A stretch of 64,000 bases of DNA from Spartobacteria bacterium (GTDB taxonomy: Bacteria > Verrucomicrobiota > Verrucomicrobiia > Chthoniobacterales > UBA6821). This document shows, piece by piece, positions 1 to 64,000 of the stretch. The stretch's first letter is position 1. Every line of letters begins with the position of its first letter. A model generated the notes under the pieces. The model did no database searches. It had not been told where the DNA came from and was given only the letters and a program-made list of their open reading frames with translations. The stretch is from the NCBI GenBank assembly GCA_947487385.1, contig CANKWU010000001.1, positions 75,576 through 139,575 of the forward strand, in the 5' to 3' direction. Made by a program: the position numbers and the translations under genes.

Positions 1-246
1 TATGAGTTCCTTGCCCCTAAGAACTCTCTCTCCCCGGAGCGGGAGCGCAGTCGTGACCAGTTCTGGAAGGGAGTTATTCTTTTTCGTGAGCGCAAGTGGG
101 AGGAGGCAATCAAGGCCTTCTCCTCGGCGCGTATTCCCGGAATTCCTGACAAGGTGCTGGATCACTATCTGGAGCGCGTCGAGAGGGCCCGCCGAGGCGA
201 TGATGAACTGACACCCGAGCAGGCACTGCTGGCTGAAGCAGTTTAA
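1..246 (+). CDS. 3' end of a CDS entering from the left edge (C-terminal tail, possibly of a class III nucleotidyl-cyclase-type protein)
   Basis: Frame 1 is open from nt 1 to TAA at 244-246. It reads YEFLAPKN..FWKGVILFRERKWEEAIKAF..YLERVERARRG.., which looks like real protein. The frame-2 track ORF 2..211 is S/R-rich and looks non-coding. The cyclase-tail resemblance is from memory only. Confidence 0.4.
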   Translation, partial: YEFLAPKNSLSPERERSRDQFWKGVILFRERKWEEAIKAFSSARIPGIPDKVLDHYLERVERARRGDDELTPEQALLAEAV

Positions 247-259
247 GAACTTTCCTTGA

Positions 260-850
260 TTACTGGTCGTCGGGATCCACGGTGCCGATGGCTCTGATCC
301 CCTTTTTGGAAAGTTCGAAGAGCTCTGTGGAGACGGGTTGGGGAGAGATCAAGTAGTCGTCACGAATCATCTGGATCATCTCGGGGATCCTGTTTGCCAG
401 CTTAGGAAAGACATAGATTTTTTTTCGTGAAGGGATGGCCACGATCAACTCCGGTCCAAAGATTGCGCTGAATCGGCGGAGAAATCCGGGATTTAGGATG
501 CAAGATGCAAGCCTTGGATCGTCCGAACTCATCACCGCTGCCTGGATCACCTGATTGTTATCGCGCACCATTAATGGGTCCATGGTCGCCATGAAGAGTG
601 AAGTCTCCTCACGGGATTCCTTGAGGATGGCATCCCAAGCGGATGGGGTCATTCCGGCCTCCGACACCAAGAGAATCGCTTCGCCTTGATTGCTGACAAG
701 GGCGGGAAAAAGCAGGGTTTTTTTTGACCCCGAAAGGAAACGGTGAATCGGCGGACGTTCAAAGTAACCACCGAAGAGCAAGGCAGGAGTCCCTTTTCCG
801 TCGCTCCCATGAAGGCGGTGAGATGATCCCAGGAAAACCAGTGAACACAT
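260..850 (-). CDS. hypothetical protein, no family recognised
   Basis: Track ORF 260..985. I trimmed the start to the ATG at 850 (MCSLVFLG..) because the longest form would run over the ruvA start at 927. The start is uncertain. Confidence 0.45.
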   Translation of the reverse strand: MCSLVFLGSSHRLHGSDGKGTPALLFGGYFERPPIHRFLSGSKKTLLFPALVSNQGEAILLVSEAGMTPSAWDAILKESREETSLFMATMDPLMVRDNNQVIQAAVMSSDDPRLASCILNPGFLRRFSAIFGPELIVAIPSRKKIYVFPKLANRIPEMIQMIRDDYLISPQPVSTELFELSKKGIRAIGTVDPDDQ

Positions 851-926
851 TAAAAAGAGTGAAATTCCTCCCCGACACGACAACCTCTGGTCTTTAGTGC
901 CTAAGATGGGTAAATAACTGGATGTC

Positions 927-1535
927 ATGATAACTTTTGTCGAAGGGATACTGGAAGATGTGCTTCCGAACCAAATCGTCGTCAATGCTTCTGGAATCGG
1001 CTACCAGATTCTCATCCCGCTTTCGAGTTACAGCAAACTCTCTTCCACGGGTGCCAAAGTTCGGGTGCTGACGCATCACCATGTGCGTGAGGATGCCCAA
1101 ATTCTCTACGGTTTTTCCTCGGCTGAAGAACGTGATCTTTTCCGTCTGTTGATGGCTCATGTCTCAGGTATCGGTCCGAAGCTAGCCCTTGCTATCCTTA
1201 GTGGAATGGAAGTCGGGCATTTCAAATCGGCCGTGGTCACCTCCGATATCGCGGCGATTTCAAAGATATCCGGAGTCGGCAAAAAAACCGCCGAACGCGT
1301 CGTTCTCGAACTCAAGGATAAGCTCGGAGTCGCCGCAGAATGGGAAGCAGCAAGTCGTGAAAACGCCCCGTCAGGTATTGAACGCCATCTCCATGACGCC
1401 GTCCTGGCCCTGATATCGCTGGGTTATAAACAGGCAGATGCCCACAAGGCTGTCAAAGCCGTAATGCCCAAGCTTTCGCCTGATTCCTCCGCCGAAGATA
1501 CGGTGCGTGAGGCACTCAGGAATCTGCTCTCATGA
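927..1535 (+). CDS. ruvA: Holliday junction DNA helicase subunit RuvA
   Basis: MITFVEGIL..GIGYQILIP..VREDAQILYGF..ERDLFRLL..VSGIGPKLALAILS..ISGVGKKTAERVVLELKDK. This is an OB fold plus two HhH motifs and a C-terminal domain, about 200 aa. Confidence 0.93.
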   Translation: MITFVEGILEDVLPNQIVVNASGIGYQILIPLSSYSKLSSTGAKVRVLTHHHVREDAQILYGFSSAEERDLFRLLMAHVSGIGPKLALAILSGMEVGHFKSAVVTSDIAAISKISGVGKKTAERVVLELKDKLGVAAEWEAASRENAPSGIERHLHDAVLALISLGYKQADAHKAVKAVMPKLSPDSSAEDTVREALRNLLS

Positions 1536-2881
1536 TCGCCAGCGACCCATCGAAGGCATCTGGTCGCGTATCACTGGAGGAACTTCGTCGCCGCATTCCG
1601 AAGGGTGAACTCTTTGCCGGGAAGGAATGGCGATGGGCCCCTTCGCCCTACGCTCTGGATGGCAAGCTTGCCCGGGAGCTTGAATCCATGGGACACCGTC
1701 TGCTCCAGTTTGCCGAGGCCTGTGACCTGCTTTACAGGCAGAGCGTCGAGGGGCGTCAGCCCTCCTGGATTTCAGAGCTCCTTGATAGGGGAAAACCGCC
1801 TGAGGTTGTCGCCCTTGGCAGGAATCCTGCCTTCCGCGGCCAGATCGCCCGGGTGATTAGACCCGATCTCATTCTCACGGAGGAGGGATTCTCGATTTGT
1901 GAACTCGATCAGATCCCAGGAGGGATCGGGCTCACCGGATGGTTAAACGAAACTTACGCATCCTTAGGCTTTGACGTTATTGGAGGATCGGAAGGCATGC
2001 TCAAAGGATTTTCCTCGGTGCTGCCGGGTGGTGAAATCATTATCTCTGAAGAGGCTGCCACTTACCTACCTGAGATGGAATGGCTCGCTGGGCGTCTCAT
2101 CCGATGGAGCCGGGCAGAGGCAGAGGCCGGGGAACGGGGTGGAAATTTTCTCTGGAAGGTTTCAGATGCCTCTTCACGCGCTCACTGGAGTGGGAATATT
2201 TACCGCTTCTTCGAGATGTTCGATCTTCCCAATGTGCCGTGCGCCGAGAGTCTCTTCCACGATGCCTGCAAAGGACTCGTCTCCGTGACCCCCCCTCCCA
2301 AAGCACAGCTTGAGGAGAAGCTCTGGATGGCCCTCTTCTGGATGGCCCCGCTTCGAGAGTTTTGGCTGCGTCAGCTTGGGGAGCGCGGAATGCAATCCTT
2401 ACAAAAGTGGATCCCCTACACGTGGGTGCTCGATCCGAGTTTGCTTCCCCCGAACGCTGTCTATCCCAAGCTTGAGATTCAGAATTGGAAGGAATTGGGT
2501 GCCTTCAGCCAGAAAGCCAGGGATCTGATCATCAAGATCAGCGGGTTCGACGGCCGTGCCTGGGGTGCCAGAGGGGTCTCTCTCGGATCCGACCTTCCGC
2601 GTGTCCAGTGGGAAGCGGTGATCGAGCGTGCGTTACTGGAGTTCTCGGAACATCCCTATATTCTTCAAGTCTTCCGCCATTCCATTCTAACGGATCAAGC
2701 CTTCTACAATGCCGAAGGAAACGTGACTACAATGAAAGGGCGCACGCGCCTTAGTCCCTATTTCTTTGTGAACGAGGGGAAGGCATCTCTTGGTGGAGTT
2801 CTTGCAACGGTCTGTCCCGCCGACAAAAAAATCCTTCATGGAATGAGCGACGCCGTGATGGTTCCTGTCGTGGCGGGCTGA
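1532..2881 (+). CDS. ATP-grasp-like protein of unknown function (glutathionylspermidine-synthase / circularly permuted ATP-grasp flavour)
   Basis: 449-aa ORF whose ATG overlaps the ruvA TGA (ATGA). Motifs VIRPDLILTEEGFSICELDQIPGGIG, LIIKISGFDGRAWGARGV and RLSPYFFV..LGGVLATV resemble ATP-grasp strands. The assignment is by eye only. Confidence 0.4.
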   Translation: MIASDPSKASGRVSLEELRRRIPKGELFAGKEWRWAPSPYALDGKLARELESMGHRLLQFAEACDLLYRQSVEGRQPSWISELLDRGKPPEVVALGRNPAFRGQIARVIRPDLILTEEGFSICELDQIPGGIGLTGWLNETYASLGFDVIGGSEGMLKGFSSVLPGGEIIISEEAATYLPEMEWLAGRLIRWSRAEAEAGERGGNFLWKVSDASSRAHWSGNIYRFFEMFDLPNVPCAESLFHDACKGLVSVTPPPKAQLEEKLWMALFWMAPLREFWLRQLGERGMQSLQKWIPYTWVLDPSLLPPNAVYPKLEIQNWKELGAFSQKARDLIIKISGFDGRAWGARGVSLGSDLPRVQWEAVIERALLEFSEHPYILQVFRHSILTDQAFYNAEGNVTTMKGRTRLSPYFFVNEGKASLGGVLATVCPADKKILHGMSDAVMVPVVAG

Positions 2882-2973
2882 TTCCGTAGGGAGGCTGCCT
2901 GGTCAGATTTCTGATCACAATCTAAGCGTTCTGATTATGGACGTAATCGGAGCGGAAGTGTCATCGTTTCCTC

Positions 2974-4280
2974 ATGCACACGCTCCAAAACGTGCTGGCT
3001 CGGCTACCGCAGATGTCTATTGGAAACGGAACTTCCCTGCATCAGAAAGCGAATGGAGGCCCGGGCAAGGGGCTGCTTGATCCTATCCTTCGGGGGTTGA
3101 TACGGAATGGTTCTCTTAGGGTCATTGATTGGAGTGGATCTTCGGAAGCCTATGGCGATGGTCAGGGAGAGGAGATTGTCATCCGGATTCATGATCGTAA
3201 AACGGGATGGAGGCTGCTCCTTGATCCGCAACTCGGGGCAGGTGAGGCCTATATGGATGGTAAACTAACGATTGAGAGGGGATCGCTCCATGACTTCCTT
3301 GAACTGCTCTTTCGCTCGATCGGGCTGAAATCACTGAACTATCCACTGAGTGGTTTGACGGAACGACTGCGGGATTTGATGCGTGTGTTTCACCAGTTCA
3401 ATCCGGTCTCACGCTCTCGCAGGAATGTGGCCCATCACTACGATCTCTCGGATGGTCTTTACGATCTCTTCTTAGATGCTGACAGACAATATTCCTGTGG
3501 TTATTTCGCGACTGGGAAGGAGACTTTGGAGGAGTGCCAGGAACTCAAGAAGCGACATATCGCAGCGAAGTTGATCCTTCGCCCCGGTGACAGGGTGCTC
3601 GATATTGGATCGGGATGGGGGGGCTGGGGCTGACGCTGGCGGGAAAATTCGGTGTCGATGTGACGGGATTGACGCTTTCTACCGAGCAGCATGCCTATGC
3701 GAATCTCCGCGCCAGCAATGCAGGATTGGCAGATCGCGTTCGTTTTGAAATGCGTGACTATCGCCATGAGTCACGCTGCTATGACCGGGTCGTGTCTGTT
3801 GGAATGTTTGAGCACGTGGGGGTGAACCATTACGGGGAGTTTTTTCGTAAGATCTCGGACTTGCTTACGGAGGATGGCGTCGCGCTGATTCACTCCATCG
3901 GCAGACCGGAGGGACCGGGACACACAAATCCCTGGATAGCAAAACACATCTTTCCCGGAGGTTACTCCCCGGCGCTTTCAGAAGTTCTTCCTGAAATCGA
4001 GAAGGCAGGTTTGTTTGTGACGGACATAGAGATTCTGAGGATGCACTACGCCCACACCCTGCGCCTCTGGCATGAACGCTTTAAAGCGAGAAGGAATGAT
4101 GCAGGAAGACTCTATGACGAGCCCTTCTGCAGGATGTGGGAATTCTATCTCGTCTCCAGCGAGCTGAGTTTCAGATACCAGGGGCAACTGGTTTTTCAGA
4201 TTCAGTTGGCTAAGCGTCCGGATGGTGTCCCTGTCACTCGGGATTACATCCACAGCTTTGAAGCCGTCAACAGATCCTAG
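2974..4280 (+). pseudogene. cfa: cyclopropane-fatty-acyl-phospholipid synthase, interrupted by a frameshift at a G7 tract
   Basis: ORFs 2974..3633 and 3615..4280 together give a full-length Cfa (..NVAHHYDLSDGLYDLFLDADRQYSCGYF.. then ..VSVGMFEHVG..FPGGYSP..MWEFYL..). The break lies inside the SAM motif VLDIGSGWGG/LGLTLA, at the G run 3617-3623. One extra G restores the frame. Confidence 0.85.
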
Positions 4281-5497
4281 GAAAGGTCAGCTAGGGAAGC
4301 GAGGGATTCCGCCGCCTGACGGAGTTCCTCGCCGTTTGTCTCGGAGTCCTTAATCATGGGATGCGATGGGTGGAGGAGTTGATTAAGCATCCTGTCCCAA
4401 TGCTCCTGACCCCTAACGATATCGATTTCGATCCTCAGATAATGGATAGGAATTTCCTGGTTCAGCAGATGAGGCATTCGCACGGCATCCTTTTCCGTGG
4501 TGATGATGCAGGAGACGCCGCGGCGGGTGCAACGCTTGATGAAGCGGTCGAGTTCCCGTTTGGAGTAGCGGTGATGATCGGCAAAACTCTGGGTGAGTTC
4601 GAGCGAGACCCCTAGACGCCGGAGTCCCTGCTCGAAGCTCTCCGGTGAGGCAATGGCGGAGAGGGCGGCAGCCTTGAGGCCTTGAAGGGACGAGAGTGGA
4701 ATTTGTTCTCCGGTCGAGAAGTCCTGAAGTTGCACCGGGCGGTGCCGGCATTCGATGATGGGAGCTGTCCTATTATATTTCCTGATGCGGTGGTGAAGTT
4801 CCGAGAGATCACTTCCATCGCATTTGGTGATCATGATGTGGGTGGCGCGTCGCAGGTGAGCGGGAGGCTCACGAAGGGTACCTCGGGGAAGGAGATAATC
4901 GTTACCGAAGGGGGCCTCCCGGTCGATCAAGACCAGATCGAAGCGGCGTTGCAGGCGGAGGTATTGGAGCCCGTCATCGAGGATTAGCAGATCGCTTCCG
5001 AATTGAGAGATGGCATGGCGTCCGCATTCGACACGATCCTTATCGACCACGACCGCAACCCCGCGAAGGTTCTTTGCCAGCATGAAGGGCTCATCACCTG
5101 CATTCCTCGAATCGAGCAGGAGAGCCCCGCCCTCGGAAACCACGCGCACGGGAGAGGGGTTGTTCCCGGGAATCCGTCGCAGTGTGCTTTTGTATCCCCG
5201 GCTGAGGATCGCCACCTTTCTTCCTCGCAAAGAGAGCTCTCGGGCGAGTTTTTCAACAACCGGTGTCTTTCCCGTCCCGCCCACCGTAAGATTTCCAATG
5301 CTTACCACGGGGCATCCAACCTGGTGCGGTCTAAGGATGTTGGAGGCGAAGAGTTGAATTCTCAGCGAGACGATGCCGAGATAAATGAAAGAAAGTCCTC
5401 GAAGAACTATTCGGAGAAGCCCTGCCCTTTTTCCAGCACGACGCTCCAGAATGACATCAACGGCAAACTGCTCGAGTCTGTCGAGAAGCTGCCTCAT
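4277..5497 (-). CDS. lpxK: tetraacyldisaccharide 4'-kinase
   Basis: P-loop context GNLTVGGTGKTPVVEKLA..KVAILSRGYKS and DDGLQ are typical of LpxK. The protein has a C-terminal extension of roughly 60 aa. Confidence 0.88.
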   Translation of the reverse strand: MRQLLDRLEQFAVDVILERRAGKRAGLLRIVLRGLSFIYLGIVSLRIQLFASNILRPHQVGCPVVSIGNLTVGGTGKTPVVEKLARELSLRGRKVAILSRGYKSTLRRIPGNNPSPVRVVSEGGALLLDSRNAGDEPFMLAKNLRGVAVVVDKDRVECGRHAISQFGSDLLILDDGLQYLRLQRRFDLVLIDREAPFGNDYLLPRGTLREPPAHLRRATHIMITKCDGSDLSELHHRIRKYNRTAPIIECRHRPVQLQDFSTGEQIPLSSLQGLKAAALSAIASPESFEQGLRRLGVSLELTQSFADHHRYSKRELDRFIKRCTRRGVSCIITTEKDAVRMPHLLNQEIPIHYLRIEIDIVRGQEHWDRMLNQLLHPSHPMIKDSETNGEELRQAAESLASLADLS

Positions 5498-6378
5498 CAG
5501 GATTTGACGATCCTGGCCCCTTTGTTGTCGGCGGCGACAATGGCGATCCTGACCCCCTGCGGTGCGGCAGCACGCATTGACGAAGCGATTTTTTTTGCAG
5601 AAACGGCATCAGGAGCAATGCAGCAGATGGTCGAACCGGATCCGCTAAGCCATCCCCCGATGGCTCCAGCCTGCTCTCCCGCTTGGACAACCTTTCCCAG
5701 GAAGGGCACGAGCTTGGCTCGGTAGGGTTGGTGAAGGCGGTCGCCGAAGGCTCCCTGGAGGAGTTCGTATTTTCCCGTGGCAAAGGCCGTTGCGATTACC
5801 GCTGCATCGGCGGCATTGGCTGCTGCATCGATGATACTGATCGAGTTCGGCATGACCTTGCGCGCCTCGGGAGTGGCTACCTCAAAGTTCGGAATGAGGA
5901 GAATAAAGCGGAGTTTTGATGTGACCGACAAACGGATCGGATCAAGATGAGAGCGGGCAATCGTGAATCCACCAAACATTGCGGGAGCCGCATTGTCAGG
6001 ATGGCCCTCCAGTTCCGCGCAGAGCCGATAGATACCAAGGCGTGAGAGAGGATTGCCGCTCAGGGCATTGAGTCCCATGAGGGTACCAAGACGGACAGTG
6101 ACGCTACTTCCCAGACCTCTTGCTTGGGGGACGCTTCCCTTGATTTTCCAGGAAAACGGGAAGGGAGTGAGTCCGCTCCCCAGGAAAAAACTCCTGCCCG
6201 TGGCCTCGACCATCGCAGGCAGGGCAACCGGCTTTTGCTCCCCGGTGATCGTGACAAGGTTGGCAACATCCATGGCCAATCCAAACGAATCGAATCCAGG
6301 CCCCAGATTTGCCGTGGTGCCGGGGATTGAGACCGTGACGGAAGTTGTGAGCTTCGCCTTTTTGATTACCTTGCTCAT
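5497..6378 (-). CDS. thrB: homoserine kinase
   Basis: Start trimmed to the ATG at 6378 (MSKVIKK..), because the longer track ORF runs through the tRNA gene. GHMP motifs are PGTTANLGPGFDSFGLA and PQARGLGSSV. The TGA overlaps the lpxK ATG by 1 nt. Confidence 0.88.
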   Translation of the reverse strand: MSKVIKKAKLTTSVTVSIPGTTANLGPGFDSFGLAMDVANLVTITGEQKPVALPAMVEATGRSFFLGSGLTPFPFSWKIKGSVPQARGLGSSVTVRLGTLMGLNALSGNPLSRLGIYRLCAELEGHPDNAAPAMFGGFTIARSHLDPIRLSVTSKLRFILLIPNFEVATPEARKVMPNSISIIDAAANAADAAVIATAFATGKYELLQGAFGDRLHQPYRAKLVPFLGKVVQAGEQAGAIGGWLSGSGSTICCIAPDAVSAKKIASSMRAAAPQGVRIAIVAADNKGARIVKS

Positions 6379-6559
6379 GAGATTGAAAAGTATCACTGCT
6401 TCCGTAGTGACAATCAATATCTCGATAGGAGGGGTTATCCCGTGCTTTGCACAGGCTTTGGAAGAGGGCTTGGCTCTTACCAATTTGCCGCTGATCACTG
6501 TATGCCTTTCGAACCCAAGGTTCGTAACCCGTCTATTCACACCATTCAACGATGTTGAA

Positions 6560-6650
6560 TGGCGGTGAGGGAGGGATTCGAACCCTCGGTACCCTTTTGG
6601 AGTACGGCGCTTTAGCAAAGCGCTGCTTTCGACCACTCAGCCACCTCACC
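6560..6650 (-). tRNA. tRNA-Ser (anticodon GCT), CCA encoded
   Basis: The reverse complement folds by hand. Acceptor stem is GGTGAGG/CCTCACC. The D stem is 3 bp. The anticodon arm is GCGCT-TTGCTAA-AGCGC, giving anticodon GCT. There is a long variable arm (GTAC..GTAC) and a T arm GAGGG-TTCGAAT-CCCTC. The discriminator is G, followed by CCA. Confidence 0.95.
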
Positions 6651-6731
6651 GGATAAACAGTTCACAAGATTGCTAAAGCGATGCGCGATGGTCAACCGGA
6701 AAGCTCCTGAAGATTTCGATAGCAAAGCCGA

Positions 6732-8075
6732 TTGGATTATTTAGAGTTTCGACCTCGATTTTTGGGCTGTCCCTCCACAGCACCGATACCCCAATCGGAC
6801 CATGCTGTGAATTCAGAATTACCTCTTCAGTCCCAAGATCATCCGGCAACATCAAAACTACCATGGAGTTCCTGGATCGCCTCCCGGAAGCGTCAGGTTG
6901 CTTTCTGGATACTGATTGTTGCCGTGTGCATGCTTGTAACCCATCTGATCGACGGGCATCTGGCACAAGAGGCTGAAGGTACTGATGGGATTGTTCGCTC
7001 CGGCGCCTGGGGCGATCTTCAGGAATGGGACATTCGTATCGAGCAACCTCAGGAATATTCCGGCTTTGACAGAACATCTGCGGATGGACCGTTTTGGAGT
7101 TTTGGAGCAATGACTCCCGAAGCTGTCCACGGCCTTCTGATCGCCAGTGGGTGCACGGAAGAACAATCAGCCAAGCTACTGGCGGAAAGGATCCAAGGCA
7201 CAGGCGCAATCGTCATTTTAAAGCCTGATTGTGAAATCATTCTCAACCTCTCACCTGAAGTCCGCTCCAAGCTCTATCTACTGCTCGCGCAGAATCCTTC
7301 GAACCGATTTCAGAAAGCGCCCTATTTCATCCCTAAGGGCGATGTAGGGAAATTCTTCGAGAACCATCACTCCTCGGATGGAAAGGCGAAGAGGCTCATG
7401 AAGCGCTTGCTCTATGAGCGGAACGGGTTCACCTATTTCAGCGATCCTGAGACAGTCATCAAGGAACTCAACTCCGATAAGGAGAGGTGTGATTTTATCA
7501 GGAGCCTGACGAGTCAGAACGCCCTTTTGGCCGAACTTCTCATCCGTTCCGGCTCCGATATCGACAAGCCGCTGAACTACTGGGCGCTCTCGATGCCTGG
7601 AGTTCTCTTGAAGAATCTGAAGCCACTGGTTGAGGCACAGAAACGCCTTCCCCACGGTGGCTCTTTCAGCCTGCTGTATGCCCTGCCTCCGATGGCACGC
7701 GACAGACTGTTCACCTCTCCATTGCCACCGAAAGATGGGGATTTAAAAATGCCTGATTGCCATTGGACGGTGCTTAATTTTTTCAGCCAGACCCCGGATC
7801 CTAGGATGAGTGACAACGACTTTGCGGGACACTACATCACAGATCACTATTATGAGATCGCTCAACCGGGAATTGCCGGAGACCTCGTTCTTCTACTGAA
7901 TGCATCGGGTGGAGTGATTCACTCAGCTGTTTATCTTGCCGATGACGTGGTTTTTACCAAGAACGGCATTTGCTACGCTCAACCTTGGATTCTGATGCAT
8001 CAGGATGATCTTGTTGGAACATTCTCTGCAATGAGTCCGATCAAGGTCGGCTACTTCCGTCGAAAAGAGATGTAG
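6732..8075 (+). CDS. membrane-anchored hypothetical protein with a C-terminal papain-like (NlpC/P60-like) Cys/His signature
   Basis: 447-aa ORF with one TM helix (VAFWILIVAVCMLVTHLI). The C-terminal part has DCHWTVLNFF followed by GDLVLLLNASGGVIHSAVYLADDVVFTKNG. Only TTG or GTG starts lie upstream of the TM helix, so the start is uncertain. Confidence 0.5.
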   Translation: MDYLEFRPRFLGCPSTAPIPQSDHAVNSELPLQSQDHPATSKLPWSSWIASRKRQVAFWILIVAVCMLVTHLIDGHLAQEAEGTDGIVRSGAWGDLQEWDIRIEQPQEYSGFDRTSADGPFWSFGAMTPEAVHGLLIASGCTEEQSAKLLAERIQGTGAIVILKPDCEIILNLSPEVRSKLYLLLAQNPSNRFQKAPYFIPKGDVGKFFENHHSSDGKAKRLMKRLLYERNGFTYFSDPETVIKELNSDKERCDFIRSLTSQNALLAELLIRSGSDIDKPLNYWALSMPGVLLKNLKPLVEAQKRLPHGGSFSLLYALPPMARDRLFTSPLPPKDGDLKMPDCHWTVLNFFSQTPDPRMSDNDFAGHYITDHYYEIAQPGIAGDLVLLLNASGGVIHSAVYLADDVVFTKNGICYAQPWILMHQDDLVGTFSAMSPIKVGYFRRKEM

Positions 8076-8108
8076 GTTTCTACAATCAGTGGTTGGTATG
8101 GGGAGACT

Positions 8109-8480
8109 CTAAAAGAAAGCCGGCAGATGATTCCGGAACACAATCACGGCGACGGCAATCGAGATCATAGCCGTGATCAAAACGCCCCCAGCCGCCACAT
8201 CCTTGGCGTTACCGATGCGATCTCTTTTTTCTAGGGATACCTCGTCGGCGAGGAACTCCAGCGCCGTGTTCAATGCCTCTGCCATCCATACCATGCCGAT
8301 GCAGAGCAGGATGGCTACCCATTCCCATAGCCCCAGTTGAAGAATCTTACCCGCAATCAGGACGATCACGGTAGCAATGGCGTGAAGTCGGGCATGCGGC
8401 TGTGTTAGTAAGAGAATCTTCAGGCCGTTGAAAGCATAGCCGAAGCTTTTGACTCGTGCTTGGAGGTATCGGACAAGCAT
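8109..8480 (-). CDS. dgkA: diacylglycerol kinase
   Basis: 123-aa three-TM protein with ..MAEALNTALE..D..S.E....AKDVAAGGVL.., typical of DgkA. Confidence 0.88.
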   Translation of the reverse strand: MLVRYLQARVKSFGYAFNGLKILLLTQPHARLHAIATVIVLIAGKILQLGLWEWVAILLCIGMVWMAEALNTALEFLADEVSLEKRDRIGNAKDVAAGGVLITAMISIAVAVIVFRNHLPAFF

Positions 8481-8508
8481 TCGGGAGAGTGGTAAATTTC
8501 TAGATCTC

Positions 8509-10443
8509 TCAGATTGTTTCCTCTTCCACAGCAGGAAGTGAAGCCGAGAGTGTCTCCCATTCCTCCATCACAGAGCTGAGGCGTTCCTGAAGCCCGGCCA
8601 GTTCGCGGTTAAGCTCAAAGGCTTTTCCCTCAGAATTTTCGAGTTCCAAGACCAATTCCCGTTGCCGGGCTTCCAGTCTGGTGATGTTCTCCTCTGCGGT
8701 TTTGAGGCGCGCTTGCTTCTCGCGGATGATTTTATTGGCCGCTTTTCTGGCCTCGGCTTCGGCGCGGCGCTGTTCCTTAATCTCCTTGAGGCCCATCTTT
8801 ACACGTGGTGCAGCATCCTGGGTTCCGCAAGTCTCGGGACGGTAATCTCCCGGCGCGACAAGTGCAGCCCGCTCGGAGAGAGAGCCTGATTTTTCCAGAT
8901 AGTACTGATAATCACCCGAATAGGAGGTAAGCTTCCCTGCGCTGATATGAAGGACTGTGGTGGCCAGGGCCCTAATGAAGTGCACGTCGTGGCTGACAAA
9001 GAGGAGTGTTCCCTCGTATTGACTCAGTGCACCGATTAGTGCATCGATGCTCGGCATGTCAAGGTGGGTTGTCGGCTCGTCCAGGAGCAGGAGATTGGGC
9101 GGATTGAGGAGCAGCTTCACCAGAGCCAGGCGGCTCTTTTCTCCTCCGCTGAGCACCCCTACGGGCTTGAAGACATCGTCCCCACGGAAAAGGAAGGATC
9201 CCAGAATGGTACGGACAGTTTGTTCCGGAACCGGAGTCTGAGTATCCATCGCCTCGGCAAGGACGGTCCTCCTCACATCCAACATCTCGGTGCGGTGCTG
9301 GGCGAAGTAGCCGATCGAGAGGTTGTGGCCCGGAGTGACGATGCCGGCTTCCAGTGGGAGCATCCCTGCCAGGATCTTGAGCATGGTGGATTTGCCGGCA
9401 CCGTTCGGTCCCACGAGAACAGTCCGCTGCCCCTTCTCGACTTCCAGGTCGAGGTGGGCATAGACGACATGAGAGCCATAAGCCTGTTTTACTCCTTCCA
9501 GTGTGATCACTCGCTGGCCGCTCCGCTTTGGCTGCGGGAAGGAGAAGGAGACCGTCGCCTCGTCGCGTTCAGGAGCCTCGATTTTTTCCATACGCGCCAG
9601 TTGCTTGATTCGGTCCTGGGCCTGGGAAGCCTTGCTCGCCTTGGCACGGAAGCGATCGATGAAGCGCTGGAGTTCCGCTATCTCACGCTGTTGGTTCTTG
9701 TAAGCTGCCAACTGCTGCTCTTCACGGGCGGCCTTTTGGGCCAGGTAATCGTCGTAGTTCCCCCGGTAGCGGTTCAGCTTGCGATTGCGGATTTCAAGGA
9801 TGCCGATGCAGATTTCATTCAGGAACTCACGGTCGTGGGAGATGGCTAGGATGGCCCCGGGATATTTTGAAAGGTAGCTTTGGAACCATCCGAGTGACTC
9901 AAGATCGAGGTGGTTCGTCGGCTCATCGAGCATGAGGATATCAGGTTCCATGACCAGAAGGCGGGCCAGATGAGCTCGCATGATCCAGCCGCCGCTGAGT
10001 GTGCGTGCCGGCTTGTTCACATCCCCTTCGCGGAAGGCGAGACCACTCAAGATCCGCTTTGCCTTGACCTGAAGTGAGTGGCCATCGAGTTCAACGAAAC
10101 GTCCCGCTCCCTCATGGTGAAGGGGATCCTCCTCGGTGTGCTCCCTCATCTGCCGCTGGGCCTCCTCCATCTCGGAGGAAATATTGGTGGCAAGTTCCAG
10201 AACGGTCTCATCTCCCGATGGGGCGCTCTCCTGCGGCAGGAATCCGATAGTGACGCTTCTCTCTAGGGCCACGGTTCCAGAGTCGGGGGCAGCCTCTTTT
10301 AGAATCAGCGAGAAAAGCGTCGATTTGCCCGCTCCATTGGCCCCGATGAGCCCAACGCGGTCTCCTCGGTTAATCTGCAGTGAAGCCTCCTCGAAGAGGG
10401 CTCGCCCGCCATAGGATTTGGAAAGACCGGAAGCTGTCAGCAT
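8509..10443 (-). CDS. ABC-F family ATPase (Uup-like, no membrane domain)
   Basis: Two ABC cassettes (GANGAGKST / LSGGW..DEPTNHLD and GPNGAGKST / LSGGEKSRL..DEPTTHLD), an interdomain linker and a C-terminal coiled coil. Confidence 0.9.
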   Translation of the reverse strand: MLTASGLSKSYGGRALFEEASLQINRGDRVGLIGANGAGKSTLFSLILKEAAPDSGTVALERSVTIGFLPQESAPSGDETVLELATNISSEMEEAQRQMREHTEEDPLHHEGAGRFVELDGHSLQVKAKRILSGLAFREGDVNKPARTLSGGWIMRAHLARLLVMEPDILMLDEPTNHLDLESLGWFQSYLSKYPGAILAISHDREFLNEICIGILEIRNRKLNRYRGNYDDYLAQKAAREEQQLAAYKNQQREIAELQRFIDRFRAKASKASQAQDRIKQLARMEKIEAPERDEATVSFSFPQPKRSGQRVITLEGVKQAYGSHVVYAHLDLEVEKGQRTVLVGPNGAGKSTMLKILAGMLPLEAGIVTPGHNLSIGYFAQHRTEMLDVRRTVLAEAMDTQTPVPEQTVRTILGSFLFRGDDVFKPVGVLSGGEKSRLALVKLLLNPPNLLLLDEPTTHLDMPSIDALIGALSQYEGTLLFVSHDVHFIRALATTVLHISAGKLTSYSGDYQYYLEKSGSLSERAALVAPGDYRPETCGTQDAAPRVKMGLKEIKEQRRAEAEARKAANKIIREKQARLKTAEENITRLEARQRELVLELENSEGKAFELNRELAGLQERLSSVMEEWETLSASLPAVEEETI

Positions 10444-10584
10444 GATAGAATGAAATAGAGGAAAAAAACGATGGCCTTAAAGGCTATCTTCTTCGACGAG
10501 CTCGAGCAAAATAAGATTTCTCAACTCATTGCTGTCTCGGATATCGGATCGCAATCTCTTCAGGTTTTCTGCCATTATTCCCTG

Positions 10585-11373
10585 ATGCCTTGGATCGAAC
10601 TGATTTCCCTGCTGGCTGCTGCCTGCCTTGCGGGAGTGATCAACGCTATTGCCGGAGGAGGCACCCTCATTACTTTCCCGGTTCTGATCCTCTTCGGCAT
10701 GAATCCCGTAGAAGCAAACGCCACGAGCACCCTCTCGCTTGTAATCGGCACTTCAGGGAGTATCTACGGCTTCAGACAGCATCTCTCTGAGATCAGGCCC
10801 TGGCTTGCCTCCTTTATCCCGGTAAGTATTGTCGGCGGCTTACTCGGCAGTTTCCTGCTGACTCATGGAAGCGAAAGCTCCTTTGCCCGGTTGGTTCCCT
10901 ATCTGGTGCTCTTCGCGACAGTGCTCTTTATGATCCAAGGCGTGGTGAGCAGACGGGTTGCCCATCAACTCGTGATGGAGGCGACGCAACCCCAGCCTCT
11001 TCCATCAGGAATAAGACATCTAATTATTGCCATGCCCTTCCAGCTTCTGGTCTCGGTCTATGGAGGATACTTCGGGGCAGGGATCGGAATTCTGATGTTG
11101 GCGACACTCGGCTTTCTCGGCTTTTCAAACATTCATCAGATGAACACGCTGAAGAATGTCCTCGGTTCCCTGATCAATCTGGTCGCTGCAATCTGGTTTA
11201 CAGCGAATGGCCTGATCGACTGGCCTCGTATGGCCGTGATGACTGTGGGTGCTATCGCCGGATATTATCTCGGAGCCACCTATTCCCAGCGCCTTTCGCA
11301 AGAGAAGGTACGATATCTCATCACGGCAATCGGCTTGATAATCACTATCGCGATGTTCTGGAAGCTGCGTTAG
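10585..11373 (+). CDS. TauE/SafE family sulfite-exporter-like membrane protein
   Basis: Polytopic protein with AGVINAIAGGGTLITFPVL and a second half GGYFGAGIGILML. Start trimmed to the ATG at 10585, which leaves a plausible divergent promoter gap. The ATG at 10471 is an alternative start. Confidence 0.75.
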   Translation: MPWIELISLLAAACLAGVINAIAGGGTLITFPVLILFGMNPVEANATSTLSLVIGTSGSIYGFRQHLSEIRPWLASFIPVSIVGGLLGSFLLTHGSESSFARLVPYLVLFATVLFMIQGVVSRRVAHQLVMEATQPQPLPSGIRHLIIAMPFQLLVSVYGGYFGAGIGILMLATLGFLGFSNIHQMNTLKNVLGSLINLVAAIWFTANGLIDWPRMAVMTVGAIAGYYLGATYSQRLSQEKVRYLITAIGLIITIAMFWKLR

Positions 11374-12050
11374 GAAACAAAAGGGGCTACGTCTCTTGCG
11401 AGCAGTCTGGCGATAAGAATGTTAACAGTCTTGATCAGGTAGAAGACGACTAGGAGCACTAGAAAAAATAATAGGGTCATCTCTTGCGGTTTAGGATCAA
11501 GGGCGTCACGGAGAGCCTGATTCATGAGGTGCTCGGGATTGGTGACCACATCCCAGCTATTGAGTCTGTCAATGCGCCCCAGGTAGATTCCGAAAGCACT
11601 GAGAGATATCATCAGGATTTCAAGCGGGAAGATAAGCCATCCCCAGTGATGCCTCCGAAGCGTCCTGCCCCAGAGCATCATCGAAATCACAAAGCACTGC
11701 ATACCGATCAAAAAATAGAAAAAATATTCCAGGAGAAGGAGACTCATTGCCCAAATTGGCAACGGTGGAGAGACGCGAACCTTGGCGACGAAGTGAATAA
11801 CATCCGTGAGTACATAGGGGGCGTTCGGCAGGAACAAGACCATGGTGGCGAGTAGCGGCCACCAGAGAATCGCTGGAAAACTGCTTTTTTTTTGGAAGAT
11901 AAGAAGAGCAATTCCTAGAGGAATGAGCGCCAGAAAAAGATCGAGACCCATGTGGAATTGAGGTCGGATGATGGCAATGGCCTGTTCGAATGACTGCTGA
12001 ATAAGTGCATGGATCTCGTGGAGTGGTAGGGGGAGGGTTGTTGTGGGCAT
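11370..12050 (-). CDS. DUF1361 family membrane protein
   Basis: LPNAPYVLTDVIH and GRIDRLNSWDV motifs within a multi-TM protein. The gene contains an in-frame A9 tract (11885-11893). Confidence 0.65.
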   Translation of the reverse strand: MPTTTLPLPLHEIHALIQQSFEQAIAIIRPQFHMGLDLFLALIPLGIALLIFQKKSSFPAILWWPLLATMVLFLPNAPYVLTDVIHFVAKVRVSPPLPIWAMSLLLLEYFFYFLIGMQCFVISMMLWGRTLRRHHWGWLIFPLEILMISLSAFGIYLGRIDRLNSWDVVTNPEHLMNQALRDALDPKPQEMTLLFFLVLLVVFYLIKTVNILIARLLARDVAPFVS

Positions 12051-12078
12051 TGTTGGGAAAAATTAAAGGTTTTGATGA

Positions 12079-12993
12079 TCACAGATCCAGCGGTTCGACA
12101 AAGGCCTTGGGCCTCGGCTCGTAGAAAGCGGAGGCGGCGGTCACAGTGGCTCTTCGGAGTTTTGGAAGTTCCTCTTCCAGCATGGTGATCAAGCGTGCCG
12201 CTGCCTTGTTTTCCGGGCCTTGGCGGAGGGTCCCTGCAAGTAGGGTGAAATCCCGTTCCTTTCCAGCGAGTTCTCCCAAGAGACCGAGTTCATGGATCAG
12301 ATCGGCACCCTGCTCAGGCCAGAAGTGGGAGGTGATCCGAATGGAGTACCAGAGCTGCTTTACTGTTTTTCGGAAGTTATGGAAAATTTCTGGATCGTCA
12401 TTGAGCTGGCAGAGGTCGAGCAGGGAGCGTCCCCTGCGGTAGATACGTCGCACACGACGGCGCACATCTTTTCCCTGAAGAGGATCCAGCGTCCATGAAC
12501 TCACGGATCGGAGTGCCTCCTCAAGGAATCCCCTCACTCTGGGGATTTGACGGACATCATTAATCCGGCGCTGTTTGGCAATATCGGCAAGCCCTCCCCT
12601 CAATGAGGAAAAGTCTTCGGGCATCAGCCCTTCATTCTCCAGGAGGAGATCCAGCGTCTCCACCTGCACTTCGGAGTCACGAAGCGGCCCAAGTCTCTTC
12701 ATGGCGTCATGAAGAAGATCCGAGACCAGACTTCGATGGATGCTTCCCAGGGCAGGGGAGGCGAGCTGGATGATGGCTCTGACTTTTTTGATGGCGGTCC
12801 GAGCCTCATGCACTGGCTCGGGGGAGACATTATTCCCATCAAGTTGACTGCGTGCCGCTTCAAGATGGAGGTGAGCGATTGTTTTCAGTTCTTTTCCGAT
12901 CGGTTTGTCGCGCCTGAAATGAAGACGCGGTTTTTTACGTCTGACCGGTGTCTTGTGCGCCCGTCCCAAAATAGGTTTTTTCCGTGTGCTCAT
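12079..12993 (-). CDS. CHAD domain protein
   Basis: Helical, basic, about 300 aa, with VHEARTAIKKVRA.. and ..FRKTVKQLWY.. patterns. It lies directly downstream of a CYTH gene, which is the classic pairing. Confidence 0.7.
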   Translation of the reverse strand: MSTRKKPILGRAHKTPVRRKKPRLHFRRDKPIGKELKTIAHLHLEAARSQLDGNNVSPEPVHEARTAIKKVRAIIQLASPALGSIHRSLVSDLLHDAMKRLGPLRDSEVQVETLDLLLENEGLMPEDFSSLRGGLADIAKQRRINDVRQIPRVRGFLEEALRSVSSWTLDPLQGKDVRRRVRRIYRRGRSLLDLCQLNDDPEIFHNFRKTVKQLWYSIRITSHFWPEQGADLIHELGLLGELAGKERDFTLLAGTLRQGPENKAAARLITMLEEELPKLRRATVTAASAFYEPRPKAFVEPLDL

Positions 12994-12999
12994 CGCTGA

Positions 13000-13485
13000 T
13001 CAGGTTTCTTCTCCCTGCCATGCCCGGAAGGGGTGGACGGCCAGGCTTGAGTTGTAATAACGGCGATCACCGGTCACTTCCTTGCCGACCCATTCGGGCA
13101 TCGGAACTTCCTGCTCTTCGTTCTTGAGTTCGATTTCCGCAATGGTGAGGCCTTCGTTGTCTCCGTGGAAAACATCAACCTCCCAGACATGACCCTCGTG
13201 CGGAATGAGATGGCGCGTTTTCTCGACCAGCGGTCCATCGCATAGCGGAAGCATTGCGTGCGCATCCTCAAGCGGAATTGCATATTCGAATTCCGGACGG
13301 GAAATCCCCTGAACCTCCCCCTTGATCGTGATGAAGGCTTTATGACCAGCAATCCGGACACGCACGGTGCGCCCCCGTGCCCGGGAGAGATATCCCTGCA
13401 GATACGGAATGCCCTCGAACTTCATCAGCCAACGGTCATCAATATCCTCGCGGATAAGGAACTTGCGTTCGATTTCGACTCCCAT
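13000..13485 (-). CDS. CYTH domain protein (triphosphate tunnel metalloenzyme)
   Basis: N-terminal EIERKFL signature, 161 aa, with downstream acidic/basic strand pattern (..VRVRI.., ..WEVDVF.., ..IAEIEL..). Confidence 0.85.
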
Positions 13486-13761
13486 AGGGCTAGATTTGTC
13501 ATGATTGGCGTGAAACGCAAGGGGCTGGAGAAGGCTTTACAGTTCCCATGTGAGAAATCGGGTGACCAGAGGCTCACCCCATCGGCTTTCTTTTTCGGAT
13601 ATTCCCTCTTCGGTTTTCTCAGAGTCCGGATCACTCACTTCTTCACAGGGCGTCTCTCTTCATTCTTGGGGAACGCTGAATCGTATGATAAAAAAATTTA
13701 CGAGTTTTTCTTAACGCTTCGTTTTGTCATTCCTGTCTACTTGCTCTATTACAGATTCAAC

Positions 13762-14535
13762 ATGCCTGAAAACGAAACACCCATTCTTCAAGTCAAAGAG
13801 CTGCGCAAGAGCTACGGTGACGTGAGCGTGCTCAAGGGGGTGGGTTTTGACGTGGAGGAGGGCGATCTCGTCTCCATCATTGGGCCCAGCGGTTGCGGTA
13901 AGTCGACCCTGCTGCGCTGCCTCAATGCGCTGGAGATCATGGATTCTGGAACGATTTCCGTGGCAGGAGTTACCTTGCGCCGCTCCGAGGGGGAGGCGAG
14001 GGTCGATCCGAGATTTCATAATCTGGCCCACGAGCTTCGGCAACGCGTCGGCATGGTCTTTCAGCAGTTCAATCTTTTCCCCAACAAGAGCATCCTCGAG
14101 AATGTAATGCTGGCTCCGTTGGTGGTTAAGGAAGAACCCCGTGAGGTGGCTGAGGAAAATGCCCTGCGCCAACTCGAAAAAGTTGGTTTGGGAGGATTTG
14201 CCAAACGCTTTCCTGCCCAGCTCTCCGGCGGTCAGCAGCAGAGGGCTGCGATCGCGCGCGCCTTGGCGATGAATCCGAAGGTAATGCTCTACGACGAGCC
14301 CACCTCGGCGCTCGATCCGATGCTTGTTGACGAGGTGCTCGCGGTCATGAAGGCACTTGATGCCGAGGGAATGACCCAGATCGTGGTGACTCATGAAATC
14401 CGTTTTGCCAGGGATGCCTCCGATTACATCATTTACATGGAGCAGGGTGAGATCGTGGAACTCTCCGACGAAGACGAGATCTTCACTAACCCCAAAGACG
14501 AGCGTACACGCCGGTTTCTCCACCGATTTTTATGA
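13762..14535 (+). CDS. polar amino-acid ABC transporter ATP-binding protein (GlnQ-like)
   Basis: Start trimmed to the ATG at 13762 ([11 protein letters not shown]..), because the longer track ORF is antisense to the CYTH gene. Motifs are [24 protein letters not shown] and [11 protein letters not shown]. Confidence 0.92.
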
Positions 14536-16088
14536 TGAAGGGACTACGTTTTCTACCACTTTTGATTCTGGCAGTTGGCCGGCTTCATGCGATGGATCCG
14601 GCTCCTAAAGCCGCCAAGGGGGACCATGAGGAATTGCGTTGGGCAGCCGCCGTTGACAGTAATGCTCCGTTTGCCTTTTACGATAAGAACAACCGCCTGA
14701 CCGGATTCGAGTACGAGATCATCGAGGGAATCGCCCGTCACATGGCGCGAGAGCCGAAATTTATCCAGAACAGTTGGGACGGTCTGATTCCAGGTCTTGG
14801 ACGCGGACTTTATGACTGCGTCATCTGTGGTATCGAGATCACTGCAGAGAAGGGGCAGGAGGTCCTCTTCAGCAATCCCTACTACATCACCTTTGAGCAA
14901 CTGGTGGTTGGGAAAGGGACGCCCCCTGTCACCTCGCTGACAGAGCTCTCTGGACGCAAGGTCGGCACCCTAGAGCAGACTGCTGCTCTCCGCATGCTCC
15001 AAGAGACCCCTAATGTGGTGGTGAAGAGCTATGCCGAAGAAGTCAATGCCTACCACGATGTCGCCAACGGGCGCCTCTACGCAGTGCTTCTCGACTTTCC
15101 GATCGCTAAATATTATGCCGCTCCAGACCCCGCGCTCGAATTCACGGGCCCTCCGATCGGTAAGATCACTTATGGAATCGCTGTCTCGCGTAGCCGTCCC
15201 GAGTTGGTTCAACAGATCAATACGGCACTCGGGGAGATGGTGTCCAGTGGTGAACTCCGCGATATTCTCTCCCGTTGGGGACTCTGGACCCCAACCATGG
15301 CAACAGCCCTGAATCAGTCCGCAGAACCCTCCCTTCCTGACACGGAGTTCAAGGCCTTCGCATCTCAGTTTGATCAGGAGGGTGGCATTATTGCCCGTCT
15401 CAAGCGCTACTTCGTCTACTGGCCGGTCATCCTGCAGGGGTGCATTCTGACCCTTGAGATTTCCTTGCTAAGTATGGCGATTGCTATCGCAGTCGGATTT
15501 CTGCTCGCTCTTATCCGCGTGTATGGCCCCTTCCCGATGCGGCAACTTTCTATTTTATATATTGAGATTGTCCGGGGGACCCCCTTGCTCGTTCAGCTCC
15601 TGATCCTTTTTTACGGACTTCCCTATGTCGGGATAAAGCTGGAGCCCTTCATTGCTGGCATGTTGGGACTTGGATTGAACTATGCAGCGTACGAGGCGGA
15701 GAATTACCGCGCCGGACTACTGGCCATTCCTAAGGGGCAGATGGAGGCCGCCCGTGCACTCGGAATGAGTCATCAGCAAGGGCTTCGGCATGTGGTCATC
15801 CCTCAGGCATTCCGACTTGTGCTGCCCCCTGTCACCAACGACTTCATCTCCCTGCTCAAGGATTCCTCCCTGGTGTCCGCAGTGACCCTCATTGATCTCA
15901 CCGGAGCTTACACCAGAATTGCCACCCAGACATTTGACTACTTCGGGACAGGTCTGCTGATCGCTGCAATTTATCTCTTGATCGGTCTCCCGTTTGTGCG
16001 ATTGGCAGGTTGGCTTGAAAAACGACTTTCCACCGAACGCCGTACTCCGGAGCAGAAACCTTCCTTCTGGCTTGGACTCGGTGCCTGA
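14532..16088 (+). CDS. fused periplasmic binding protein / permease of a polar amino-acid ABC transporter
   Basis: Signal peptide, then an SBP type-3 region of roughly 250 aa (..[17 protein letters not shown]..), then a permease region with the EAA-type loop (EAARALGMS..). The ATG overlaps the upstream TGA. Confidence 0.85.
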
Positions 16089-16089
16089 A

Positions 16090-17133
16090 ATGCCTCGCGA
16101 GAGTGAGCGACTATCCTGGAGTCGCCGTGACTTTGTTACTGGACTTGGAGCCTTTTTTGCCTCCCAGCTTTTGCTTCCGAGCGTTCTGGGTGGAGTCGAG
16201 CTTCCGGCGGACTTAAAGCCGATTCGCCTTGGATTTCTGACCGACTGTCATGCCATGGATGAGCATGACGCCCCAGCGTGGCTCGACTATACGGCTGCAC
16301 TGATGAACTCCCTCAAGCCTGATCTCATTATCGGGGGAGGGGATTTTGTCCATGGGGGATTCCACTCAACAGGAAAGGTCATGGAGCATCGCTGGGGGGT
16401 GGTGGATACGTTCCTAAGAAAACTCAAGACCAGGCTGGAGCCGCTCATCGGCAACCATGACTTCTACGAACCGCTCCAGTCTGATGGCACACCTTCCCAG
16501 GGAGATCCTCGCTGGCGGTGGCGTAAATATTTCGGCTTGGAGCATACCTACCGCTCATTTCGCTGGCACGGATACCGATTCCTCATGCTGGATTCCGTGA
16601 AGGTGGTGGGTGGTCAGGATCCCTACCGTGGATGGATCGATGCGGCGCAGTTAGCCTGGTTGGACCGAGAACTCGCTACTATCCCCTCCAATGAGCCCAT
16701 CATCCTTTGCACGCATATTCCCTTCCATACCATGGTTGCAGGATCCTTCGGGCCGTTGGTCGGTCCCTCACCGGGACGAGTCCATGTCCTGAATGCAAAA
16801 CGGGTGATGGAAAAACTCCAAAATCGTCCCATTGCGGCGATTCTCCAAGGTCATGTTCATATCAACGAGAGCCTTGAGATGAATGGTATCCCATGCATCA
16901 CCGGAGGAGCAGTCTGCGGGAAGTGGTGGCAGGGTCCGAATATGGGGACCTATCCCGGGGTCGGCGTGATTGAGATCCTGCCGAATGGGTCCCAAAAGGT
17001 GGAGATCAGGCGCAAAGTCGCGTGGAATTACAGCAACACTACCGATCCGATGAATGGCAAGGTTAAGGTTGCTGATGATTCTACGATCAATTCGTGCCTA
17101 GAAACTAACGTTCGCTCAAACGGTATGGCGTAG
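16090..17133 (+). CDS. Tat-exported calcineurin-like metallophosphoesterase
   Basis: Start at the ATG at 16090. Twin-arginine signal SRRDFVTGLGAFFA. Phosphoesterase motifs are DCH, GGGDFVHGG, GNHD and GHVH. Confidence 0.8.
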   Translation: MPRESERLSWSRRDFVTGLGAFFASQLLLPSVLGGVELPADLKPIRLGFLTDCHAMDEHDAPAWLDYTAALMNSLKPDLIIGGGDFVHGGFHSTGKVMEHRWGVVDTFLRKLKTRLEPLIGNHDFYEPLQSDGTPSQGDPRWRWRKYFGLEHTYRSFRWHGYRFLMLDSVKVVGGQDPYRGWIDAAQLAWLDRELATIPSNEPIILCTHIPFHTMVAGSFGPLVGPSPGRVHVLNAKRVMEKLQNRPIAAILQGHVHINESLEMNGIPCITGGAVCGKWWQGPNMGTYPGVGVIEILPNGSQKVEIRRKVAWNYSNTTDPMNGKVKVADDSTINSCLETNVRSNGMA

Positions 17134-18237
17134 GAGAGCGATTGCGATTTCTATCACAATCAGCACGACGATTGCCACCTCAAGAAGTTCACCACGAGAA
17201 CCAGAGGCCTCGGAATACAACGCCGAATAGGTATCCCTGACGATGGAGAGTTTCCGGTCGACTGCGGCGCTTATCGTCGGTACGCGGAAGATCTCGAGTG
17301 CAGCCAGGTAAATGCGGGCTAGATAGACATCCTCTGTTACCTGAAGCACGTTATCGGCCTTCTCGGTGAGTTCCGTCACCTCGGCAACCAGTGTGTAGAG
17401 CTTGCGGGCAAGATCAGCGAAGCGTCGGGGAGCCAGGAGATTAGTTGCCCTTCGTGCCTGCTTCACGAGCTCGTACATACGTGGCAGCTCGTCATCGAGC
17501 AGTTCGTCATAGTAACGGAACTCCAGCAATTGCGCATTGGCGACTTCCAGGATATCGGAGACATCGGAATCGGTGCGGGGTTCGTAGATGAAGGCTCTGT
17601 CCCAAGTGACCACCACCAGATCATCCTCGTAATAGGAGAAACGCTGTTTCATCAGATCCTTGCGGGTCTTCTCAGAGAGTGGTCGGTTTTCGCCGGAGAG
17701 AATCGGCACGAGATCGATCAATTCCGGAAGATCGGCGCCGACAACCGGCTTGTCCCATTGCTGGACAATGGCCACGAGGTGATCCTCCTCCAAGGTCGAG
17801 TCATTGGGTCGAGTCATTGCGGGGATGAGCGAGTCTTTGATCTGTATCAGGAGATCTTTCCACGGGCCTCCCGGGGCATTCGGCCCGATGCTAGAGTCCA
17901 CCCCCTCGCAGAGGGCGGAGTATTCTTCCCAACTCAGGTCCATCGCGGGCACGCGGATGGAGAGAGCCACCACTCCGAAGTCATAGAGCCGTGCCGTGAC
18001 TGGGGCCTGATAAGTTGTCCCGGCGATCTCCAGTATCACGTGGTCCAGTGTGATGAGGACCGGGGGCACGTCGAAGGTGAGGGCCTTCGGGGGAGTAGAA
18101 CTCAGGCGGCTACGGCTGGTTGATCGGCCTCTTCCCTTCGCCCATAGGTCTTCGACCCGTTTCAGATCGATGGAGTAGGCAATATCAAAAAGACGGAGCG
18201 CAATAACGACGCCGGATTGGACTCTGAGATCAGCCAT
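17116..18237 (-). CDS. hypothetical protein, possibly RMD1/DUF155-like, with a C-terminal TM helix
   Basis: 373 aa ending in ..RGELLEVAIVVLIVIEIAIALL. The overall layout (soluble domain, helical region, terminal TM) recalls DUF155, but the match is weak and by eye only. Confidence 0.35.
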   Translation of the reverse strand: MADLRVQSGVVIALRLFDIAYSIDLKRVEDLWAKGRGRSTSRSRLSSTPPKALTFDVPPVLITLDHVILEIAGTTYQAPVTARLYDFGVVALSIRVPAMDLSWEEYSALCEGVDSSIGPNAPGGPWKDLLIQIKDSLIPAMTRPNDSTLEEDHLVAIVQQWDKPVVGADLPELIDLVPILSGENRPLSEKTRKDLMKQRFSYYEDDLVVVTWDRAFIYEPRTDSDVSDILEVANAQLLEFRYYDELLDDELPRMYELVKQARRATNLLAPRRFADLARKLYTLVAEVTELTEKADNVLQVTEDVYLARIYLAALEIFRVPTISAAVDRKLSIVRDTYSALYSEASGSRGELLEVAIVVLIVIEIAIALLRHTV

Positions 18238-18306
18238 AGCGTAAGAGTAACCGCGACCAACTAATCCAGCAACATTCCCGAGGTTTCTTCCCGGAGAGCG
18301 GGTAAC

Positions 18307-19437
18307 TTAAGCCCTCTCTTCCAGCGGAGTTACGGTCTTGCCAAGCTCAGGCCCGACATACTCGCTCAGCGGCCTGTAAAGGCGGTTGTCGACCAGCTGC
18401 TCCAGGATGTGCGCCGTCCAACCCGAGGTGCGTGAGATCGCAAAGATCGGGGTGAACATATCGGTTGGCAGGCCGAGCGAGTAGTACACGGTGGCCGAGT
18501 AGAAATCGACATTTGCATTCAGTCCCTTGCGCTCTTTCATGAGCTCGGCGATGCGCTCGGACATGCGGATCCACTTCCCTTCGCCGAGTTGCTCGCAGAG
18601 TTGGATGGCCATAGAGCGGAGGTGTGGGGCACGAGGATCGAGGGTCTTGTAGACGCGGTGACCGATACCCATGACCTTCTTCTTGGTGGCGATGGCGTTC
18701 TCAACCCATCCATCGACCTTGGTCTCCTCACTGATCTCCTGAAGCATATGGATGACTCCCTCGTTTGCGCCACCATGAAGGGGCCCCTTGAGGGTTCCGA
18801 TCGCGGAGGTGACTGCGGAGTAGATGTCGCTCAGGGTTGCGATCGTGACACGGGCTGAGAAGGTGGAGGCGTTCATGCCATGGTCGGCATGAAGGACATA
18901 GGCAACGTCGAGGGTTTTGGCAGCCTCGGCAGTGGGCTCGACGCCATTCAGGAGATAGAGGAAGTGGGCGGCCTCACCGAGATCCTTACGGACGGGAGGG
19001 AGCTCCTGACCAAGACGGGCACGATGATAATAGGCGGCAATCACTCCGATCTTGGCCGTGATTGAGACAGCTCGGTGGCGATTATTCACCGGGTCGATAT
19101 CGCCGTTCGGCACCTTGTCGTAGAGACCAAGCATGGAGACTCCTGTGCGAATCACATCCATGGGATTGGCATCTTTGGGGGAGGACTTGATGAAGTCGAT
19201 CACGCCTTGAGGCAGCTCGCGCTGTGATCCCAATTCCTCGTGAAGGGCCGCAAGTTGTGCCTTGTTCGGGAGTTCTCCTTGCCAGAGGAGGTAGACAACC
19301 TCTTCGTAGCTGACCCTGCCTGCCAGTTCGTCAATGTTGTATCCAGCGTAGATGAGGACGCCCTCTTCACCCCGCACGTCGCTGAGGGTTGTGGAGTTGG
19401 CGACGATACCTTCTAGTCCTTTGGCGATGACGGGCAT
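18307..19437 (-). CDS. citrate synthase (short, archaeal/Gram-positive type)
   Basis: MPVIAKGLEGIV..S.I.....G.L.Y.GY.I.EL, HADHG.NAST and GPLHGGANE motifs. Confidence 0.9.
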   Translation of the reverse strand: MPVIAKGLEGIVANSTTLSDVRGEEGVLIYAGYNIDELAGRVSYEEVVYLLWQGELPNKAQLAALHEELGSQRELPQGVIDFIKSSPKDANPMDVIRTGVSMLGLYDKVPNGDIDPVNNRHRAVSITAKIGVIAAYYHRARLGQELPPVRKDLGEAAHFLYLLNGVEPTAEAAKTLDVAYVLHADHGMNASTFSARVTIATLSDIYSAVTSAIGTLKGPLHGGANEGVIHMLQEISEETKVDGWVENAIATKKKVMGIGHRVYKTLDPRAPHLRSMAIQLCEQLGEGKWIRMSERIAELMKERKGLNANVDFYSATVYYSLGLPTDMFTPIFAISRTSGWTAHILEQLVDNRLYRPLSEYVGPELGKTVTPLEERA

Positions 19438-19484
19438 GGGAGTTGGGTTTTAAGAGGTTGGATGCTGGAGTTGGAAAGTGACGT

Positions 19485-20381
19485 TTAGCGCTTCATCCTT
19501 CGGATGAGGGCGTCGGCCATATCGGAAGGAGTCTCGGCAATCTCAATGCCAGCGGCACGGAGCGCGGCAACCTTGCCTGCTGCCGTTCCTTGACCGCCAC
19601 TCACGATGGCTCCCGCATGGCCCATGCGTCTTCCCTCGGGAGCGGTTGCTCCGGCGATAAATCCTGCGATCGGCTTCTTGCAATTTTCGGCAGCCCAGGC
19701 GGCAGCTTCTTCTTCGGCGCTTCCGCCGATCTCGCCGATCATGATGATCGCCTCGGTCTCCGGGTCCTCGTTGAACATCTTCAGAATATCCAGATGGGAT
19801 GTACCGTTGATCGGGTCGCCGCCGATGCCGACACAGGTGCTCTGGCCATAGCCACGGGTCGTGAGCTGCCAGACGGCCTCATAGGTGAGGGTCCCGGAGC
19901 GGGAGACGACGCCGACATTTCCCTTCTTGTGGATATACCCTGGGGCGATGCCGATGCGGCATCCTCCATGGGACTTCTCTCCTGTGCCAGGGGTGACCAG
20001 ACCGGGGCAGTTCGGACCGATGAGACGGGTCTTGGAGCCCTTCATGGCCTCCTTTACCTTCATCATGTCGATGACGGGAATTCCCTCCGTGATACAGACT
20101 ACGAGGTCCAGGCCTGCGGCAACACCTTCAAGGATGGCATCAGCAGCGAAGGGTGGGGGAACGAAGATTGCCGAGACGGTCGCTCCCGTCTCGCGAACGG
20201 CCTGATCCACGGTATCGAAGATAGGTACCTGACTCTCAAAGAGCTGACCGCCTTTACCCGGGGTGACGCCTGCAACGACCTTTGTGCCGTAGTCGAGGCT
20301 GAGCTTGGCATGACGTGCGCCGAAGCTGCCGGTGATGCCCTGAATAAGGACCTTGGTATCGGGAGTGACAAGAATGGACAT
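19485..20381 (-). CDS. sucD: succinyl-CoA synthetase alpha subunit
   Basis: [18 protein letters not shown] and the phosphohistidine loop [10 protein letters not shown]. Confidence 0.95.
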
Positions 20382-20410
20382 GGAATGAAAATTTAAGGTG
20401 GTAAGTGGGA

Positions 20411-21601
20411 TCAGGCAGCAGCCTTGACGGCGGCGACGATTTTGTTTGCTGCGACGAGAATGTTTTCTCCGCTCTCAAGTTTCAATCCGCTTTCTGCGAG
20501 GGTCTTCTTTCCGGCTTCGACGTTGTTCCCCTCAAGTCGGACGACGAGCGGGATGGAGAGCCCTGTCTCCTTGGCTGCCTCGACGATACCGTTGGCGATG
20601 ACATCGCAGTCCATGATACCGCCAAAGATATTGACCAGGATTCCCTTCACGCGGGAATCAGCAAGGATGATGCGAAAGGCCGAGGCGACCTGTTCACGGG
20701 TTGCTCCACCTCCCACATCAAGGAAGTTCGCGGGGCTGCCACCGGCATGCTGGATGATATCCATGGTGGCCATGGCAAGACCGGCACCATTGACTAGACA
20801 GGCGATATTACCGTCGAGGCCTATGTAGTTAAGCCCGTGCTTGGAGGCCTCGACTTCGCGCGGATCCTCCTCGGTGATATCGCGCATGGCGATGATCGAG
20901 GGCTGACGGTAGAGGGCATTGTCATCAAAGTTGAACTTCGCATCGAGGGCCATCAGGCGGCCATCTGTGGTGACGACAAGGGGATTCACCTCGACCATCG
21001 AGCAATCCCGCTCGATGAAGAGGCGGTAGAGATTGGTGAAGAGCTTGGAGGCCTGGTTCATCAGCGGGCCGGTGAGTCCCAGTGAGGAGGCGATCAGGCG
21101 TGTCTGGTATGGCATAATCCCTAGGAAGGGATTGATTGAAAGTCGGAGAATCTTCTCTGGGGTCTTGTCTGCGACCGTCTCAATGTCCACACCACCCTCG
21201 GTGCTGGCGATCAAAACAGGAACCGACGTGGCGCGGTCGATGAGGATCGCGAAGTAGAGTTCACGGGCGATATCTACGGCTTCACCGACGAAGATCTTTC
21301 CGACCTCCTTTCCCTCGGGGCCGGTCTGGTGGGTGACAAGAACCTGTCCGAGCATTTTCGAAGCCAGATCCTTGGCTTCCGAAGGAGTGTCGCAGAGATG
21401 GACGCCCCCTTTGAATCCGTTCTTGAACGTTCCCTTGCCACGTCCTCCGGCGTGAATCTGCGCCTTGATAACAAGCTTGCCCTGATTGAGGCCCGTGGCC
21501 ACGGTTTCTGCTTCTGTAGGCGTGTTGGCAACACCTCCAGGTTGGGTGGCTACGCCGAATTCGGCAAAAAGTTCTCGGGCCTGGAATTCATGGATATTCA
21601 T
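20411..21601 (-). CDS. sucC: succinyl-CoA synthetase beta subunit
   Basis: Start trimmed to the ATG at 21601 ([12 protein letters not shown]..). ATP-grasp N-terminal half, and [18 protein letters not shown] in the C-terminal half. Confidence 0.95.
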
Positions 21602-21674
21602 ATAGGAAAAGGGATAAGTACGACTAATACACATCACCCCGTTGCAGGAAAAGAACTCCCTTTGGAAAGGGCGG

Positions 21675-21697
21675 AAAAAAATGCCGGAAGGGCATTC
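21675..21697 (-). terminator. possible intrinsic terminator downstream of mrcA
   Basis: The minus strand reads GAATGCC-CTTCC-GGCATT followed by a T run. The stem is only 6 bp, so this is a weak call. Confidence 0.35.
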
Positions 21698-21738
21698 TTT
21701 TGGGGAGATGAGAGATGGGGAAGAGTTAAAAGGTTAAA

Positions 21739-21801
21739 GTGGGGAAGGTGGAGAAGGTGGAGAAGGTGGAGAAGGTGGAGAAGGTGGAGAAGGTGGAGAA
21801 A
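21739..21801. repeat. tandem repeat, 9-bp unit GTGGAGAAG, 7 copies (5 perfect, 2 flanking variants)
   Basis: Read directly from the sequence: gtggggaag, then (gtggagaag) x5, then gtggagaaa. It is intergenic, between the mrcA stop (21862) and the sucC start (21601). Confidence 0.97.
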
Positions 21802-21861
21802 GGGCGGTCAAGAATTGAACCAAGCCACCGCACCGCAACTCTTTAACTCTGTTACTTTTCC

Positions 21862-23781
21862 CTAAAGCAGCGGCCCTGCTGCAAAGTGATCTGCGGCACC
21901 TGATTTCATCACGTCTACCCAAATCGGCAGGGCCAGTTCCGCTCCGTAGCCTCCACGCATGATGGTCTTCGGGCGATCAAACCCTACCCAGACTCCGCAG
22001 GTGAGTCCCTGAGTGTATCCCAGGAACCAGGCATCCATGAAGTGGTCGGTCGTTCCCGTCTTTCCGGCGGCCGGCTTGCGAAGTCCAAGTTCTGCTGATT
22101 TTGCCGCCGTGCCGCGAGTTAGGACTTCGGTGAGGATGGCTGTGGTAGTTCTGGTCGCCGCAGGGTCGAGTACGGCGATCCGGCCATGGGTTGCCCGGTA
22201 GAGCACCGTCCCCTCGGAGTCGGTGACCTGTTCTATCAGGTGCGGTTGGAGTTTTTTCCCCCCGGTAGCCAGCGCCGTGTAGGCTGTGGTGAGATTCCTA
22301 AGGGTCGATTCGAAGCTGCCGAGGCAGATCGAGGGATAATGCGGCACATGCTCGGCCAGGCCGAGTCGCTCCATCGTGGAAGCGATATCACCCAGTCCGG
22401 TCTTCATGCCGACGCGGACGCTCATGGTATTCCGCGAATGCACAAGTCCCTCCTTGGCCGGAAGATCGCCGCCGAAGGTCCCGTCGCTATTCTGCGGATC
22501 ATAGCTCGAGGAGCGGGGGGGGAGATCCAACGGGGTGAGACGAGCATCACTCACCGGTGTTTCCGGCCTAATCACTCCCCTGCGGAAAGCTTCCTCATAG
22601 ACAAAAGGCTTTGCCGAGGAGCCGATCTGACGCATGGCGACTAGAGCCCTGTTGTACTTACTCTTAGCAAAATCCCTCCCTCCGACGATCGCCGTGATGC
22701 CGCCGCTGGCATTGTCGATGGCGAGAAGTGCCCCCTGGAGTGGTTCGGCGGACTCGCCCTCTTTAGCAAGCCGATGCTGCTGGCGGAAGTCAGGACGCTG
22801 CTCGACTTCTACGAGGCGTTTTGACATGGCGATCTCGGCGGACTGCTGGAGTCCGGCATCGATCGTTGTGTCGATCCTGAGTCCTCCTGTGTCAATCCTG
22901 TCCAAGGGGACGACCTGCTCCAGTTCGTGCAGAATCGCATCAACAGCCCAACTGTTGAGAGGGTTCACCAGGCTTTGCTGGCCGGAGGTTATCGGTTCAG
23001 ACTTCGCCTTCTCAAGCTGGGCATGAGTGATGAAGCCGAGTTCCTCCATCCTTCCTAGGACGACATTGCGCTGTCCGAGGGACGCATCAATATTGTTGAG
23101 CGGAGAGAACTTGTTGGGACTACGGATCAGACCGGCAAGCAACGCCCCCTCCGAGAGATCCATGTCGGAGGCCGGTTTTCCGAAATAAGCCTGACTCGCA
23201 GCCTCGACCCCGTAGAGACCCGAGCCGAAGTAGATGCGATTCATGTAGAGCTCCAGGATCTTCTCCTTGCTCATTTCCATCTCGATGCGAAACGCCATAG
23301 CGGCCTCCAGGAACTTGCGATTGAAGTTCTTCCCCCCGAGAGGGAAGCTGTTGCGGGCTAGTTGCTGAGTGATCGTGCTGGCACCCTGCTTCATCCCTCC
23401 CAGGAGTAGATTTCGGATGGCGGCACGGGCGATGCCGAGTGGGTCGATGCCGTGGTGTTCGTAGAAGCGCGAGTCCTCGCGGCTGATCAGCGCATTAACG
23501 AAATTTGGAGAGACCTTTTCGTAGGGGACAACGACTCTGTTCTCCCCCACGGTCCTGCTGTAGAAGATTCCGGTGCGATCGTAGATCGCCGAACGCTGGG
23601 GCATCTGCCCTATGGTCGAGATGTCGAAGGTCAACGCCCAGAGGTAGTAGAAAAGCCCGATCAGCATCCAGAAAAGGAGAGCCGCAAAGCCGAGCTTGAT
23701 CAGCGTGATCAGGAACGAGCGCTTTTGTATGGGGGGCCTTCTTTTGCCTCGGGGAGAGGAATTGCTGGAGCGTTTGTTCAC
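21862..23781 (-). CDS. mrcA: penicillin-binding protein 1A (bifunctional glycosyltransferase/transpeptidase)
   Basis: N-terminal TM helix. GT51 motifs are EDSRFYEHHGID, GASTITQQLAR and RKF.E. The transpeptidase motifs are SSAKP and KTGTT. Confidence 0.92.
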   Translation of the reverse strand: MNKRSSNSSPRGKRRPPIQKRSFLITLIKLGFAALLFWMLIGLFYYLWALTFDISTIGQMPQRSAIYDRTGIFYSRTVGENRVVVPYEKVSPNFVNALISREDSRFYEHHGIDPLGIARAAIRNLLLGGMKQGASTITQQLARNSFPLGGKNFNRKFLEAAMAFRIEMEMSKEKILELYMNRIYFGSGLYGVEAASQAYFGKPASDMDLSEGALLAGLIRSPNKFSPLNNIDASLGQRNVVLGRMEELGFITHAQLEKAKSEPITSGQQSLVNPLNSWAVDAILHELEQVVPLDRIDTGGLRIDTTIDAGLQQSAEIAMSKRLVEVEQRPDFRQQHRLAKEGESAEPLQGALLAIDNASGGITAIVGGRDFAKSKYNRALVAMRQIGSSAKPFVYEEAFRRGVIRPETPVSDARLTPLDLPPRSSSYDPQNSDGTFGGDLPAKEGLVHSRNTMSVRVGMKTGLGDIASTMERLGLAEHVPHYPSICLGSFESTLRNLTTAYTALATGGKKLQPHLIEQVTDSEGTVLYRATHGRIAVLDPAATRTTTAILTEVLTRGTAAKSAELGLRKPAAGKTGTTDHFMDAWFLGYTQGLTCGVWVGFDRPKTIMRGGYGAELALPIWVDVMKSGAADHFAAGPLL

Positions 23782-23872
23782 TGGTCGGACAAGAGTTAGG
23801 ACAGACTATGCCGTGATGGAGCTTGATGACGAGCCGCTGTTCATTGGACGATTCTAAGGTAATGATCTTTCC

Positions 23873-24544
23873 ATGATTGAGATCCAAATACTGACCCCTA
23901 TCCCTGCGATCGCCGAGGGAGTTCTTCGCGAGAGCATTCTAGGGCGTGCCCAAGAGGCGGGGCGCGTGAAGCTGGAAGCAGTGGATCTCCGTCGCTGGAC
24001 GCATGACCGCCACCGGACAGTCGATGATGCACCCTATGGGGGAGGGCCCGGGATGGTCATGAAGATCGAGCCGATCGCCGAAGCCCTCTCCGAGCTTCGC
24101 AGGCCCGAGAGCAAGGTCATCTTTCTTACTCCGCAGGGGAGGAAGCTAACGCAACCAATCGTCCGAGAGTATGCCAAGGCCGAGCACCTGATTCTGCTGT
24201 GCGGCCATTATGAGGGGGTCGATCAGCGCGTGGCTGATCATCTTATCGACGATGAGATCTCGATCGGCGACTATGTCCTCACCAACGGCGTGCTCGGGGC
24301 ACTTGTCTTGACAGATGCAATCGTGCGCCTCATTCCTGGGGTTTTAGGTGATGATCAGTCTGCGGTGAGTGAGTCCTTTGAGAACAGCTTGCTTGACCAT
24401 CCCCATTACACCCGTCCCGTTGAGTTTAATGGATGGGAAGTCCCTCCGATTCTTCTCTCAGGGAATCATGGAGCAATAGCGACATGGCGTGCAAAAAAGG
24501 CTCTGGAAGCAACCAAGAAGTGCAGGCCTGATCTACTCGGTTAA
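23873..24544 (+). CDS. trmD: tRNA (guanine37-N1)-methyltransferase
   Basis: DLR.....H...DD.PYGGGPGMVMK, LLCGHYEGVDQRV and ISIGDYVLTNG. Confidence 0.95.
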   Translation: MIEIQILTPIPAIAEGVLRESILGRAQEAGRVKLEAVDLRRWTHDRHRTVDDAPYGGGPGMVMKIEPIAEALSELRRPESKVIFLTPQGRKLTQPIVREYAKAEHLILLCGHYEGVDQRVADHLIDDEISIGDYVLTNGVLGALVLTDAIVRLIPGVLGDDQSAVSESFENSLLDHPHYTRPVEFNGWEVPPILLSGNHGAIATWRAKKALEATKKCRPDLLG

Positions 24545-24552
24545 AAGGTAAA

Positions 24553-24906
24553 GTGGGAATCAAAGAAAACCGAGACTCTGGCTGGCGGGATTTATCCCGC
24601 CGACTGATGCAGCTCATTCTCTTTATTCCGGTTATCACCATCGACTTTGGTTGGATCTACTGGCGTCTCGACTCGGAAGCCAGGCGTCGGGGGCGTAGCC
24701 ACATCCGCTTTGATGAGGGGACGGGGGAGTTGGATACGTTCGATTACTACCATGCCTCCGCCATGACGCTTCTGCAGTTTGAGCCCTCCGGAGTTAAGCC
24801 TACCTCGAGGCTGATGAAGACGCTGTTCGTGATCCACGGGGCCATGATGCTCGATCTGGTTGCCCTAACCCTCTCTCGTGCCATCGGACTTGCCTCGGGA
24901 GGGTAA
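24553..24906 (+). CDS. small 2-TM membrane protein, K+-channel-like pore region with a degenerate filter
   Basis: GTG start 8 nt after trmD, preceded by AAGG. TM1 is LILFIPVITIDFGWIYW. It is followed by FDYYHASAMTLLQFEPSGVKPTS and a second TM. This resembles a pore helix and filter, but the TVGYGD filter is not conserved. Confidence 0.4.
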   Translation: MGIKENRDSGWRDLSRRLMQLILFIPVITIDFGWIYWRLDSEARRRGRSHIRFDEGTGELDTFDYYHASAMTLLQFEPSGVKPTSRLMKTLFVIHGAMMLDLVALTLSRAIGLASGG

Positions 24907-25266
24907 TCTGTTCCTCGCGACTAGAGATGACGACGGAGTCCATGGGTTAATCGGGGATTGACGCCCCTGGACCTGACAAGCAAATAACTTACTTCAGGCA
25001 GCCGTAGCTAAACTGGAAATTCGCTTTCCTCCGAGTTTTGCAATAGGAAAATAAAGTTGATGGAAAAAAACACGGATCCTACAAGGGACAGAAATCTTAT
25101 CGATTCCGTAGCGTAATTGTAGAGGCTGCTGCCTCGCCATCCTTATCGTGGGGGTGGGGACCTCTTCAAAGCAAAAGAGTCCTCTTCAAAAAGACGAGAC
25201 TCAGACAGATCTTCTGCTTGACATTCGCTAGCTCCTCCAAGAGCTCCCAAGTTACATAGCTTGAGA

Positions 25267-26700
25267 TCATGGCTTCTTTCTCAGGAAAGCGGCTGCCGGG
25301 GCCGTCTGGACAAATTGTGCGGCAGCTCCCGGATTAATGCTTTTCCATTGTGAAACCACCCGGGATAAAGTGGCATCCCGGAGCGGTCTCTCTGAGATCT
25401 GGGAACTCCAGTAGGCGGCTAGCTCGGGATCACTTGCTGCAAGTGTGCTTCCAAACGAAGAAAGCGCCGTGTTACGGTCGGAAGCCCTCTGGATGCCCTG
25501 AACCCACTGCAGCGCCTCCCGGGGATCTGAGCGAGTCCACGTGGAAGAAATAGCGCCCACCGCGGCATCCCTATCGCGGTCTTTCGCAATGGCCGCTGCC
25601 CACACGGCTGCCGACATCGGGTCAATCAAGGTCCAACTGGAGGCGATGGAGGCGACCCGCTGAGGGAAGTACTCACGGCCAGATCCGGTTGTCATCCATA
25701 TGGCAGCGGCCTCGGGATCGGAACTCACAAAGCTACCCACGGCAGCATCCATAGCCCGACGCTGCACGGGACCGAACGCCAGTTGCGGACCAGTCAGGGG
25801 GCCGCCGGCCATCGCTCGGCTCCAGATCAAGGCGGCCTGCGGATCCTTTCGAGCCCATTCCGACGCGAGCTTACCCACCAACGCGAGCTGGATTTCCACG
25901 GGCCGTTCGGCAAGCCATTCGGCTGCAACCTGAGGATCCCGCCGCATCCAGGATCCGAACAGCTGTTGTAGGGTCTTTTCCCGAAGAGGGCCTGGAAGCT
26001 TTTCCGCCCAGGCCAGAGCACTCTTCGGATCCCTCTCTGAAGCGCTGGTGATGCCGTTCAAGGCAGAGGAACGAGAAGCGAAACTTGGCAGGAATTTCAA
26101 CGAGGCCATCGCGACGGCGTGGTTGCTTGAGGCCCAGATCGCATACACAGTACCGATAGCCATGTCCCGGAGAATCGGCGACTGGAGCTTTGACGCCCAA
26201 CGTGAGGCGGAAATGGGATCCATCCGCGCCCAGACAGAGACGCTTTCCTTCAGCAGCCTGTCATTAGCCCCACCAAAAACTGCCTGATAAGCATAATTGC
26301 AGGCTTGCTCAGGATAAAAGGCTGCCCAACGGGTCACTAGGGCAAGCTCCTTTTCATCAGTTTGCTCTCCTGGTGCCATGGAGGGGATCAACGATAGCTC
26401 CTTGAGGACTTGATTCAATGGGAGCGATTCCGGCGACTGCTGCCTCCATGGCTTCAGTGACGGCTTCCAAGCGATCTTCGAGAGCTTTCTTATCGACCCC
26501 TTCTCATCGACTGACTTCCCCCACCCCTCCCTCCCATCTGCGCTGGGAATCACGGCATGTTGCTCCGATCTTTGGGATTGTTGGTCAACAGCAAAATAGA
26601 GCGCACCTCCACCAATTGCCGAAAGCACTGTTGCGGCAAGTATGAGAAAATAGAACCTGCGGTTTGTTGATTGGGGAACCGCGGCCTTGGTCATATCCAT
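25267..26700 (-). CDS. membrane-anchored repeat protein (roughly 9 copies of a W-x2-DP-x2-A-x2-W helical repeat)
   Basis: N-terminal TM helix (FYFLILAATVLSAIGGGALYF). Recurrent units follow, e.g. WARMDPISASRW, SERDPKSALAWA, WMRRDPQVAAEW, WARKDPQAALIW, VSSDPEAAAIW, WTLIDPMSAAVW, WTRSDPREALQW, AASDPELAAYW and WKSINPGAAAQF. Confidence 0.7.
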   Translation of the reverse strand: MDMTKAAVPQSTNRRFYFLILAATVLSAIGGGALYFAVDQQSQRSEQHAVIPSADGREGWGKSVDEKGSIRKLSKIAWKPSLKPWRQQSPESLPLNQVLKELSLIPSMAPGEQTDEKELALVTRWAAFYPEQACNYAYQAVFGGANDRLLKESVSVWARMDPISASRWASKLQSPILRDMAIGTVYAIWASSNHAVAMASLKFLPSFASRSSALNGITSASERDPKSALAWAEKLPGPLREKTLQQLFGSWMRRDPQVAAEWLAERPVEIQLALVGKLASEWARKDPQAALIWSRAMAGGPLTGPQLAFGPVQRRAMDAAVGSFVSSDPEAAAIWMTTGSGREYFPQRVASIASSWTLIDPMSAAVWAAAIAKDRDRDAAVGAISSTWTRSDPREALQWVQGIQRASDRNTALSSFGSTLAASDPELAAYWSSQISERPLRDATLSRVVSQWKSINPGAAAQFVQTAPAAAFLRKKP

Positions 26701-27030
26701 ATAAAAGGGGTCAGTAAAATGGGTCAGTCAAGAATGGCGTTAAGACAAGGCCTTGGCAGGAGTTTTTGCTTTCCATCGATTTCTATGTTGAGGGAGCTCC
26801 ATCTCATGTCGAGGTTTAGTGAGGAGAGCGTAGTTTTTAGGTTTTCGCTTTTTTGCGCGAGGCTAACCTCTGTTAGGTCGCAGGGGAACGGGGTCTGAGG
26901 CGATGGCTGAGAGCATTTAGGCGATGAGAGCCTGCTGCTTGGTTGGGGATGAGCATGATGCCTTGATCACCGAGGAGAAGTGGCGTGCGCTGTCCAAGCT
27001 TGCCTTGAAGCTCAAGCGCTTAGAAAGGGG

Positions 27031-27270
27031 TCAGTCCCGCGTATTATCGCTTTTTACACGGGTTGCCCACAATGCCCTCCAAAGATTCTGAGGAACTCCC
27101 GCGTTCAATTCCCTCGCGATCCACGTCATCGTCATTGTTGTGCTCCGCCTCAGTTCTCCGGCCAGAAGCACCTTGTCGGCATGCCCTTTCCTGAGCTTGC
27201 GGAATTCTTCCAATCCCACGCCCCGCTTTTTCAAAAACTCCCGCACGATTCCTCGCGCCTTTTCCTCCAT
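27031..27270 (-). pseudogene. remnant of the C-terminal HTH tail of an IS200-like / REP-associated (Y1) transposase-family protein
   Basis: The 79-aa ORF reads ..LRKGHADKVLLAGELRRSTTMTMTWIARELNAGVP... It matches the KG..KV.LA..LRR.TTM...WIA..L.MG tail that I recall from PVC-type transposases carrying a DnaA-C-like HTH. No catalytic N-terminal part is present, and there is a stop 17 codons upstream of the ATG. Confidence 0.4.
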
Positions 27271-27289
27271 CGTCTCTTCCAGCGCCTCG

Positions 27290-27610
27290 CTCGCAGTTGG
27301 CGACGCACTGGCTGCCCACGGCTACTTCGACCGCGCGCCCGAGTTGGAGTTGTTAGGCCACCTGAGGAATGGAGTTGCCCACGGCAATGTGTTCAGGATC
27401 GACAATCCGAAATCCTTGACCAAGTATCCGGCGCACAACCGCTTGGCATGGGTTCGTGGAGACTTGAAGACCGAGTTCGAAGTAGTCGCGGGCTTGGACG
27501 GTCAGCCAGTTTTGTTCTCCTTCATGTGTCCAGGTGATGCGCTTGACTTGCTCATGTCCGTGGGGCTCTACCTTATCCGGATGGGGAACGGTGATCCACT
27601 TCGTCCTTAA
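27290..27610 (+). pseudogene. 5'-truncated fragment of an HEPN-like protein (Rx4H motif)
   Basis: Only the distal ~105 codons of track ORF 27140..27610 look protein-like (..ELELLGHLRNGVAHGNVFRIDNPKSL..). They include R-N-G-V-A-H at 27365-27382. The proximal part is antisense to the remnant above, and no start codon precedes the good region. Confidence 0.3.
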
Positions 27611-27779
27611 CTCTGAGGGCGCTATACGGCGCTGCCCACTGACGCCTAACCGTTGGAGTGCCCCCGTTTTTCCAGGAGGTGTATCAGTATGTTTTCGCTG
27701 CGTGATCTCACCTTAAGGCATCTGCTTCTTTCCCTTGCAGGAATATACTGATTTAAATCATCTCTTCAGAATCATTTCC

Positions 27780-29456
27780 ATGCAACTTCCTCCTAAAAGT
27801 AAGGACACGAGCCGCTCGCTCCAAGCTATCCTTATCCTTATAGTAATTGGACTCACGGCTTGTGCCAGTGATGCCGTCGTCAAGGTGCGGCCTCCCCGCT
27901 ATCAACTTGTGAGTTCTATGACTCCAACCGCTGGCACGGGACAAAAGATCATGCATGCGATGAGGAGTGTCCATGTGAATCCTCTCTTGGCTCTTGGCGA
28001 GAATATCCAGGCATCTCAGGAGGCGCTATCGCAGCTGAAGGCAAACCCTCAAGACTCCGTTGCCCTACACGACTACAACTTTGCCGTCTCTCGGATCGTG
28101 GGAATTATACGGGCTTCGAAACTGGATCCCTGGACGCATCCTCTTTCCGTTCCCTCTCCCTCGGGAGGGGTCTATCTGCTCGAACATAAGCCCGATTCCA
28201 GACCTCAATGGAATCCTGCTCTTTATACGTTCACCCCGGCCGATGAGTTCATGATCGGGGGCAAGTATGTCGAGGAGCATGTCTCCCGTTACGGAATCGG
28301 GGCTCCCGTGGTTGCGGTCGGCAAGGGAGATAACAAGGATTGGCGCAAAAACTACTTTACCAAGAAGGTCTATTATGGCGTGACGGCTGTGGCCAGATTC
28401 CAGGGTAACCGCTGCATCATTGCCTTCGAAGATCCTCTGGCTCAGGAGAGGACTTCCGTCAACGGACGCTCGATGGATCTGGCTGCGGATTTCACCGTTC
28501 CGCTGGCGGTGATGCTCACCAGCACGACTCACAAGGTGCCTAAGTTGGAAAGGATGCTCTTCCCCGAGAAGTATGCGGAGACGGCGCAACTCTCCCGGCT
28601 TGAGCCTTACAATCCGAACAAGGCCGTGGTCCTAGTGATCCACGGGCTGATGGATTCTCCCTCCACCTGGGCGCCGATGATTATCAACCTGCGCAGCGAT
28701 CCGGAGATCCGAAAGCATTACCAGTTCTGGTTCTACAGCTACCCGTCAGGTTACCCCTATCCTTACTCCGCCTCCATCTTGCGCGAGAATCTGAATGGGG
28801 CCGAGAAGCGCTTTCCCCTGCACAAGCCGATGGTCGTGATCGGTCACAGCATGGGGGGGTGCATCAGTAGACTCCTGATCACCGACACGGGGGATACACT
28901 GTGGAAACAGTTCTTTAAGCACGCACCGGCGGAGACCCCGCTCTCTGCATCCTCGAAGAAACTCTGCACAGAGGCCTTGATCTTCAAGCATCGCCCGGAA
29001 ATCGGCAGGGTCATCTTCATCTCCTCACCACTCAAAGGGAGTGAGATGGCCTCCCTTTCCGTCGGCAGGATAGGATCCATGCTGATCAGGACCCCGAGGA
29101 GTTTGCTCCTAGCTGGCAATGACGCCTTTAAGATCGCGACTTTCCAAGCCAATGATCTGAAGCTCAAGCGTGCTCCCAACAGCATCGACACGCTCTCTCC
29201 TAAGAACCGCTTTGTCCGCCTGATCAACACAATTCCGATCGTACCAAGCATCCCGTATCACACGATCATCGGCGACCGAGGGCGTGGCGACTCCCCCAAC
29301 TCATCCGATGGAGTCGTCCCTTACTGGAGCTCCCATATTGAGGCAGCCCAGTCCGAGTATATCGTCCCGAGTGATCATGGAGCCCATCAGAACCCGAAGG
29401 CCTTTTCCGAAGTGAAGCGGATTCTTAAGCAGAACGCTGTGGAGGAAAATAACTGA
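27780..29456 (+). CDS. lipoprotein, alpha/beta-hydrolase (lipase/esterase-like) with a long N-terminal domain of unknown function
   Basis: Start trimmed to the ATG at 27780. Lipobox is LIVIGLTAC. The C-terminal half has VLVIHGLMDSPSTW and the nucleophile elbow GHSMGG, with later D and H candidates (..DGVVPYWSSH.., ..SDHGAH..). Confidence 0.75.
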   Translation: MQLPPKSKDTSRSLQAILILIVIGLTACASDAVVKVRPPRYQLVSSMTPTAGTGQKIMHAMRSVHVNPLLALGENIQASQEALSQLKANPQDSVALHDYNFAVSRIVGIIRASKLDPWTHPLSVPSPSGGVYLLEHKPDSRPQWNPALYTFTPADEFMIGGKYVEEHVSRYGIGAPVVAVGKGDNKDWRKNYFTKKVYYGVTAVARFQGNRCIIAFEDPLAQERTSVNGRSMDLAADFTVPLAVMLTSTTHKVPKLERMLFPEKYAETAQLSRLEPYNPNKAVVLVIHGLMDSPSTWAPMIINLRSDPEIRKHYQFWFYSYPSGYPYPYSASILRENLNGAEKRFPLHKPMVVIGHSMGGCISRLLITDTGDTLWKQFFKHAPAETPLSASSKKLCTEALIFKHRPEIGRVIFISSPLKGSEMASLSVGRIGSMLIRTPRSLLLAGNDAFKIATFQANDLKLKRAPNSIDTLSPKNRFVRLINTIPIVPSIPYHTIIGDRGRGDSPNSSDGVVPYWSSHIEAAQSEYIVPSDHGAHQNPKAFSEVKRILKQNAVEENN

Positions 29457-29519
29457 CGGGATGAAGAAACTGTGCTGCGAAGCAGCTTGAATCAACTTGC
29501 AAACCGCCGTGTAGAAAAC

Positions 29520-30059
29520 CTACTCGCTGGGAGTGTATTCGGTGATCTTGGTTCCCTGAAGGCCGATCCCTCCCATCAGACCCTTCTGGCCGAAGAAAAA
29601 GGCATAAATCCCTTTTTGAAATGTTGTCGTGGACATGGAGGTGCTGAATCCGTGATCGGCCACTACGAGGCTGGGTGCGCCGCCCAACTCGAATCCGCCG
29701 GTTTTTTTGAGGTACTGGAGGGAGTGTTCATCCATGAAGAAGAGAGCGTAGGAAAACTTCTGGATCCCGGCTTGAAAGCCATAGGAAGCCGCCGTGGTAT
29801 TGTAGTAGCCCGAGGCATGTCCCTGCTGGAAAAGCACTCCGTTACCGGTTTGTGCTCCTACCATGAATCCGGCTTTGTAGACATCGGGGAAAACAAGGAT
29901 AGCCACGGCCTGGTCCCTCAGGGCACGAGCTCCAGAGTTGGACCTGCAAAGTTTGCTAAGAGCCTTTTCAGCACTGTGCCGGAGTTCAGAGGATGTCTCA
30001 GCGCGGCTTTGTGGCAGCATCACAAGAAGACAGATAAGGGCAGTCAGGATACGGGTCAT
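29520..30059 (-). CDS. SYLF (YSC84/DUF500) domain protein with signal peptide
   Basis: Start trimmed to MTRILTALICLLVMLP. The body has ..AILVFPDVYKAGFMVGAQTGNGVL.., ..YGFQAGIQKFSYALFF.. and ..GGIGLQGTKI.., typical of SYLF repeats. Confidence 0.65.
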   Translation of the reverse strand: MTRILTALICLLVMLPQSRAETSSELRHSAEKALSKLCRSNSGARALRDQAVAILVFPDVYKAGFMVGAQTGNGVLFQQGHASGYYNTTAASYGFQAGIQKFSYALFFMDEHSLQYLKKTGGFELGGAPSLVVADHGFSTSMSTTTFQKGIYAFFFGQKGLMGGIGLQGTKITEYTPSE

Positions 30060-30203
30060 GGTGATTGGGGGATTAAGGAGATGGAATCTGAGTTGGTGGA
30101 TTGTTAATAAAAGGGAGTTTATGAGATCAACTCTATTTCTTAGGCATGGAGGAAAATCTTCGCTGCGAGAAGGAAAAAGCGCTTCCTTAAGACCTTGATC
30201 CAC

Positions 30204-30563
30204 CTACCAAGAAGGGACTAGATCCGGACTCCTAAGGGGTTTTTGATTGGGGGAGGGGAGAACCTCGTCGAGTTGGAAGATATCTTCCTCTTCGGTCTCT
30301 TCGGTTTCCAGTGGAGCAAAGCGTTCGGCCTTGAATCCCCGCTCTATTCCCACCTTGTTGGTCGGGTTTTTCAACTCGGTAAGATAGACGGCGACTTCCC
30401 CGTGGTTCGCGTTGAAGTCGCAACCCGGAACGAGGTCGCGGATGTGATAGGTGTTACCCTTCTTCGGCAGCTGGTTGTAGAGGAGCTGAATCCCAAGGGG
30501 GAAGGCATCGTCGATACACACTACGGCTTGGCCTGGAAGGAACATCCCCTGATCGTTACGCAA
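30204..30563 (-). CDS. hypothetical small protein with an acidic tail
   Basis: 119-aa ORF between dinB and the SYLF gene on the same strand. No motif recognised. The start could be the second ATG (MFLPGQ..). Confidence 0.45.
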   Translation of the reverse strand: MRNDQGMFLPGQAVVCIDDAFPLGIQLLYNQLPKKGNTYHIRDLVPGCDFNANHGEVAVYLTELKNPTNKVGIERGFKAERFAPLETEETEEEDIFQLDEVLPSPNQKPLRSPDLVPSW

Positions 30564-30598
30564 GAACTCCAGCAGGTCAATTAGAGCTCCCTATTTAT

Positions 30599-31669
30599 TC
30601 ATGATTGATCTGACTCAAAAAGCTCCTGTTGTAGTTTTTCCTCCAACTCGATGTTCTCTTCCTCAAACCGCACGCCTGTTCCCAGCAACCGGACGGGGAG
30701 ATCTTTTCTCCCAAAGGCCTCGGTGAGTAGGGTCTGGTAAATCTCGACTGAGGGCTCGATGCAGAGGCTTTCCCTTGTAGTCCGGGTGAAATCGGCGAAT
30801 TTCACTTTCACGAAGGCTTTGCGGATTTTTCTCTCCGGAGCTTTTTGGCGTAACTCTTCGAGAAGTTCCCAGGAGAGTTCCGTAATGGCAGCTTGGCACT
30901 GCTCTAGGGAAACCAGATTGTCACCGAAGGTGGTCTCATTGCTCAGGGATTTACTGATGCGATGGGGTTCAACCTCCCGAACATCCTCTCCTCGGCAGAG
31001 GCGATAAAGCTCCTCTCCCCATTTCCCGAACTGCAGAACCATTTCTGGTAATGGAATTTTCAGAAGATCAGTGCAGGTCAGGATGCCGCGCTCTGCAAAC
31101 CGCTCCGCGTTCTTGGGACCGATGCCCCAGATCTTACGCACGGGGAGTGCTGCCATGAATTCCTGAACCTGCTCCGGTAGGATGGCGAACTGGCCGTTGG
31201 GCTTGCGCCAGTCGCTGGCGATCTTGGCCAACATCTTGTTTGGGGCGATTCCGGCTGATGCGGTCAGGCCCGTCTCCTCGAAGACCCGGGCGCGGATTTC
31301 TTTCGCGATGTCCCAGGCATAGCGTCCCTGCTCCGATAAAGAGGTCACATCAAGATAGGCCTCGTCCAGAGAGAGAGGCTCTACCAGCGGGGTGTAGTCG
31401 CGGAAGATCTCCCGGATCTGCTGCGAGGCGGCGCGGTAGAGCTCGAACCGGAGGGGCAGAAAGACCAACTGAGGGCAGCGTTCCCGCGCTATGAATCCCG
31501 GCATGGCGGAGCGGATCCCGAACTTGCGGGCCTCGTAGTTGCAGGTTGTGACCACACCTCGGTGACTGCCTCCACCCACGGCGACTGGTTGACCGGCTAA
31601 CTCCGGTCGCTCACGCATCTCCACCGCCGCATAGAAGCAATCCATGTCGATGTGGATGATTTTGCGCAT
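30599..31669 (-). CDS. dinB: DNA polymerase IV
   Basis: [24 protein letters not shown] and the little-finger region. 356 aa. Confidence 0.95.
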   Translation of the reverse strand: MRKIIHIDMDCFYAAVEMRERPELAGQPVAVGGGSHRGVVTTCNYEARKFGIRSAMPGFIARERCPQLVFLPLRFELYRAASQQIREIFRDYTPLVEPLSLDEAYLDVTSLSEQGRYAWDIAKEIRARVFEETGLTASAGIAPNKMLAKIASDWRKPNGQFAILPEQVQEFMAALPVRKIWGIGPKNAERFAERGILTCTDLLKIPLPEMVLQFGKWGEELYRLCRGEDVREVEPHRISKSLSNETTFGDNLVSLEQCQAAITELSWELLEELRQKAPERKIRKAFVKVKFADFTRTTRESLCIEPSVEIYQTLLTEAFGRKDLPVRLLGTGVRFEEENIELEEKLQQELFESDQS

Positions 31670-31781
31670 AGTGCCGAGAGGGATCTGATTCGCTGCTAGG
31701 TGCGAAAGATTACCATAATTACCAAAAGGCTCATCTTTTTGCTTCAGGAAGCTTCCTCTCTCTGCAAATTATGCCGCTCTT

Positions 31782-32516
31782 ATGATCATCCAGATTTACG
31801 AGATTCAGGAGCCTAAGGAAGCGGCACTGATGGCTGACTGCGGAGTAGACCATATCGGTGGGGTGATTCTTTCCCCCGATGAGTGGATGATCCCTGTACT
31901 AAAGGACTCCGTGAGCGTGATCCGAGAGGCGGGACGCAAGAGCAGTATCATTCCTCTCTTTTCAGATCCGGATGCCGTCCATCGCGTGATCGAATGGTAC
32001 CAGCCCGATATCATTCATTTCTGCGATAGCCTGAATCATGGAGTTGTGGTCGATGAGGCAGCTGTTTCCGCGGCAAATCTCTTACAGCAAGGTGTCAGTG
32101 AGCGATTCCCTCAGGTGGAAATCATGAGAACGATTCCGATCGCTCCGCCGGGGTTGGGGTCACAGGTGTCGACTCTGGAGCTTGGTCGCCTGCTGGAAGA
32201 GTCCAGTGACTGGTTTCTGACCGATACACTGCTAGTGGGTGGTGCCGCCCAACCCGTCTTTGGTCATGTCGGTATCACGGGCAAGCTCTGCGACTGGGAG
32301 GTGGCTCGGGATCTGGTAAATCAAAGTCATATACCGGTGATTCTCGCCGGGGGCCTCTCTCCGGAGAATGTGGCCGAGGGGCTTAGGTTCACACAACCTG
32401 CCGGTGCCGACACCTGCACGGCCACTAACCTGCTCGACGAGTCTGGGAAGCCGATCCGATTCCGTAAGGATCCGGAGAAGGTGAGGAGGTTTGTCGAATC
32501 CTGCCGGGCGCTCTAA
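31782..32516 (+). CDS. phosphoribosylanthranilate-isomerase-like (TrpF family) TIM-barrel protein, not in a trp operon
   Basis: C-terminal ..GITGKLCDWEVA..IPVILAGGLSPENVAEGL..AGADTCTA.. matches the PRAI phosphate-binding end. The N-terminal half is divergent. Confidence 0.55.
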   Translation: MIIQIYEIQEPKEAALMADCGVDHIGGVILSPDEWMIPVLKDSVSVIREAGRKSSIIPLFSDPDAVHRVIEWYQPDIIHFCDSLNHGVVVDEAAVSAANLLQQGVSERFPQVEIMRTIPIAPPGLGSQVSTLELGRLLEESSDWFLTDTLLVGGAAQPVFGHVGITGKLCDWEVARDLVNQSHIPVILAGGLSPENVAEGLRFTQPAGADTCTATNLLDESGKPIRFRKDPEKVRRFVESCRAL

Positions 32517-32531
32517 GGCAGCTTGCTCATC

Positions 32532-33173
32532 CTATTTTCCCTCGCGGCGGCGATTCGGACGTGGATTAGCTTGGGGATTAGGACGGGGCCGCTTGGCTGG
32601 AGCCGCAGGTGAGTCTTTTTCGGAGTTGGCTGAACTGGCTGAAGAACGCGGTTCCTCAGACTGCTCTTGACGGGGTTCGGTTTCCGAATCCCCCCGATCT
32701 TCTCGATAAGAAGGGGCTGAGGGCTGCGTGGGTACATCCTGCTCCTCGAAATCGCGCTGATGACGATCGTCTCGGTGACGATCCTCCGTAGGATCTGTCT
32801 GGTCGTGATCCTGGTGGGGTTGATTGGGTTGACGGTTATCCTGCTGGCGTCCCCGCTGCTGGCGGTCGTCGCGCCGGCCTCCCCCTCCACTACCTCCACC
32901 CTGCTGCTGATTGTGCTGACGCTGTCCCTGCTGTTGGTGCTGAGGGTTACGCTCCTGCTGGGAGCGCTTTTGCAGTGCTGAGGTAAGCTCCTTCAGCGAA
33001 GCGACAAGATGGACTCCAAGGTCACCCTCGGGTTCGTGGGCCTTCTCGATCGACTCAGCCACTCCCTCGACGGCACCCGTGAGGCTCTCTAGGGACGATT
33101 GGATGGATTTGAGGCTTAGAGCAATGCTCTTGAGGAAATCTGTGTTGGGGTCTGTTTCTGAAGTGCTCATCAA
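32532..33173 (-). CDS. hypothetical protein: short helical N-terminus plus a long Q/R/D/G-rich disordered tail
   Basis: 213-aa ORF whose ATG overlaps the DUF1365 stop (ATGA). It has low-complexity composition (..QHQQQGQRQHNQQQGGGSGGGGRRDDRQQRGRQQDNRQ..). Confidence 0.5.
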   Translation of the reverse strand: MMSTSETDPNTDFLKSIALSLKSIQSSLESLTGAVEGVAESIEKAHEPEGDLGVHLVASLKELTSALQKRSQQERNPQHQQQGQRQHNQQQGGGSGGGGRRDDRQQRGRQQDNRQPNQPHQDHDQTDPTEDRHRDDRHQRDFEEQDVPTQPSAPSYREDRGDSETEPRQEQSEEPRSSASSANSEKDSPAAPAKRPRPNPQANPRPNRRREGK

Positions 33174-34048
33174 TTTGATTGGTGATCTATGGAATTTTTG
33201 GAATCTGTATCCTGCTCAGAGTGGGCGCAGGAAGAGGGATGGTTGGCGAGAGATTTGTGAGGGCGGTGGATCCCTTGTTGAAGTTCTGGAAGGGCTTCCT
33301 TGCGATGAGCCTTGTGGCCTTTCAGCCAGAGAAGAAGGGCCTGCCAGTGGATACCAAAGATGACTTGGAGTGTCAGGAACGGGTATTTGAGCGAAAAGAG
33401 TAGGAGGTTCCGATCGGTGAGGGGGACCCTGACCCCGGTGAGAACACTTATTAGCTCTCGCTCCTCACCACGGTAGTCATCGATAAGGACCTCGAGGCGC
33501 TGGCCGGGGAGATGGAAGCGAAAATCAAACTCGAGATCGAGATCGGAGAATGGAGAAACATAGAAGTGCTTCACCACGCGACTCAAGAAGGTCCCGTCAG
33601 CCTGGAGAGGAACCAGATACGGTTTCCATTCTCCGAAGGTGTTCCCAACCTCGGCCACCGAAGTGAGGGGGGCTCCTTCCCTGTCGAAGCAGTAGTAGAT
33701 CGAGATCGGATTGAAGATGTAACCTGCGATCCTGGGTAGTGTGAGGAGCTGGATCTTTCCCACGGGCTTTGTGATCCCCTGTGCGGTGATGTAAGCGATG
33801 ATGTTTTCCCGCGCTGAGACTGGGTGAGGCACGTGACTGATGTGATCGCTTTCCCGGATGCTGTAGAGGCCGGGCCGGTTGACCTTCAGCAGGAAGAGTG
33901 ATCGGTCGATAGTCTCCAGCTCGTCGAGGTCGATCAGCAGGTAGAAGACTCGGTATAGGAACTCATGCTCTTTCGGTGCCAGTCGGCGGTGAAAAACCGT
34001 GCACTCGTAGAGGCATGAGCGTAGGCATGAGCGGAGGGGAAGCGTCAT
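33170..34048 (-). CDS. DUF1365 family protein
   Basis: N-terminal LYECTVFHRRLAPKEHEFLYRVFYLLIDLDEL, then ..NPISIYYC.. and ..HFYVSPF.., typical of DUF1365. Confidence 0.8.
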   Translation of the reverse strand: MTLPLRSCLRSCLYECTVFHRRLAPKEHEFLYRVFYLLIDLDELETIDRSLFLLKVNRPGLYSIRESDHISHVPHPVSARENIIAYITAQGITKPVGKIQLLTLPRIAGYIFNPISIYYCFDREGAPLTSVAEVGNTFGEWKPYLVPLQADGTFLSRVVKHFYVSPFSDLDLEFDFRFHLPGQRLEVLIDDYRGEERELISVLTGVRVPLTDRNLLLFSLKYPFLTLQVIFGIHWQALLLWLKGHKAHRKEALPELQQGIHRPHKSLANHPSSCAHSEQDTDSKNSIDHQSN

Positions 34049-34111
34049 TGGGAATAGGTGACTGGGAATGGGTAATCCGTCCCAGCATTACTGGGGATCA
34101 TTCTCTGCGCC

Positions 34112-35422
34112 TCAGCGCCTTTGCGCGAGCATGGTAATGACGGCCTTTGCCGTATCGAATCCCGCCATGCAGGCATCCTCATGGAATCCGTAGCGGAAGT
34201 AGCTTCCGCAGAAGAAGAGACGCCCCGCGTGATTGAGCTTCGGAAGTTCCCGCTGGGCCCGGATCGCCTCTAGGGTAAAGACAGGGTGCTCGTAGGTCGT
34301 CTGGTAAAGAATGCTCGAAGTAGAAATCCGGTCATCGCTGTTCAGGGAGACAAAGTAATCCCGCTTCTGAGAGACCCCCTGTAGGGCATTCATCCAATAA
34401 TGAGTAGCCGCGCGCTGATGAGTATCTGGCCCCTGCTCTACTCGGAAATTCCATGATGCCCAGGCCCTGCGGCATTTCGGCATCACAGAGGCATCGGTGT
34501 GAAGGGAGGCTTTGTTTTGTTGGTAATTGAAGGACGAAAGCAAGCGCTGTTGATCCTTCGAGGGGTGAGCCAGAAGCTTCAAGCTCTGATTGGCATGAGA
34601 GGCCAGGATGACAGCATCGAAGCGCTCACGGACTCCAGATGCTGTAGTGATCCAGGCGCAATCTTCCTTTTCCTCAACCGAAATAACGGGATCACCGAGG
34701 CGAGGCTGGCCCAAAGTCTCCAGCATTTTGTTCACATAGGTGCGGGCGCCTCCATCCACCGTGAACCAGGGATGGTGGGTGGTGATTCCTAGGAATCCGT
34801 GGTTATGGAAGAAGTGCAGCAGCGTCGAGGCAGGGAAGTCGAGGATGCGGCCCGGCTCCGTGGACCAGACGGCGGAACTCATGGGAACGAGATAGAGATC
34901 GAGGAAATCGTTACCGAAACCGTGCTTCTTGCAGAATGTGGCAAGATCCTCAGTGTCGAAATCCGCTTTCTCGTTCGAGGAGTCATTCTCGGCTTCATCG
35001 CGCAGCCACTTTCTGCCGACACGGAAGAAGCGCATGATCTCGGCGATTAGCATCAGGAAGCGGAGGTTGCCGAGATTGCGGCGTTGTGCGAAGAGCTTGT
35101 TCAGCCCCATCCCGTTGTACTCGAGGCCGCTTGCTGTATGCTGAACGCTGAAGGACATCTCGCTCGGCTTGATGGCAATGCCGAGTTCACTGAAGAGACG
35201 ACAGAGATGGGGATAGGTGACTTTATTGAAGACAATGAATCCTGTGTCGATCGGTATCTTGTTCCCATCCTCCGCCACGGTCACGGTGTTCGTATGGCCA
35301 CCGGGTCGTTTCTCCGACTCGAAGAGGGTGAGATCCGCAAGGTCGCGCAGTCCCCAGGCACAGGAGAGGCCTGAGACCCCCGTGCCGATAATGGCTACGC
35401 GCGGACGATCTTTATTTTCCAT
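34112..35422 (-). CDS. FAD/NAD(P)-binding amine-oxidase-like oxidoreductase
   Basis: Start trimmed to the ATG at 35422 (MENKDRPRVAIIGTGVSGLSCAW..), with a Rossmann GxGxxG. It is the usual partner of DUF1365. It overlaps the desaturase stop by 11 nt. Confidence 0.8.
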   Translation of the reverse strand: MENKDRPRVAIIGTGVSGLSCAWGLRDLADLTLFESEKRPGGHTNTVTVAEDGNKIPIDTGFIVFNKVTYPHLCRLFSELGIAIKPSEMSFSVQHTASGLEYNGMGLNKLFAQRRNLGNLRFLMLIAEIMRFFRVGRKWLRDEAENDSSNEKADFDTEDLATFCKKHGFGNDFLDLYLVPMSSAVWSTEPGRILDFPASTLLHFFHNHGFLGITTHHPWFTVDGGARTYVNKMLETLGQPRLGDPVISVEEKEDCAWITTASGVRERFDAVILASHANQSLKLLAHPSKDQQRLLSSFNYQQNKASLHTDASVMPKCRRAWASWNFRVEQGPDTHQRAATHYWMNALQGVSQKRDYFVSLNSDDRISTSSILYQTTYEHPVFTLEAIRAQRELPKLNHAGRLFFCGSYFRYGFHEDACMAGFDTAKAVITMLAQRR

Positions 35423-36347
35423 GAACCAGCATGTTCTCCTGCTTGTAGACACTTTCAGGAACACGCTTGAGATTGCTGATGACACCCAGCGCTGCTAGCA
35501 GGCGCAGGGTATAGTAGGTGGGGTCGATCTCCCACCAGTAGAATCCCTGCTGTGCCGAGGACTGGTAGCGATGGTGGTTATTATGCCAGCCCTCGCCAAG
35601 CGTGATGATGGCTAGTAGGAAGCTGTTGCGGCTGTCATCGCCCGTATCATAGCGTGGTGTGCCCCAGACATGGGCCATGGAGTTGATGCAGCAGGTGCCG
35701 TGGAAGAGCAGGACCGTACTGATGAATCCGCCCCAGACAAGCATCTGGAGGCCTGAGGTATGAAGCCCCGGGGCCAATAACTGAAGCGCGGCTCCCAGGC
35801 CGTATGTGAGTAGGGCAACCAGCAGGGGGCCGATCAGATCGAAGCGATTCAAAAAAACGAGTTCCGGAAATTTCGTCAGATCTGGTATCAGGCTGTAGTC
35901 GGTAGGGAAGTTTCTGCTGCTGGTCATCCAGCCGATGTGAGCCCAGAGAAAACCCTTCTGCTTTGGAGAATGAACATCGACCTCCTCGTCCGAGTGTGCG
36001 TGATGATGGCGGTGGACCGCAGCCCACCAGAGAGCTCCGCGTTGGACGCAGAGCAGTCCGAGAAGAGCAAAGAGGAACTGAACGGGACGGGAGGCTTTGT
36101 ACGATTTGTGACAGAAGTAGCGATGGTAGATGCCTGTGACAAAAAACATCCGGATGACGTAGAGAGCTGCGCAGGCTAATAAGGCCACAGGGCTCCAGCC
36201 GACCCAGAGGACTCCGAGGCATCCGAGATGCAAAATAATAAAGGGGAGGGCCCTGCTCCATTCCATCCTCTCGGGCATGGCGCGCGTCGCCTCGACCCCC
36301 TTGGGAAAGTAATCCGAGTCGATAAAACGGATCAATGGGCTAGTCAT
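35412..36347 (-). CDS. acyl-CoA / acyl-lipid (delta-9 type) fatty acid desaturase
   Basis: Three histidine boxes (HRYFCH, HRHHHAHSD, HNNHH) in a 4-TM protein. Confidence 0.9.
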   Translation of the reverse strand: MTSPLIRFIDSDYFPKGVEATRAMPERMEWSRALPFIILHLGCLGVLWVGWSPVALLACAALYVIRMFFVTGIYHRYFCHKSYKASRPVQFLFALLGLLCVQRGALWWAAVHRHHHAHSDEEVDVHSPKQKGFLWAHIGWMTSSRNFPTDYSLIPDLTKFPELVFLNRFDLIGPLLVALLTYGLGAALQLLAPGLHTSGLQMLVWGGFISTVLLFHGTCCINSMAHVWGTPRYDTGDDSRNSFLLAIITLGEGWHNNHHRYQSSAQQGFYWWEIDPTYYTLRLLAALGVISNLKRVPESVYKQENMLVHGK

Positions 36348-36374
36348 ACGCGTTGACGTGATTCTACACCGTCG

Positions 36375-37322
36375 TCAGTCGAGCGAAATACCAAATTCGC
36401 CGATCAGGCGATGAAGATCGTCGGAGCCGAAGTACTCGATCTCAATGCGACCTCTCTTATCTGCATGGTGTAGACTGACCCGGGTCGCGAAGCGGTGCTG
36501 AAGTTTGTTCTCCAGATGCTTCAAGGCAGGGGGAAGTTCAGCCATTGAGCGGCTCGTCTTTCCTCTACCTTTTTTTACTTTGGTGCCGGCCAGATGTGAC
36601 GCCACGAGCTGCTCGGCATCGCGTACTGAGGCATTTGCCCTGATCAGCTTCTCGGCCAGCAAGCGCTGCTCTTCCGGATTCTTGAGACCGAGCAGGACTT
36701 TAGCATGACCCACGGTTAGGCGCCCCTGGGTCAGGTGTGCCTGGACTTCGGGGTCGAGTTCCATGAGGCGCATTGCATTGGCGACGGCGGCTCGGCTTTT
36801 ACCGACGCGCTTGGCGATATCCTCCTGAGTCAGGCGGAATTCCTTGGAAAGGCGGCTGTAGGCGGCGGCCTCCTCGATGGGATTCAGGTCCGCCCGCTGG
36901 AGGTTCTCGATGAGGGCCAACTCAAGGACTTCCTGATCGGAGGCTTTGCGGACAATCACGGGGGCCTCGCTCAGGCCGACTTCGATAGAAGCGCGCATAC
37001 GGCGCTCACCGGCGATCAGTTCGTACTTGCCTCCCGCCAGTCGGACAATCAACGGCTGGATGATCCCACGTTCTCGGATGGAATCAACCAGATCGCGGAG
37101 CTGGTCATCCCGGAACTCGGTACGGGGTTGGAGAGGGCTAGCTACGATCTGGTCGAGGCGGATCTGCTGGATGCGCTCACCATGCTCCTCGGAGGGAACC
37201 TGCGCCGCCACCCGCGAGTTGATCAGGGCCCCAAGGCCTTTGCCCAATCCTTTGCCGAGACCCTTTCCTAGTCCTTTTGCGGCTGATCCTTTGGGTGTGT
37301 TTCCTGAATCTGACGTGGCCAT
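36375..37322 (-). CDS. parB: chromosome partitioning protein ParB
   Basis: Start trimmed to the ATG at 37322. N-terminal (KGLG)x4-ALI, ParB box IQPLIVR, the CTP-binding GERRMRA motif, an HTH (LTQEDIAKRVGKSRAAVANAMRL) and a C-terminal dimerisation region. Confidence 0.9.
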   Translation of the reverse strand: MATSDSGNTPKGSAAKGLGKGLGKGLGKGLGALINSRVAAQVPSEEHGERIQQIRLDQIVASPLQPRTEFRDDQLRDLVDSIRERGIIQPLIVRLAGGKYELIAGERRMRASIEVGLSEAPVIVRKASDQEVLELALIENLQRADLNPIEEAAAYSRLSKEFRLTQEDIAKRVGKSRAAVANAMRLMELDPEVQAHLTQGRLTVGHAKVLLGLKNPEEQRLLAEKLIRANASVRDAEQLVASHLAGTKVKKGRGKTSRSMAELPPALKHLENKLQHRFATRVSLHHADKRGRIEIEYFGSDDLHRLIGEFGISLD

Positions 37323-37405
37323 GAAGTGGAGCGTAGAGCAGGCAGTTAGGGATCGGGAAGAAAAAGGTGTGGCAGGTTGGCTTACAGAACGTTCAGCATC
37401 CCGGA

Positions 37406-38098
37406 ATGTTTCCCAAACTGGATCTCCTAATTCCCGTGCTTCCCGAGGAATCGTTCGACGGGCCAATGCAGATGGCGTTAGACGAAGTGCTGCTCGGGCA
37501 GGTGTCGATGCCAACGCTCAGGATTTACAAGTGGAAGTCTCCCTGGGTGACATTTGGCTACTTTCAAGGGATAAAAGAAGTTCAGTATAGTTTTCCCAGC
37601 CAGTCTGTCGTGAGGCGCTGGACTGGGGGAGGGATGGTCTTTCACGGAGAGGATGAGGATTTGACTTTTTCCCTGATGATTCCGGCCGGGGAAAAAGTAG
37701 CGACTGAATCTCCGGCTTCTTTTTACAAGCAGCTACACGGAAAACTGGCCGAGTGGATTCGGGCTCAGCTTCCGGTCTCGGTGAATCTCGCAGGGTTTGA
37801 GGATGTGAAGCCAGGGGCTTCATGCTTTCAGGCGCCGGCTAATGACGATCTCCTTATTCAGGGAAGGAAGGTACTTGGAGGTGCTCTCCGACGCAGTGGG
37901 GGAGGACTGCTCTACCAAGGCAGTCTGAAGATATCAGATATCCCGGGATGGGATCGTCTTCGAATTTCTCCGATGGCATGGGCGGGTGCGTTCAGTGATT
38001 CCCTTGAGCCAAAGCAACTTGATGCGCTGATCCTACAGGAAGCCGAGGAGTTGATCAGGATGCGCTATGGAACTACTGAATGGAATCAGCGCAAATAA
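37406..38098 (+). CDS. lipoate-protein ligase family (BPL/LplA/LipB catalytic domain) protein
   Basis: Start trimmed to MFPKLDL... Motifs are ..MALDEVLL.., ..TLRIYKW..PWVTFGYFQ.., ..VVRRWTGGGMVFHG.. and ..RKVLGGALRR... Confidence 0.7.
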   Translation: MFPKLDLLIPVLPEESFDGPMQMALDEVLLGQVSMPTLRIYKWKSPWVTFGYFQGIKEVQYSFPSQSVVRRWTGGGMVFHGEDEDLTFSLMIPAGEKVATESPASFYKQLHGKLAEWIRAQLPVSVNLAGFEDVKPGASCFQAPANDDLLIQGRKVLGGALRRSGGGLLYQGSLKISDIPGWDRLRISPMAWAGAFSDSLEPKQLDALILQEAEELIRMRYGTTEWNQRK

Positions 38099-38225
38099 AT
38101 CAAAGGCACGCGAGGACAGGGGAGTCTTAGATTTCTTGGGTACTGCATGTCGCTATTGTAGCACGAAAGGGGTTGTCTTTCTTGCAGTAATCAAGCTGAA
38201 TTCACAACTTAGCTCACTAATCCAA

Positions 38226-39230
38226 ATGACTCGAAACCTACTTTTCGCCTCTCTGCTAGCCGTGTCTGTTTTTCAGGCAAACGCCGGCACGGCACTCAAT
38301 GCCTCTGGGGCCACTTTCCCAGCCCCCATTTATCTTCGCTGGGCTTCTGATTTTCACAAGGCCTTCCCTGATATCAACGTGAACTACCAAGGAGTCGGAA
38401 GCGGTGCGGGCATTAAACAATTCACGGACGGAATCACGGATTTTGGCGCCAGTGATCTCGCGATGTCCGACGCCGAGATCGCCAAGGTCAACGGCAATGT
38501 CCTCATGCTGCCTGCAACGGCAGGAACGATCGTGCTCGCCTACAACATCCCCGGAGTTCAGGGCGGCTTGAAGCTCTCCCGCATCGCTTATGTCGGCATC
38601 CTGCTGGGCAGCATCAAGAGATGGAATGATCCCGCCATTGTCAAGGAGAACGCCGGAATCACGCTTCCTAATCTTCCAATTACAGTTGTCGCCCGTTCGG
38701 ATGGCAGCGGAACCACCGCCGTCTTCACCACTCACCTGGACGCGATCAGCCCCGAGTTCACCAGCACGGTCGGAAGCGGCAAGTCGGTGACCTGGCCGGT
38801 CGGTGTTGCCGGCAAGGGCAACGACGGTGTGACCGCTCTGATCAAGCAGACCCCTGGAGCCATTGGCTATGTGGAGTTCGGGTATGCCGAGAACAATAAA
38901 CTGAACATGGCCTCTCTTCAGAACAAGGCAGGTAACTTCATCGCCCCAACCATTGAGAGTGGTGCCGCGACATTGGCTTCAGTGAAGCTTCCCGAGAATC
39001 TCCGCGCTTTCATCACCGATCCCGAGGGTGCCAATGATTACCCTATCGCCACCTTCACCTGGCTCCTTGTGAAGAAGATTTATACGGATGCCAACAAGGC
39101 GGCAGCGGTCAAGGCCTTCGTAACCTATGGACTCACCACGGGTCAGGCTATCGCTCCCGAACTCGGATACATCACGCTTCCTGCAAGCGTGGTCACTCAG
39201 GTTCAGGCCGTGCTGGCGACTGTCAAGTAA
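38226..39230 (+). CDS. pstS: phosphate ABC transporter substrate-binding protein
   Basis: Start at the ATG at 38226 with a signal peptide. Motifs are GSGATFPAPIY, YQGVGSGAGI and RSDGSGTT. Confidence 0.93.
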   Translation: MTRNLLFASLLAVSVFQANAGTALNASGATFPAPIYLRWASDFHKAFPDINVNYQGVGSGAGIKQFTDGITDFGASDLAMSDAEIAKVNGNVLMLPATAGTIVLAYNIPGVQGGLKLSRIAYVGILLGSIKRWNDPAIVKENAGITLPNLPITVVARSDGSGTTAVFTTHLDAISPEFTSTVGSGKSVTWPVGVAGKGNDGVTALIKQTPGAIGYVEFGYAENNKLNMASLQNKAGNFIAPTIESGAATLASVKLPENLRAFITDPEGANDYPIATFTWLLVKKIYTDANKAAAVKAFVTYGLTTGQAIAPELGYITLPASVVTQVQAVLATVK

Positions 39231-39268
39231 CGTCTCTCTCACCATCCTACCAGCTGGTTATAATCCCC

Positions 39269-40231
39269 GTGGGCGGAAATATCTCAACGACTGCACCTGC
39301 TCGTCCTTTCACCCAGGAATACCGTCCGCGTCCGGATTTCTTCCGGATGGCCTGTCTGCTAGCCTCAGTCCTTACCATCACTCTCCTGGCTTTTATTGTC
39401 GGGGAGATTTTATTCAAGGCTTGGCCAGCCATCAGCAAGTTCGGACTCGGATTCATCACGGGTAAACAATGGAGTCCTAATAGAGAGGTCTTTGGTGTTC
39501 TTCCGGTGCTCATCGGTACCACTGCCAGCAGTTTTCTAGCGCTGCTTGTGTCGCTTCCCTTGGGCTTGGCTATTGCGATTTTCCTCAGCGAGGATTTTTT
39601 CCCTGGACCCGTGCGCCAAGTCATTCGATTCGTGGTGGAGACGCTGGCGGCTATTCCCAGCGTGGTCTACGGACTCTGGGGAATCTTCGTGGTGATTCCT
39701 CTCGTCCAGCAGTACGGGGCGGTGATTGCCGCCAAGTTTGGCATTATTCCATTCCTGGCAGGCCCCGCCTATGGGAATAGTCTACTGACGGCCAGTCTGG
39801 TACTGGCCCTAATGGTCCTTCCGACCATCACAGCCATCTCGCGCTCCTCCTTGGTTGCGGTTCCATATACCTTGCGCGAAGGGTCCTATGCCCTGGGAGC
39901 CACTCGCTGGGAAACGATCCTCAAAGTCATTATTCCAACAGCTGCTCCCGGTATCGTCGCCTCCTCAATCTTAGCCTTCGGCAGAGCCATGGGCGAGACG
40001 ATGGCCGTTGCCATGCTTATCGGAAACAGCCAGCGTCTCTCTTGGTCGCTACTCTCACCCTCTAATACCCTCTCCGCCCTTCTTGCCAATCAGTTTGCGG
40101 AGGCCGATGGCATTCAGGTCAGCGCTCTCATGTATGCCGCCGCCCTGCTTATCGTGCTTACCCTCGGGGTCAATATCGCAGGCGAGGCGGTTCTCCGTCA
40201 TACCCAGAAAGCGACTGCAGGCCTTCGCTGA
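39269..40231 (+). CDS. pstC: phosphate ABC transporter permease PstC
   Basis: Six-TM permease with EGSYALGATRWETI.. (EAA loop). GTG start as in the track; the start is uncertain. Confidence 0.9.
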   Translation: MGGNISTTAPARPFTQEYRPRPDFFRMACLLASVLTITLLAFIVGEILFKAWPAISKFGLGFITGKQWSPNREVFGVLPVLIGTTASSFLALLVSLPLGLAIAIFLSEDFFPGPVRQVIRFVVETLAAIPSVVYGLWGIFVVIPLVQQYGAVIAAKFGIIPFLAGPAYGNSLLTASLVLALMVLPTITAISRSSLVAVPYTLREGSYALGATRWETILKVIIPTAAPGIVASSILAFGRAMGETMAVAMLIGNSQRLSWSLLSPSNTLSALLANQFAEADGIQVSALMYAAALLIVLTLGVNIAGEAVLRHTQKATAGLR

Positions 40232-40244
40232 ACCTAATCGAGTC

Positions 40245-41135
40245 ATGACAAGCACTGCTGCCACCTCAGCGAGGAATTTCTTTTCCCATGCTGGAAAAAA
40301 GACCTCTTTCCTCAGGTTGTTCCGTAACCACTTCCTGACAGGTCTCTGTATCGCCCTCTCCCTGCTGACGCTAGTTCCGCTTTTTTCGATTGTCGTTCTG
40401 GTTATTCAAAACGGCCTTCCTCTGCTTTCAACAAATCTCTTCACGCAGCTTCCTCCAGCTCCCGGAATGGAGGGGGGAGGTTTTGGCAATGCGATTGTCG
40501 GGACTCTCGTGATGGTCGGAATCGCCCTTTTTATCTCGGTTCCACTTGGTATTCTCGCCGCAGTTTTCGTGAATGAGTACGCATCCGCCTCATGGCTGGC
40601 GACGCTCGTTCGCTTCGTTGCTAAATTGCTGACCGGTATTCCCTCGATCATCTGTGGTGTTTTTGCATTTGCCGCGGTGGTGATGACGACACACAAGTTC
40701 TCGGCACTCGCTGGCGGAATTGCCCTGGCCATCCTCATCCTTCCGACGATCTTGCTAACTGCCGAGCAGTCTCTAATGGGCGTCCCGTACGCTTTTCGCG
40801 AAGCTTCGTTCGGTGTCGGAGCGACTCCATTTCAGACGATCTGGCGCATTGTCCTTCCCGAGGCGATGCCAGCCATCATGACCGGGGTCATGCTAGCCGT
40901 GGCGCGAGCTGCTGGAGAGACAGCCCCCGTGCTCTTCACTGCTCTTTTTAGCCAGAACTGGATCAAGAGTATCATGGAGCCGACAGCCTCCCTCTCGGTG
41001 CTGATCTATAACTTCGCCTCTCTTCCCTATGCCTATCACATCAAACTCGCATGGTCTGCCTCGCTGATTCTCGTTGCACTTGTGACGCTCAGTAACATCC
41101 TGGCCCAGGTGATCTTTGCTCCCAAACACCGTTAA
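40245..41135 (+). CDS. pstA: phosphate ABC transporter permease PstA
   Basis: Start trimmed to the ATG at 40245 (MTSTAATS..). EAA loop is REASFGVGATPFQTIWRIVLP. Confidence 0.9.
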   Translation: MTSTAATSARNFFSHAGKKTSFLRLFRNHFLTGLCIALSLLTLVPLFSIVVLVIQNGLPLLSTNLFTQLPPAPGMEGGGFGNAIVGTLVMVGIALFISVPLGILAAVFVNEYASASWLATLVRFVAKLLTGIPSIICGVFAFAAVVMTTHKFSALAGGIALAILILPTILLTAEQSLMGVPYAFREASFGVGATPFQTIWRIVLPEAMPAIMTGVMLAVARAAGETAPVLFTALFSQNWIKSIMEPTASLSVLIYNFASLPYAYHIKLAWSASLILVALVTLSNILAQVIFAPKHR

Positions 41136-41186
41136 TCCATCTTTACATTCCGATACGGAACTATCTCCATCGACATACACGCAGCC

Positions 41187-41999
41187 ATGACAACCAAAGC
41201 TTCCCAAGACCCTTTGGCACTCTCCAATGATTTTGTTTCTGGTGAAACGAACTTTATCAAGGTCGACAACTTCAAGTTCTTCTACGGCAAGAAGGAGGCT
41301 CTCCACGGGATTAATTTGGAGATTCCTTCACGAAAAGTGACCGCCTTTATCGGCCCCTCGGGCTGCGGAAAGTCGACTCTTCTCCGCAACTTTAATCGGA
41401 TGAACGAACTCATCCCCGGAGTGCGGCACGAGGGGGATATCACGATCCACGGCATGAGCATCTACGATCCCTCGGTTGAGATTATCGCCCTTCGTCGTCG
41501 AATCGGGATGGTCTTCCAGAAATCGAATCCTTTCCCCATGTCGATTTACGAGAATATCGTCTATCCTCTTCGTATCGCCGGTCAGAACAACCGTTCCATC
41601 CTCGATGAGACAGTGGAGCGTTGCCTCCGTTCGGCGGCTCTCTGGGATGAAGCTAAGGATCGCCTTAACGATAGCGCCCTCGGTCTCTCAGGCGGACAAA
41701 TGCAGCGCCTCTGTATCGCTCGTGCGGTTGCCAGCCGTCCCGAGATCTTGCTCATGGATGAACCATGCTCGGCCCTTGATCCGATCGCGACTGCAAAGGT
41801 CGAGGAGCTTATCATCGAACTTAAGAGGGACTTCACGATCGTGATCGTCACCCACAATATGCAGCAAGCGAGTCGTGTGTCAGAACTTACTGCCTTCTTC
41901 TACCTGGGTAATCTCATTGAGTTTGATGACACCCGCAAGATCTTCAATAATCCCTCGATGAAGCAGACCGAGGAATACATTACTGGCAGATTCGGTTGA
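41187..41999 (+). CDS. pstB: phosphate ABC transporter ATP-binding protein
   Basis: [38 protein letters not shown] and IVTHNMQQA. Confidence 0.96.
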
Positions 42000-42016
42000 T
42001 CACTTCTCTCCTATTC

Positions 42017-42703
42017 ATGTACAAAGAACCCGCTAAGCCCCACACGCTCTCGAATTTCACAACGGCTCTCGACCACCTCCGTAGCAGCGTGCTCAGGATG
42101 TCGAGCCTCGCACAGCTCAACCTTAAGAATTCCATCAAGGGGTTGCTCGAGCGTGATGATGACTGGTGTAATAATTGTATCGCCGAAGATGAGGAGATTG
42201 ACCTGCTGGAGATGCAGATCGACCATGAGGGCATCGAGGTGATGAGTCGTTTCCATCCTTTTGCTTCTGATTTACGCGAGGTGATCTCCTCGATAAAAAT
42301 CGGTGCAAACATTGAACGCATCGCCGATCAAGCCGTCAATATCGCTCGTCGCGCTCGCAAGCTCAACGAGCAACCTGAGTTGCCGGAGCTCCATCTGCTG
42401 GACAATCCGATCCGCCTTTCCTTGGGGATGTTCGATGATGCTGTCTCAGCCTTTGCGGAGCGAAATGCGGCTCTGGCCATAGAAATTAAATCCCGTGATA
42501 AGGAGCTCGATCTGCTCAATAAGAAACTCACCGATATCCTGATTAATAAGATGCAGGATGATTCCGCGAATCTCCCGAGTTATCTCAACCTGATCTTTAT
42601 CAGCCGCTGCCTGGAGCGTATTGGCGACCATGCCTGCAATATCGCCGAGGATATCGTCTTTGCAGTAAGAGCTGAGGATATCAGGCATCTTGGCAAACAG
42701 TAG
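42017..42703 (+). CDS. phoU: phosphate signalling complex protein PhoU
   Basis: Two PhoU repeats (..ERIADQAVNIA.. and ..ERIGDHACNIAEDI..). Start set to the ATG at 42017; the track ORF starts at the TTG at 41996. Confidence 0.92.
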   Translation: MYKEPAKPHTLSNFTTALDHLRSSVLRMSSLAQLNLKNSIKGLLERDDDWCNNCIAEDEEIDLLEMQIDHEGIEVMSRFHPFASDLREVISSIKIGANIERIADQAVNIARRARKLNEQPELPELHLLDNPIRLSLGMFDDAVSAFAERNAALAIEIKSRDKELDLLNKKLTDILINKMQDDSANLPSYLNLIFISRCLERIGDHACNIAEDIVFAVRAEDIRHLGKQ

Positions 42704-42804
42704 TCACTGGGCTTCCCAGGCCTCGCCTCTGAAATCTGTTCCGGGATGGGAGATTTTCTCCTTGAACAGGGGGGGCAGGACCCTAGCCTTACAGACACTC
42801 ATTT

Positions 42805-45177
42805 ATGCGTTGTTTCTTTCTTTTTTCCGTATTCCTACTGTTCGCCAGCGGCTTGCTGCGGGCCCAGTTTGGTAATTTCGGCGATAAGCCAGTAGAAATC
42901 ACCGCAGATGGTGACACGCGCTTTGAAAACGGCTCCGCAATCGCCGACCATAATGTCCAGATTCATTATAACGGCATCGCTATTTATGCGGATCACGCTG
43001 AATACAATCCCGATACCCGCGATGTTCTGCTTCTTGGGAATGTTCGGATTTACAGCGGCGATGATCTTTTTAACGGACAGCGGGTCTTCTATAATCTGGA
43101 AACCAAGCAGACGCGGGCACTGGAATTTGATGGGGGTCATTATCCTCTGAAGTCCAGCTCTCTCTCTGCCCGTGGATTTGGGACTCGCCAGTTCACGCTT
43201 AGTGACTCCTCCATCACCACATCGGACTCCTCGATGCCCGACTGGCATGTGCAGGCGAAGACGATCCGTCTCTATCCGAACGATCGTGTGGTGATGCTGA
43301 ATTCCACCGTTTATGTGGGCAAGATCCCTGTATTTTGGCTTCCCTACTCCTATTCTAGCCTCTCGCACCAAGGATTGCAGTTCTCTCCCGGATATGATTC
43401 GAACTGGGGCGGTTATCTTCTTACTTCCTACACATTTCCGCTAGGTACCAGCGATAATTTCCTCGCAACCTTTCGCTCAGATTACAGGACCGAGCATGGT
43501 TATGCGGTTGGCTTTAATGCCAATCTCAAATTCGGGAAGAACGATCGTAACGTCGGCCAGTTCATTTCGTACTACGCCAATGACACTAGTCCCGGAGACT
43601 TTTTCAATGCGATTCCTGCCCCAACTCCTGGAGCATCTCGCTACCGTGTCGGTTTCAAGCAGCATCTTTATTTCTCGGATGATGTCTATGCTACGTTCGA
43701 TATCACGAAGTTAAGCGACGCTAATTTCATGGAGAATTACTACCCCGTGGAAAACCGATACAATCCTCAGCCTGATAACAATATCACACTGACCAAGTTG
43801 GACGATATTTACGCCATGTCCCTAGTGACTCGCTGGCAGATGAACGGATTTCAGGAGACAACCGAGAGAAAGCCTGAGTTGGCAATCGATTTCAAGCAAG
43901 AGCCACTCTTCGGCCTGCCGATTTTCTACGACGGGACAACGGCGCTCGGTCAGCTGAATCGTGATTTTTCTGATAATATTCCGCAAGGTCTCACTAATGT
44001 TCCGAGTAATATCAACTATGGTAGTGCGCGATTCGACACGTTCCATCAGCTCAGTGCGGCGCAGACCCTCTTTGGCTGGCTCTCCACTATCCCCACAGTC
44101 GGTATCCGGGGAACCTATTACTCGCAGGGCAGTTACTATACAAATGCCTCGGGTCAGAACGTTCCTTATCCTTACACACCCACTACAAATAACACACTAG
44201 TTACAACCGGAAGCCAGGTCAGGGCGATCGTTAATGCCAGCCTGGAAAACTCCTTCAAAATCTCCCAAAGCTTCGAGGGGGTTCAATCAGGTTGGCTAGC
44301 ATTGGATGGACTTAGGCATATCTTTCAGCCCTACAGCATGCTTTCCGGAGTCTATGCGGGGGGGCCGAATGTGAATCAGATTCCGCAGTTCGACCGATTG
44401 CTACCCAATAATCCAAATTCCACTACGAAATCGGGATACCAGCCGAGTTCCACACAGCTCCAACCGTTGGATTTTCCGGAGTTCGCAGCCATAGACGCAA
44501 TCGACAGTTGGGCGATCTGGCGTCTTGGTGTGCGTAACCGTCTCCAGACCCGTCGCGATGGAGAGACTGTTGACTGGTTTTATGTGGACAGCTTTGCGGA
44601 TGTGAACGGGCTCAATCCCTACATGAACGGCCCCCTTTCCAATCTCAATAATAGATTTACCTTTGCCCCCGTGAGTTGGTTCAACTTCAAGGTGGGATCT
44701 CAGGTGCCGCTTGTCTCTGAGGGCTTCACCGAACTCAACACGGATCTCATGTTCATGCCGGCACGTAATTTTAGCTTTGGATTCGGCTCCCGTTACATCA
44801 ATAACTACCAAGGTTTGAACACTTCGGGAGATCTTAATCAGAACTACAATCAGAACGGGAACCAGTATCCTTTCAGTGCGTTCTGGCGTGTGAACGATCA
44901 CTGGTCAATGAGCGCCCAGGAACTTTACAACGTGCAGCCGGGTCAACCTAATGCGCTCATCTACGAGCGGTACATGATCCATCGCGATCTCTCCAGTTGG
45001 ATCGTTTCGCTGGGCGTCGAGGTTCGCAATAACCAAGCCCAGGGCACTTCCAGTCAACAGACTCAGTACGGAGCTCTTCTCAGTCTGACGCTTAAGGATC
45101 TTCCCCAGGTCACGCTTCCCTTTGCTTTCAGTCCAGCCTCTCAGGCAGGATCGAGCCCTATCTCGGCATCGCGCTGA
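42805..45177 (+). CDS. lptD: LPS-assembly outer membrane protein LptD-like
   Basis: Signal peptide. OstA-type N-terminal jellyroll (..ITADGDTRFENG..HYNGIAIYADHAEYNPDTRDVLLLGNVRI..). The C-terminal region, roughly 550 aa, is rich in aromatic and Gly/Asn/Ser beta-strand pattern. Confidence 0.75.
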   Translation: MRCFFLFSVFLLFASGLLRAQFGNFGDKPVEITADGDTRFENGSAIADHNVQIHYNGIAIYADHAEYNPDTRDVLLLGNVRIYSGDDLFNGQRVFYNLETKQTRALEFDGGHYPLKSSSLSARGFGTRQFTLSDSSITTSDSSMPDWHVQAKTIRLYPNDRVVMLNSTVYVGKIPVFWLPYSYSSLSHQGLQFSPGYDSNWGGYLLTSYTFPLGTSDNFLATFRSDYRTEHGYAVGFNANLKFGKNDRNVGQFISYYANDTSPGDFFNAIPAPTPGASRYRVGFKQHLYFSDDVYATFDITKLSDANFMENYYPVENRYNPQPDNNITLTKLDDIYAMSLVTRWQMNGFQETTERKPELAIDFKQEPLFGLPIFYDGTTALGQLNRDFSDNIPQGLTNVPSNINYGSARFDTFHQLSAAQTLFGWLSTIPTVGIRGTYYSQGSYYTNASGQNVPYPYTPTTNNTLVTTGSQVRAIVNASLENSFKISQSFEGVQSGWLALDGLRHIFQPYSMLSGVYAGGPNVNQIPQFDRLLPNNPNSTTKSGYQPSSTQLQPLDFPEFAAIDAIDSWAIWRLGVRNRLQTRRDGETVDWFYVDSFADVNGLNPYMNGPLSNLNNRFTFAPVSWFNFKVGSQVPLVSEGFTELNTDLMFMPARNFSFGFGSRYINNYQGLNTSGDLNQNYNQNGNQYPFSAFWRVNDHWSMSAQELYNVQPGQPNALIYERYMIHRDLSSWIVSLGVEVRNNQAQGTSSQQTQYGALLSLTLKDLPQVTLPFAFSPASQAGSSPISASR

Positions 45178-45220
45178 TTGGATATCCGTTCAGCTTTTCA
45201 ATGGGTAGGATGTTGGGGTG

Positions 45221-46252
45221 CTAATGGGAACTTTGCTCCAGCACCTTGAAGGCATCACCGGCATCTCCCGGGATAAGGAAGCGGCTGGATGAGCCTAAAA
45301 TTTTCTTAGGTGAGATCCATTCATTAAGGAATTCCCTTTGCGTGGAGAAAGATTCTTCCTTCCATCCAAGAGATTCGCCCCACGCGATGAGATCGCTGAA
45401 GTTCACATCTGCGGTGAGATCCTGTTTCCCAAAACGGGCATAGATTCGGGATCCGGTGATCCGTTCGTGATGAGTGTATCCTCGAAGTGACCCATAGGGT
45501 CTGTGCGAGTAAAGATTTGAGAAGGTATCTCCATAGTCGATAGTGAGAAGGAAGCCCTCCTTCCAAAGAGGGCCCCAAGCCCCAAGCCATTCCCGATAGG
45601 AGTCATGACGTTCCACTCTTTGGCCATCCGGTAAGTTGGTGAAATTCTTGAACCAGTCATCGTGAGACAGAGGGGCGGATGTGGTTTCAGAAAGAGAGGC
45701 ATCTGGGTGCAGGAGGATGCCTAGTTCGCTCCAAGCGCCTTCCGATTTTTGAAAGACCCTGCAGGGAAAGGCATCCACCAGCTCATTGCTAAAGATTAGG
45801 GCCATGCCGTCATTTTTTTTGAGCCCTTCTTCGAGCGAGTCGATCCACCGGACGCCTCGCCAGCGCAGGTTCTGCTTCTGCTTGGAGCGAAGAATGGGGG
45901 AGGTCTCGCAAATCATATAATCGACCAGCCAATGGGTCTTCCAATCGAGATGGCTAAGGACCGAACGCGCAAGCATGCCGCTGCCAGCCCCCACTTCGAT
46001 CACGGGAATCCTTCTCCATCCAAGTTCTCTTGCTCTTTGGATGATCCAGTGGCCGATGGCCTCTGCGAGCAGGGGATCCAGCGTAGCGGCAGTTGAAAAA
46101 TCACCCCCGCACCCCACATCGTGAATCTGTGACGAGTAGTAGCCGAAAGTCGGATGGTAAAGAGCCTCCCGCATGAAGCGTTCGAGGGGGATCATCCCAC
46201 CGCATTCATCCTGTACACTCTGTAGAAAGAGGAGGAGATCGCGTGCGGGCAC
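45221..46252 (-). CDS. class I SAM-dependent methyltransferase, MidA/NDUFAF7 (DUF185) family
   Basis: FMREALYHPTFGYYS, GDFSTAA.. and IEVGAGSGMLA. GTG start 2 nt after the thiE stop. Confidence 0.78.
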   Translation of the reverse strand: MPARDLLLFLQSVQDECGGMIPLERFMREALYHPTFGYYSSQIHDVGCGGDFSTAATLDPLLAEAIGHWIIQRARELGWRRIPVIEVGAGSGMLARSVLSHLDWKTHWLVDYMICETSPILRSKQKQNLRWRGVRWIDSLEEGLKKNDGMALIFSNELVDAFPCRVFQKSEGAWSELGILLHPDASLSETTSAPLSHDDWFKNFTNLPDGQRVERHDSYREWLGAWGPLWKEGFLLTIDYGDTFSNLYSHRPYGSLRGYTHHERITGSRIYARFGKQDLTADVNFSDLIAWGESLGWKEESFSTQREFLNEWISPKKILGSSSRFLIPGDAGDAFKVLEQSSH

Positions 46253-46254
46253 GG

Positions 46255-46881
46255 CTATCCGGGAAGAAGTACCCTACAAGCAGCCGTTCTGGCTGTGGGA
46301 TTGACAGCTGTCAGGAGGTCGGAAACGATGACGACGCGTTCTGCTCCAACATCAAGAACTGTGGGAAGATTGCCCAGATTGATTCCTCCGATACAGAAGA
46401 TAGGGAAAGGAAGTGAACGATAGACCTCCTTGATCAGTTCTGTTCCGATCGGTGTGTAGTCGGGTTTGGTGGCCGTAGCAAAGAGTGGACCGAAGCCGAT
46501 GTAGTCTGGTGACTCTGCAACAGCCGCCATGGCCTGATCTAGCGAATGAGTGGACTTGCCGATGATTGCTTCCGAACCCGCCAACCGACGAGCCGCCGCA
46601 ATGCTCAGGTCATCCTGCCCCACATGGGCACCACTTGCCCCGGTTTCGGGGACTAGGTCAGGATGATCATTCAGGATGAAGGCGATACCGGCCTGCTGAC
46701 AGATCGGCGAGAGTTCCAATGCCAAGGCGCGGATTTCCTCCCGACTTTCTTTCTTTGCCCTGAGTTGAAGGATGTCTACACCTCCCGCGATGAGCGAACG
46801 CGCCATCGCGCTCATGCGATCCCCCGCCACGTATCCTGTATCCAAGATCCCGTAGAGGCGGCAGAGAGAGATCGGTTTCAT
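46255..46881 (-). CDS. thiE: thiamine-phosphate synthase
   Basis: LYGILD, LQLRAK, HVGQDD, and ..YIGFGPLFAT.TK.. and IGGI motifs. Confidence 0.9.
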   Translation of the reverse strand: MKPISLCRLYGILDTGYVAGDRMSAMARSLIAGGVDILQLRAKKESREEIRALALELSPICQQAGIAFILNDHPDLVPETGASGAHVGQDDLSIAAARRLAGSEAIIGKSTHSLDQAMAAVAESPDYIGFGPLFATATKPDYTPIGTELIKEVYRSLPFPIFCIGGINLGNLPTVLDVGAERVVIVSDLLTAVNPTARTAACRVLLPG

Positions 46882-46922
46882 GTGATTGCAGAACCGCTCA
46901 CCCTTTCCCTAGTGCCGTGAGC

Positions 46923-48287
46923 CTATTCCTTCACCGAGGGAACGCCATCCTTGAGGAATTTCTCAAGGAATCCCGTATGGTATTTTCCCTTACGGAAGTC
47001 GGCGTTCTGCATGATTGCGCGGTGAAGCGGGATCGTGGTCTTAATGCCGATGACCTGGTACTCGCCGAGGGCCCTTGACATGCGGGCGATCGCAGCCTCG
47101 CGTGTGGATGCCGTCGCGATCATCTTGGAGATCATCGAGTCATAGTTTGGAGGGATCGGATAGCCCGCGTAGGCATGCGAGTCGATGCGGAGACCGCGAC
47201 CACCCGGTGCGTAGTAGGCCTCAATTTTTCCGGCACAGGGCATGAAGTTCTTTTCCGGATCCTCGGCATTGATCCGACACTCGATTGAGTGAAGGCGTGG
47301 CTTGGCATTGACCAGATGCTCGGAGAGGTGCTCTCCGAAAGCCACCTGAAGCTGCTGCTTGACGAGGTCCACGCCATAGACTTCTTCGGTCACTGGATGC
47401 TCCACCTGGATGCGTGTGTTCATCTCCATGAAGTAGAAGTTGAGGTCGTCGTCGACAAGATACTCTATGGTGCCCGCATTGTAGTAGCCGACGGTCTTGC
47501 AGAGATTCACGGAGGCCTTACCCATCCGTTTGCGCAGATCCTCGGTCATGAGCGGCGAGGGGCACTCCTCGAGGATCTTCTGGTTACGACGTTGCAGGGA
47601 GCAATCGCGCTCGCCGAGATGGACGATCTTTCCATGCTTGTCACCGAAGACCTGGAACTCAATGTGGTGAGGGTTTACGATCAGCTTCTCAATGTAGACA
47701 TCGGGATTGCCGAAGGCCTTATCGGCCTCCATGCGTGCGCTGTGGAATCCCTGGACGAGGCTCTCCTCATCATGGGCCATGCGCATGCCGCGTCCCCCAC
47801 CGCCAGCCACCGCTTTAATCATGACGGGGTAGCCGATTTGCAGGGCAACCTTGATCGCTTCCTTCTCATCCGGGACTACGCCGTCGCTACCAGGGGAAAT
47901 AGGGACGCCTGCCTTCTTTGCACACTCTCTAGCACTGTTTTTATCACCCATGAGTCGGATCGACTCCGGGGAGGGACCGACGAAGGTGATGTTCGCCGAT
48001 GCGCAGATCTCCGCGAAATGGGCGTTCTCGGCCAAGAATCCGTACCCTGGATGGATGGCATCGACATCGGCAATCTCCGCTGCACTGATGATCCGATCGA
48101 TTCTCAAATAGCTCTCGCTGCCGGGGGCTGGCCCGATGCAGATCGCCTCGTCCGCCAACTGGACGTGCAGGGAATGAATGTCAGGCTCGGAATAGACTGC
48201 TACGGTACTAATTCCCAGCTCCTTGCAGGCGCGGATGATCCGCAGGGCGATTTCGCCGCGATTGGCAATGAGGACTTTCTTGAACAT
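46923..48287 (-). CDS. accC: acetyl-CoA carboxylase, biotin carboxylase subunit
   Basis: [29 protein letters not shown] and [14 protein letters not shown]. Confidence 0.97.
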
Positions 48288-48316
48288 AGGTTCGGTGAAC
48301 AGGTGTTCCGGTTGAC

Positions 48317-48904
48317 TTAGCTGACCCGGAAGAGGACCTGACCGAACTGGACCGGTTTGCCATTCTCGGCGACAATCTCAACAACCTTGCCAGCGATTTC
48401 CGCCTTGATCTCGTTCATGACTTTCATTGCCTCGATGATGCAGACGACAGATTCGGCATTGATGGTCTTGCCAACCTCAACGAATTCCGGCGAGTCAGGT
48501 GAGGGGGAGGAATAAAAGGTGCCGACCATTGGAGAGGTGATTTCCTTATAGTTGCTCTTGGCAGGTTCCGCTGCGGCCGGTTTCTCGGAGGTGGCTGCTG
48601 ATACAGCGGGTGCTGGATGGGCAACCGGCTGTGAATATCCTTGGTGCCCCTGAATGAGGGTGGCTCCACTCGCAGCACCGGCCGGAGTCTTCAAGGTGAT
48701 CTTGAGGTCTCCTTTTTCGAATTCCAAAACTGCCAGATCGTTTTTCTTAAGCAGATCGATCAGCGTGCGGACCTCCTGGAAATCACTACCGCTTTTTGAG
48801 ATAGCTGAATTGGCGGGCTTGACTAGGGCAGCGGATTTTTTGACGGGAGCCTTGGTCGTTGGTTTGACGGAAGTCTTCTTGGAGATCTTGGTGTTACGTG
48901 CCAT
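48317..48904 (-). CDS. accB: acetyl-CoA carboxylase biotin carboxyl carrier protein
   Basis: C-terminal biotinyl domain with the [12 protein letters not shown] motif, after an Ala/Pro-rich linker. Confidence 0.95.
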
Positions 48905-49002
48905 GCGTTATAGAATTGAAAAGTTGAATTGTGGGGCGATCACTCCTCCTAGGTCAAGCAAGTGATACGGCTTTACAGCGGAAGTTGTTCCGGTTTTATT
49001 AA

Positions 49003-49317
49003 ATGTCTATGTGGCTCATCATGCCTTTCCTTACAACTATTCTCGTGATCGTCTGCCTTCTGATGGTCCTCACGATCCTTATGCAGCGTCCGAAGAGCGA
49101 AGGCCTCGGGGCCGCCTTCGGAGGAGGTCTTACGGATAATCTCTTCGGTGCGCAGACCACCACGGTACTCACCAAGTTCACAGTTTGGCTTGGAGGGCTA
49201 TTCTTTTTTCTGACGCTGCTGATTTCCATCCTGCAGGTGAAATCATCTACTGCTCCCACGGCCATCCAGAAGCAGTTGATGGAGGCTCCCGCTCCGCTTT
49301 CTTCGCCAGCCAAGTAA
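49003..49317 (+). CDS. secG: preprotein translocase subunit SecG
   Basis: Two-TM protein with ..LLMVLTILMQRPKSEGLGAAFGGG...FG... at the typical position and size. Confidence 0.85.
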   Translation: MSMWLIMPFLTTILVIVCLLMVLTILMQRPKSEGLGAAFGGGLTDNLFGAQTTTVLTKFTVWLGGLFFFLTLLISILQVKSSTAPTAIQKQLMEAPAPLSSPAK

Positions 49318-49323
49318 CTTTCT

Positions 49324-50220
49324 GTGAGAACGGCCGTCCTGACCGGCCCCGTGACGGCATGGCGGAGCAAAGTATCCGCTCCTGTGGTCTTTGTTCCCAC
49401 GATGGGGGCCTTGCATGAAGGTCATGTCTCCCTGATCCGCCAAGCGAGACGGCTTGCTGACCGCAAAGGTATGAAAGGTCGTGTCGTCGTCTCGATCTTT
49501 GTGAATCCAAAGCAGTTTGGCATCAATGAGGATCTCTCGAAGTATCCACGGCCCTTTGCTGAGGATCTCGCTCTCTGCAAGAGGGAGGGGGTAGACCTTC
49601 TCTTTCATCCCACTCCCGGGGAGATGTATTCAGAGGGTAATTCTGTCGTGGTTACTGAGGGATCTCTCTCTTCAGGGCTCTGCGGTGCCTCCCGACCTGG
49701 GCATTTCGACGGTGTCTGTACTGTGGTGGCAATGCTCTTTAATATTGTCGAGCCCGCCGTCGCGGTCTTTGGGGAGAAGGATTGGCAGCAGCTCGCCGTG
49801 ATCCGTAGAATGGTCCGTGACCTGAAGATCCCCGTGAAGATTGTAGGTCATTCCACCGTGCGCGAGGAGGACGGCCTGGCCTTGAGTTCACGGAATCGCC
49901 TATTATCGCCGGAGGCCCGCCTGGTTGCCCCCCGCATTTATCAGGCCCTCCTCTCTTCTGCCATGGAGACTGAGGCGGGAGAGACCTCCGTGACCCGTCT
50001 CCTAAGGAGATTGAAGAGGGATTTGGCTGCCATTCCCGGTGCCATGATTGATTATGCGGAGATTGTGGATGAGGTTACGCTGGCGCCACTGAAAAAACTC
50101 TCCCCTCAAGTGAGGGCACGCGCCCTTGTCGCCGTTCGTTTGGGCTCTATAGGAAAAGCCACTTTGGGATCGGCCCCTGTGAGACTGATCGACAACCTCT
50201 CCCTGTCTCTCCCTTCATGA
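49324..50220 (+). CDS. panC: pantoate--beta-alanine ligase
   Basis: [19 protein letters not shown] and FGEKD.QQ motifs. GTG start. Confidence 0.93.
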
Positions 50221-51812
50221 AATCATTCGATTACATCGTCATCGGCAGTGGTATTGCCGGACTCACCTTCTCCATAAAAGCTGCTGAGAAAGGATCGGTC
50301 GCCATCGTCACCAAGAAGTCGCGGGCCGATTCCAACACTGCCTGGGCGCAGGGGGGCATCGCCTGCGTGACCAGTAGCGAGGACTCTGTCGCACTCCATG
50401 TCCGCGACACCATCATCGCCGGAGATGGTCTCTGCAATGAAGAGGTCGTGCGCAGTATCGTGAGCGAGGGACCTGAGAGGATCGCCGAACTTGTGGCTCT
50501 CGGCATGCACTTTGACGAGCGCACCACACCGGAGGGGATCAGGGAACCCGACCTCGGGCGCGAAGGGGGCCACTCCAAGCGCCGAATCCTCCATGCCAAG
50601 GATGCGACGGGATTTGAGATTGAGAAGACCCTTCTGGAAGCAGTTGCTGCCCATTCCAATATCACCTTGCTGGAGAACCACATGGCCGTTGACCTGATCA
50701 CCACGGGCAAGCTTGGCTATGCCATGCAGGATAGCTGCGTCGGCCTCTATGTTCTGAACGAGGCCACGGGCGAGGTGGAGACACTCCGCTCCGATGTGAC
50801 TATCCTGGCAACCGGGGGGTGTGGCCGCGTCTACCTCTACACGACCAATCCCGACATCGCCACAGGAGACGGAGTTGCCATGGCCTGGCGAGCGGGAGCA
50901 GCGATCACGAACATGGAGTTCATGCAGTTCCACCCGACTTGCCTCTATCATCCCAAGGCCAAATCCTTTCTTATTACTGAGGCAGTACGGGGGGAGGGGG
51001 GGATTCTTACCGACGGGAAGGGGTGTCGCTTCATGGAGAAGTACGACCAGCGCCTTGAGCTTGCTCCTCGTGACATCGTTGCGAGGGCCATCGACGCCGA
51101 GATGAAGCGCACCGGCAAGCCCTGCGTATTCCTCGATATTTCCCATAAGCCCGCGGAGTTTATCCGTGAGCGTTTTCCAACAATTTATGAGACTTGTCTT
51201 GGTCTTGGGATCGATATCACCAGTCAGCCGATCCCGGTCGTCCCTGCGGCTCATTACCAGTGCGGTGGAGTGAAGACCGACATGAACGGCGAGACCACGC
51301 TGCGCGGACTCCATGCCGTGGGTGAGGCGGCTAGCACGGGGCTGCACGGGGCGAACCGATTAGCCAGCAACTCCTTGTTGGAGGCACTTGTCATGGCCCA
51401 TCGGGCTGAGGCCAAGGCGAGCCGGAACCATCACCATCAGGGAACAGAAATCAGCCTCCCCGAGTGGCGTCCTGGGAAGGTCCAGGATGTCGACGAACTC
51501 GTTGTGATTTATCACAATTGGGACGAGATTCGCCGACTGATGTGGGATTACGTCGGCATCGTCCGCACCGACAAGCGGCTCCAGCGGGCAGCCACCCGCT
51601 TGCGTAATCTGCAGACCGAGATCCAGGAGTTCTACTGGAACTTCAAAATCACCGCCGACCTTCTCGAACTCCGCAATCTCGCCACGGCCGCATCCCTCAT
51701 CGTCGACTGCGCCATTAGCAGGAGGGAGAGTCGAGGGCTTCATTACACTCTCGACTATCCGACTCATGATGATGCGAAGTTTTTGCACGACACTGTGATC
51801 CGTCGGATCTGA
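50217..51812 (+). CDS. nadB: L-aspartate oxidase
   Basis: [12 protein letters not shown], ..TAWAQGGIA.., ..HPTC.. and ..[15 protein letters not shown]... The ATG overlaps the panC TGA. Confidence 0.95.
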
Positions 51813-51934
51813 CAAGTCTTCCATGAGCATGATCTCCTCGCTCCTGCATGTCGGTTGAATGGGGATAACAGGAAGTCGAAATTGTGACGGGGAGAGGCTT
51901 GCAAACCCTACAAAATCGGTATTAGTTGTGCCTC

Positions 51935-52666
51935 ATGACTCCTGAAGAAGCCCAACTCATCATCGGACTCCACGATCGTCTCGACCAAGTCCCTAGTCAG
52001 TCCCTCGACTCGGAGGCTGAGCGCCTTATCTCCAGCAGGGTTAGCGCCAACCCGCATGCTCCCTACCTTCTCACCCAGAGTTTATTGGTTCTCCAGCAGG
52101 CCCTGACCGGAGCCCAAACCCGTATTGCCGACTTGGAAAAGCAACTTGCCAAGGCTAAATCGCAGACACAACAGGGAGGCGGCAGTTTCCTTTCCGGAGT
52201 GGCGAATCTCTTTGGAACTTCTCAGCCAGCTGCCCCCGCTCGCCAGCTTGCCCCTGTTCTCCCAGTCACTCCTCCTCCAATCCCCCAGCAGCCTGTGGCT
52301 ACTGCCGCGCCCCCCTCTCAGCGAGGAAGCTTTCTTCAGAATGCCCTAGGAACGGCAGCCGGCGTGGCCGGTGGTGCGTTGCTCTTCCAGGGAATCGAGA
52401 ACCTGATGGGCCACAATGCCGGATCAATGGGTGGCATGAGTGGAGTGGGTGGCATGGGAACCTCCTCCGGTGGATTCCTTGGTCAGAATCAGCCCACCGA
52501 GGTCATCAATAACTATTATGAGAATCCCTCCAATCCCTCCCAGGGCAATTCCGGCTTGGATAACTCCGACGACCCGCTGGTTGCTGACAATAACAATAAC
52601 TTAGCCGACTTTGATCAGGATCAGGATATGGATTTCTCTGGGGGAGACGACTCCTTCTTCAGTTAA
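51935..52666 (+). CDS. DUF2076 family protein
   Basis: MTPEEAQLI..L..R.....Q..D.EAE.LI... followed by a coiled coil and then a Gly/Pro/Asn-rich acidic tail. Start set to the ATG at 51935. Confidence 0.6.
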   Translation: MTPEEAQLIIGLHDRLDQVPSQSLDSEAERLISSRVSANPHAPYLLTQSLLVLQQALTGAQTRIADLEKQLAKAKSQTQQGGGSFLSGVANLFGTSQPAAPARQLAPVLPVTPPPIPQQPVATAAPPSQRGSFLQNALGTAAGVAGGALLFQGIENLMGHNAGSMGGMSGVGGMGTSSGGFLGQNQPTEVINNYYENPSNPSQGNSGLDNSDDPLVADNNNNLADFDQDQDMDFSGGDDSFFS

Positions 52667-52739
52667 CGACCCCTTTAGTTCAGCTTAACAGCTAAATAGC
52701 TTAGTACATTAAGGCAACTTAACCCGAATTCAAAAAACA

Positions 52740-53078
52740 CTATCCCGGGGGCCAAGTCATCTGACGGCCACCTATCACATGGAGATGGAGGTGAGGAACG
52801 GTTTCCCCTCCATCGGGTCCATTATTGATCACGATACGGTAGCCGCTTTCCCCGAGCCCTTCCTGACGGGCCGTTGATGCGGCGGCCGCGAAAAGAGTGC
52901 CCAACAACGCTGCATCGGAAGGCGCCGCTTCATTGATCCGGGGAATGCAGCGTTTCGGGACAATCAGAAAGTGAACTGGAGCCTGTGGGGCGATGTCGCG
53001 GAAGGCGATCCAATCATCCCCCTCGGCTAGGATCTTGGCAGGGATCACTTTCGCGGCGATCTTCTCAAAAAGTGTCAT
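52740..53078 (-). CDS. HIT family histidine triad nucleotide-binding protein
   Basis: ..AFRDI.PQAPVHFLIVPK.. and the HLHLHVIGG triad. 112 aa. Confidence 0.92.
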   Translation of the reverse strand: MTLFEKIAAKVIPAKILAEGDDWIAFRDIAPQAPVHFLIVPKRCIPRINEAAPSDAALLGTLFAAAASTARQEGLGESGYRIVINNGPDGGETVPHLHLHVIGGRQMTWPPG

Positions 53079-53115
53079 GAAAAACAGGAAGGAAAGTGAC
53101 TTTAATCTCGGTTCC

Positions 53116-53673
53116 CTAACTCAACTGGATCTCCAGAGGTTCACCCAGGCGCGATTCTCCGGCGACCTGTCCATGCTGACGGATAAATCCCACGATCTCT
53201 TCGCGGAGCCCCTGAACGCTCCGGCGCCTTCCCATGAGACGCACACATCCCGATAGATCATGGATCTCGAGCCGTGCGGCCCTGGAACTCGCAGCGCGTT
53301 GCAGCCTTTCTCCCAAGAGGCCAAAGAAGGCCAGCTCGTAGCCATCCCCAGCCTCGCGGGCCAGTTCGGTGAGAGAGAGGCTGACCGGTGGATCAGGAAG
53401 GCGGAAGTGCATTGCCACATCATGGAATCCGAGCGAATCCAGGACATGGAGAACCGCTTCCGTGAGATTCGGGATCTCCACGCTAGTGGCCTCGAAATCA
53501 CGGTGCAGATAGACTGAGACACTTTCGGCGATATGCTCGGCAAGCCACCAGCGATGATGGCCAGCCTGTTCAGCTGCACTCATGATCGATGCCGTGATCC
53601 AGCGCTTGTCGAAAGTCGTGCTCCTTCCATCGGGAAGGGACACTAGCGGCATGCCATCGAGGAGTGCGATCAT
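53116..53673 (-). CDS. hypothetical protein with a degenerate ATP-cone-like N-terminal domain
   Basis: LVSLPDGRSTTFDKRWITASIMSAAEQAG..LAEHIAESVSVYL....TSVEIPNLTEAVLHVLDSLGFHDVAMHF aligns by eye to the ATP-cone pattern V.KRDGR...F...KI...I..A...(helices)..I...V...L......A..Y. The KR of KRDG is replaced by LP. It starts 11 nt after the nrdR stop. Confidence 0.5.
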   Translation of the reverse strand: MIALLDGMPLVSLPDGRSTTFDKRWITASIMSAAEQAGHHRWWLAEHIAESVSVYLHRDFEATSVEIPNLTEAVLHVLDSLGFHDVAMHFRLPDPPVSLSLTELAREAGDGYELAFFGLLGERLQRAASSRAARLEIHDLSGCVRLMGRRRSVQGLREEIVGFIRQHGQVAGESRLGEPLEIQLS

Positions 53674-53684
53674 GAAGGGGTACG

Positions 53685-54185
53685 CTAGCTGGGAATCTTG
53701 TTGAAGAGCTCCTTCTGGTCATCGGAGAGTGGGGCGCGGCGTTCCAGAGACTGGATCTCTTCGATGAACTCTCCTATATCCTCGAAGCGCCGGTAGACCG
53801 AAGCGAAGCGCACATAGGCCACGGGATCCACCGCGTGCAGACGTTCCATAACCTTGGCTCCGATAACCTTTGTTGAAAGCTCTCGATCCTGTCCAGATTC
53901 GAGATCCGAAATGATCGAGTTGACCGATTCCTCCATGATATCTAGGGAGATTGGTCGCTTCTCGCAGGCCTTGATCAAGCTCGAGAGGAGCTTCTGCCTA
54001 TCAAACGGTTCCCGTCTCCCGTCCCGTTTCACGGCCAAGAGCTCAACTCGCTCGATCTGCTCGTACGTGGTGAAGCGACTTTCGCAGTCTAGGCATTCCC
54101 TACGACGGCGGATACTTGTGCCATCCTTCGAGAGACGGGAGTCTATGACTTTATCGTCTTGGGAGGTGCATTTGGGGCAAAGCAT
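53685..54185 (-). CDS. nrdR: transcriptional repressor NrdR
   Basis: MLCPKCTSQDDKVIDSR...DG..IRRRREC..C..RFTTYE zinc ribbon, followed by a canonical ATP-cone (VKRDGRREPFDRQKL..). Confidence 0.96.
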   Translation of the reverse strand: MLCPKCTSQDDKVIDSRLSKDGTSIRRRRECLDCESRFTTYEQIERVELLAVKRDGRREPFDRQKLLSSLIKACEKRPISLDIMEESVNSIISDLESGQDRELSTKVIGAKVMERLHAVDPVAYVRFASVYRRFEDIGEFIEEIQSLERRAPLSDDQKELFNKIPS

Positions 54186-54216
54186 TGTGTAAAAACGGGA
54201 GCCTCACTACAGTTCA

Positions 54217-54232
54217 CCACAAGATATTGTGG
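54217..54232. promoter_or_regulatory. NrdR box upstream of nrdR
   Basis: CCACAAGATATTGTGG matches 13 of 16 positions of the NrdR-box consensus acaCwAtATaTwGtgt, which I am quoting from memory. It has perfect 7-bp arms when extended to ACCACAA/TTGTGGT at 54216-54233. It lies 32-47 nt upstream of the nrdR ATG. Confidence 0.65.
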
Positions 54233-54330
54233 TTGGGAAGAAAAAACAACCAACAAGGATGTTTTTTGATGACCGTTCTTTCCAATAATTATGATATAAG
54301 AATGAGCCCTGCTATCCCACAAAAGCGTAA

Positions 54331-55245
54331 TTAGGCCGTCAGTATCGCAGCACCGAATACTCCCGCACTGTCTCCCAAACTCGGGCGCAAGATCGGGGTG
54401 AGGAAAAAATCATTGAAAAGATTTCTCTGAACGGCGGTTCGTGTTTCCTCTTCGTAAAGTAGATCAAGATTGCCAACACCACCCCCGATCACAATGGCAT
54501 CTGGATCGAGAATATTGATCACTGCGGCTAAGGCCACAGCGAATTTTTCCCGTAGTCTCTCCAAAGTGGCCTTGGCCTTCGAATCGCCTTTCTCGGCAAG
54601 TTTAGCGATTGCCGGCAGGCGGATGTCACTTTTTGCCAGGTCCCTGTAGAATCGCTCCAGGGCCGGTCCCGAAATAACTGTCTCCACGCATCCCGCACGA
54701 CCGCAGTAACAGGAGGTGATTTCGCCAGGGATCGGATTATGTCCCCACTCGCCGCAAATTCCGTGTGCACCGGTCAAGGCCCTTCCATCGACCACGATGC
54801 CTCCTCCGACTCCTGTACCGAGGATAATTCCAAAGACGGTATGGTATCCCTTGGCGACTCCAAGTGTGGCCTCTGCTAGAGCGCAGCAATTGGCATCGTT
54901 GGCAAGAGTGACCTGCGTTCCCAAGATACGAGAAAGATCTGCGGCTATAGGTTTTTCGTTGAGGCAGAGGGTATTCGAGTTCCGAAGGAGTCCGGTGGAG
55001 GGGGTTGTGACACCGGGGGTCCCGACGCCGATCCGTGCTGGACGCTTCAACCCCGAGGCCTCCTCTAGTTGGCTGATCAGACTCGAAAACTGGCCAAGGA
55101 TGTGATCATAGCCTTGGGAGGATTCGGTTGGGAGGCGGAGCCGATGGATTGTGTTTTCCGGATGGACAGGATCAATGATTGCTCCCTCGATCTTCGTACC
55201 GCCGAGATCGATACCCCAGAGTGGACGGGATGAATCATCATTCAT
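54331..55245 (-). CDS. ROK family sugar kinase (N-acetylglucosamine kinase-like)
   Basis: Start trimmed to the ATG at 55245. Motifs are GIDLGGTKIEGAI, GILGTGVGGG and the zinc motif GEWGH......C.CG..GC.E. Confidence 0.85.
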   Translation of the reverse strand: MNDDSSRPLWGIDLGGTKIEGAIIDPVHPENTIHRLRLPTESSQGYDHILGQFSSLISQLEEASGLKRPARIGVGTPGVTTPSTGLLRNSNTLCLNEKPIAADLSRILGTQVTLANDANCCALAEATLGVAKGYHTVFGIILGTGVGGGIVVDGRALTGAHGICGEWGHNPIPGEITSCYCGRAGCVETVISGPALERFYRDLAKSDIRLPAIAKLAEKGDSKAKATLERLREKFAVALAAVINILDPDAIVIGGGVGNLDLLYEEETRTAVQRNLFNDFFLTPILRPSLGDSAGVFGAAILTA

Positions 55246-55338
55246 CCGCCCATGGAAGAGGGGTTGATCCACCTGCTCAAGTCCAATCCTCCTTACAATC
55301 GTGCCCCCTTGACTCCTACGACATCGTCCCCATTCCAA

Positions 55339-56637
55339 CTACTTCCCCAACTCGATCGGCTTGTAACTCGGGGCGAGGAGATTGTTGAGGGCGAATGCAA
55401 GCAGGTAGGCAAGAGAGCAGTAGCCAAAGATCATGGCATAGCCGCTCTTGCAGGAGTCCAAGACAATTCCCGTGATCAATGGAAAAATTATCCCACCAAT
55501 CGATCCTGCCATCCCACCAACGCCGATGAGTTTGGCGATCGCCGGCTTAGGAAACATGTCGGACACTGTGGTGAAAAGAGTCGCGGACCATGCTTGGTGA
55601 GCGGCACCCGCCAGACCGATCAGTAAAACGGCCGTCCAGTCCCCGACCCAGGTAACTGTGGCAATCGGTAGAGCACAGATTGCAAAGAGGAGCATGCCGG
55701 ACTTTCTTGCGCGTGTGATGCTCCAGCCACGGGAGGCAAGGTGTCCGGTGATCCATCCTCCGGCTATACTCAGAACTGTGATAATCGAGTAGATGCTGAC
55801 CAGAAGTGTCCAACTGCTCTTGATATCTAAACCGCGGGTCTTTTTGAAAAAATCAGGCAACCAAATGAGGAAAAACCACCAGACCGGATCAGTCAGAAAT
55901 TTTGAGCTAATAAAAGACCAGGCCTCACGTTGGCGAAGAATGGATTTCCAGGAGATAGACGCCTTGTCACCATCTGACTCCCCATCCTGCTGAATTAGGG
56001 TAAGTTCGCCGGCGGAGACTCGCCTCGATTCTCTGGGGTCCGAAAAAAGAGGCCACCAGATCGCTACCCAGAGGAAGCCGGCAAAGCCTGCGATCAGAAA
56101 GGGCCAGTGCCATCCTAGCGACAAGGCAATTGCGGGGACGATCGCAGGGGCGATCATGGCCCCGGCATTGGCACCCGAATTCAGAAGACTCGTCGCAAAG
56201 GCTCGCTCATTTCTGGGGAACCATTGAGCCGTGGCCTTGATGGCTGCCGGGAAATTGCCACCCTCACCGATTCCGAGAGCGATGCGTGCCCCGAAGAAAC
56301 CGAAAATTGAGTTTACCAGGGCGTGGCCCATCGCAGCCAGACTCCAGAGACTGATCGCGAGGGTATACCCAATCTTGGTTCCATACCGATCCACAAACCA
56401 TCCGAAGAACAGGAGACTTAATGCGTAGGATGCCTGAAAGGCTGAGTTAATTGCTCCAAATTGAGTGCTGGACCAGCCGAACACGTCATCCAGCATCGGT
56501 TTGAGCAGGGAAAGAATCTGACGATCGATATAATTGATCGTAGTGGCCGCGAATAGCAGGAAGCAAATGACCCAACGGTATCTACTCGTTGGCTGCTCAG
56601 ATATTTTCATCAGGAAAGGCTCATCGTTATCACTCAA
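55339..56637 (-). CDS. MFS transporter (ACS / hexuronate-transporter-like family)
   Basis: 12-TM protein whose N-terminus YRWVICFLLFAATTINYIDRQILSLLKP is typical of ACS-family MFS. The start could instead be the ATG at 56610. Confidence 0.8.
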   Translation of the reverse strand: MSDNDEPFLMKISEQPTSRYRWVICFLLFAATTINYIDRQILSLLKPMLDDVFGWSSTQFGAINSAFQASYALSLLFFGWFVDRYGTKIGYTLAISLWSLAAMGHALVNSIFGFFGARIALGIGEGGNFPAAIKATAQWFPRNERAFATSLLNSGANAGAMIAPAIVPAIALSLGWHWPFLIAGFAGFLWVAIWWPLFSDPRESRRVSAGELTLIQQDGESDGDKASISWKSILRQREAWSFISSKFLTDPVWWFFLIWLPDFFKKTRGLDIKSSWTLLVSIYSIITVLSIAGGWITGHLASRGWSITRARKSGMLLFAICALPIATVTWVGDWTAVLLIGLAGAAHQAWSATLFTTVSDMFPKPAIAKLIGVGGMAGSIGGIIFPLITGIVLDSCKSGYAMIFGYCSLAYLLAFALNNLLAPSYKPIELGK

Positions 56638-56878
56638 AAAGGGAAGTAATCTCGCGCGGTTTTACAAGAGATCTCAGCGACCGTGGCGACGATGAGTTCG
56701 TGACCAAGGTTGTGGTATCTGTTCTCGATTTAGCGTTTCAGGAGGTTGCAGAGCATGCTGACGGTCTATTCGTCCCTACGGGAGGAGAGGATCCTTTGGA
56801 GACGGGACACCATACCCAAATCCACTCTTAATTTGCCAATGAAGCTGTTGTATTGTTAGGAGTGAATCAATTCATGAC

Positions 56879-58114
56879 ATGAGGATACTCTTCACAAGAG
56901 CCCTGATCATTCTCCCTCCAGGCGAGGGGATTGTGTTCGGTTCCCTGCTTGTCGAGAATGGAGTGATTGCCGGTGTGATTCCCAAGAGCTTGCCACTTCA
57001 TGGTGTTGATGGCGCTCATGTGATCGATTGCGACGGGGATTATCTGGCCCCGGGTCTAGTGGACATCCATTGCCATGGCGCTGTAGGACACGATGCCATG
57101 GAGGCGACTCCTGAGGCCTTTGATAAAATTCTCCGACATCATCTCTCACGAGGGACGACCTCGGTCGTGCTGACGACGGTGGCTGCATCTCTTCCTGAGA
57201 TGCAGGCTGTGTTGGAGTGTGCGAAGTTCTATCGTTCAGGGGGTACGTTTGCGGTATCCAGGCTGATCGGAATCCATCTGGAGGGCCCTTACTTCTCGCC
57301 CTATCGACGGGGTGCTCATCGGGCCGAGATGATTCGACATCCTTCCGTAGAAGAGACCTCCCGCCTTCTCAACTATGCAGACGTGTTCCGACGCATGACC
57401 ATTGCCCCGGAACTACCAGGAGCCTTGGATCTGGTACGTGAACTTTGCAGGCATGGGATTGCGGCCAGTGCGGGTCACTCCGATGCCACGGAGGAGGAGG
57501 CTCTGGCCGGGTTCAATGCGGGAATCTCCCAAGTGACTCACCTTCATAACGCAATGTCCTCCTTGCGAAAGACGGCACCTGATCCGAGACGCGGCCTGGT
57601 AGAGGCCGCGCTGGAAACTCCCGGCGTCGTGTGCGAATTGATTGCGGATGGTATGCATGTCCCCACGGAGTTGCTTCGCGAGGCATGGCTTGCCAAAGGA
57701 TGGAAAGAGATAGCCCTGATATCGGATGCCACCGCCGGTGCGGGTCTCAGGGAGGGGGATGGCTTCCGTCTCGGCGAACTAGTCTGCATCGTTGAGGAGA
57801 AGGGCGCATGGACATGGACTGGGGAAGGGAGTGCTCGCTGTCTTGCCGGAAGTACCGCAACCCTCTTCGATGGAGTCAGGAGAATGGTGGCAGAAGTGGG
57901 AGTTTCCCTTGAGGAGGCGGTGGCGATGGCGACGTTGGTTCCGGCAAAAACCCTCGGTCTGGAGCAATCGGTTGGTTCCCTAGCTCTTGGTAAAGCAGCC
58001 GACATCATCCGTTTCTCGCCTGAATGGAGCCTGAAGGATATTTTGATCGGGGGTGTGGGAATTTCCGGAGAGGGATCCTTTGAGCCTTCCTCAATGAGCT
58101 CGTTTGAGGGATGA
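56879..58114 (+). CDS. nagA: N-acetylglucosamine-6-phosphate deacetylase
   Basis: PGLVDIHCHG, HLEGPY, GHSDAT, THLHNAM and LISDA motifs. Confidence 0.9.
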   Translation: MRILFTRALIILPPGEGIVFGSLLVENGVIAGVIPKSLPLHGVDGAHVIDCDGDYLAPGLVDIHCHGAVGHDAMEATPEAFDKILRHHLSRGTTSVVLTTVAASLPEMQAVLECAKFYRSGGTFAVSRLIGIHLEGPYFSPYRRGAHRAEMIRHPSVEETSRLLNYADVFRRMTIAPELPGALDLVRELCRHGIAASAGHSDATEEEALAGFNAGISQVTHLHNAMSSLRKTAPDPRRGLVEAALETPGVVCELIADGMHVPTELLREAWLAKGWKEIALISDATAGAGLREGDGFRLGELVCIVEEKGAWTWTGEGSARCLAGSTATLFDGVRRMVAEVGVSLEEAVAMATLVPAKTLGLEQSVGSLALGKAADIIRFSPEWSLKDILIGGVGISGEGSFEPSSMSSFEG

Positions 58115-58169
58115 CTCATTCTGTAAGTAGCTTGCAATTCCAGGCAGTTTCTTCAAAAACAAAATCCTG

Positions 58170-59294
58170 ATGAAGCAACTTATTCCCCTCATTGCACTCC
58201 TCGCTACCGCTCCCATGATCCAAGCTGTCGAACCCTCCATTACCTGTAAATCGTTCGGCACAACTACTGGTGGGCAGAAAGCATCGCTTTATACCCTTAT
58301 AAATGCAAATGGAGCCTCCGCATCAATCAGTAACTACGGCGGTACGGTAACCAGTCTCATGATGCCCGATCGCAATGGAAAGATGGGGGATGTTGTCCTT
58401 GGATTCAACAAGTTGCCCGATTACGAAAAGAAGAGCCCATACTTTGGCTGTCTAGTAGGCCGATACGGCAACCGTATCGCCAAAGGAGAGTTCACTCTGG
58501 ATGGCAACACGTACCATCTCCCCATTAATAACAACGGCCAGTCGCTGCACGGTGGGTTAAAGGGATTTGATAAGGTGGTTTGGAATGCGACTCCGCTGGA
58601 AACAAAGCAAGGGCCTTCACTCAAACTCACCTATGTCAGCAAGGATGGTGAGGAAGGATATCCCGGCAAGCTCTCGGTCACGGCGACCTACACCCTCACC
58701 AACAAGAACGAACTGAAACTCGTTTACAGCGCCAAGACCGATAAGCCGACTGTCGTCAACCTTACCCATCACAGCTACTTCAATCTCGCGGGGCAGGGGA
58801 ATGGTGACATCCTCGGCCATGTTGTGACGATCCATGCCAACAAGTTCACCCCAGTGGACAAGGTGCTGATTCCTTCTGGTGAGCTTGCTTCAGTGAAGGG
58901 GACGCCATTTGATTTTCGCAAACCAACGTCCATCGGTGCGCGTATCCAAGAGAAGGATGAGCAACTCAAAAACGGCAAGGGATACGATCATAACTGGGTG
59001 GCTGACAAATGGCCGGGTCATCTGGGCCTGATCGCGAAGATTGAGGAGCCCAAGAGCGGTCGTGTCCTGGAGGTCATCTCAACCGAACCCGGTGTCCAGT
59101 TCTACTCCGGAAATTTCCTCGACGGCACGCTGACCGGTAAGGGCGGCAAGGTGTACAACTTTCGCAATGGATTTTGCTTCGAGCCGCAACACTTTCCTGA
59201 TTCACCCAACCATAAGAATTTCCCCTCCACGGTCCTGAGGCCTGGTCAGACTTACAAGAACACGATCATCTATCGTTTTTCCTCGGAGAGTTAA
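58170..59294 (+). CDS. galM: aldose 1-epimerase (galactose mutarotase), secreted
   Basis: Signal peptide. Motifs are ..GRYGNRI..G.F.LDG..Y.L..N.....LHGG..GF....W.., ..NLTHHSYFNL.. and ..GFCFEPQ.FPDS... Confidence 0.9.
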   Translation: MKQLIPLIALLATAPMIQAVEPSITCKSFGTTTGGQKASLYTLINANGASASISNYGGTVTSLMMPDRNGKMGDVVLGFNKLPDYEKKSPYFGCLVGRYGNRIAKGEFTLDGNTYHLPINNNGQSLHGGLKGFDKVVWNATPLETKQGPSLKLTYVSKDGEEGYPGKLSVTATYTLTNKNELKLVYSAKTDKPTVVNLTHHSYFNLAGQGNGDILGHVVTIHANKFTPVDKVLIPSGELASVKGTPFDFRKPTSIGARIQEKDEQLKNGKGYDHNWVADKWPGHLGLIAKIEEPKSGRVLEVISTEPGVQFYSGNFLDGTLTGKGGKVYNFRNGFCFEPQHFPDSPNHKNFPSTVLRPGQTYKNTIIYRFSSES

Positions 59295-59491
59295 TCCACA
59301 AAGCTGCCCGATAAAAAGGTTCTAAAGTCCTGAGAGTGAAAGAGCCCTCTCTTCTCGGGATTTAAATCTTCATTGGATTTAAACACCACTTTCTTCGCGC
59401 ATGGACTTTCATTAAAGCCTCGCACGAGTGACGATGTGCCTCTTATTTTTAATCGGATATTTTAACCCCTATCACTCACCCCCCATCAGTT

Positions 59492-61444
59492 ATGCCCTCC
59501 CAGTCCATCCATCTCGGAGTGATCGATTATTCGATCCTTGTCCTCTACGTCGCATTTGTCATCGGCATTGGCTTCGCGCTGAAGCGGCAGATGAAGACCT
59601 CGGCGGACTTTTTCCTTTCCGGCCGGAATATCCCTGCCTGGGTGACCGGACTGGCGTTCCTCTCAGCTAACCTCGGGGCGCTTGAACTTGTCGGTATGGC
59701 AGCGAGCGGCGCCAAGTACGGTATCGCCACCTGTCACTTCTACTGGGTGGGGGCGATCCCAGCGATGATCTTTCTAGCGGTCTTCATGATGCCTTTCTAC
59801 TACGGTTCAAAGGCTCGCTCCGTTCCCGAGTATTTGAAGCTTCGATTCGACGAGCGCACACGCGCCTTCAACTCCGTCTCCTTTGCGGTGATGACGATCT
59901 TCGCCTCAGGCATCTCCCTGAACGCGCTTGCCAAGCTTTTGCACAATCTCTTGGGCTGGGAGTATAATATCTCACTCTGGATCTGTTCCTTCATTGTCCT
60001 CCTCTACGTGCTCAAGGGAGGGCTCACCTCCGCAATCTACACGGAGGTGCTCCAGTTCTTCATGATCGTTCTCGGATTTGCACCGGTAGTCTGGTTGGGT
60101 CTCAGGGATGCTGGCGGATGGGTTGCCATCAAGCAGAAGCTCGCCGGCGTGGCCACCAACCCTTCGGCCTACAATCTCGCTGATTCCGCCTCCACGACAT
60201 TCCACTCCGATGCATGGACGAGTGCCTGGAAGCCATTGATAGGCGGGCCATCGGCCAATCCGATGGGGATTGATCTCTTTGCGATGATCTTCGGCCTCGG
60301 CTTTGTTCTTTCCTTTGGCTACTGGTGCACGAACTTCCTAGTCGTCCAGCGTGCCATGGCCGCCAAGGACATGAAGGCTGCTCGTAATACGCCGCTCGTG
60401 GCCGCGGTGCCCAAGATGTTTTTCCCTCTCCTGGTCATCCTGCCCGGCATGATCGCGCTCGCTCTCTCGGCAACCGAGGGAAAGGGATATCAGTTCCCGA
60501 AAGCCGTGATCGCCGAGGCGAAAATGTCTGCGGCGATCGCCTCCGTTCGCCAGTCAGTCGCTTCCGGTGCAGATGTTGTCACGGCCTCGAAGACCATTGC
60601 CTTGGCAGCAGGCACCTCGTTAAACACTGTGAAAGTGGAGGAATTGCTCAAGGCTGCCAAGGCTGACCCTGGAACCCCCGACGCCCAACTGGCAATCGGG
60701 ATCCAGGATGCTGTGGTGAACGACTACGACGGAGTGATCCTCTCGCTGGTGAAGCGCTACTGCCCCACCGGTCTGCTAGGATTGGCACTGACTGCCCTGC
60801 TCGCTTCCTTCATGTCCGGAATGGCTGGGAATGTGACCGCCTTCAACACCGTCTGGACTTACGATCTCTACCAGGCCTACATCGCTCCTGACAAATCGGA
60901 CGAGCACTATTCCTGGATGGGGAGGGTGGTGACGGTGGCCGGTATCCTGCTCTCTATCGGTGCGGCCTACTTCGCCAGTATGTGGACGAACGCGATGGAC
61001 ATCATTCAACTGGTCTTTGCATTCGTTAACGCGCCGCTCTTCGCCACCTTCCTGCTAGGGATGTTCTGGTCTCGCACGACAGGTACCGGTGCCTTTGTGG
61101 GACTCATCTGCGGCACGCTCGCCTCGGCACTCTTCCACGCCTGTACCCTTTCGGTGGGTAATGTTCCCGGAGTGAAGGGTGGTTACATCCACAACTTCTG
61201 GACGCTTCCCAGCGATATGGCTCAGAACTTCTGGCTAGCCAGTTTCGCCTTCACGATCTGTTTCGCGGTCACCGTGCTACTTTCATTGTCGACCCGCCGC
61301 ACCAAAAGCGACGAGGAACTCAAGGGTCTTGTTTACTCTCTGACCCCAAAGCAAACAGTCGACCAGGTCTGGTACGCGCGTCCCGGAACCATTGGCATTG
61401 TGCTTCTAATTGTCTGCGTCATCCTGAATTACATCTTCTGGTAA
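59492..61444 (+). CDS. sodium:solute symporter (SSS/SGLT family)
   Basis: About 14 TM helices. N-terminal DFFLSGRNIPAWV..LSANLGA.E..G. A soluble insertion of roughly 70 aa (..AKMSAAIASVRQ...DAQLAIGIQD..) precedes the LGLALTALLASFMSG helix. Confidence 0.88.
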   Translation: MPSQSIHLGVIDYSILVLYVAFVIGIGFALKRQMKTSADFFLSGRNIPAWVTGLAFLSANLGALELVGMAASGAKYGIATCHFYWVGAIPAMIFLAVFMMPFYYGSKARSVPEYLKLRFDERTRAFNSVSFAVMTIFASGISLNALAKLLHNLLGWEYNISLWICSFIVLLYVLKGGLTSAIYTEVLQFFMIVLGFAPVVWLGLRDAGGWVAIKQKLAGVATNPSAYNLADSASTTFHSDAWTSAWKPLIGGPSANPMGIDLFAMIFGLGFVLSFGYWCTNFLVVQRAMAAKDMKAARNTPLVAAVPKMFFPLLVILPGMIALALSATEGKGYQFPKAVIAEAKMSAAIASVRQSVASGADVVTASKTIALAAGTSLNTVKVEELLKAAKADPGTPDAQLAIGIQDAVVNDYDGVILSLVKRYCPTGLLGLALTALLASFMSGMAGNVTAFNTVWTYDLYQAYIAPDKSDEHYSWMGRVVTVAGILLSIGAAYFASMWTNAMDIIQLVFAFVNAPLFATFLLGMFWSRTTGTGAFVGLICGTLASALFHACTLSVGNVPGVKGGYIHNFWTLPSDMAQNFWLASFAFTICFAVTVLLSLSTRRTKSDEELKGLVYSLTPKQTVDQVWYARPGTIGIVLLIVCVILNYIFW

Positions 61445-61498
61445 GTTTTTATTCCCTTTTTCCTTCCTTCAACTTTTTAACCTTTTAACTTCATTCCC

Positions 61499-61687
61499 AT
61501 GGGCCTCGATATCCGCTTTCCAATCGGCATGATGTTCACTCTCATCGGCCTGCTCTTGTCTGGTGCAGGATTCTTTAGTCCCGACAAACTCTCCCTTGGC
61601 ATCAACATCAATCTGATCTGGGGATCCATTCTCTTTCTTTTCGGAGCCCTGATGTGGAGTTCCGCCGTCAAGGCCAAAGGAAAATGA
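61499..61687 (+). CDS. small 2-TM membrane protein
   Basis: 62-aa ORF with two clear hydrophobic helices and a basic C-terminus. It starts 54 nt after the symporter, and its TGA overlaps the galK-like ATG (ATGA). Confidence 0.55.
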   Translation: MGLDIRFPIGMMFTLIGLLLSGAGFFSPDKLSLGININLIWGSILFLFGALMWSSAVKAKGK

Positions 61688-62913
61688 GTGACGACCCAGA
61701 GGGGGAGATCCGCGGTATTCTTCAAGGGCTCGCTATCAAAGCGGGCCTTTCCCTTGCCGGCACGAAGATTCGTCGCTCCTCCTCCAGGTTCTGTCTAGGC
61801 GTCGAGCATGGTGACTATAATGGAACGGAGCTTTTCGGTGTTGGTACAGACCGCTTCATCTGGATGGCTTTCAAACCTAATGATGTAGGTCGTCTTCGTC
61901 TTTATAGCGGGAACTTCGAACAGGACGGCCTGATCGACGTGGCTCTCAATGCCATTCCCGAGCCCGGGACGGCTCCTGATTCGTGGTCGCGTTTTCCCAT
62001 GGGTGTCGCCTGGATCCTCAAAAAAAATGGATACATGCTGCACAAGGGCCTCGACGCAGTGCTGTACGGGAATATTCCCGGCGGCGGCATGTCCCGCTCT
62101 GCTTCGCTGACGCTCAATCTCCTGATCTCTCTGGCCGAAGTGAATGGCATCAAATTCCCTTCGCAGATGGGAATCGTCGATCTCGCCCAAGCCGTGGAGA
62201 ACGAGTACATCGGCTCTCCTTGCGGAAATCTCGACCAGATTATGATCCTCTTTGCCCGCGAGGGGATGGGTACGCATTACAACCCCGCCGACCGCTCGAT
62301 CCACCACGTGCCACTCGGTAATGGTGCTCCCGATTTTCGGATGATGAGCCTGGATACTGGGACGATTCGCCCTGGGCTGGAGAAGTCAACCTACAAGATC
62401 CGTCACACGGAATGCCGCGAGATGGTAGATCTTTGTCGCGAACCCTTTGGTATCAAAACATTGGGTGATGTCCGTACCGAGGAACTCTTTCGATCGATCC
62501 TTGCAAGATTTGGCATCAGTCATCCCCACCTCTGCAAGCGTCTAGACTACATCTACCATGCCCAGCAGCGGTTTGAACTGATGCTTCAGGCTTGGAGTAA
62601 AGGGGATATTGCTACGGTCGGATCGATCTTCCGAGCCGACGGCATAGGACTGCGTGACGACTATCAAATCTCCGGCAAGGAACTTGAAACCATGTGCGAT
62701 ATCACGAGAACCATTCCGGGTGTTCTCGGTGAGCGGATGCTCGGAGGAGGTGACCGTGGAGCCAGTGGTGCTCTTGTGTTAAGCGGGAGCGAGTCGGCCG
62801 TTCGCGCTGCCGTGGAGACCGCCTATCCGCGCAGTCATCCCGAATATGCCGCAAATTATGCAGTTCATTCATGCAGAATCGTGGACGGGATAAAGCTTTT
62901 GCCCGGTTGGTAA
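61684..62913 (+). CDS. galK: galactokinase-family GHMP sugar-1-kinase (divergent signature)
   Basis: Start trimmed to the ATG at 61684. SRFCLGVEHGDYNG sits where GalK has GR.NLIGEH.DY. GHMP motifs are IPGGGMSRSASL, GSPCGNLDQ and GERMLGGG. Confidence 0.75.
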   Translation: MSDDPEGEIRGILQGLAIKAGLSLAGTKIRRSSSRFCLGVEHGDYNGTELFGVGTDRFIWMAFKPNDVGRLRLYSGNFEQDGLIDVALNAIPEPGTAPDSWSRFPMGVAWILKKNGYMLHKGLDAVLYGNIPGGGMSRSASLTLNLLISLAEVNGIKFPSQMGIVDLAQAVENEYIGSPCGNLDQIMILFAREGMGTHYNPADRSIHHVPLGNGAPDFRMMSLDTGTIRPGLEKSTYKIRHTECREMVDLCREPFGIKTLGDVRTEELFRSILARFGISHPHLCKRLDYIYHAQQRFELMLQAWSKGDIATVGSIFRADGIGLRDDYQISGKELETMCDITRTIPGVLGERMLGGGDRGASGALVLSGSESAVRAAVETAYPRSHPEYAANYAVHSCRIVDGIKLLPGW

Positions 62914-62916
62914 TCA

Positions 62917-63960
62917 ATGACTGATCTTCGTCCCCATCGCCGCTGGAATCCTCTCACACGAGAGTGGCTGCTTGTCTCTCCGCATCGTGCCGCTCGTCCC
63001 TGGCTGGGTCAGGTGGAAGCGATCAGTGAAGAGCGCCCCGCCTATGAACCCTCATGCACGCTCTGCCCGGGGAACAAGCGCATAGGTGGAGAGCTCAATC
63101 CTGACTACCGCGACACGTTCGTCTTCGGGAATGACTTTCCCTCGCTTCTTCCCCCGCTGGAGATGAAAGCTGAGGCTCCGATTTTCTCGCCGCTTTTTCA
63201 GTCGAGGGATGTCTCTGGCGAATGCCGAGTCATCTGCTTCTCGCCGCGCCACGATCTCTCCCTGGCGCAGATGTCTGCCGGAGACATTGCTCGCGTTATC
63301 ACGACATGGACTGAACAGACCGCCGATCTCGGAAGCCGCAATCGCTGGGTGCAGGTCTTCGAGAACAAGGGGGCCGCGATGGGATGCTCAAACCCACACC
63401 CCCACGGCCAGATCTGGGCCGGAGATTTCATTCCGGAGGAACCGGCCAAGGAAGATCTCTCTCAGAAGGAGTACTTCCAGGAGCATGGTCGGCCCCTGCT
63501 GCTCGACTATGCGGCGGAGGAACTCCGTGACGGCTCACGCACTGTGATCGAGGGCGAGCACTGGTTTGTTGTGGTTCCCTACTGGGCGCTCTGGCCTTAC
63601 GAGACACTACTCCTTCCGAAGCAGGAACAGGTGACGCGACTGACCTCCCTACCCGAGAGTCAAAAGCTCGATCTGGCCGAGACGATGCGCCAACTTCTCG
63701 TGCGTTATGACAATCTCTTCCAATGTTCATTCCCGTATTCGATGGGGTGGCACGGGGCTCCTTTCCTTTCAGATGATGGGGGGAAGTCAGAGGAATATTG
63801 GCAGCTTCACGCTCATTTCTACCCACCGCTTTTGCGCTCTGCATCGGTGAAGAAGTTCCTGGTTGGCTACGAGATGCTTGCCGAGGGGCAGCGCGATCTT
63901 ACTGCTGAGCAGGCCGCGGAGAGGTTGCGTTCGCTTCCGAATCGCCATTACGCATCCTAA
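62917..63960 (+). CDS. galT: galactose-1-phosphate uridylyltransferase
   Basis: RWNPLT.EW..VSPHR, the zinc motif C.LCPGN, FEN.G...G.SNPHPHGQIWA, and a C-terminal ..HAHFYPPLLRS... Confidence 0.93.
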   Translation: MTDLRPHRRWNPLTREWLLVSPHRAARPWLGQVEAISEERPAYEPSCTLCPGNKRIGGELNPDYRDTFVFGNDFPSLLPPLEMKAEAPIFSPLFQSRDVSGECRVICFSPRHDLSLAQMSAGDIARVITTWTEQTADLGSRNRWVQVFENKGAAMGCSNPHPHGQIWAGDFIPEEPAKEDLSQKEYFQEHGRPLLLDYAAEELRDGSRTVIEGEHWFVVVPYWALWPYETLLLPKQEQVTRLTSLPESQKLDLAETMRQLLVRYDNLFQCSFPYSMGWHGAPFLSDDGGKSEEYWQLHAHFYPPLLRSASVKKFLVGYEMLAEGQRDLTAEQAAERLRSLPNRHYAS

Positions 63961-64000
63961 CCACCGCGAATGGCAGCCCCTGCTTGGGAGGCCTGTTTCC

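Follow-up and report, generated by a model that had tools for sequence, protein, structure and literature searches.

A lineage-specific frameshift in a guanine tract of cfa in freshwater Verrucomicrobiota, very probably a young pseudogene

Guanine tracts of 7 to 8 nt can phase-vary in other bacteria, the 7-nt tract of Mycobacterium tuberculosis glpK being one example (PMC10334774), and 75% of the homopolymer-tract indels of M. tuberculosis are homoplastic (PMC10334774). A 7G tract in Mycobacterium smegmatis gains a base at a rate of ~3e-8 per generation (PMC10334774), the sole direct measurement for such a tract that a literature search turned up and a figure that in our reading would describe a normal mutational hotspot and no switch. 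As for shifts of frame during translation, a survey of 64 heptamers in Escherichia coli found the lowest frameshifting at G_GG.G_GG.U (0.018% without a stimulator), and G_GG.G_GG.C is absent from the motifs exceeding 0.10% (PMC4066793). During transcription, every insertion within a homopolymer run that error surveys of the E. coli and Buchnera transcriptomes detected lay in an A/T run, from which the authors concluded that runs of G or C are not prone to slip (PMC5574713).

Here, we analyze a 64-kb stretch of DNA (the window) in which cfa, the gene for a cyclopropane fatty acid synthase, is interrupted at a run of seven G (G7), and we compare it with the same locus in other public assemblies. 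The locus is very probably a young, stably inherited frameshift pseudogene of cfa, specific to one lineage of freshwater Verrucomicrobiota.

One gene in two frames

The interrupted gene comprises the following features:

2974..3633, + strand: ORF A, 219 aa, the 5' part of cfa, ending at a premature TGA
3615..4280, + strand: ORF B, 221 aa, the 3' part of cfa, read in the −1 frame with respect to ORF A
3617..3623, + strand: G7 homopolymer, from which one nucleotide has been deleted; eight G (G8) in intact alleles of this species
3618..3624, + strand: heptamer G GGG GGC, which formally matches X XXY YYZ when read in the frame of ORF A
3631..3633, + strand: premature 0-frame TGA, created by the frameshift
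4122..4124, + strand: codon 384 (intact-gene numbering), CCC (Pro) here and CGN (Arg) in intact lineages and outgroups

An initial annotation, made from the window alone, had described ORFs 2974..3633 and 3615..4280 as a cfa gene split by a one-base deficit within SAM-binding motif I, and each of its sequence statements proved correct on checking. The run at 3617-3623 (+) counts exactly seven G; ORF A ends in ...VLDIGSGWGGWG followed by TGA (over a longer stretch, ...RVLDIGSGWGGWG and TGA), ORF B begins with MGGLGLTLAGKFG, and one G inserted into the tract gives an uninterrupted 435-aa protein that carries DIGSGWGGLGLTLAG. If the frame were restored, the peptide spanning the junction of the two ORFs would read GSGWGGLGLTLAGK. 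The formal slippery heptamer, which had also been pointed out, can be read directly from the sequence: at the tract, the codons of the ORF A frame are TGG GGG GGC TGG GGC TGA, with the 0-frame stop at 3631-3633 two codons 3' of G GGG GGC, and those of intact alleles from the same species are TGG GGG GGG CTG.

The Pfam CMAS profile (PF02353) matches ORF A over profile positions 5-75 with 87 bits and ORF B over positions 74-273 with 177.5 bits (cut-off, 27); the two matches are contiguous, which makes the ORFs halves of one domain, and the profile is covered at full length only by both frames together. ORF A holds the N-terminal DUF7884, CMAS positions 5-75, strand β1, and the Gly-rich loop of motif I, and ORF B holds the MFEHVG, HSIG, and HY motifs, all of them conserved, along with helix αA of the Rossmann fold. 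Motif I (VLDIGxGWGGL) is invariant in 123 homologues and intact within one polypeptide in the G8 alleles L081-L083 and L096-L098, whereas in the window it is broken, reading VLDIGSGWGGWG-stop. Residues E280, H307, and Y359, which are likewise invariant in the homologue alignment, all lie in ORF B, 3' of the frameshift, and align with the MFEHVG, LHTIG, and DY positions of the E. coli enzyme. We take the bicarbonate ligands of E. coli Cfa to be a Glu, a His, and a Tyr, of which these three residues would be the counterparts. The solved structures used for comparison were 5Z9O (Lactobacillus acidophilus), 7QOS (Aquifex aeolicus), and 6BQC (E. coli); the repaired protein aligns with 5Z9O over residues 49-426 (E = 4e-78) and keeps VLDIGxGWGG, MFEHVG, HxIG, HY, and ERFxRMW.

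In an AF2 model of the intact allele (pLDDT 86.5, pTM 0.85), the frameshift falls between the strand at 207-211 (VLDIG) and the helix at 217-226, so that ORF A would lack essentially the whole Rossmann fold. This position bears on whether ORF A and ORF B might be made separately and reassemble into an active synthase, a functional split enzyme that we find next to inconceivable. Both ORFs are still open in all ten known copies with the G7 tract, and the ATG of ORF B (3615) overlaps the end of ORF A, which would in principle permit translational coupling. However, a lesion this young is expected to leave both frames open by chance, no recognizable Shine-Dalgarno sequence lies at a usable distance 5' of this ATG, and the same out-of-frame ATG is also present in intact alleles and is therefore not an adaptation. 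Reassembly would moreover have to join strand β1 and the Gly loop (207-216) to helix αA (217-226), which in the model belong to a single Rossmann fold, and among the 120 homologues listed no such split is found outside the G7 clade.

At its 3' end, cfa (+) converges with lpxK (−) in a 4-nt overlap at 4277-4280, where the two stop codons share the palindrome CTAG. A tRNA-Ser(GCT) gene at 6560-6650 (−) overlaps the 5' end of a mechanically called ORF at 5497-6636 (379 aa), so that the true start of this GHMP-kinase (homoserine-kinase-like) gene must be further downstream; other assemblies have it called as 333-347 aa. At E <= 0.01, no Pfam family matches the two ORFs at 1532-2881 (+, 449 aa) and 6732-8075 (+, 447 aa), and counterparts of similar length and position are present in L099 and L102, relatives at 83-84%. 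They are conserved proteins of unknown function on either side of the cfa-lpxK-kinase block. A lipid-modification cluster occupies 32532-36347 (−):

35412-36347, − strand: fatty-acid desaturase
34112-35485, − strand: amine-oxidase-type flavoprotein
33170-34048, − strand: DUF1365 protein
32532-33173, − strand: 213-aa ORF without a Pfam match

Clusters of desaturase, amine oxidase, and DUF1365 genes often accompany cfa-like methyltransferases. No CMAS gene is present in this cluster (32.5-36.4 kb), and a tblastn search of the 64-kb window found no second, compensating CMAS gene. The window also encodes a DinB/Pol IV-type translesion polymerase with IMS family domains, at 30599-31669 (−). Pol IV has been linked to −1 frameshifting at runs of G, and this polymerase is a possible contributor to the cfa lesion.

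Tract length and lineage across assemblies

The repaired protein is matched at 99% identity by an intact 435-aa protein, P0001, and the 90%-identity cluster holds both half-proteins of the window together with several intact versions. Tract lengths, taken from assembly consensus sequences, divide these copies into two groups. G7 is present in the window and in nine assemblies retrieved from ENA, Logan, and JGI (L084-L092), which carry nine distinct sample or run accessions. Reads are possibly shared among some of these, in that L084 (SAMN08297371) and L088 (SRR6475630) may be one Lake Zurich sample. SRR6475630 and SRR12667319 are Lake Zurich metagenomes (PMC10244341). The 219-aa product of ORF A is called, identical, on 9 other contigs. 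G8, with an open 435-aa frame, is found in six assemblies of the same species (L081, L082, L083, L096, L097, and L098). The ten G7 copies make up one SNP haplotype, with 0-7 differences from the window over 2.4-9.3 kb, and L081-L083 diverge from the window at ~1.5-1.8% of sites. A 9.2-kb multi-assembly alignment has 277 variable columns, and the only indel among them is the G tract; the sequence that flanks it is identical in the G7 and G8 groups, the nearest SNPs lying at 3525 and 3685.

Homopolymers are classic miscall sites and one missing base is the only lesion, both of which speak for an assembly or sequencing error that hides a true G8 and an ordinary intact gene, the reading that the initial annotation had put first as the most parsimonious. 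Against it, the same G7 comes from several pipelines (ENA, Logan, JGI, and NCBI) and from nine other accessions, always on one haplotype, whereas G8 was recovered six times, on other haplotypes and with identical sequence around the tract. Tract length follows lineage perfectly, and since the local context is the same in both groups, a context-dependent miscall cannot explain why it does so. The 9.2 kb contain no other indel, and the other long tracts of the window (G8 at 22515-22522, G7 at 28853-28859, and T9/A9 at 11885-11893) each sit within an uninterrupted ORF (639, 573, and 226 aa, respectively), in line with the initial annotation, which had described these tracts as in frame. Nor did a scan for other broken genes change this picture: it covered 19 adjacent same-strand ORF pairs, whose 25 members not otherwise accounted for were compared with Pfam, and these neighbors match different Pfam families, mostly over most or all of the profile, with three having no match; cfa was the only split gene found in the 64-kb window. 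An error at the tract is thus extremely unlikely and effectively refuted, and G7 is the real sequence of this lineage.

Within cfa, the species divides into four lineages, namely, the G7 clade, L098, clade B (L081-L083), and clade C (L096 and L097). Changes were polarized with the outgroups L099, L102, and L001 at 83-84% amino acid identity, L001 being an 84%-identical relative from a scan of genome contigs. A comparison of tract length in related genomes, which the initial annotation had proposed as a check, gave G8 or G7 within the species and no long run in the outgroups. These outgroups and a further relative, L106, read TGG GGC GGT or TGG GGA GGA at the site, which identifies the G8 run as a synonymous peculiarity of this species. 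L098 has every haplotype-A allele of the G7 clade but carries G8; it differs from the window at 3 positions in 1658 nt (the tract, nt 4123, and nt 4302), and within cfa nothing but the lost G and Arg384→Pro separates it from the G7 clade. Given this near-identity, a single origin from an intact ancestor of the L098 type suffices. The G7 clade itself contains at least four sub-haplotypes (the window type, L084, L089, and L091), none of which has reverted, and the lesion is therefore older than their diversification.

The second change that sets the clade apart lies at nt 4123, where codon 384 has gone from CGC (Arg) to CCC (Pro) in the G7 lineage only; all other lineages and the three outgroups have Arg, and G7 cosegregates perfectly with P384 (10 versus 6 copies, Fisher p = 1.2e-4). 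Among 123 homologues at >=59% identity, this residue is Arg in 115, Glu in 7, and Lys in 1, and Pro in none, and its counterpart in 5Z9O, 7QOS, and 6BQC is the Arg of the ERFxRMW motif. Such conservation suggests that R384P is likely harmful, a view to which the model adds nothing. Structural damage had been considered as evidence and was rejected: in the AF2 model of the intact allele, a predicted helix spans 383-402 with residue 384 in its second position, and proline is structurally tolerated at helix N termini. Changes specific to the G7 clade comprise four nonsynonymous ones (R384P, E238V, V421F, and S435L) and one synonymous one. The resulting ratio of 4:1, against ~13:22 on the intact branches (one-sided Fisher p = 0.09), is only suggestive of relaxed selection, the clade being young and the counts too small. 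E238V, which also occurs in the intact clade B, is weak evidence of decay.

The distribution of E238V (GAG to GTG, window 3685) is in itself uneven, in that clade B and two G7 contigs (L089 and L091) share the change and codon 238 is Glu in the outgroups and in the remaining G7 copies; this pattern would stem either from homoplasy or from recombination among lineages of this species. At the cfa/lpxK junction, L084 (ERZ28614289) has five SNPs clustered in 17 nt (window 4275-4291), including S435L in the last cfa codon; a short recombined segment could account for them, as could a local fault in the assembly. The annotated start of ruvA (window 915-947) also varies, with RuvA being called as 202 aa in the G7-clade assemblies and as 209 aa in those of clades B and C.

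Taken together, one G7 origin, an inherited lesion, and R384P argue for the genuine pseudogene that had been listed as the second option in the initial annotation, of which the anatomy and this option stand and the top ranking of an assembly error falls. We propose that in this species the two glycine codons of motif I, GGG GGG, make up the G8 run with the preceding TGG, and that in one recent lineage replication slippage shortened G8 to G7; slipped-strand mispairing is the likely origin of the lesion. Translation of the G7 allele would end at GSGWGGWG-stop and leave a 219-aa fragment without almost the whole methyltransferase fold, so that enzyme activity would be lost and cyclopropane lipids made by this enzyme would be absent. 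On this account, an intact haplotype-A ancestor would have lost one G and acquired R384P, and the resulting clade would then have spread, the lesion being inherited stably as the lineage diversified and sampled repeatedly in lake metagenomes. Fixation of Arg384→Pro in the same lineage would fit a gene no longer under selection.

Phase variation and recoding

The finding of both tract lengths within one species, at >98% nucleotide identity, and in a G8 run that is a species-specific synonymous choice (GGG GGG versus GGC GGT or GGA GGA in relatives), could be taken to point to a contingency locus at which slipped-strand mispairing reversibly turns cyclopropanation on (G8) and off (G7). Lengths of G7 and G8 are at the lower edge of known phase-variable tracts. 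We regard such phase variation as improbable. There is no homoplasy, as one origin covers all 16 assemblies, and no reversion is seen across at least four G7 sub-haplotypes, nor any G7 in the three G8 lineages: haplotype A with P384 is G7 in 10/10 copies, and the other copies are G8 in 6/6. The tract is absent from relatives, and a revertant to G8 would still have R384P. A variable-gap scan of metagenome contigs found no G6 or G9 alleles among the few matches that it returned, which were only one G8 copy, two relatives with an interrupted tract, and three unrelated matches. G/C runs of >=7 nt are not enriched in the window (7 observed versus 12.2 ± 3.6 expected under a first-order Markov model). 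No relevant paper came up in a literature search for links between cfa and either phase variation or frameshifts at homopolymers. With no homoplasy or reversion among the assembly consensus sequences, in which minority G8 variants would not show, and no tract in relatives, the phase variation raised in the initial annotation is improbable, and a reversible contingency locus at cfa is not supported.

A related and quite improbable idea is that cyclopropanation is switched slowly and reversibly below the level of the assembly consensus or that basal slippage on G7 keeps up a trickle of Cfa. If true, a free-living freshwater Verrucomicrobium, and not a host-associated pathogen, would provide the first case of contingency-type control of cfa.

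The G7 allele might also yield full-length Cfa through recoding, either by a −1 ribosomal frameshift on G GGG GGC or by the addition of a G by RNA polymerase, as the initial annotation had also considered. In form, this is an X XXY YYZ heptamer that is followed two codons later by a 0-frame stop, and a −1 shift or one additional G in the mRNA would give back the exact motif. Yet in E. coli, all-G heptamers rank near the bottom for −1 shifting (PMC4066793). A fold of the 100 nt 3' of the heptamer (3625-3724) gave −34.2 kcal/mol versus −32.2 ± 3.6 kcal/mol for shuffled sequences (z = −0.56), and no stimulatory structure was found in this segment. Transcriptional slippage typically takes place on A/T runs of >=9 nt, and the tract here is G7. 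The flanks, moreover, are identical in the G8 lineages, which need no shift, so that nothing has evolved here for recoding, and a two-frame arrangement of cfa is found neither among the 120 homologues listed nor in the other lineages of the species. R384P suggests a lost constraint, and read-through would give no more than a background amount of product, itself bearing this substitution. On a poor slippery motif with no stimulator found and no conservation of the shifted arrangement, recoding is thus very unlikely.

Probable loss of Cfa and comparison with known systems

If the locus is a pseudogene, as we consider very probable, an uncultured Verrucomicrobiota species has lost Cfa in one widespread lake lineage and kept it in the sister lineages. 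Annotators should then label the locus a pseudogene rather than "correct" the sequence, and lipid predictions for this lineage should omit cyclopropane fatty acids made by Cfa. The cfa-null clade is the most often assembled form (10/16), a hint that in lakes the loss may bring an advantage or at least no cost. The case also offers a worked example of how independent public assemblies can separate a miscall, an inherited pseudogene, and phase variation without reads; beyond annotation, its importance is little.

By sequence, the gene is a homologous member of the Cfa/CMAS family, with the motifs of the family kept in the repaired protein. It differs from its relatives in being interrupted in motif I and in carrying R384P, which would make it a pseudogene and not a working member. 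With programmed −1 frameshifting, as in dnaX and the IS3/IS911 transposases, it shares the formal X XXY YYZ heptamer and a 0-frame stop close by, but, unlike in those systems, the motif belongs to an inefficient class, no stimulator was found, and the orthologues are read in a single frame. Likewise, homopolymer phase variation, as in the 7C tract of M. tuberculosis glpK and the poly-G tracts of Campylobacter, Neisseria, and Haemophilus, involves a G/C tract of 7-8 nt within an ORF, and in those loci as in cfa the length of the tract sets whether the frame is open or closed. In contrast to them, the cfa tract has no recurrent or reversible switching, no spectrum of lengths, no genome-wide enrichment, and no conservation in relatives. 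The closest likeness is with strain-specific frameshift pseudogenes made by slippage, which show the same loss of a single base at the longest G run of the gene with a premature stop, the same vertical inheritance in one clade, and a second, likely damaging substitution. Nothing essential differs from them in cfa, and the case is notable only for the many independent metagenome assemblies in which the lesion can be followed and for the intact sister haplotype, L098, that fixes the ancestral state.
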